28,815 nt of DNA from a virus. Lineage: Duplodnaviria; Heunggongvirae; Uroviricota; Caudoviricetes. Of the stretch, positions 1 through 28,815 are shown piece after piece (position 1 is the stretch's first letter; the number at the start of each line of letters is the position of its first letter). The translations under genes and the position numbers were made by a program. Location of the stretch: positions 176,262 to 205,076 of the IMG/VR virus record IMGVR_UViG_3300033068_001142; one strand, written 5' to 3'. Below the pieces are notes generated by a model. The model was not told where the DNA came from and made no database searches. It saw nothing but the letters and a program-made list of their open reading frames with translations.

Positions 1-621
1 AGTGTATTTCTTGAAGGCTACTGATGGAACGTGTGAATACTCGATCTCGTGCCATTGTCCTGCACACATTTTAGTCTCAACTACATTAGTTTTTTTAGCG
101 ACTAATCTTCTGATTTCTCCAATAGGAGTTTCAGTGTATTTAGCAAAGTCCTTATGGAATTGAGATTGTCTTGGGAACCATTTAGCACATAGACCATTAG
201 ATGCTAATAGTTGTATTCTAACTAATTCTAAGATTAAAGCATCAAGAACTTGGTTTTTACCATATAATTGGTAAACATCTTTCCATGAACCGATTTCTGG
301 AATGTATGGTAATAATTTATAATAACCAGCCATGAAGTCATCGTATGATGATAATTTTTCTAAGATAACTTTGTTAAGGATTCTTAATGAATCTTTGTTA
401 CCTTGTCCTCCCCTACAGTCTCTTAAGTAGAAAGCTACTTTGATAGCTTCAACTGGGTTTGAAACTAGTGCTCTAATGATTAGTTCTTCTTTTTTAGCTA
501 AGTCACAAGATACGCCCATTGAGAATAAATCTAATGAGGCGTTTAATGATGACTTGTTAGATATAGCACCATTAGCTGTTGTTGTTATGTTTAGTAATGA
601 TTTGATGAAAGAAGTTTCCAT
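1..621 (-). CDS. DUF2828-family (Ro60/TROVE-related) protein, 5' part; runs off the left edge; absent from ORF track
   Basis: Manual translation is open for 207 codons: METSFIKSLLNITTTANGA...LDLF...YLRDCRGGQG...IPEIGSWKD...CAKWFPR...VVETKMCAGQWHEIEYSHVPSVAFKKY, matching DUF2828 motifs in order. RBS AAAAGGA upstream. Confidence 0.88.
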   Translation of the reverse strand, partial: METSFIKSLLNITTTANGAISNKSSLNASLDLFSMGVSCDLAKKEELIIRALVSNPVEAIKVAFYLRDCRGGQGNKDSLRILNKVILEKLSSYDDFMAGYYKLLPYIPEIGSWKDVYQLYGKNQVLDALILELVRIQLLASNGLCAKWFPRQSQFHKDFAKYTETPIGEIRRLVAKKTNVVETKMCAGQWHEIEYSHVPSVAFKKYT

Positions 622-651
622 TGGTTTTTCCTTTTGTTTTTATAGATTTTG

Positions 652-770
652 GTCTATTACACTGCTGGTAACTCGATCTTGTGCAGGATTTGAACCTGCT
701 ATGTTTGAATATAAGTCAAAGTTTTTACCAATTAAGTTAGTGCTGGGGAGTTACCAACAGTATAATAGAC
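652..770 (-). ncRNA. CAGCA-motif RNA 1: long terminal helix enclosing a tRNA-like D/anticodon/T module (loop CU-UAU-AU)
   Basis: GTCTATTATACTGTTGGTAACTC pairs with GAGTTACCAGCAGTGTAATAGAC; CAGCAC follows; TTTGA-CTTATAT-TCAAA arm; GCAGG-TTCAAAT-CCTGC T arm; no proper acceptor stem. Confidence 0.7.
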
Positions 771-838
771 AGGATGCGTTTTAAGTTAACTTGCAAAGTT
801 TTGGCTGCAAAATAATTAAAGGTTGCTGTAAGCATCCT
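771..838 (-). ncRNA. CAGCA-motif RNA 2 with Ala(UGC)-like anticodon loop
   Basis: AGGATGC/GCATCCT helix, TACAGCAA, internal AAC-TTTGCAA-GTT. Confidence 0.65.
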
Positions 839-859
839 AGTAGTGGTGTTACTACTTTA

Positions 860-922
860 CAGAGAACTTATTGTGATTTTATCTTAAAAGGATAGTCATA
901 ATAGGGTGCTGATAGTTCTCTG
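860..922 (-). ncRNA. CAGCA-motif RNA 3 with Lys(UUU) anticodon stem-loop
   Basis: CAGAGAACT/AGTTCTCTG helix (extends imperfectly to about 843-940), ATCAGCAC, internal TATC-CTTTTAA-GATA. Confidence 0.7.
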
Positions 923-1024
923 GAAAATAGTAGAATCCACCGCATCGATATTGAGGACTTTTACCCCAAGTTGTACATACTGCTCAGTACGGCGACACAG
1001 TACTTGTTTTCTTTAAACGTTTAA

Positions 1025-1100
1025 TTCTTCTTGAGCGAATGGATTTGAATCATTCATAGTACTGTACTAGTACTACTGCGCCCTGCTCTAAATCAAGAAG
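1025..1100 (-). ncRNA. Degenerate tRNA-like hairpin element
   Basis: TTCTTGA/TCAAGAA closing stem, TAGTAC/GTACTA hairpin, T-arm-like AATGA-TTCAAAT-CCATT. Confidence 0.4.
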
Positions 1101-1116
1101 GAGTATTACTACTCAA

Positions 1117-1248
1117 CAGAAAACATTTGTGCCTGATTAGGATTCGAACCTTATCTCTTGGTTAACAACCAAGTGTAATAACCAGTTATACTAGTAGCTC
1201 CAGGACTTAATGGAGAGCTTTAATTGTATGGATTGCTGATGTTATCTG
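1117..1248 (-). ncRNA. CAGCA-motif RNA 4 containing a tRNA-Asn(GUU)-like module
   Basis: CAGATAACAT/ATGTTTTCTG helix, CAGCAA, D arm TAGTATAACTGGTTATTAC, CTTGG-TTGTTAA-CCAAG, AGG-TTCGAAT-CCT; acceptor stem disrupted. Confidence 0.7.
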
Positions 1249-1262
1249 GGTAATACTTATGA

Positions 1263-1566
1263 TAGTAATAGTGTGTTGTTACACCAAATCGTGTTGAGGG
1301 TCTTGTATAGCATCACAGATATTCTAATCCCGTTACATTCTCTGTTTACCTAAGGGCTGTCATCCTTCGGCTTTTAAGGATAAAGTTTTCATATGCTTTA
1401 ACCTATTATTCTTTGTTTGACGGCTACGCCCGATTCAAACACTATACAAACTGTACTTGTCCTTCCCCTGTTATCTGATACCACCTAAATGCTGGGACCG
1501 CTATAGGACTGGATAACTCCGAACTCTTTAAAAGATGGCTACTTCTAAGCCTACTTCCTATTACTA
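1263..1566 (-). ncRNA. 23S rRNA H43/H44 (L11-binding) mimic with about 240-nt structured insertion
   Basis: GGAAGTAGGCTTAGAAGTAGCCATCTTTTAAAGAGT (1558-1523) and GTGTAACAACACACT (1284-1270) resemble 23S GGAUGUUGGCUUAGAAGCAGCCAUC-UUUAAAGA..GCGUAAUAGCUCACU; closed by TAGTAATAG/CTATTACTA. Confidence 0.7.
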
Positions 1567-1571
1567 CTCAA

Positions 1572-1636
1572 CAGACAGCTCTTGGATGGTTCAAAATTAA
1601 AAGTTTTGTCATTGTTAAGTGTGCTGAGGCTGTCTG
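1572..1636 (-). ncRNA. CAGCA-motif RNA 5 with Lys(UUU) anticodon stem-loop
   Basis: CAGACAGC/GCTGTCTG helix (extends to about 1561-1649), CTCAGCAC, perfect CAAAA-CTTTTAA-TTTTG. Confidence 0.7.
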
Positions 1637-1658
1637 ATGAATAGTATTAAGGAAGAAA

Positions 1659-1853
1659 TTAATCTTCCTTTGGTTTTTTCTCAATAGTTTTGTAAGCTAC
1701 TGCAACAAGTCTAGTTTTCTTAGGGTCTCTAAGATTTCTTTCTTCTTCTAGAGTAATTACTCCACCACCGTTTACGCTGTTTTCTTGAACAGTTCTACCT
1801 GTTCTCTTCCAGTTTTCTTTTTTTATTTCTTCTGAATTTACTTTTTTGTTCAT
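1659..1853 (-). CDS. Hypothetical basic protein (64 aa)
   Basis: ORF with AAGGA RBS on the gene-dense strand. Confidence 0.7.
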   Translation of the reverse strand: MNKKVNSEEIKKENWKRTGRTVQENSVNGGGVITLEEERNLRDPKKTRLVAVAYKTIEKKPKED

Positions 1854-1876
1854 TTGTTGTCCTTGTTTTTTTGAGT

Positions 1877-1936
1877 TTATAAATCTGCAGATATCATAAT
1901 AAAGAGTATGATAATTAAAAGGATTTCGATGTCCAT
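1877..1936 (-). CDS. Possible 19-aa hydrophobic peptide MDIEILLIIILFIMISADL
   Basis: Strong RBS TTAAGGAG; single TM-like stretch. Confidence 0.4.
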   Translation of the reverse strand: MDIEILLIIILFIMISADL

Positions 1937-1966
1937 ACAGACTCCTTAATTAAGATAAGCAGGAGG

Positions 1967-2935
1967 TTAGTCCTGCTTTGAAAGTTTAGATGTGATTATA
2001 GCGATAACAATGAATGATAAACCTAATCCACCTACGATTAATTCGTTTACTTCTGTAAACATCTTCATGAACATGATGAAAGCTAATGCTCCGATGGCAT
2101 AGTGTGCTCCGTGTTCTAAGTATTTGAACTTAGTAAGTGTTCCTTCTTCAACTAAGTGAATAGTGATAGATCTTACGTACATAGCTCCAACACCTAATCC
2201 AACCATGATGATGAATATGTCTGAAGATAATGCGAATGCTCCGATTACTCCGTCGAAAGAGAATGAAGCATCAAGAACTTCTAAGTAAAGGAATCCGATA
2301 AGTCCAGATTTAACTCCGTCAGATGAGAATGCATCATCTAAGCTGTTAAGGATAGCGAATAGGATGATTCCTGAGAAGTATGCGATAGCAATAGTAGCTG
2401 AGTTAGTTAAATGAACTAAGTAAAGTCCTGCGATTGAAGCTAAGATTAAGCTAATTGATGGGATTTGACATAAAGCTAGTGTAAGTTTGTTAGCTTCAAG
2501 AGGTTTAATCCAATGGTGTTCTCGTTCTTCATCAAAGAAGAAAGATAAGAATACCATTAATAGGAATGACCCACCAAATGCAAAGATTGTGTGTTCGTTA
2601 GCTTCTAAAGCGTGATGATAAGCTTGAGGGTTTGTTAAAGCCATTGATCCAGCGTCGTACATAGAGATGCCTGCGGCAATAGATACAATTAGAATTGGGA
2701 ATAGTAATCTCATACCGAATACGGCGATAGGAATACCCCAGATGATGAATCGTTTTCTCCATTTTTCGTCCATAGTCCCAAGGACCTTGGCATTAACGAC
2801 GGCGTTATCGAATGAAACTGAAACTTCTAATGCACATAACATTAGGATTGTTAATAGAGCTGCATAACTTCCGTAGAAGAACGCCCATACTACCGCAGCG
2901 ACAAGTAGTATATGCGATAGTAAGTAGTGTCTCAT
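1967..2935 (-). CDS. DUF475 / TerC-like integral membrane protein
   Basis: LEVSVSFDNAVVNA, FLYLEVLDASFSFDGVIGAFA and YLEHGAHYAIG motifs; multiple TM helices. Confidence 0.92.
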   Translation of the reverse strand: MRHYLLSHILLVAAVVWAFFYGSYAALLTILMLCALEVSVSFDNAVVNAKVLGTMDEKWRKRFIIWGIPIAVFGMRLLFPILIVSIAAGISMYDAGSMALTNPQAYHHALEANEHTIFAFGGSFLLMVFLSFFFDEEREHHWIKPLEANKLTLALCQIPSISLILASIAGLYLVHLTNSATIAIAYFSGIILFAILNSLDDAFSSDGVKSGLIGFLYLEVLDASFSFDGVIGAFALSSDIFIIMVGLGVGAMYVRSITIHLVEEGTLTKFKYLEHGAHYAIGALAFIMFMKMFTEVNELIVGGLGLSFIVIAIITSKLSKQD

Positions 2936-3540
2936 TATTTGTACTTAGCTACGATTTCTTGTAAGTTCCCTGTTAAGGCATTACCTAACGCTTTGAACTT
3001 CCAAGTACCTTCGTATCTGTAGAATTGACATACTTCAACTGCTGTTGCTGCTGAGAAGTCTTCAACTAAATCATATTTACCTAATACTTCACCAGTAGTT
3101 TTGTTGTACATTCTAGCTTTACATGATGGAACTTGACCGAAGTTTTGGTTTCTGTCTTTTGCTTCATGAATGTTGATGATGATGTTGATTTTAGATACGT
3201 TAGCTGGAACTGAGTTTAATGATACAGTTAATGTTTCGTCATCCCCTGAACCTTTCCCAGTTAAGTTATCACCTGAGTGATGAATTGAACCATCTTTAGA
3301 TTTGAATGGTGCACCACCTGCTGGTGCTAAACCGTAGTATACTGCTCCATCTGCAACTAATTTACCATCTGCATCTAACATAACTGCCATTGAGTCTGCA
3401 TCAAATGAGTTTGCTCCTGGAATTTCATCCCAAGCTAATCCAACTGATGCTTCAGTTAGTCCTTCAGAGATTGCTTTTTCTAATGAGATGTTAACACCCT
3501 TAGTTAATACTATTGTGTTTGATGTTTCTTGAATTGACAT
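2935..3540 (-). CDS. terD: TerD-family stress protein (main start likely 3540; in-frame upstream ATG at 3639)
   Basis: VGLAWD, DADSMA, HSGDNLTGKGSGDDE, QNFGQV, FYRYEGTWKFKALG; AGGA RBS before MSIQET. Confidence 0.9.
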   Translation of the reverse strand: MSIQETSNTIVLTKGVNISLEKAISEGLTEASVGLAWDEIPGANSFDADSMAVMLDADGKLVADGAVYYGLAPAGGAPFKSKDGSIHHSGDNLTGKGSGDDETLTVSLNSVPANVSKINIIINIHEAKDRNQNFGQVPSCKARMYNKTTGEVLGKYDLVEDFSAATAVEVCQFYRYEGTWKFKALGNALTGNLQEIVAKYK

Positions 3541-3642
3541 TGTGTTTATCCTGTTTTCTAAATTTATTAATGTATTATTAATAGTGGTTGAAGCTATATT
3601 AGCTACGCCTGTGGCAATCCTACCTAATCTGTCAAGCATCGA

Positions 3643-4041
3643 TTACTCGATACCTGGGATTGCTAATTGATTGTAAGCTTGGCCTAAGATTCTTGATCTT
3701 TTTAAAGCTCTCTTACCCTTTCTTCTGTAGTATGTTACAGCTTTTGGTAATTCTGGAACTGTTCTGATACTATAAGAAGTAACACAGTTAGTTGTTGACT
3801 GAGTGATTGATAATCCTCTTTCAGCTAATTGTTTGTTAAGCTTAGTATATGCTGTTAATCTTTGAAGATTTCTTCTGTTGATTAAGCTATGAGATACTAA
3901 TGGATCGTTAGCTGGTACTGCTGGTAATTGAATTCCGAACATAGTGTCTAATACGTCTGCAGAGAATGTTGTACCTTGTGTGAATAACTGAGCATTAGTT
4001 AAAATGATTCCAGCTACTGTAGTTTTGTTTGTTCTTACCAT
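3643..4041 (-). CDS. Hypothetical basic protein (likely start 4041)
   Basis: ORF; AAGGACAAACA-ATG. Confidence 0.7.
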   Translation of the reverse strand: MVRTNKTTVAGIILTNAQLFTQGTTFSADVLDTMFGIQLPAVPANDPLVSHSLINRRNLQRLTAYTKLNKQLAERGLSITQSTTNCVTSYSIRTVPELPKAVTYYRRKGKRALKRSRILGQAYNQLAIPGIE

Positions 4042-4229
4042 TGTTTGTCCTTGATGGTGTAAAATTGAGTATCTAACTCTCAAATAAAATATAGGGTATC
4101 CATTAAAGAATTAGAAAACACCCATCATCCTACCGATGGGTGTAATCCTTGAAAGGAGAAAAAATGAAAAAATGTTAATGTAATTAACGGATGAGGTTTA
4201 CATCAGACCTTTGGATTAAATCCGTAGAG

Positions 4230-4319
4230 CTTAAGCTCTGCAGAGTACATGTGTTTGCTTGTAAAATACCAATTATTTTTGCGTTTATGATTTGCTGTAT
4301 GTACTCTGAAGAGGTTAAG
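4230..4319 (-). ncRNA. CAGCA-motif RNA 6 (possible Val UAC-like loop)
   Basis: CTTAACCTCTTCAGAGTACAT / ATGTACTCTGCAGAGCTTAAG helix, ACAGCAAA; internal TTTACAA with weak stem. Confidence 0.62.
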
Positions 4320-4339
4320 GGTGGGCTGGTTAGGCCCGG

Positions 4340-4464
4340 TGTCAAGGGAGAGATTCGAACTCTCTTCGTTTCGTTGCAATAAAAATTTAGAGTAGATTGC
4401 TGTCTGTATCTAAAACCATACTAGATCCTGCTGTACCCGTTATTACCATATTCGGCTCTTGACA
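4340..4464 (-). ncRNA. tRNA-shaped RNA 7: acceptor, D and T arms, with the anticodon region replaced by a CAGCA-containing insert
   Basis: TGTCAAG/CTTGACA, GCCGAATATGGTAATAACGG, GAGAG-TTCGAAT-CTCTC; insert contains TACAGCAG and GACAGCAA. Confidence 0.6.
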
Positions 4465-4472
4465 TTTGAGAA

Positions 4473-4577
4473 TGGCGCCGTCCCCACGAATTACACGTGA
4501 TCTTATTCATCGACATTGAAAATTGTATGATTAAGGTTTGCTGTGAATATCAATCTAGATATTGGTATTCGGACGGC
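4473..4577 (-). ncRNA. tRNA-shaped RNA 8 with CCA end enclosing a CAGCA module (Glu UUC-like loop)
   Basis: GCCGTCC/GGACGGC-G-CCA acceptor, T-arm-like CACG-TGTAATT-CGTG, inner TATTCA/TGAATA helix followed by CAGCAAA, ACA-ATTTTCAA-TGT. Confidence 0.62.
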
Positions 4578-4596
4578 ATATAAAAGTGAGAAAAAT

Positions 4597-4674
4597 TGGT
4601 TGCGGGAGTGGGATTTGAACCACACGACATCGAGATTATGAGCCTCGCAAGCTACCGGACTGCTACATCCCGCA
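4597..4674 (-). tRNA. tRNA-Met (CAT), fMet-like D arm
   Basis: TGCGGGA/TCCCGCA-ACCA, GTAGCAGTCCGGTAGCT, CGAGG-CTCATAA-TCTCG, TTCAAAT loop (one extra base in T stem). Confidence 0.88.
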
Positions 4675-4842
4675 ATTAGTAGTGCAGATAAGAAAGGATA
4701 ACACCTGCACTACCGGAAAAAACACATATGAAAAAAACAAAATGTTGACATAGAGTTCTATGTCTACTCTCTTTGAAGGGTGAGCTAGTTTTCAGATATC
4801 CCTTGTTAAGTAGGCCAGTCACGAACTGGCTGACGTCTAGAG

Positions 4843-5022
4843 CTACTTAACGCTAGAGACAACGTCAGCAGCTATGATAGCTAATCCTTCGATTGACATT
4901 GTCTCTTGTCCTAAGATATTTAGAGTATATTGAACACGAGTGTTAAATGTTTCTCTTAGTTCCTTAGGTAGTTTTTCAGCTATTTGTTGCTTAGATATTC
5001 TGAATAGCATAATGTTAGGCAT
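4843..5022 (-). CDS. Hypothetical 59-aa protein (below ORF-track cutoff)
   Basis: AAGGAGG RBS; MPNIMLFRISKQQIAEKLP...VVSSVK*. Confidence 0.65.
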   Translation of the reverse strand: MPNIMLFRISKQQIAEKLPKELRETFNTRVQYTLNILGQETMSIEGLAIIAADVVSSVK

Positions 5023-5025
5023 TAC

Positions 5026-5412
5026 TTAGCCTCCTTTTATGATTTTCATTATTTGTGATATATGTTCAATAATCCAAACTTTAGGAGCTAAAAGAATTTG
5101 AATTATATCTTGAATGTTTAGAAAGAATATAAGAGTATATACAATACTACCTACTATAATGTAAACATATGTTACTGCATAAGAATCATCGCCCCAAGTT
5201 GGTTGTTTTCTTACTAGTCTTACTAGTAAAGCTACTGATAGTAAACCTATAATAGATAATATTGACCAAAGACTACTTTTGTATAATTCAAACAGCATCC
5301 ATTGATGAATAACGTCTGGTATTTGTTCTAAAACAGCTATCTTAGCTTGTGATGCATTAGATTGGATATCTCCTATAACTTCAAGTAATTTGTTTTCTAA
5401 TTGATTGTCCAT
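5026..5412 (-). CDS. Hypothetical membrane protein
   Basis: Two TM segments; coupled stop/start. Confidence 0.75.
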   Translation of the reverse strand: MDNQLENKLLEVIGDIQSNASQAKIAVLEQIPDVIHQWMLFELYKSSLWSILSIIGLLSVALLVRLVRKQPTWGDDSYAVTYVYIIVGSIVYTLIFFLNIQDIIQILLAPKVWIIEHISQIMKIIKGG

Positions 5413-5714
5413 TACTTGTCCTCAATGATGTAACCCATGTTTGAATGGATTTTCTTGTTAGAAGAACCTAACCAAACTGAGATTGTTTCTCCGTTTGATG
5501 ATACTTCATATCTAAGATCTCTATCTGAGTAAGATGAGATTAGAGTTCCTGTCATAGGAGAATAGAATGTTACAGTTCTGTTTGAACCAACTAAGTCTGC
5601 TTTGAAGTCGTATACTTTCTTTTGAACTACTTCAACATTGAAAAACGTAATAAATCCAGCTAGAATTACTAACAGGATTGTTACAAATATTAATTTTGCT
5701 TTAAATGTAAACAT
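5412..5714 (-). CDS. Hypothetical membrane-anchored protein
   Basis: N-terminal TM; TAATG coupling. Confidence 0.75.
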   Translation of the reverse strand: MFTFKAKLIFVTILLVILAGFITFFNVEVVQKKVYDFKADLVGSNRTVTFYSPMTGTLISSYSDRDLRYEVSSNGETISVWLGSSNKKIHSNMGYIIEDK

Positions 5715-6556
5715 TATTTAACCTTTAAGATATTGTTAGCTTGTTTCATGATGATGTTAGCTAAGTCTTCCATTTGTTCTTCAGATAATGAATTAGGATC
5801 TGCGATAACTAATGTATCAGTACAGATTGTGTCTAAAGTTTGGTTGAATAGACCTTTTGTTAATTCGATGTTTTCGAATGTGTATACTGCTTTCCCGTTA
5901 GGAAGTTTGTTGTTTAAGTCCCAATCCTTGATAGGTAGGAATGTTAATTGACTGTTAGCTGCTAGTACATCTAAAACTAATGAATTATCGGTGCTTGGAG
6001 TTTGCATTTGAAGAACTGCATCGTATTTGTCATCAGAGTTTGATAATAATTTACTCATAGCTAATGCGTCACCTTTCTCAAAAGTCATAGCTTTAGCAAA
6101 TCCAGGTTCTAAGATGCTCATGTATTTCCATGTAGCGTTTGATCCTGCCCCTTCTTTTCCGATAGCAATTCTAACTGACTCTTTTTGTAAGTCTTGATCA
6201 GATTTGATTTTACCAGTCTTAGATACTGTAGTATATAAGCATCCCTTACCAAGAGAGCCGATAATTTCAAGTTTCTTAACGTCAGGGTTTTTCTTCATAC
6301 TGTAAGCATAAGCATCAGCAAATGTTAAAGCTACGTTAGCTTTCCCTGATAATACGTTTTCGATGTTTTCTAATGATCCTTTTGAAGGGATAACTTCAAC
6401 TTTGTCTCTTGAAGGCATAAGTTGTTTGATGTTCATACCCATTGGGTAATACGATTTGTCTTTAGCTCCTGTTGAGATAATCATAGGAGTATCTGCAGCA
6501 AATGCTTGTAATGATAGTGCTGCTGCGATTGCAGCTGCTAATAATGATTTTTTCAT
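5714..6556 (-). CDS. TAXI-family TRAP transporter solute-binding protein (start 6556, MKKSLL)
   Basis: Signal peptide; ISTG...YY, SKGSLENI, IAIGKEGAGS motifs. Confidence 0.8.
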   Translation of the reverse strand: MKKSLLAAAIAAALSLQAFAADTPMIISTGAKDKSYYPMGMNIKQLMPSRDKVEVIPSKGSLENIENVLSGKANVALTFADAYAYSMKKNPDVKKLEIIGSLGKGCLYTTVSKTGKIKSDQDLQKESVRIAIGKEGAGSNATWKYMSILEPGFAKAMTFEKGDALAMSKLLSNSDDKYDAVLQMQTPSTDNSLVLDVLAANSQLTFLPIKDWDLNNKLPNGKAVYTFENIELTKGLFNQTLDTICTDTLVIADPNSLSEEQMEDLANIIMKQANNILKVK

Positions 6557-6566
6557 TGTGTTTTCC

Positions 6567-6995
6567 TTATTTTGTTTTGTCACATACAATAATATATGAT
6601 AATAATACTCTGTACCAAGGTTGTTTAATACCTTCGAATTTATATTCTAAGTCTCTTGATTTCCATCTAATAGATTCTCTAATTTCGTGGAATATGCCAT
6701 AAAGAGTTATAAAGGCTACAGTTCCTAATATTGACCATATCCATAACATTTGTGCTCCATTAAGAGAACATTTTATTAGGTAGTCTCTTAAAGTTTCATA
6801 AAATACAGTTGATTTTTCTGGCATCAAATATGCAGCTAGTTCATACATATCGAATGTTATTATTAAAAAATAGATAATACTAGCTATAAAGGAAGTAATA
6901 ATTACAAATACAGTAATAGCTACTACAAAGCATAATATTATCATAAGTATAGTTTTAATTCCTGCTAGTAAGTCTGGGTTTATTCTACATTTCAT
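6567..6995 (-). CDS. Hypothetical membrane protein
   Basis: Hydrophobic segments; ATGA overlap with thyX. Confidence 0.65.
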   Translation of the reverse strand: MKCRINPDLLAGIKTILMIILCFVVAITVFVIITSFIASIIYFLIITFDMYELAAYLMPEKSTVFYETLRDYLIKCSLNGAQMLWIWSILGTVAFITLYGIFHEIRESIRWKSRDLEYKFEGIKQPWYRVLLSYIIVCDKTK

Positions 6996-7918
6996 GAGAT
7001 TAATTCCTTCATAGCTGTTGCTACTTCTCTGATTTCACGTTGGGCGTGTGAATCGAGTCTGAGCGAAAAGAAATTAGCTAAGTAAGATGGTTGGAATGCT
7101 CCCCAAATTTGGCTGTAAGCAGCTTGAGGGATAATTCGTCTTGCTTCTTCAGGCTTAACACCTTGAGCTAGTGCGGCTTGGTAGTGATCTAAGCATATAT
7201 CGATTATATTTTGAGTATTTAAATGTATGCTATAATCTTCAGCATAATCTTCTCCACCAAATACTGAAGTAACAGATTTCATCTTATCAGAGATATAGAA
7301 TTCAAATGGAACTTTAGATCCTGATACGTATCTTCGAGATAGTTCTTGCCAAGATGTTCTGTGTCTAACCATTTGAGAACGAGTTGGTAAATCGACTTTG
7401 AAGTTGAATACTTTGAAATGTTTTTCGATAATCTTACATTCGTCTTCAGTGTTGTAGATGTTAAGGTAAGTATCCTTAAGAGCTTTTTGTTTGTCCTCAG
7501 GTAATCGAGTTAGGTTGAAGTACTTAAGAACTACGTCTTCGTAATCAAATAACAGAGCTCGATAGTTTGTAAGGAAGTATGGTTTTCCATTCTCATAGAT
7601 TGTCTCACCGAATTTTCGGATATTAGATTCTTTAGCAACTAAAAGAGTTCTATGACTAGTATTAGTTTCATCTAATAAGATTGGAACGAATTCAAATGAT
7701 GACGACGGAAGACCTGCTGATTCAGCTGCTAAACGGTTGTAAAGAGATTCAGAACCGAAAGCTTTAGGGTTTGCATAACATACTGAAGCGATGTTTGTAA
7801 TAGCTTCGATACGAGATTGCATATTCATGTTTGCGTAAGCAAACTGAGGGTAGTATTCAACAAAACCGATTTGGTCGTTGTTAATGCTGATTTGTTTGAT
7901 AGGTTGGAATTTATCCAT
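6992..7918 (-). CDS. thyX: FAD-dependent thymidylate synthase
   Basis: QMVRHRTSWQELSRRY (RHRx7SxR), EEARRIIP, LRLDSHAQREIREVA. Confidence 0.93.
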   Translation of the reverse strand: MDKFQPIKQISINNDQIGFVEYYPQFAYANMNMQSRIEAITNIASVCYANPKAFGSESLYNRLAAESAGLPSSSFEFVPILLDETNTSHRTLLVAKESNIRKFGETIYENGKPYFLTNYRALLFDYEDVVLKYFNLTRLPEDKQKALKDTYLNIYNTEDECKIIEKHFKVFNFKVDLPTRSQMVRHRTSWQELSRRYVSGSKVPFEFYISDKMKSVTSVFGGEDYAEDYSIHLNTQNIIDICLDHYQAALAQGVKPEEARRIIPQAAYSQIWGAFQPSYLANFFSLRLDSHAQREIREVATAMKELIS

Positions 7919-8146
7919 TTAAGACTCCTTAATTAAATTTGATTACAATACATATAATTTCTATTAGTGCGTCGATATAATTCTACGACTACAATCCATC
8001 CGGCGCAATGCCTAAGATCAGTAGTATATATTAACTTTACGTCTTTTATCCTAATTTTCATTATATGTTTGTTTATTAACCGTGTTACTCGGTTTTAGTT
8101 TAAATATGTGTGTATATTTCCTATAATGTTAATACGGCCTATGAAA

Positions 8147-8218
8147 GTCAATAGTAGGGGACGATCCTACATTTACCGGCTCAGTTGCCGGGATCCTAAC
8201 CAGTTAGATGATATTGCT
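8147..8218 (-). ncRNA. Pseudo-tRNA (6-nt anticodon loop, atypical T loop)
   Basis: CAATA/TATTG, ATCT-AACTGGTT-AGGAT, CCGGC-AACTGA-GCCGG, GTAGG-ATCGTCC-CCTAC. Confidence 0.55.
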
Positions 8219-8387
8219 AACATAGTGTGTATTAATATTATTCTTGTATACTCAGCACAACTATCTAAAGATAGGTGTTTGGTTCGTCAGAGCATCTAAA
8301 GATAGCTGGACTGAATATAGAAGGGTGAGTCATAACGGAGACTCAGCCGAACGAAAAAACTTGTTTGATTGTTGTAGTTCCTAAAGT

Positions 8388-8472
8388 GTGCACAATGAGG
8401 GAGTCGAACCCTGCATTTCCTACGGAGCGACCGTGGTGTCCTACCCTTAGACGATTTTCATACGAGTTGCAC
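8388..8472 (-). ncRNA. Pseudo-tRNA (Glu/Asp-type D arm, intact T arm, displaced acceptor)
   Basis: CGTCTAAGGGTAGGAC, ACGG-TCGCT-CCGT, AGGG-TTCGACT-CCCT, GTGCA/TGCAC. Confidence 0.55.
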
Positions 8473-8486
8473 GTAATTTCCATGCT

Positions 8487-8722
8487 TACAGTTCCTAACC
8501 GCTAGAAGACATCAGCATAAAGTATATAGACCTTACAGAGTTTTGTAAAGTCTATTGGTTGTATGTGTTTCAGGAATTCCACCTGAATAAGTACCTTTCT
8601 TGTGCTGATGGTTGGATTTGAACCAACATCTATATAATAGAAAAGGTCAGCCAATGCACTTGACTACTGGACACTCCAGCTTCCGCAAACCTCTACACTC
8701 CTAGTGCATCTTTCTATCAGCA
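8487..8722 (-). ncRNA. tRNA-like RNA with T arm and acceptor; possible permuted (T-acceptor-D) fold
   Basis: GTTGG-TTCAAAT-CCAAC-CATCAGC can pair with upstream GCTGATA or downstream GCTGATG plus D arm TTCT-AGCGGTT-AGGA. Confidence 0.55.
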
Positions 8723-9088
8723 TAAACCTCAGATACTGCTGAGGTGCCATTCGACGACCGAGTTTAAAGGACATTCGCTTTCGCTAACTCTTTGACCTTA
8801 GTATACCTTAATTACTGATAGTGTAATCAGTAGTTTATTTTACCTAATCTATCAGTATAGGTTTTTCCTGTTATATTTGTTTGTAGCAGGACTCTTTTCT
8901 TTATTCTCTTGTTAAACCAGTTTTTGGTATCTAACCCATAAAAACTATCGTAAGGAATTACATATTCGTTTGATGATTTATATTTTTTAAGAGCTTTTTG
9001 TTTGATTGTGTTTAACTCTTCAGGTGAAGGGGTTAATGAATAGGATTGTGAATAATGTTGCTTGAATTGATGATATAATCATTTGTTA

Positions 9089-9292
9089 CTACTTCTTGTT
9101 TAAATAAAAAGAGACAATAGCTCCTAATCCTGCTATTATAGCTCCTGCTAGAAGTTTATTAGGGATTGCTGAGTTTACTGAATCTTTGATAGCTCGTTTA
9201 GCTGTTGTTCTAACTGTAGTTTTTGCTCCTAGAGTTACTGCAGACTTTCTTGGTCTACCTCTAGGTTTAACTACTGGAGTTATTGTTGGCAT
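9089..9292 (-). CDS. Small protein with AT-hook-like motif and C-terminal TM
   Basis: KPRGRPRK; hydrophobic C-terminus; AAGGA RBS. Confidence 0.7.
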   Translation of the reverse strand: MPTITPVVKPRGRPRKSAVTLGAKTTVRTTAKRAIKDSVNSAIPNKLLAGAIIAGLGAIVSFYLNKK

Positions 9293-9301
9293 AGGAAATC
9301 C

Positions 9302-11419
9302 TTATTCGATTTCTACACCAGCTGGTAATTTGATTCCAGCAATGAAATCGTTAACGAGTCCATCTAAGTTTAAAGCATCGATTGAATCGAATGCAGCACC
9401 TGCGATCATTAACTCAGAGATTTTCTCAAGTTTACTGTTTCCTGCTGCATATTGTTTTAAACCTAAAGCAACTACGTTAGCTAATACAACTGATGCTAAT
9501 GGAGAATCTGCATAACCTCTGATCATCATTGGTAATTTTGGTTTGATTAAGCTGATAGCTTGTTGGTTAATGATTTGACCTGCTTTGATTTCAGCTGCTG
9601 TAAATGCTGCTGCTTTGTTTTCTTGTACTAATTCTACTGCATTGTCTTTTAATGTTTTTGGCATTGGTTTTCCTTTTGTTTTGATTAATTCTGTTCTAGA
9701 AGATAATTCTCCTACACCTATTAATGTTTTAATTGAGTTATCTCCTACTTTGAATAGGGTAGTAACCTCAGGGCAGATTGGAGATTGAGTTATTGGAGCT
9801 ACTTCTGTTGATACTGAAGGAGCTTCTGTGTGTAATGTAAATACAGAGTAGATATGAGCTGCTGTAATATCTGAGCACCAAGGTGCTATTCTTCCAGTAG
9901 ATACTGTTTCTAATGTGTAACTATCTTTTGATGGATCTGCATGTCTTACTTTATATTTAGTTCCTGTTCTATAATTGTAGATTGCACCTACTAGAATTGG
10001 AGGGTATGAAGCTGATTTGTTAATTGGTTCTATTGCTTTTGATATGATTCCAGATTTAGCTTCTTTGTACGCTTTTAAATATTTTGTTACTAAACTACCA
10101 TCAGCTGAACATTTACATTTCATATAATGTTTACTCCAGAATGAGTGTCCTTGAGGTGTTCTATCCCAATTGAACATACTATTAAAATATATATCCCTTC
10201 CTGAATGATAAGGGTAGACTTCATATAATCCATTGTCATTCTCAATAGCTTTAAGTATTTCTTCACCAAGATGGTTTTCATGAATATATGTAATAAATTC
10301 ATTACCCGTTGGTATTGGTTTAGATAAGAATTGTTCTAACGCTGTAGATGGGTTAGGCATAGAATCTTGACATTGTTTTAAATATTCATTTAGCAAAGAT
10401 GCAGGGATATCTTGCATATGGTTTGTTTTCTTTCTATGATCTTCCCAGAATTTATGACCTTGTGGGGTTTGACTCCAAGTTAGTAATGAATCTAAATGCC
10501 AATTACCATCTGGTACTGGAAATTTCTTACAATAGCGAACAATTCCTAAACATTTGAGAAGTTCTTTACCTAAATCATTAGCAATATAATAGTTTAACTG
10601 CTCATTTGTTGAAGGCGGGAATTTCTTAGGTGTAGGTTTATTCTCATAAATGAATTTACCAGCATTGTGCATTTTTAAGAAACTCTCAGGAGTTACTATT
10701 GTTTTAGTAGGTATTGTTGTAACGTATGACCAAGTACCGTTATAGAAAAATATACCTGTATTTTTTAAATCAATAGTAGGATATTTTCCTGTAGTTTCGT
10801 GAAGAGTTTCCCCATTAGCTGCAAGTAATTCTAATATTTTTAGTTTATCTTCCGTAGTGTTAGAAGTATCGATTGCATAGTCACGAGGATTAGTTGAAAG
10901 TAATAAATGAGCTACAGCTTTTAAGAATTCTGATGGTTTTAAAGGTTTTTTTGTTCCCATTCCATCATGTGTTTCCCATTTACTACCATTAAATCTAAAA
11001 TAATAATCTTGTATTTTTCTATCTTCAGTAAACATTGTATTGTTTACACCAATTGTCTTTTCTCCTAATTTTTGAAGAGCTAGTACAACTTGTTCTCTAA
11101 GTGATTTAGATTCTACTCTTTGAATAGCATAGTCTCTTATATTGTCTTTTGTAATTGTTACAGATGTTGCCATTTGTATAAATTCCTTTGGTGTAACTGT
11201 TATCTTACTAGGGATTGGTGAACATAATGAGTAATAAGTACCATCTAAGTAAAGAATATCATCTTTAAAGATATAATCAATCGGTTCCTTTTTAAAGGAA
11301 GTAGCTCCTACTTTTTGTCCTAAAGATTCAAGTATTCTACATACTTCTAGTCTGTCTTCCTGAGTTGAACCAATATGAGAGATTTGATAATCAGTTACGT
11401 TGTCTTTGTTTATTGTCAT
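9302..11419 (-). CDS. Hypothetical 705-aa internally repeated protein; probable internal start at 9664
   Basis: Three DY(A/Q)I...(T/K)P.(E/S)F units and two YI...LG.E.LK...W..TPQGH.FW..H units. Confidence 0.8.
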   Translation of the reverse strand: MTINKDNVTDYQISHIGSTQEDRLEVCRILESLGQKVGATSFKKEPIDYIFKDDILYLDGTYYSLCSPIPSKITVTPKEFIQMATSVTITKDNIRDYAIQRVESKSLREQVVLALQKLGEKTIGVNNTMFTEDRKIQDYYFRFNGSKWETHDGMGTKKPLKPSEFLKAVAHLLLSTNPRDYAIDTSNTTEDKLKILELLAANGETLHETTGKYPTIDLKNTGIFFYNGTWSYVTTIPTKTIVTPESFLKMHNAGKFIYENKPTPKKFPPSTNEQLNYYIANDLGKELLKCLGIVRYCKKFPVPDGNWHLDSLLTWSQTPQGHKFWEDHRKKTNHMQDIPASLLNEYLKQCQDSMPNPSTALEQFLSKPIPTGNEFITYIHENHLGEEILKAIENDNGLYEVYPYHSGRDIYFNSMFNWDRTPQGHSFWSKHYMKCKCSADGSLVTKYLKAYKEAKSGIISKAIEPINKSASYPPILVGAIYNYRTGTKYKVRHADPSKDSYTLETVSTGRIAPWCSDITAAHIYSVFTLHTEAPSVSTEVAPITQSPICPEVTTLFKVGDNSIKTLIGVGELSSRTELIKTKGKPMPKTLKDNAVELVQENKAAAFTAAEIKAGQIINQQAISLIKPKLPMMIRGYADSPLASVVLANVVALGLKQYAAGNSKLEKISELMIAGAAFDSIDALNLDGLVNDFIAGIKLPAGVEIE

Positions 11420-11586
11420 CTAAGTCCTTTCGTTCTGAATAGAATTTCTTCTGGCTCAAGCCAGTTATGGTTATAATAGATTTCAAATTCCCAATAACCT
11501 TTAGAATTAATATATTTGAATCTGATATCTCCTTCATAAAAGAATGATAAGATGGTTGCATATAGTTTTGAAATAAATAGTCTCAT
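11416..11586 (-). CDS. Hypothetical 56-aa protein
   Basis: MRLFISKLY...KGLR*; ATGA overlaps at both ends. Confidence 0.6.
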   Translation of the reverse strand: MRLFISKLYATILSFFYEGDIRFKYINSKGYWEFEIYYNHNWLEPEEILFRTKGLR

Positions 11587-12197
11587 TGTTCGTCTTTAAG
11601 TCTTTTTAATATGTATTGTCGAAGGTATAGTGTATGTTTTACTAACCATTCGTATTTCTTTGATTCGATGCCTTTGTAATTCTTAACAGCTTTCGTATTA
11701 GAACCAGTTTGGTCTAAATAGAAGTTGTAGATTGCGATACAGGCTTCGATTGAATTAGGTTTGATACCTAAGTCGTGAAGATAATCATCCCAGAGTGGCA
11801 TAACACCACATATTCCACGAGCTGCAGAACGATGGTTAGCGTAGTAGTTCCACTCTGATTCAGTCCAACCTAAAGCTAATCCCGTGGCTTGGTCTTCAAG
11901 TGAGTATTGTTTCCGAAGATCTTCCTTTAGTCCAGAGAGTTTCTGGAAATAATTTGCTTTGTTCTCTACTTCATCATACGATTTGTTTAAGCTGATTAAA
12001 GCTTCATGTAATGATGTGTTAGTTGAATCTAGTTCAACTACAAGAGTCTTGGCTTGAAAGTAATCAGCTTTGAGCTGAATAAGTTCGGTTTGAAGTTTGT
12101 AGTTAGAGTGAATCCACATAGATAAGCCTATGATGATTATATAGATTCCTCCAACAGCAGTGAGATCTGCTTTCAAATCAGGGTTAAATGGTTTCAT
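11583..12197 (-). CDS. Membrane-anchored lytic transglycosylase (SLT-like)
   Basis: TM plus coiled coil, then WTESEWN...SAARGICGVMP...AVKNYKG (lysozyme-like motifs). Confidence 0.65.
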   Translation of the reverse strand: MKPFNPDLKADLTAVGGIYIIIIGLSMWIHSNYKLQTELIQLKADYFQAKTLVVELDSTNTSLHEALISLNKSYDEVENKANYFQKLSGLKEDLRKQYSLEDQATGLALGWTESEWNYYANHRSAARGICGVMPLWDDYLHDLGIKPNSIEACIAIYNFYLDQTGSNTKAVKNYKGIESKKYEWLVKHTLYLRQYILKRLKDEQ

Positions 12198-12206
12198 TTG
12201 AACCTC

Positions 12207-12416
12207 CTAAAAAGGTAATTGTATAGACTTAGCCTTTTCTAAAACTTTAGTTAAAGTATCAAAGTTAGCTTTAGCTATAGCTTCTTCAACTACAGAGTTA
12301 TGCTCAAAGCATCCGTTGGTTAAAGCAGTTTTAGCGAGTCTAAGTTCAGTCTCCAGATACGCCGTCAGTTGCTGAATTTTCTTGATTTTCTTCTTGTTTT
12401 TCTTCTTCTTTGGCAT
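12207..12416 (-). CDS. Hypothetical protein (likely start 12416)
   Basis: AAGGAGACAACA-ATG. Confidence 0.65.
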   Translation of the reverse strand: MPKKKKNKKKIKKIQQLTAYLETELRLAKTALTNGCFEHNSVVEEAIAKANFDTLTKVLEKAKSIQLPF

Positions 12417-12612
12417 TGTTGTCTCCTTCGATAATGATTTGTTCGGCACCTATCTTAGATATAGTAACTAAGTAACAATCTCCAGGTTTGATAACTGAGT
12501 TAGTCATGTCTACTAGAGTTAGTAGGTTATCTGGTGTAGATAGTCGTGTACTATGATCTTGGAGTATAGGCGAACCAGTTGCTGCGAATTGTTTGATAAT
12601 GAATGATGACAT
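12346..12612 (-). CDS. Hypothetical protein
   Basis: ORF directly after the DUF3307 gene; overlaps the next gene by 71 nt. Confidence 0.55.
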   Translation of the reverse strand: MSSFIIKQFAATGSPILQDHSTRLSTPDNLLTLVDMTNSVIKPGDCYLVTISKIGAEQIIIEGDNNAKEEEKQEENQENSATDGVSGD

Positions 12613-12613
12613 A

Positions 12614-12994
12614 TTAACCTCTAGTTATAATGATATAGATGATGAAGTAATGAGTTAAATGATGTACCATTCGGGCGATACCTACCATATTCCAGAACAT
12701 AGATTGATTTGGATTCCATCTACCTAATAAGTCTGGAGAGGCTTTGATTCTATCCATAATGAAATGGATAAAGAAATCAATGAGTGTAACAAGTACTATA
12801 ATGTATAGAGAGTCAACAAACATAGTAGTTATAATAGCTGTCATAAATGCATGAACTGCAGCATGTGCTGATAATGGAAGAATCCAGTTGTCTTCCTTGA
12901 ATTTGCCAAGCATGTATTGAGTTTGTAATGGGAAATCAGCAGCGAAGTGCTTGATTTGGAACAGTACTAGTAATATGAATAGTGTTTCGAACAT
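12614..12994 (-). CDS. DUF3307-family membrane protein
   Basis: KHFAADFPLQ, H...H, HFIMD motifs. Confidence 0.8.
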   Translation of the reverse strand: MFETLFILLVLFQIKHFAADFPLQTQYMLGKFKEDNWILPLSAHAAVHAFMTAIITTMFVDSLYIIVLVTLIDFFIHFIMDRIKASPDLLGRWNPNQSMFWNMVGIARMVHHLTHYFIIYIIITRG

Positions 12995-13015
12995 TGTTAA
13001 TCCTTAATTAAGATA

Positions 13016-13031
13016 GAGGGATTGCTCCCTC
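13016..13031 (-). terminator. GCAA-tetraloop hairpin after the AAA gene
   Basis: AGAGGGA-GCAA-TCCCTCT; weak U tract. Confidence 0.45.
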
Positions 13032-14261
13032 TTAAAATAGTCCACCGTAGTTGTAAACTGGTCTGATTTCTTTCCATTCTCCAACGATTGAAGCATACTC
13101 AAGTAAGTATAGGTATTTGCCATCCTTAACTGCTTTCGGTCTGTCTTTTCTGAGTTGGAATGTCATTTTATAATCAGAAGTTAATAAATCGAATTTAAAG
13201 TTTGGATCATACTCAGGGTTTGATTCACCATCTTCCCAAGTTTTAGATGTATAATATTTGATTTCTGAAGCTTTATCTTCTTTAGTCATCATGTAAACAT
13301 ATTGCCCGTTAACTATGATATCGTCAATACCTTTAGTTTTACCTGCATCTGATAATTCGATTTTCTCTGGAATAAATTCGTATTTAGTGAATGATGAAGA
13401 TGTTGTAACATTAAGTCTTTCAACGATGTCTTTTAAGTCAGTCTCAGGGTATCTTAAATGTTCATCAATTAATGCTTTTAAGATGTCCATAGACATACCA
13501 TCAATGTCAGTTGAGTAATGTAACATTTGAGCTTTAGCTTCGTCTTTGATACCGTTTGCATCTAATACTTCTTCAACAACTTCTAAAGCTAATGCTCCAT
13601 AGTTGAATTTGTATAGGATTCTTCCTGGTCTTCCTAATAGGAATGAATTGATGTTGTACTCATCGTTCTCAGTTAAAAGGATTAATCTTTTTGTACTTTT
13701 AGTCCCATCGAATAGAGTTAATAAGTCGTTTTGAGCATTCTTATCGTTGTCATATAATTTAGCGAATTCATCAAAGATTAAACAACAATTACCTAAGTGA
13801 GCTAAGAATGAGTTAAATCCTGCACCTGAATAACCAGCTGGGATTAAAATTACTGGAATACCATCAGCAACTAACTTGCTTGAAATGATTGATGTTAATA
13901 ATGTTTTACCTGAACCTTTGTTACCGATGCATAATACACCTGTTGATACTGATCTGTCTTTGTAAGTGTTGATGATTAAATCAGCTCTTTCAACTACGTT
14001 ACCGTATAGTTCTGAAGGAATTTTAGGTGTGTGTTCTACTTCTAAGTAGTAACCTGACATCATACTAAACCTAAGTGTATATACACCTGGTCTTAGATGA
14101 TCTGTTGTGCTTGTTGGGTCAATCTGAGAGATTTGAACCATACCATTGAATGTAGTAAACTGAGTTACTAAACCACTTGCTTGATCAATAGCGTTTGCTA
14201 GTGGATCTGATTCGTTACCATCGTGTTGAGTTTGTGCTGAAAGTTTAGTTGGGTTTGACAT
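13032..14261 (-). CDS. AAA+ ATPase (likely start 14261)
   Basis: Walker A GNKGSGKT, Walker B LIFDE, arginine finger RPGR; AAAGGA RBS. Confidence 0.88.
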   Translation of the reverse strand: MSNPTKLSAQTQHDGNESDPLANAIDQASGLVTQFTTFNGMVQISQIDPTSTTDHLRPGVYTLRFSMMSGYYLEVEHTPKIPSELYGNVVERADLIINTYKDRSVSTGVLCIGNKGSGKTLLTSIISSKLVADGIPVILIPAGYSGAGFNSFLAHLGNCCLIFDEFAKLYDNDKNAQNDLLTLFDGTKSTKRLILLTENDEYNINSFLLGRPGRILYKFNYGALALEVVEEVLDANGIKDEAKAQMLHYSTDIDGMSMDILKALIDEHLRYPETDLKDIVERLNVTTSSSFTKYEFIPEKIELSDAGKTKGIDDIIVNGQYVYMMTKEDKASEIKYYTSKTWEDGESNPEYDPNFKFDLLTSDYKMTFQLRKDRPKAVKDGKYLYLLEYASIVGEWKEIRPVYNYGGLF

Positions 14262-14286
14262 TTTGTTTTTTCCTTTTGTTTGTGGT

Positions 14287-15309
14287 TTATAATGAGAATT
14301 TGTTTTCTGATACTGAGAATTTAATCTCTGCTGCAAATCTGTATTTTATTTTTGGTGCTTCTTCTTGATAAATTATGAGCCCATTTTTGATAAAGATTTG
14401 AATTTTGTTTGACATAAATAAGTCAACTTGTTTAGTTGAGTTTAAATTGTCATTTGTTAAATGAGCTTCAATCCATTGATATGGACATACACCACCGTTA
14501 GCTTGAACTGCGTTTTGATAGTTGTCGTATTCTTTTTGGAATTCATAAACTCTAACTGCATCCTCAACAGTCATTGAGTTAGCTGGATTTTTAGTTATAT
14601 CTCGTAATGTTTCAAACATACCTCTAAGTTTTAAGTTGAAACCTAAACTTAATTTTAAAGGAATACCCGTTTCGAGATATGAATATAATCTAATTAATTC
14701 TCTTTTCAACATATCTTGAATGAATGGCCTTGGATCTTTAATGTCTGCAAAGTATGCTTGATGAATCATTTCTTTAATATTTGCTTGACCATTAACTACA
14801 TTAAGTGTTAAGAATTTTGGTTTAGCTGGTTTAGCAAAAGCCCTAGCTTTTAACATTGTGTCTATCATAATTGATGTACCATATCTTCTTGATGGCATAG
14901 CCATTGCTAACATTTCTTCAAATGCTTTTACTTTTAAACTGTTCATTGTAATTCCTTTTTCTTTTTGTGTTATTTTTTCTGTTGTAGATGTAACTTCCTG
15001 TTTTAAACTTTTGTCCCAAACTAAAAAGAAATCATTTAGGTTAGGAGTTCCTTGACTAAAAATTTGAACTGCTCTACAGATATTACGAGGTTTGTATACT
15101 TTAATAATAGCTATACCTTTTTTTCTTGTATTATCAAACCAAGTAAAATCATCGTTAAAGTTTTTAATTCCTGTTCTATTTGAACTACTGAAGATTAAAT
15201 TTCCTTGGTCCTCATTAGCCATTTTCTCGCAAGTATCTTTAACTACCATTGAGTATTGTCCATTTGCATGTAGACAAACATGTCCTGTTTTTAAATCACT
15301 TGGTGTCAT
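14287..15309 (-). CDS. Hypothetical protein; probable internal start at 14946
   Basis: Long ORF; internal AAAGGAATTACA-ATG in frame. Confidence 0.75.
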   Translation of the reverse strand: MTPSDLKTGHVCLHANGQYSMVVKDTCEKMANEDQGNLIFSSSNRTGIKNFNDDFTWFDNTRKKGIAIIKVYKPRNICRAVQIFSQGTPNLNDFFLVWDKSLKQEVTSTTEKITQKEKGITMNSLKVKAFEEMLAMAMPSRRYGTSIMIDTMLKARAFAKPAKPKFLTLNVVNGQANIKEMIHQAYFADIKDPRPFIQDMLKRELIRLYSYLETGIPLKLSLGFNLKLRGMFETLRDITKNPANSMTVEDAVRVYEFQKEYDNYQNAVQANGGVCPYQWIEAHLTNDNLNSTKQVDLFMSNKIQIFIKNGLIIYQEEAPKIKYRFAAEIKFSVSENKFSL

Positions 15310-15622
15310 TTAAGTCCTTTAATTTAATTTTAAGTTCATTAATTTGATTTTTAATGAATCGTTTCTTTTGTTTTTCTTTATCTAAGTTTTCTTGAATAGT
15401 TTGTTTACTTTTAAGTAAAATTTGTAATAATTTTTCGTAAGCTTCTTTCATTGTATATAATGTCCAGAAAGATTCATTATTGATTTCTTTGCAATGGAAT
15501 TGATAACAAGATGTTCCATGGTAAGATATATCTTCGATTGAACTTACTGTAACTGGTACTGCTTTAAACTCATGTATTACAAATCCAGTTTGTCCTTTTT
15601 TCACGTTGCTTGCATCTATCAT
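15296..15622 (-). CDS. Hypothetical protein with C-terminal coiled coil
   Basis: ORF within operon. Confidence 0.7.
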   Translation of the reverse strand: MIDASNVKKGQTGFVIHEFKAVPVTVSSIEDISYHGTSCYQFHCKEINNESFWTLYTMKEAYEKLLQILLKSKQTIQENLDKEKQKKRFIKNQINELKIKLKDLNDTK

Positions 15623-15721
15623 TAGAACTCCACTTGACCTGAATTAAGTAGTACTACTAGCTTGATAGCATTAGATTTTGACATATAAATAGTATTTAAT
15701 TTAGTTTGCATGGGTTGTCCT

Positions 15722-15964
15722 TTAGTTAGCAAAATTATCAAAAATTTCTCGAGTTTTACAAGCTTCTAGTCTAACTACAAATCTAGTATAACCTTCTTGA
15801 GATATTTTGATACTTGAATTAGTTGGTTTTGCATAAGCAATACATTCTGAAGAGTATTCTGATGATGTGATAGCTTCTTCAGCTAAGTCGTTATAAGACT
15901 TCATAAATGAATCATTACATGCTGTAAAGAATATAGCTGTAATTATTGGTAGTAGTATTTTCAT
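15722..15964 (-). CDS. Putative lipoprotein
   Basis: MKILLPIITAIFFTAC lipobox. Confidence 0.72.
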   Translation of the reverse strand: MKILLPIITAIFFTACNDSFMKSYNDLAEEAITSSEYSSECIAYAKPTNSSIKISQEGYTRFVVRLEACKTREIFDNFAN

Positions 15965-15983
15965 TGATTTTCCTTAATTAAAT

Positions 15984-16211
15984 TTATCCACCAGATGAAT
16001 GGTAAGATGATGATGATGAAGAGTGTAGAGGCATAAAGAAACCTGAACTTGTGGATTTTGTAGATTGCCTACATTCATCTAGCTTAGATGGAATGTTTTC
16101 AAATTCAAGACATTTATCGTCTTGATTGTTATCACATCCTGTAAGTCCAGTAATTAAGAATAATCCTAATCCTGAGGCTGTTAGAACTTCAGAGAGTTTA
16201 CGGATGTGCAT
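15984..16211 (-). CDS. Putative lipoprotein resembling the Campylobacterota UPF0323-type N-terminus and Ser-rich tail
   Basis: HIRKLS...GLG...TGLTGC lipobox; SSGFF...SSSS..GG tail. Confidence 0.65.
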   Translation of the reverse strand: MHIRKLSEVLTASGLGLFLITGLTGCDNNQDDKCLEFENIPSKLDECRQSTKSTSSGFFMPLHSSSSSSYHSSGG

Positions 16212-16212
16212 T

Positions 16213-16638
16213 TTAATTCCTTTTGATTAATGGTACGTTCCATTCCATGTATTGTTTTAGAGTTTGAGGATAACCTAAAGTATCATGTTGGAATTGATGA
16301 CATGGTCTACAGACGCTAATTAATGATGATAATGGTTCATTGCCAAGTTTGTTGTAGTCACGTAGATGATGTACTTCCAATGGAATACCTGTTACTCCAC
16401 AGCATTGACAAGTATGATTGTCTCGTTTTAATACTGCTTTACGTTTTCCTTGCCAGACATTAGATTGAAGATAACCTTTCTTATTTGATAAGAATATAAA
16501 TAAGTTAGTTTCATCATCTAATGGTTTATCCTTGTATCTAGTTCGTTTTGTGTGTGACCTAGTTGAGGATTTCTTAGGTTTATTATCTAAATAAATTAGA
16601 ATACTTATAACTATGATTATAAATATAAAGAATGACAT
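16213..16638 (-). CDS. HNH endonuclease with N-terminal TM anchor
   Basis: W...R..VLKRDNHTCQCCG...LEVHH...L...CRPCH...H. Confidence 0.85.
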   Translation of the reverse strand: MSFFIFIIIVISILIYLDNKPKKSSTRSHTKRTRYKDKPLDDETNLFIFLSNKKGYLQSNVWQGKRKAVLKRDNHTCQCCGVTGIPLEVHHLRDYNKLGNEPLSSLISVCRPCHQFQHDTLGYPQTLKQYMEWNVPLIKRN

Positions 16639-16639
16639 A

Positions 16640-16825
16640 TTAAGCCCTTATTGAAAAATGTTGTGAAATACTAATTGTAGCTTTATACATATCTGTATTT
16701 TGAGTAGGAGTATTCCGTTTGATTTTACGTTCAGCTACTTCTAGTTTAAGTTTAGTTAGAGCTAATTCTTCTCGTAAACGTTTTGTTTCTTCTTGTTCGA
16801 TTTGAAATAGGAGTTTGTAGTTCAT
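16640..16825 (-). CDS. Hypothetical coiled-coil protein
   Basis: ORF, ATGA overlap. Confidence 0.65.
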   Translation of the reverse strand: MNYKLLFQIEQEETKRLREELALTKLKLEVAERKIKRNTPTQNTDMYKATISISQHFSIRA

Positions 16826-17082
16826 TTTTTATCTCTTCCCTGTAAAAACCAAGTGTTTAATCTTTTCCAATTAGTAGAGAATTCTAAATAATATGGGATT
16901 ATTGTAACTAAGCAAGCCATAAGTACAGTTACATTTAAGAATGGTAAACAAGACATAGCTAAAGCTTGTCCTAGAGTTGTAGGAGAGTCTATCTTATACC
17001 TATTTATAATAAATAAAAATACGAAAGTTAGTATCATAGGAACTATATAGAAAGCTATAGCAAGGTATATTGCTGGGTTCAT
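16822..17082 (-). CDS. Hypothetical membrane protein
   Basis: Two TM segments. Confidence 0.68.
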   Translation of the reverse strand: MNPAIYLAIAFYIVPMILTFVFLFIINRYKIDSPTTLGQALAMSCLPFLNVTVLMACLVTIIPYYLEFSTNWKRLNTWFLQGRDKK

Positions 17083-17083
17083 G

Positions 17084-17353
17084 TTAATCCTTAGTTTTAA
17101 GTAATTGTGGGAATTTAAGAATCATTCGGTCTGCAGATTCTTTATGTAAGTCTTTTAGTTGTAAATATGTACAACAGTTTCTTACTTTTCCTGAGTGTTT
17201 TATTTTAACTGCATGAAATCCAGATGATATGAACTCACCATGTAATGAACATCTATTTTCATATAATCTAATGAATTTATAACAAAAACCATCTATTGCA
17301 TAGACATATAAATCTTTTTCCATATTTATTCTTTCGTAATTATTATAGAACAA
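17084..17353 (-). CDS. Hypothetical protein
   Basis: ORF in operon (start may be the second Met). Confidence 0.6.
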   Translation of the reverse strand: MFYNNYERINMEKDLYVYAIDGFCYKFIRLYENRCSLHGEFISSGFHAVKIKHSGKVRNCCTYLQLKDLHKESADRMILKFPQLLKTKD

Positions 17354-17535
17354 TCTTTAGTTTGTTCTTGAATTGATTTTAATAAAATTATAGAAGATTC
17401 TAATCCTCTTATAGCATATTGATAAGCTTGTTTAAATTCTTTAGCAGATAAAGCTTGACTTCTAAGTCGTTCTAGTCGTTCTATAGATTCCTGACTTACT
17501 AGTGCCATAATTATTCCTTTAATTAAGATTGTCAT
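17326..17535 (-). CDS. Hypothetical protein
   Basis: ORF; RBS favours the MALVSQ start. Confidence 0.6.
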   Translation of the reverse strand: MTILIKGIIMALVSQESIERLERLRSQALSAKEFKQAYQYAIRGLESSIILLKSIQEQTKDCSIIITKE

Positions 17536-17598
17536 TGTTCCTATTGTGGAACTATCCAGTAGAACAAGAAAAAAAAGAAAAAAGAAGTTAGGGAAGGT

Positions 17599-17886
17599 TT
17601 ACACCCTACCTAATACTTTTATGCTTCTAATGTTTCCAAGAGTTTGAGCTTCCTCAACCCCTCTCCTTAGATAGTTCACTGTGTCTGCTTCAAATTGGAT
17701 TGCAAACTTATGGCCTGGTCTCATACAGTTAAGCTTCTTTTGAATATGAGAATTTACTTTAACGTAACAGTGGTCTCTGAATTGAATACCATCTTCATTA
17801 ATTATTTTTTCTAATAATATTTTTTTATCCCCTGTTTTTACGTCTCTGAACTTGTCTGTCACTAGTCTTGCTATATATGTTGCCAT
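17599..17886 (-). CDS. Hypothetical protein
   Basis: AAGGA RBS; followed by U-rich tract. Confidence 0.72.
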   Translation of the reverse strand: MATYIARLVTDKFRDVKTGDKKILLEKIINEDGIQFRDHCYVKVNSHIQKKLNCMRPGHKFAIQFEADTVNYLRRGVEEAQTLGNIRSIKVLGRV

Positions 17887-18247
17887 TGTTATTTCCTTAT
17901 TTAATTTATTAGAACGATGTTCTTTTTGTTTTTATTGTTGGTTTACTAAATTTATAGTAAGAAGGTGAAGAAAAAATTCTACCAGAACAGTTTTCTGATA
18001 AGAAAGATGATTTAACACCTAATGCTTGTGCTTGTTGTTTAGTTAATGTTTTAACTTTCATAAGTAGTCCTTGTGTAAATTTCTAATTTTTTTAGTATAA
18101 GAGTAAATTCCTACTATAATAAAAAAAGATAAAAAGTATAGAGGAAAGAAAAATTGTGCTCCTACTATTAATATAATAATGAATAAAGCATAAATAGTTA
18201 GTTTTGTTGAAGGGTGCATTTATTATCCTTTTAAGTTTCTATCTTTT

Positions 18248-18290
18248 TGCAAAAAAAAAATAAATAACCAAAGTATTGCTACTTTGATTA
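18248..18290 (-). terminator. Intrinsic terminator after the RNA polymerase gene
   Basis: CAAAGTA-GCAA-TACTTTG followed by a long U tract. Confidence 0.7.
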
Positions 18291-18295
18291 CTTAA

Positions 18296-20185
18296 TCATT
18301 TTAGAACCATTGGGTTACATTTGAATTCACCTTTAAATGGTACAACTGTTTTCTCTACATCATTCCATTTCTCTAATGCTGATTTTGGAATACCGATTGA
18401 TTTGAAGTAGTTTGCTAGAATTACTTTTCTATCTTTGTGAATATATTCTAGTTCTGATGCATATACATTTCTAGCGAAGTCTGCTGATTCTGCATCTAAG
18501 ATGAGTGCATCATGAATATCTAATGCCCATTTGTATAATGTTACAACTGCATCAGCTGTTATATTGATTACTTGAGAATCTAGGTTATGAATCAGTCCTG
18601 TAACCATAAATCTTCTAAATTGATCTAGGTCTGCTTCCTTTCTAGTTTCTGTATGATAGATTCTTTCTGATTGATTAGTTGATGTATTGAATAGGTCATA
18701 GGCTATTGTTTTCTCACCTACCATTCTGTATCTATTACACTCAACATCTATCATTTCATCTTTGATATGGAGTTTCATTTGTTCTGTTGGATTGCAGTTA
18801 TTGATTATGAATTTACTGAATCTGTCACCTACTGCTATTTCTCCATGAGCTAATGCATCATTATAGGCTTTAATATCTTCTGGAGTATATGTGATTCCTT
18901 CATCTTCCCACATCTCTGTACATGTAGCTGATGAACCATAGATAGTCCTCATGATTACTTTAGCTTGGTTTCTTTTAGGTATACCTTTTATTTCCCATGC
19001 ATCTGTTAGGTCATTTGATAACATATTGCATCTTTCCATGAATGGGTGATGGTTAGTTAATAGACCAACATACCCTAATACTGATGCTGACATATCTATC
19101 TCAATTGGAACATACCATTTGAAGTCTGCTTTTGGGTTATTTAATGCGAATCTATTTATTGTTCCTTCAGCTCTTTTTTCTGTTACTTGGAAGTAGCAAT
19201 CTATCTCATCATAAGTTCTAGCTAACCAGATATTTTCATAGAACTCTTTTCTATGTTTATCAGTATCTGTAACTGGTAGTACATAGTTTATATAACATTT
19301 TCTACCAAAGTTTACTTTCTCTTCCACTGTACCTTTCTTAAACCCATTTAATTCTGCAATGAATAACCATTTATTTCTTAGTCCAGTTTTTGTTGCTAGT
19401 TGTCTTTTATCTTCTGGGATAATTAGGCAAGCTCTTGCTACTTTGAATCCTATTGGGTTAAATACTTTATCTAACATACCAGATATATTTCTACCTCTTG
19501 AATCTGAATGGAATTGACCTGATGAGTATATACCTTCATGTAGAATGATTGAATCTACAATAGATTTAGATACTTCATCATATGATGCTGTGTCTCTTCT
19601 CATTTCTGGAAAGAAATCTCTAACTTTAGACATACCTTTATTTACTTCTGCTACTATAATATCATAATAATCTTTGATTGCTTGAGTATCAAATTGGAAT
19701 TGTACATTGCCAGTTTTATAGAAGCCTCTTCTAGTGATACCTGTATATCTTACTTTACCATTTAACCTAGTTGTTGCATCTTTAATTGGTAAATCTTGTT
19801 TTAACATATATTTGTTATATTTGTAATATGCTCTAACTTGTTCTAACTTTTTCATTGGAACATATTCTAATAGTTTATCTTCATTTAGTTGAGCTTCTGA
19901 CCAGTTTCTTGATGGGATTGTAGTACAAACTAACCAACCATCATTGCTTAATCTTCTTAATATTCTATGCATTGCTTTTGGATTATTCATCATCTTAGCA
20001 TAGTACGGTAATGATATAGTACCTTTGTTTAGCAGGTAGTTGTACCATGCTGCTTCAAACATTTTTCTTGCTACTTCTGTCACATCTTTATTATACGTTT
20101 TAGTAATTAACTCTTTATAGAATGATGGTAAAGTTAATTGTCCATATTCTAACATATTTGCTATTTCAGTTTCTATCGTTTTCAT
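18296..20185 (-). CDS. Single-subunit (T7/N4 RNAPII superfamily) DNA-dependent RNA polymerase
   Basis: DSRGR (DxxGR), IEIDMSASVLG (motif A), RNQAKVIMRTIYGS (motif B), LIHNLDS, IHDA (motif C) in canonical order. Confidence 0.85.
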   Translation of the reverse strand: MKTIETEIANMLEYGQLTLPSFYKELITKTYNKDVTEVARKMFEAAWYNYLLNKGTISLPYYAKMMNNPKAMHRILRRLSNDGWLVCTTIPSRNWSEAQLNEDKLLEYVPMKKLEQVRAYYKYNKYMLKQDLPIKDATTRLNGKVRYTGITRRGFYKTGNVQFQFDTQAIKDYYDIIVAEVNKGMSKVRDFFPEMRRDTASYDEVSKSIVDSIILHEGIYSSGQFHSDSRGRNISGMLDKVFNPIGFKVARACLIIPEDKRQLATKTGLRNKWLFIAELNGFKKGTVEEKVNFGRKCYINYVLPVTDTDKHRKEFYENIWLARTYDEIDCYFQVTEKRAEGTINRFALNNPKADFKWYVPIEIDMSASVLGYVGLLTNHHPFMERCNMLSNDLTDAWEIKGIPKRNQAKVIMRTIYGSSATCTEMWEDEGITYTPEDIKAYNDALAHGEIAVGDRFSKFIINNCNPTEQMKLHIKDEMIDVECNRYRMVGEKTIAYDLFNTSTNQSERIYHTETRKEADLDQFRRFMVTGLIHNLDSQVINITADAVVTLYKWALDIHDALILDAESADFARNVYASELEYIHKDRKVILANYFKSIGIPKSALEKWNDVEKTVVPFKGEFKCNPMVLK

Positions 20186-20216
20186 TTTATTCCTTAATAT
20201 AATTTAGTTTGGTTAG

Positions 20217-20234
20217 ATAGCCCGAAGGCTATCT
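20217..20234 (-). other. UUCG-tetraloop hairpin upstream of the RNAP gene
   Basis: GATAGCC-TTCG-GGCTATC without U tract. Confidence 0.5.
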
Positions 20235-20237
20235 GTC

Positions 20238-20897
20238 TTATAATGTATAATCAGATGAGTCGTCTGCATCTACAGCTTGATTTCTCAAGTGAGTTGCTTC
20301 TTTTAGTTTTGCTTTTAATGATTCTCTAGTTATATAGTTAGCTATGCTAGCTACTGTAAATTTAGATGTATCTAATAATGGTATCTTCAATTCTTTTGCG
20401 TATTCTTTCAATAGAATTATAGCTAACTCATAATTAGTTGGTTGAACTTCAGATATTGTGAATGTTCTTGTTGACCATCTTTGAGGTGTGCCTACTGCTG
20501 TCATTAATGCTGAAGCTAATGTTAATGATGTAGTATATGATTCACATAATAGTTTATGTTCATCAACGTATGCTGATGATGCTGCGTTTGCAATACCTAG
20601 TAGCATTGATACTTCTTCTCCACATTCTGGAGCTATTGGGTAACACATAATTGTTGCTTCTTCACCAGTATTACCTAATTTTTGTTTAGGAATATTGTTT
20701 AATAAGTCTGCTATAGCTTGTAATGATTTCTTATTTCTATCTGCAATTGATAGTTTAGTCATCTCTGTGATATAGAAGTCATTATTTAATAATGCATCTT
20801 GTGCTGATTCTTCTGCTAGTGCTCTCTCTGCTATTTTAGCATTGATTTTCTCTTGTAAAATCTCTTGTCTAGTTTTTACTTTTACTGTCTCTTCCAT
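20238..20897 (-). CDS. Hypothetical early protein
   Basis: 219-aa ORF with AAAGGA RBS. Confidence 0.8.
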   Translation of the reverse strand: MEETVKVKTRQEILQEKINAKIAERALAEESAQDALLNNDFYITEMTKLSIADRNKKSLQAIADLLNNIPKQKLGNTGEEATIMCYPIAPECGEEVSMLLGIANAASSAYVDEHKLLCESYTTSLTLASALMTAVGTPQRWSTRTFTISEVQPTNYELAIILLKEYAKELKIPLLDTSKFTVASIANYITRESLKAKLKEATHLRNQAVDADDSSDYTL

Positions 20898-21091
20898 TGT
20901 TTGTCCTTTTGTTTGTTAATTATGGTATAAATACCTTTGAAGACAGACTGTGCTGTCCTCTCGTTATTTATATTTGTTATCAATTGTACGTTAATTGTTG
21001 TACATTAATGAGGTCGTTGATGAGCTGTATCAGGTCTTTCTTTCGAGCTTTCTATCTTAGTCTGAAAATTGAAGAATAGAGAGTGAATCTC

Positions 21092-21232
21092 TTACTCTTC
21101 TTCTGTATCTATTTCATCTACAATTTCTAATTCTCCAGATCTGAATTCTGGAAAATATTGTTCTACTTGCCCTTTACTCATATACTCTTGAGCTCCTGAT
21201 TTATGGTTATGTACTACATAAATTGTTGCCAT
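21092..21232 (-). CDS. Hypothetical 46-aa acidic protein
   Basis: AGGAG RBS; MATIYVVHNHK...DTEEE*. Confidence 0.6.
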   Translation of the reverse strand: MATIYVVHNHKSGAQEYMSKGQVEQYFPEFRSGELEIVDEIDTEEE

Positions 21233-21262
21233 TGTTTCTCCTATTTAAGATTGAAGCCTAGA

Positions 21263-21520
21263 TTATATATCTAAGCTTGCTAATAGTTTACTCTTTTCTT
21301 GAGCTGCCGTTACTTGTTCTGTAGTGATATCAATTTTATTTAATCTTTTGATTCTCTCAATCTTTCTCTCACTTGCTAATACATCTACTTCTTTAGATGC
21401 AATCTCAGATACTTTTACAATGTTGTCTGCTAATACCTCAACTGGTCTAAATAATCCATAGTATGCCATTACCATAACTATAATTATAATACTTCCTAAT
21501 CCTAATCCTGCTGCTTCCAT
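21263..21520 (-). CDS. Hypothetical TM-anchored early protein
   Basis: N-terminal TM; AAAGGA RBS. Confidence 0.75.
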   Translation of the reverse strand: MEAAGLGLGSIIIIVMVMAYYGLFRPVEVLADNIVKVSEIASKEVDVLASERKIERIKRLNKIDITTEQVTAAQEKSKLLASLDI

Positions 21521-21532
21521 TTTGTTTTCCTT

Positions 21533-21733
21533 TTAATAATTTGATTGGTCTTCTGGACCATATGGGTTTAGGATTTGTTCTGTTGAACAATCCCAACTGT
21601 ACTCATAGACTTCTGATTCATCATTAGTCTCCATTAGAGTTCTGATATTATTTTCTATACCTAGGTTTACAGAGGTTTTATCCTCTATATTTAGGTGAGT
21701 GAAATCTCTAGCACTGCTCATCAAATAGCTCAA
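21533..21733 (-). CDS. Hypothetical protein
   Basis: ORF in early operon. Confidence 0.55.
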   Translation of the reverse strand: MSYLMSSARDFTHLNIEDKTSVNLGIENNIRTLMETNDESEVYEYSWDCSTEQILNPYGPEDQSNY

Positions 21734-21887
21734 TTTCTATATCTCTGCATCTGTCATTAATAACTGTAGCTAGATATTCGTAATTTTGGTTATCTGGGTC
21801 ATTTAATAAAGCCATACCTACCTCTCTTAGAGATGATAGATTATCTAGTATTAAGTTCAGTTGAATATCAGTTAATTCTTTTGGCAT
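21708..21887 (-). CDS. Hypothetical 59-aa protein
   Basis: TAAGGA RBS; MPKELTDIQL...DEQC*. Confidence 0.6.
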   Translation of the reverse strand: MPKELTDIQLNLILDNLSSLREVGMALLNDPDNQNYEYLATVINDRCRDIEIELFDEQC

Positions 21888-22064
21888 ATTTAATCCTTAA
21901 TGTAATTTAGATTATATATCTATAGAAAATAGATAAATAAATCAAAACAATGAACAATTTCTTGACGAGGTAACGAGGAAAGAATAAGAGAGAAACGAAC
22001 GACGTGTAGGAGTGTGAAGAGTGAGTTTCTATCTCGAAGAGTGTAGAAAAAAAGAAATAGAGTA

Positions 22065-22358
22065 CTAAAAGTACTCTTTTCTTATTACTTCTGCTGCAAG
22101 CGCATCTGCCAGCTTAGGAGAAGCGGCTGATATAGCACCCATCAGGTACCTTACATAAACGGAGTATCCGGCTTTTGTAAGTTCACCATCAACGTAAGCT
22201 GAGATTTGCTTTTTAAGAGCATCAAATTGCTCTTTACTCACAACATCATCAGTGCTGTGATTTTCAATTAGCCATTCAGCTAATGCTTTGTATTGTCCTA
22301 TAGGTAATCTTGGTGCAGCTTTAGCTGTAACAGTTTTATTTAAATTTAATTTAATCAT
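22065..22358 (-). CDS. First leftward (early) gene, hypothetical
   Basis: AAAGGA RBS; 97 aa. Confidence 0.75.
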   Translation of the reverse strand: MIKLNLNKTVTAKAAPRLPIGQYKALAEWLIENHSTDDVVSKEQFDALKKQISAYVDGELTKAGYSVYVRYLMGAISAASPKLADALAAEVIRKEYF

Positions 22359-22566
22359 TTTCTATCCTTTTAATTTTGATTTATCAAAACATTGAACAAA
22401 AAAGGATGCTTGCGAAGTAAAGCACCGGGGGGTATCCTTTTGGTTTTTAGCGCAGCCAGCAGATAAAGCACCCCTACAAAATTTTATAAAAATCCGTATA
22501 GCCTTAAGCAAACTGTAAGTTTATCAGAACTTCTGACCTCTAAAGAAATATAAGTATAGGACCATC

Positions 22567-22582
22567 TGTCCTTATAAGGACA
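22567..22582. promoter_or_regulatory. Perfect 16-bp palindrome, candidate operator
   Basis: TGTCCTTATAAGGACA; extra half-site TGTCCTTATA at 22600. Confidence 0.5.
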
Positions 22583-22624
22583 AGTCAAAAAAATGGATGT
22601 GTCCTTATACGTACAAATCTTACC

Positions 22625-22658
22625 GTTAAGCTACTTCTAAGCAGTATGCTGGTATACT
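22625..22658 (+). promoter_or_regulatory. Putative sigma70 promoter with extended -10
   Basis: TTAAG...CTAAG periodic motif then TGGTATACT upstream of RBS. Confidence 0.5.
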
Positions 22659-22686
22659 TATGTATATTAAATCATAAGGAGTTCCA

Positions 22687-22830
22687 ATGGAACAAGTTAC
22701 AACAATTAAAGTTAGAAAGACTACAACAGAATTATTGAAAGCAATTTCAGAGCAAAGAGGTAGAAGGGAATCAATGGAACAAGTGATACTTGAATTAGTT
22801 GAAAGGTACGTAAGAAATGAAAGTAAGTAG
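22687..22830 (+). CDS. Putative ribbon-helix-helix DNA-binding protein (47 aa)
   Basis: MEQVTTIKVRKTTTELLKAISEQRGRRESMEQVILELVE: beta-helix-helix pattern; TAAGGAG RBS. Confidence 0.65.
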   Translation: MEQVTTIKVRKTTTELLKAISEQRGRRESMEQVILELVERYVRNESK

Positions 22831-23557
22831 TGCTTATACAGTAGATCCTGCTACGGTAATATTTGATGATAAGTATGTAGTATTTAATCCACTACACAAT
22901 GAGCTGGAGTATGAAGCTACTAAAGAGAATATAAAGAGATTAGGACAATTAGATCCTGTACTTATGCTTGATGGTAGGTGTGTTGATGGTAGGCATAGAA
23001 CTAGAGTTGCAATCGAATTAGGCGTACAACTTAGGTGTGTTGATATAGATAATACTACTTCCGAACAGGATATTATTGTTATGTGTAATAAGAATGTTAT
23101 GAGTGGTAGAGATTACGATAGTGCTCAAAAAGCAATCCAAGCCTTAGAACTTGTAACAAAGTATAAAATGTCAACAATAGATGCAGCTAAGTTTATGAAA
23201 GTTGATAGAAAAGCAGTTAGTTATGCGGCAACTATCAAAGGATATGGGAGACAAGATATCTTAGATATACTTATGGAAGACAAGAAAAGTAGAGTTCAGT
23301 TAGATAATATGGAGAGACCATCTAGATCATTAGAGCTGTTAGCTAAGTTTGTTAAAGTATTAGATGAAAAAGATAAGATAGTAATTAATGACTCAGAGAG
23401 GATACAATGGAATCCTGATGCTGTTATTAAGACTGAGAGAGGAAAAGCTTGGTATTATGAGAATATGGAAGCAATAAGAATGTTAGGTGAAACTCATATT
23501 AGTATGCTTCTCTCAGAGATGGCAAACTTAAAGTTTCAATTATTAGAGGAAGCTTAA
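22817..23557 (+). CDS. ParB N-terminal-like domain protein
   Basis: GQLDPV...VDGRHR...N..SGRD, followed by HTH-like helices. Confidence 0.78.
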   Translation: MKVSSAYTVDPATVIFDDKYVVFNPLHNELEYEATKENIKRLGQLDPVLMLDGRCVDGRHRTRVAIELGVQLRCVDIDNTTSEQDIIVMCNKNVMSGRDYDSAQKAIQALELVTKYKMSTIDAAKFMKVDRKAVSYAATIKGYGRQDILDILMEDKKSRVQLDNMERPSRSLELLAKFVKVLDEKDKIVINDSERIQWNPDAVIKTERGKAWYYENMEAIRMLGETHISMLLSEMANLKFQLLEEA

Positions 23558-23628
23558 GTAGTAACGTACATTAGTTAAGTTGTTATAAAGAGTTAGTTAG
23601 ATATAATAAAAATAAAAAGGTTAATAAG

Positions 23629-23832
23629 ATGTTTAATATAGGTATAGATATAGGAGTTCCAGGAGAGCTTGTTTCTAGTAATGAGTCTAATATGGGAAAG
23701 TACATTAGGTACACTATTGATAATTATTGTGATATAAGTAAAGAGTATGAATTGAGTAACTCAATAAGTGTAATTTACTTAGATAAATATATAGTTGAAA
23801 GTAGATGTAAAATCAAGGAAGAATTACTATAA
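23629..23832 (+). CDS. Hypothetical protein
   Basis: ORF coupled to the next gene. Confidence 0.55.
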   Translation: MFNIGIDIGVPGELVSSNESNMGKYIRYTIDNYCDISKEYELSNSISVIYLDKYIVESRCKIKEELL

Positions 23833-24198
23833 TGGGAGCATGGTTTAAAGTTAAGAAAGACTTTGACAATGTAGATAGATTATACATTCTAGAGATTATG
23901 ATTGGTGATACCTTAGTTTATAAAGTAGGTAAAGCTAGTGGTCATAGTTGCAAACAAAGAATGTTACAAATAATTGGTAGTTATTTTGATGTATATCGAG
24001 TAACTCCTATTGTTAAAATTGTTAAAGATAAAGAAGTAAGTAATGTGTTTGAGAAGGAAACTAAGTGCCATAAAGCATTAGCTGAGTGGAAGTATGTTCC
24101 CGATAAGGCTTTCTCCAGGATCAACTGAGGTATTCAAAGTAGATAAAGAGAAAGTACTTGAGGTTTATAATGATGTTCTTCAAAGTACAGAAGAGTAG
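23832..24198 (+). pseudogene. T5orf172/MUG113-like GIY-YIG domain gene with a +1 frameshift near 24117
   Basis: LYIL...YKVGKA...R...E..CHKAL...FS, then GSTEVF...* continues in the +1 frame. Confidence 0.62.
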
Positions 24199-24364
24199 TG
24201 TAGAAGAGGAAACAGATCTTGAAATCCAACTAGAAGAGTTAGATTTTGAGTACTGTTTACCTAGATGGTTTTGGACTAAATTTGAATGGTCTAAATATAT
24301 GTTAAAAAGAAATAGAATATTGAAAGATATTGAGAGGAGAGATAATGAATGTTGTGATAGATAA
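24158..24364 (+). CDS. Hypothetical protein (start uncertain)
   Basis: ORF in operon. Confidence 0.5.
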   Translation: MRFIMMFFKVQKSSVEEETDLEIQLEELDFEYCLPRWFWTKFEWSKYMLKRNRILKDIERRDNECCDR

Positions 24365-24614
24365 TAGACTTCAGGAAGATGAAGGATGTTTAGAATTATT
24401 AGGTGTAATGGGACTAGAAGTTCCTAGTATCCATGTAATTTATATAGACTGTAGATTAGATGATTTAGATTATGAGTTAGATGAATTAATTGCTAGAGTG
24501 TATGCTAAGTGTGTAGATAGGAAAGCTGATTTGTTTATAGGGCTAGATGGTATTGCTAGTAAGATGAGAGAACTAAAGATTAATGCTATTAGTTTAAATG
24601 TAGGAGAAATTTAG
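24330..24614 (+). CDS. Hypothetical protein (likely start MNVVID)
   Basis: GAGGAG RBS. Confidence 0.6.
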   Translation: MRGEIMNVVIDNRLQEDEGCLELLGVMGLEVPSIHVIYIDCRLDDLDYELDELIARVYAKCVDRKADLFIGLDGIASKMRELKINAISLNVGEI

Positions 24615-25357
24615 TGGCTAGAATTGGAATAGTAAGTAAACCAGCAGACTCAGTAACTGTAGAGGAGTTGAAGAAGTTATTTCCTAGGAAGAAGGAAGCT
24701 ATCACTGAGGAATTAGTTGATATAATTAATGAAGCAAATAATAGCCCATTCTTTGATGGGAATGAATTTATGGATGCTTTAGTTACATATAAAGATGTAA
24801 TGGAACAGAATAAAGCTAACTTAAAAGATTATATGTGTGCAATTAAGTTCTGTGCATACCTTGAATCGGAGGATTATAATCTAACAGAAGCATATAAGAA
24901 ATCACATTCTCACACTGAGTTTGTTAGAGAAAGATTAGATGCTCCATCAAATTCTGTTAAGTATAAAGAGTTAACATCAGCAGCTAGTAGGTATAGAAAG
25001 AGACCATTAGTTAAACAGATATTGACACAGTCACAGTTAGGTTTGTATTTAATGTTTCAAGGTGAGACATATAGGGCGATAAATGTATTGAGTGATATTA
25101 TGGTTAATGGAAGGTCAGAGATGGCTAGAGTTGCTGCAGCTAAAGAGATATTAGCGAATGTTAAACCACCAGAGGAACATAAGTTGTCCATTGATATTGG
25201 TCTGAAACAGGATGATGCTATGGTGCAATTGAATGCTCAATTAGCTGAGTTTGCTATGGGAAGTATACAACAACTAAAAGATGGTACGATAGATTTAAAA
25301 AGATTAGGTGCCATGAAAGTAAAAGAAGAAGATATTATAGATGGAGAGGTTGAGTAA
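24614..25357 (+). CDS. N4 gp69-like protein (putative terminase small subunit)
   Basis: Directly upstream of TerL; Y..A.KF...AY...Y....LV..I..Q...AIN.L...M....SE..R..AA..IL...K.PE pattern recalled from N4-like phages. Confidence 0.65.
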   Translation: MARIGIVSKPADSVTVEELKKLFPRKKEAITEELVDIINEANNSPFFDGNEFMDALVTYKDVMEQNKANLKDYMCAIKFCAYLESEDYNLTEAYKKSHSHTEFVRERLDAPSNSVKYKELTSAASRYRKRPLVKQILTQSQLGLYLMFQGETYRAINVLSDIMVNGRSEMARVAAAKEILANVKPPEEHKLSIDIGLKQDDAMVQLNAQLAEFAMGSIQQLKDGTIDLKRLGAMKVKEEDIIDGEVE

Positions 25358-26922
25358 TGGAAGAGAAGTATATACCTAAGAAAGAGAGTCTTGAGTTCAT
25401 TGCTTTCATCAGAGCTTGCGCAGTTGAAGATAATGCTAATGCTGAGATTCACTATAGACTAGCTGACAAGTACTTTGGTAAGGATAAACAAGTATTAATT
25501 GAGTCATTTAGGGGTAGTGCTAAATCTACATTAATGGAATGGTATATCTTATATATTGCAGTTAAAGGTGGGCTAGAAGGGTTTGGTAAAGTAAACTTCA
25601 TAGCATTTATTGGGGACTCTATGGAGAATGGAGTTAAGAATATGTTTAGGAACTTAGTTGGTAAGATAGATAAGAGCCCACTACTGCAACAATTCTTGAC
25701 TATTGTTAGAAAGACTGATAATGAAATGGAATTAAAAAATATTAATGGTATCCAATTAGATTTAAAAGGGTATGGAGCTAGTACTAATATTAGGGGGGTT
25801 AGGTATAGGGGACATAGACCTGATATAATTATCCTAGATGATATTACAACAAATGAAGCTAAGAATTCTGAAGCTATTCAGAATACTATCAACGATAATT
25901 TCTATAAATCAGTTATCCCAGCATTGCACCCAACTAGGTATAAGATATTCTTTATTGGTACACCTATTAGTGAGAAAGATATCATTCACCAGTTAAGTAC
26001 AAATCCTGAATGGGTAGTACATAAGTTTCCAATATGTGATAGATTTCCTTGTTCAAAAGAAGATTTCAAAGGAGCATGGGAGGATAGATTCCCGTATGAA
26101 GCTGTTAAAGCTAAGTTTGATATGCTTGCTGCAGCAGGTAAAACACAAGACTTTTATCAAGAGTACATGCTAGAGATTACGGACTTAAGTACATTATTAG
26201 TTGATGAAGATGATATAATGTGGTTTGATTACCCTAGTATTGTTAAACATAAAAGTTATTATAATATTTATATTAGTACAGACTTCGCAACTAGTAGTAA
26301 GAAAAGTGCTGACTTTAGTACAATTGGTGTATGGGCTATTAGTAATAATAATGACTGGTTACTAGTTGATGGTCAGTGTATCAGACAAAGTATGCAAGAG
26401 AATATTGAAGATTTATTTAGGTATGTTAGGAAGTGGAAGCCGTTGAGTGTTGGTATCGAGAGTAGTGGGCAACAAGGTGGTTTCCTCAGTATTATTGAGG
26501 AAATGAAACAACAAAGAAATGTGTGGTTCCAATTTGCGAAGAAACCAGGCAGTAAAGAGCCTGGAATAAGACCAACTAAAGATAAAGTGCATAGGTTTGT
26601 TACTGGTGTACAACCTAAGTTTAAACAGAATAAAGTGTGGTTTCCTAGACCTGAGACTATTAAAGGAAGTAATTATAGGCTGTTTGAATTAGTTAGTGAG
26701 ATGTGTGCTGAGTTAAGTAAGTTTACTATGAGTGGTGGAGTTAAGACGTTGAAGCATGATGATGCTATTGACTTATTAAACCAATTAAGTGAGATGGAGA
26801 TTTACACACCTAGTGATGAATTAGTTGTAGAACAGAGTGTGGTTAAAGATGAAATGATTTGGACAGGGATGGCTGATGATATGGATGACTTGAATGACTA
26901 TGTTGGAAGTACTATATTTTAA
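25357..26922 (+). CDS. terL: Terminase large subunit (N4 gp68-like)
   Basis: FRGSAKST Walker A variant, IILDD Walker B, FIGTP, FYQEY, STDFA and HDDAID nuclease motifs. Confidence 0.92.
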   Translation: MEEKYIPKKESLEFIAFIRACAVEDNANAEIHYRLADKYFGKDKQVLIESFRGSAKSTLMEWYILYIAVKGGLEGFGKVNFIAFIGDSMENGVKNMFRNLVGKIDKSPLLQQFLTIVRKTDNEMELKNINGIQLDLKGYGASTNIRGVRYRGHRPDIIILDDITTNEAKNSEAIQNTINDNFYKSVIPALHPTRYKIFFIGTPISEKDIIHQLSTNPEWVVHKFPICDRFPCSKEDFKGAWEDRFPYEAVKAKFDMLAAAGKTQDFYQEYMLEITDLSTLLVDEDDIMWFDYPSIVKHKSYYNIYISTDFATSSKKSADFSTIGVWAISNNNDWLLVDGQCIRQSMQENIEDLFRYVRKWKPLSVGIESSGQQGGFLSIIEEMKQQRNVWFQFAKKPGSKEPGIRPTKDKVHRFVTGVQPKFKQNKVWFPRPETIKGSNYRLFELVSEMCAELSKFTMSGGVKTLKHDDAIDLLNQLSEMEIYTPSDELVVEQSVVKDEMIWTGMADDMDDLNDYVGSTIF

Positions 26923-26951
26923 GGATGTTTGAAGGTAGAATATGCTAGAAT
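26920..26951 (+). promoter_or_regulatory. Putative late promoter (extended -10)
   Basis: TAAG...TGAAG periodic motif, TGCTAGAAT. Confidence 0.4.
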
Positions 26952-26983
26952 AGGGTAGATTAAGATAACTGTGAGGAGAAGAA

Positions 26984-27598
26984 ATGACAGTTGGTCAAAT
27001 AATAGATTTAGCAAAAAATGGTGAAATAAATGGACTTAAAGTAGGTGATAAGCCTGAAGTACTAGTTGGGTATATGAACTTAGGGGTACTAGAGTTATAT
27101 AAACGATTCCAATTAAAAGTAGAAGAACATATTATAAACTTAGAGGATACAGTAGATATTTACACAATGCCTAATGATTTTATGTGGATGATTGCTGCAT
27201 ATGGTGAAGTACCTGTTGATTCAGTAGAAAGTGTGAATATTCTGCCTATCAATGAAGAAGATAACCCACTAAGTATTAATACGGTTGGATGGAATAAGGT
27301 TCAAGTTCCAGTTAGTGTAGTAGGCGCTCATATTAGTATTATATATGTAGCAAGGCCTGATATGTATTCTGTAACGAATTTAGATGAAGAGGTTAGTTTA
27401 CCTGCTCAAATGATTGAAGCATTACTATCTTATATTGGGTATAGAGCTAATAGTGCTATAGATACTGGAGTACAGACTGAGGATAGTGTTTATTATCAAA
27501 GGTTTGAGGCTAGTTGTGAGAAGTTGAGACAGTATGGGATGTCTAATGGTGATGACATGTATATGAATAAAAGATTAGCGACGAGAGGATTTGTATAA
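26984..27598 (+). CDS. Virion head-tail adaptor-like protein (N4 gp67-like position)
   Basis: Follows TerL; N.G..ELYKRF...LP....EALL.YI.YR...Y..RFE..C pattern. Confidence 0.6.
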   Translation: MTVGQIIDLAKNGEINGLKVGDKPEVLVGYMNLGVLELYKRFQLKVEEHIINLEDTVDIYTMPNDFMWMIAAYGEVPVDSVESVNILPINEEDNPLSINTVGWNKVQVPVSVVGAHISIIYVARPDMYSVTNLDEEVSLPAQMIEALLSYIGYRANSAIDTGVQTEDSVYYQRFEASCEKLRQYGMSNGDDMYMNKRLATRGFV

Positions 27599-28815
27599 TG
27601 GTAAGAGCTAGTAGTTTACAAGCATTAAATACGTTATCAGTTAATAGAGAGATTGATAGTAAGTATGATGCTGTATTAGCAGTTAGAGATAAACTAACTG
27701 AAATAGAAATTGTTGCTGGTATAGATATTGAAGCTTTATTAGCTGAGTTAGAAGCAGCACAAGATTTCACAGGAATAACAGTTGTAGCTGGGAATCATAC
27801 TAGTTGGGATCCTGTTAATAAGGTTATAACTGTTGAGTCTGTTAAAGGTGATAAAGGAGATACTGGGGCACAAGGTCCACAAGGTATTCAAGGGTTATCG
27901 ATAGTTGGACCTAAGGGAGATCAAGGAGCAACTGGGCCTAAAGGGGACATGGGTGCTCAAGGACCTAGAGGACTTACTGGGGATACTGGACCTGTTGGTC
28001 CTGCTGGTGTGGATGGTGAGAACCTTACTGTTGAACAGATAAGTTACAATGGAGATGGAACGTTTACTTGGCAGTTTAGTGATGGAACTAGTTATACTAC
28101 TCCAAATCTAATGGGACCTAAAGGAGATACTGGCTTACCTGGTACTAAAGGTGATACTGGAGTTGGAGTACATCATATTAAGGGAACTAGCACAACGAAT
28201 CCTAATGGTGACTTTGGAACTTCTCCGTTTAGAGATACTTACACAGTATATGGTGATGCATCTGAAACTATTAACTTGGGACATTTTGTTGTTGCTAATG
28301 GTGTTAGTGATGGTATGAGTATGGAGGTTTATGATACTAATGGGAATGGAATAGTTGACAATAGTGAAAGATTAGGTGGAGAGTTGCCAAATCATTATGT
28401 AAATGTATCAACTAATCAAACAATAGCAGGTGCTAAAACATTTACTAATAGTGTTGCTGTTAGTACAATTAGTATAGGCGGACATGAAGTTAGTTGGAAT
28501 AACGATGAAAGTACGTTAGATGTTAGCTTGAATGGTGCTACACTACAAGTTGGACAAGAGCAACTAATTCGAGTTACTAACCACAGTGGTGTTGTTATAA
28601 ATAATGGAATGGCGGTAATGGCCACTGGTACACTAGGTAATAGTGGAAGAATAACAGTAGCTAAAGCAAACTTAACACAAAGTAATGCTAAGTATATACT
28701 AGGAGTAGTTACGGAAACAATTACTAGTGGAGCTGATGGGTTTGTAACTGCGTTTGGTAAAGTTAGAGGGGTTCAGACAAATGGAGCTCAGTACGGAGAG
28801 ACTTGGTTAGACGGT
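27598..28815 (+). CDS. Tail fibre protein with collagen-like repeats, 3' truncated by the window
   Basis: MVRASSLQ...; Gly-X-Y tract KGDKGDTGAQGPQGIQG...GPVGPAGVDG; TNQTIAGAKTF fibre motif; open to the end. Confidence 0.85.
   Translation, partial: MVRASSLQALNTLSVNREIDSKYDAVLAVRDKLTEIEIVAGIDIEALLAELEAAQDFTGITVVAGNHTSWDPVNKVITVESVKGDKGDTGAQGPQGIQGLSIVGPKGDQGATGPKGDMGAQGPRGLTGDTGPVGPAGVDGENLTVEQISYNGDGTFTWQFSDGTSYTTPNLMGPKGDTGLPGTKGDTGVGVHHIKGTSTTNPNGDFGTSPFRDTYTVYGDASETINLGHFVVANGVSDGMSMEVYDTNGNGIVDNSERLGGELPNHYVNVSTNQTIAGAKTFTNSVAVSTISIGGHEVSWNNDESTLDVSLNGATLQVGQEQLIRVTNHSGVVINNGMAVMATGTLGNSGRITVAKANLTQSNAKYILGVVTETITSGADGFVTAFGKVRGVQTNGAQYGETWLDG

Follow-up and report, generated by a model that had tools for sequence, protein, structure and literature searches.

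The locus and its features

The window (the whole stretch of 28,815 nucleotides that was analysed) forms the end of a 205-kb virus record, which has terminase and virion genes. An array of five stem-closed RNA units marked by the motif CAGCA lies directly upstream of a DUF2828/DUF7788 gene and on the same (minus) strand, and the genes flanking the array are all on the minus strand as well. No credible gene lies in the region 650-1650, which stops some 30 nt short of the DUF2828 start codon at 621. The features are as follows.

1..621, minus strand: 5' part of the DUF2828/DUF7788 gene (Pfam); 483 aa, running past the window edge
652..770, minus strand: CAGCA unit 4; 23-bp closing stem, CAGCA at 745-741, tRNA body at 737-683; fold z -7.8
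773..840, minus strand: CAGCA unit 3b; short stem and CUUACAGCAA box resembling dictyostelid Class I RNA
850..932, minus strand: CAGCA unit 3; closing stem, CAGCA at 911-907, free Lys stem-loop at 894-880 (loop 890-884); fold z -5.6
1112..1250, minus strand: CAGCA unit 2; closing stem, CAGCA at 1238-1234, D-anticodon-T body at 1193-1138; fold z -1.8
1265..1565, minus strand: split mimic of the 23S rRNA GTPase-associated centre; a separate inserted RNA of about 300 nt
1559..1649, minus strand: CAGCA unit 1; closing stem of about 17 bp, CAGCA at 1626-1622, A/C-rich linker, free Lys stem-loop; fold z -5.1
1592..1608, minus strand: free Lys UUU stem-loop of unit 1 (CAAAA, CUUUUAA, UUUUG), with a weak all-A-U stem
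4230..4319, minus strand: further CAGCA unit, upstream and close to tRNA-Met (4598-4675)

Downstream of the DUF2828 gene, outside the window (L588, 1012-8255, minus strand), are NADAR, NAPRTase-family, PRPP synthetase and AAA_33 kinase-like genes, and the same stretch holds a gene for an RNA ligase with a PHA02142 OB fold and a cytidylyltransferase-like gene; together they are an NAD-salvage and RNA-repair cluster. Upstream of the array (1967-3546 and 5714-7918, minus strand) are terD, terC-like, TAXI/NMT1-like binding protein and ThyX genes. A non-coding stretch at 7930-8810 (minus strand) contains several tRNA-like pieces, namely T-arms and acceptor-like ends around long inserts, for which neither ARAGORN nor Rfam made a call. 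Additional CAGCA sites were seen at 4225-4600 (minus strand) near tRNA-Met, with a strong closing stem only at 4319-4230, and a search of that unit for an anticodon stem-loop found none. Between units 2 and 3 (935-1100, minus strand) there is a structured stretch with several hairpins and without CAGCA, which is retained with many changes in a contig of run X7 and is absent in the relative L001 described below.

The five units of the array share a common plan, in which a stem joins the two ends, CAGCA lies 1-4 nt past the 5' strand of that stem, and the interior is a variable insert. The motif GNCGAA is absent from the 5' strand of the CAGCA units, its sole occurrence in 625-1660 being at 1371, inside the insert of the rRNA mimic. 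A promoter scan was uninformative (7 sites vs 4.7 expected). The array is partly covered by contigs of runs recorded as RNA (X5 and X8), but contigs carry no strand, ends or level and these may derive from DNA.

Anticodon loops of the array

An earlier note on this DNA described free anticodon stem-loops of Lys UUU (twice), Ala UGC and Asn GUU in the CAGCA RNAs, with weaker UAU, UAC and UUC loops in other copies and with no chargeable acceptor stem on any of them. Reading all loops on the minus strand, we recovered both Lys loops: CU-UUU-AA at 890-884 is closed by a UAUC/GAUA stem with pair probabilities of 0.89-0.93, and that at 1603-1597 by a 5-bp CAAAA/UUUUG stem in the minimum-energy fold, whose pair probabilities are only 0.29-0.37. 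The CUUUUAA of both units is identical to the E. coli lysT loop, E. coli serving here as a reference. Units 1 and 3 have no D-loop. The Asn loop UU-GUU-AA at 1168-1162 is also present, on a 5-bp stem with a probability of about 1.0 and in a folding model that pairs its outer loop bases too, but it is not free, being the anticodon arm of the D-anticodon-T tRNA body of unit 2 (1138-1193; 34.4 bits, above the Rfam tRNA cut-off). Likewise, the UAU loop exists as CU-UAU-AU at 715-709, where it is the Ile UAU anticodon arm of the tRNA body of unit 4 (683-737; 29.6 bits, above the same cut-off) and not a free hairpin.

The remaining loops did not withstand folding. The 3-bp stem of the Ala UU-UGC-AA at 797-791 has a probability of 0.0, its bases being paired in another helix, and in relatives' contigs from two runs positions 795 and 796 are altered so that U33 is lost; the nearest candidates for the UAC loop (4265-4259) and the UUC loop (4522-4516) each have a 1-bp stem. 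The lack of a chargeable acceptor stem was borne out. Rfam alignments of the unit 2 and 4 bodies span tRNA model positions 8/9-63 only and omit this stem, a 7-bp acceptor stem with NCCA is absent in both bodies, and ARAGORN calls no unit.

We compared the array (625-1660) with 400 dinucleotide shuffles, a check that the earlier note had put forward for its hairpins. YU-NNN-AA loops on stems of at least 4 bp were found 3 times against a mean of 0.2 (0/400 shuffles), and CUUUUAA was found twice (0/400). The looser pattern YU-NNN-R-H on 3-bp stems, with 5 against 2.5 and a match in 47/400 shuffles, was not significant.

An rRNA mimic within the array

Positions 1559-1525 are 31/35 identical to nt 1054-1088 of E. 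coli 23S rRNA (E 2e-7, word size 7, against rRNA) and make up the 5' half of the element 1565-1265, which has an insert of about 240 nt and two ends able to pair. BLAST of 1440-1570 against E. coli genomes at word size 11 gave no match, and a DNA search of five genomes gave chance matches only. By a pattern scan of viral contigs, 119 such stretches were found, none with an rRNA match of at least 150 nt in the DNA examined; among those with long flanks, a tRNA was nearby in 60/80 and DUF2828 in 3. No Rfam match was obtained in 20 scanned mimic loci. The mimic was also seen in L072, L112, L138, L251 and L469-L587 and is widespread in phage tRNA regions, while it is missing from L001, and in runs X5 and X24 a 1250-1562 joint bypasses it. 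The possibility that it is cargo of the CAGCA units was rejected because only 3/119 matches occur with DUF2828 in the DNA examined; the mimic belongs to a family of its own that has been inserted here. Positions 1523-1560 show a very high depth, which is due to host 23S rRNA contigs, not to mimic RNA.

Anticodon turnover among close relatives

One comparison was provided by L001, whose protein is 92% identical to the DUF2828 protein of the window. Its unit 1 is kept and near-identical, its unit 2 body carries Ile GAU instead of Asn GUU, its unit 4 body is placed within the unit 3 stem and carries an Arg UCU loop, and its last unit has a Thr GGU-like hairpin. In public sequencing runs, the wobble base of unit 3 is replaced in contigs of X1 (depth 2.1) and X8 (depth 10.9), which makes the anticodon Asn GUU, unit 2 has Ile GAU or Ser GCU as read from 30-letter loose ends of single contigs, and contig joints show units deleted or reordered. 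The same slot thus switches between Lys and Asn (unit 3) and among Asn, Ile and Ser (unit 2), and U33, U36 and A37 are kept in all anticodon variants of these relatives. The unit plan is thus conserved, but not the anticodon that a particular slot holds.

The DUF2828/DUF7788 protein

The DUF2828 protein is predicted to adopt a Ro60-like ring fold composed of helical repeats and a vWA domain. An AlphaFold2 model (pLDDT 91, from a 68-sequence alignment) was searched with Foldseek, and all 13 matches with E<=0.001 were Ro60/Rsr, the best being 1yvr (E 3e-9, TM 0.58, 14% identity); identity to Ro60 structures was 11-15%. By sequence, a TROVE domain was not recognised in the protein, Pfam giving DUF2828 and DUF7788 only, and phmmer at E<=1 gave zero matches in the PDB. 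The protein was matched in 710/50,697 phage records, laboratory E. coli phages included, and some of the 710 are annotated 'Ro-like RNA binding protein'.

Taken together, 142 dereplicated loci have 274 CAGCA motifs within the 500 nt that precede the gene, vs 28 antisense. These counts demonstrate the linkage of array and gene, and the DUF2828 protein is the likely binder of the CAGCA stem. In Ro60-Yrl1/2 of the Thermus phage phiLo, a stem and a CGAA motif are reported to bind the ring (PMC12135203), and by likeness to this arrangement we infer that the handle made of closing stem and CAGCA box may bind the ring here.

Survey of DUF2828 loci

We dereplicated 457 loci to 255 and called 531 units in 205 of them, or 482 once similar inserts were removed. 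The unit caller was permissive, passing in a trial 73% of CAGCA sites and 41% of random positions at this stem score, and because it admits false units the signal is diluted. Nine units overlapping called tRNAs were removed, and a loop was taken as real when its 7 nt were identical to a loop found at least twice among 653 independent tRNA calls. Real-loop hairpins were present in 46/417 units (11%) without T-arm and without tRNA overlap, compared with 2 in the reverse complement, 1 in the reversed sequence, 3.2 after within-loop permutation (maximum 10 in 1000) and 28/3973 in flank windows. No real-tRNA loop was found in the other 371 T-arm-less units (89%).

The stems of these hairpins vary while their loops are kept. 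Twelve CUUUUAA loops stand on 12 different stems, none of them equal to any of the 18 tRNA-Lys stems called in these loci, and the free stem differed from that of the same-anticodon tRNA of the locus in 11/14 comparisons, the other three being identical to the tRNA's own arm. In a gut-phage family, 22/23 distinct units have Asn, Ser GCU or Lys loops (15, 6 and 1, the single Lys loop having one extra base); 2/5 pairs of their stems covary (C-G to U-A and A-U to G-C) and all 276 cells are paired, a covariation that may represent one event in related sequences. G37 goes with G36 in real tRNAs, and in the loops G37 accompanies G36 in 9/14 (shuffles 1.1/5.0). Some units show drift in the loop (A32, G32, U38, A34). 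The conservation in homologous arrays that the reading of the earlier note requires applies to loops, which persist on changing stems, but not to the anticodons slot by slot.

The anticodon spectrum was compared after collapsing protein clusters at 60% identity, which left 41 loops, of 17 anticodon types, against 394 tRNA genes of the same loci. UUU accounted for 8/41 loops vs 14/394 tRNA genes (p 4e-4), and the N-U-U anticodons of Lys and Asn (UUU, GUU and CUU) for 16/41 vs 43/394 (p 1e-5). A/T richness does not explain the UUU excess, because among the A/U-only anticodons UUU occurred 15 times and UAU and UAA 2 times each, vs 20, 20 and 27 in tRNA genes. Glu UUC, Gln UUG and Thr UGU together made up 1/41 vs 42/394 (p 0.10), and an excess of Tyr GUA was not significant (p 0.18). 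An apparent deficit of Met CAU (2/92 vs 62/666) was gone after cluster collapse (2/41 vs 26/394). Within loops of the form CU-NNN-A[AC], A stands at position 34 in 8/60 vs 18/419 in tRNA genes, which suggests that position 34 is partly free and not tuned to one target, and U36 is found in 37/60 vs 181/419. A count of 72/10/4 was not used as a frequency, since its pattern covered four loop types only and some contigs were duplicated.

Altogether 666 tRNA calls were made in the 255 loci, and phage tRNA clusters surround many of them. Three loci with DUF2828 and loop-bearing units (L197, L209 and L218) lie on contigs labelled Chloroflexi or Ruminiclostridium, where no phage marker was found among the scanned neighbours; the neighbours on these three contigs are glycoside hydrolase, HNH, sigma, WYL and ADP-ribosylglycohydrolase genes. 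The array is downstream of the DUF2828 gene in L003 and L004. A YrlA-like order (T-arm, hairpin, D-arm) was found in 13/482 units (L003, L004, L075, L098, L129 and others).

Comparison with known RNA systems

The locus resembles the Ro60/Rsr-Y RNA system in its ring-type vWA protein (here predicted), in nearby RNAs on the same strand with a closing stem and a short motif, and in the tRNA-like second module of these RNAs. It differs in the motif (CAGCA here, GNCGAA/CGAA there), in the protein (DUF2828/DUF7788 without TROVE signature), and in having several units per locus with exchangeable cargo. Whereas YrlA keeps the D, T and acceptor arms without the anticodon loop, the units of the window keep the anticodon loop without the acceptor end, so that the CAGCA units are a design complementary to YrlA. 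No Rfam match to YrlA was obtained in the window or in 16 related loci, the window units being D-anticodon-T bodies or bare loops, and tRNA was the only Rfam family above cut-off in this set. YrlA is reported not to be cut by the anticodon nuclease (PMC7790460).

Class I RNAs of dictyostelids are described as short-stemmed RNAs in which an 11-nt box accompanies a variable interior, and are called unique to dictyostelids (Kjellin 2021, PMC7919456). The CAGCA units are like them in the short end-joining stem, the box beside the 5' strand (CUUACAGCAA in unit 3b), the variable interior and the many copies. Positions 770-837 (minus strand) scored 22.7 bits against RF01414 (E 0.17, below the 41.5 cut-off), with the 11-nt box and the stem aligned, and the CUUACAGCAA box is common in units of the family. 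Unlike the predicted ring protein, the partner of Class I RNA is the RRM protein Rnp1A, and the available text mentions no anticodon cargo (PMC7919456).

Phage rescue tRNAs and repair enzymes (T5 tRNA-Lys vs PARIS; T4 Pnk/Rnl1 vs PrrC) are phage answers to tRNA-cutting defence that centre on tRNA-Lys(UUU), as the CAGCA RNAs would be, and non-productive complexes of viral tRNAs with effectors are mentioned (PMC12409363). Rescue tRNAs, however, are chargeable and resist cutting, whereas the CAGCA RNAs are unchargeable and have a sensitive host-type loop. In the available portion of a jumbo-phage review, ROT/TROVE proteins are noted in some phages and such RNAs are not described (PMC7824862). Searches of openly accessible literature turned up no account of CAGCA RNAs, DUF2828-RNA pairs or bare anticodon loops serving as phage decoys.

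Possible readers of the loops

The free loops are non-chargeable, selected mimics of the anticodon loop, carried on a conserved handle that is linked to a predicted Ro60-like protein. Given the excess of loops, the variation of stems around kept loops, the Lys/Asn bias and the same-slot switches, it is likely that some anticodon-loop-reading protein selects these RNAs. Of the decoy idea in the earlier note, what stands is that these are non-chargeable, selected and host-like mimics with Lys UUU as the commonest, and the further step to a nuclease as their reader is conditional. We tentatively prefer this step, in which the reader would be a decoyed defence nuclease and the array RNAs bait tying up tRNA-attacking enzymes, without rating it quite as high as an even chance. 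It is preferred because the loops are of the sensitive host type, centred on Lys and swapped among real anticodons, and because a bare 17-nt stem-loop is a PrrC substrate.

In the proposed mechanism, the closing stem and CAGCA box would dock on the neighbouring, predicted Ro60-like protein, and the exchangeable insert would present a host-like anticodon loop without an acceptor end. The loop would serve as bait for tRNA-attacking enzymes, most plausibly PrrC-type anticodon nucleases reading Lys/Asn (N-U-U) loops, and cut bait might be resealed by the nearby RNA ligase of the phage. This supposes that the array is transcribed, that the RNAs bind the protein, that the ring protects them and that they compete with host tRNA.

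Both PrrC and AriB target tRNA-Lys (PMC3014915, PMC12409363), as the earlier note had stated. PrrC is reported to cut a bare 17-nt anticodon stem-loop and to be hindered by a stable stem (PMC3014915), so the A-U-rich stems of the window suit it; the wobble modification is also strongly preferred, cleavage falling sharply without it, and determinants outside the arm are used (PMC3014915). The targets of AriB include Lys and Asn, but AriB requires the D-loop and further contacts, the E. coli stem-loop alone having failed to restore cleavage of the T5 tRNA (PMC12409363). The proposed link to AriB is therefore weak for units 1 and 3, whose bare loops come without a D-loop, and bare loops fit PrrC-type enzymes better. 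The targets favoured by Cas13a are Lys together with Glu UUC, Gln UUG and Thr UGU (PMC11042736), classes of which Lys alone is enriched among the loops. Rescue tRNAs such as T5 tRNA-Lys have changes that confer resistance to cutting (PMC12409363); since bait should match the host target whereas rescue tRNAs are altered, the host-type loop counts for bait. In addition, Hughes 2020 put forward competitive inhibition of an anticodon nuclease as a possible role of YrlA (PMC7790460).

Several observations count against bait. Units with a real loop are a minority cargo (46/417), a cleavable bait would compete poorly with abundant host tRNA unless tightly bound, and loop-bearing units also occur on the bacterial contigs without phage markers (L197, L209, L218). 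The N-U-U bias is equally compatible with lysyl- and asparaginyl-tRNA synthetases or with enzymes that modify U36-A37. In its widest form, the bait reading would describe a second Ro-type particle in phages and some bacteria, a swappable library of anticodon-bait RNAs directed against tRNA-cutting immunity, with possible resealing by ligase and a handle related to Class I RNAs; this whole we hold to be doubtful. Bacterial immunity commonly ends in the cutting of tRNA, to which resistant tRNAs and repair enzymes are the phage answers described in the papers cited here, and a non-coding bait on a Ro60-like ring would, if true, be a third route. It would also bear directly on whether Y RNAs act as inhibitors of anticodon nucleases, as has been suggested. 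Should the bait reading fail, a selected bare loop on a widespread, uncharacterised RNA-protein pair still points to a reader that can be found.

A close rival, in itself unlikely, is that the loop is an address label that brings a tRNA-binding enzyme to the Ro60-like ring as YrlA brings PNPase to Rsr, the loops then being handles and not bait; the enzyme could be a repair RNA ligase or kinase, a decay nuclease, a modification enzyme or a Lys/Asn synthetase. Tethering by Y RNA is an established role of the Ro60 class (PMC4201824, PMC12135203) and agrees with the Ro60 fold predicted for the DUF2828 protein, with the 13 units in YrlA-like T-then-D order, with the adjoining repair genes, with the units on bacterial contigs and with the enrichment of U36 loops (37/60 vs 181/419). 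If the partner were fixed, however, the module should be fixed too. Close relatives instead exchange anticodons and entire inserts, and 17 anticodon types are seen among 41 loops.

We consider it improbable that the RNAs act as a tripwire, with cutting of the loop by a host anticodon nuclease freeing or switching on the Ro60-like protein or de-repressing the downstream repair and NAD-salvage genes. Y RNAs are reported to gate access to the Ro60 cavity (PMC4201824), the rsr-yrlBA-rtcBA operon is switched on by tRNA halves (PMC7790460), and here the array, with its cleavable host-like loops, immediately precedes the gene and shares its strand; against this, no regulator was identified and the array is downstream of the gene in L003 and L004. 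Loop readers other than those discussed here share a similarly small probability.

That the loops are functionless relics, pieces of decaying tRNA genes that recombination brought into Y-like RNAs where tRNAs are plentiful, is already disfavoured and is highly improbable. The tRNA clusters around many loci (666 calls in 255 loci), the tRNA bodies of units 2 and 4 as intermediates, the 371/417 T-arm-less units without a real loop and the drift of some loops accord with decay, but loops stay exact while stems change, the anticodon spectrum is unlike that of neighbouring tRNA genes, and the free stem is unlike the same-anticodon tRNA stem in 11/14 cases. Least probable of all, at a very low level, is that the loops and the uL11 site of the rRNA mimic are presented to ribosomes or their factors and so direct translation or the stringent response during infection: the 23S GTPase-centre mimic does lie within this array and A/T-rich phage genes would be rich in Lys and Asn codons, but the mimic is an independent family (only 3/119 matches with DUF2828) that close relatives lack, and a ribosomal tRNA site would scarcely accommodate a loop attached to a 50-kDa ring.

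Related RNA arrangements

In several of the 13 YrlA-ordered units, an anticodon stem-loop precedes the T-arm. Over-long Rfam tRNA matches were observed at L318 2228-2345, L389 2149-2262, L372 2205-2321, L102 4675-4790 and L088 4570-4684. In L318, L389 and L372, a CAGCA stem replaces the anticodon arm while the D, T and acceptor arms are kept, the inverse of the window units. Upstream of DUF2828 in L003 (4200-5900) and L004 (4200-5950), the short motif AATCAGACTTTTAT is found many times between small genes.
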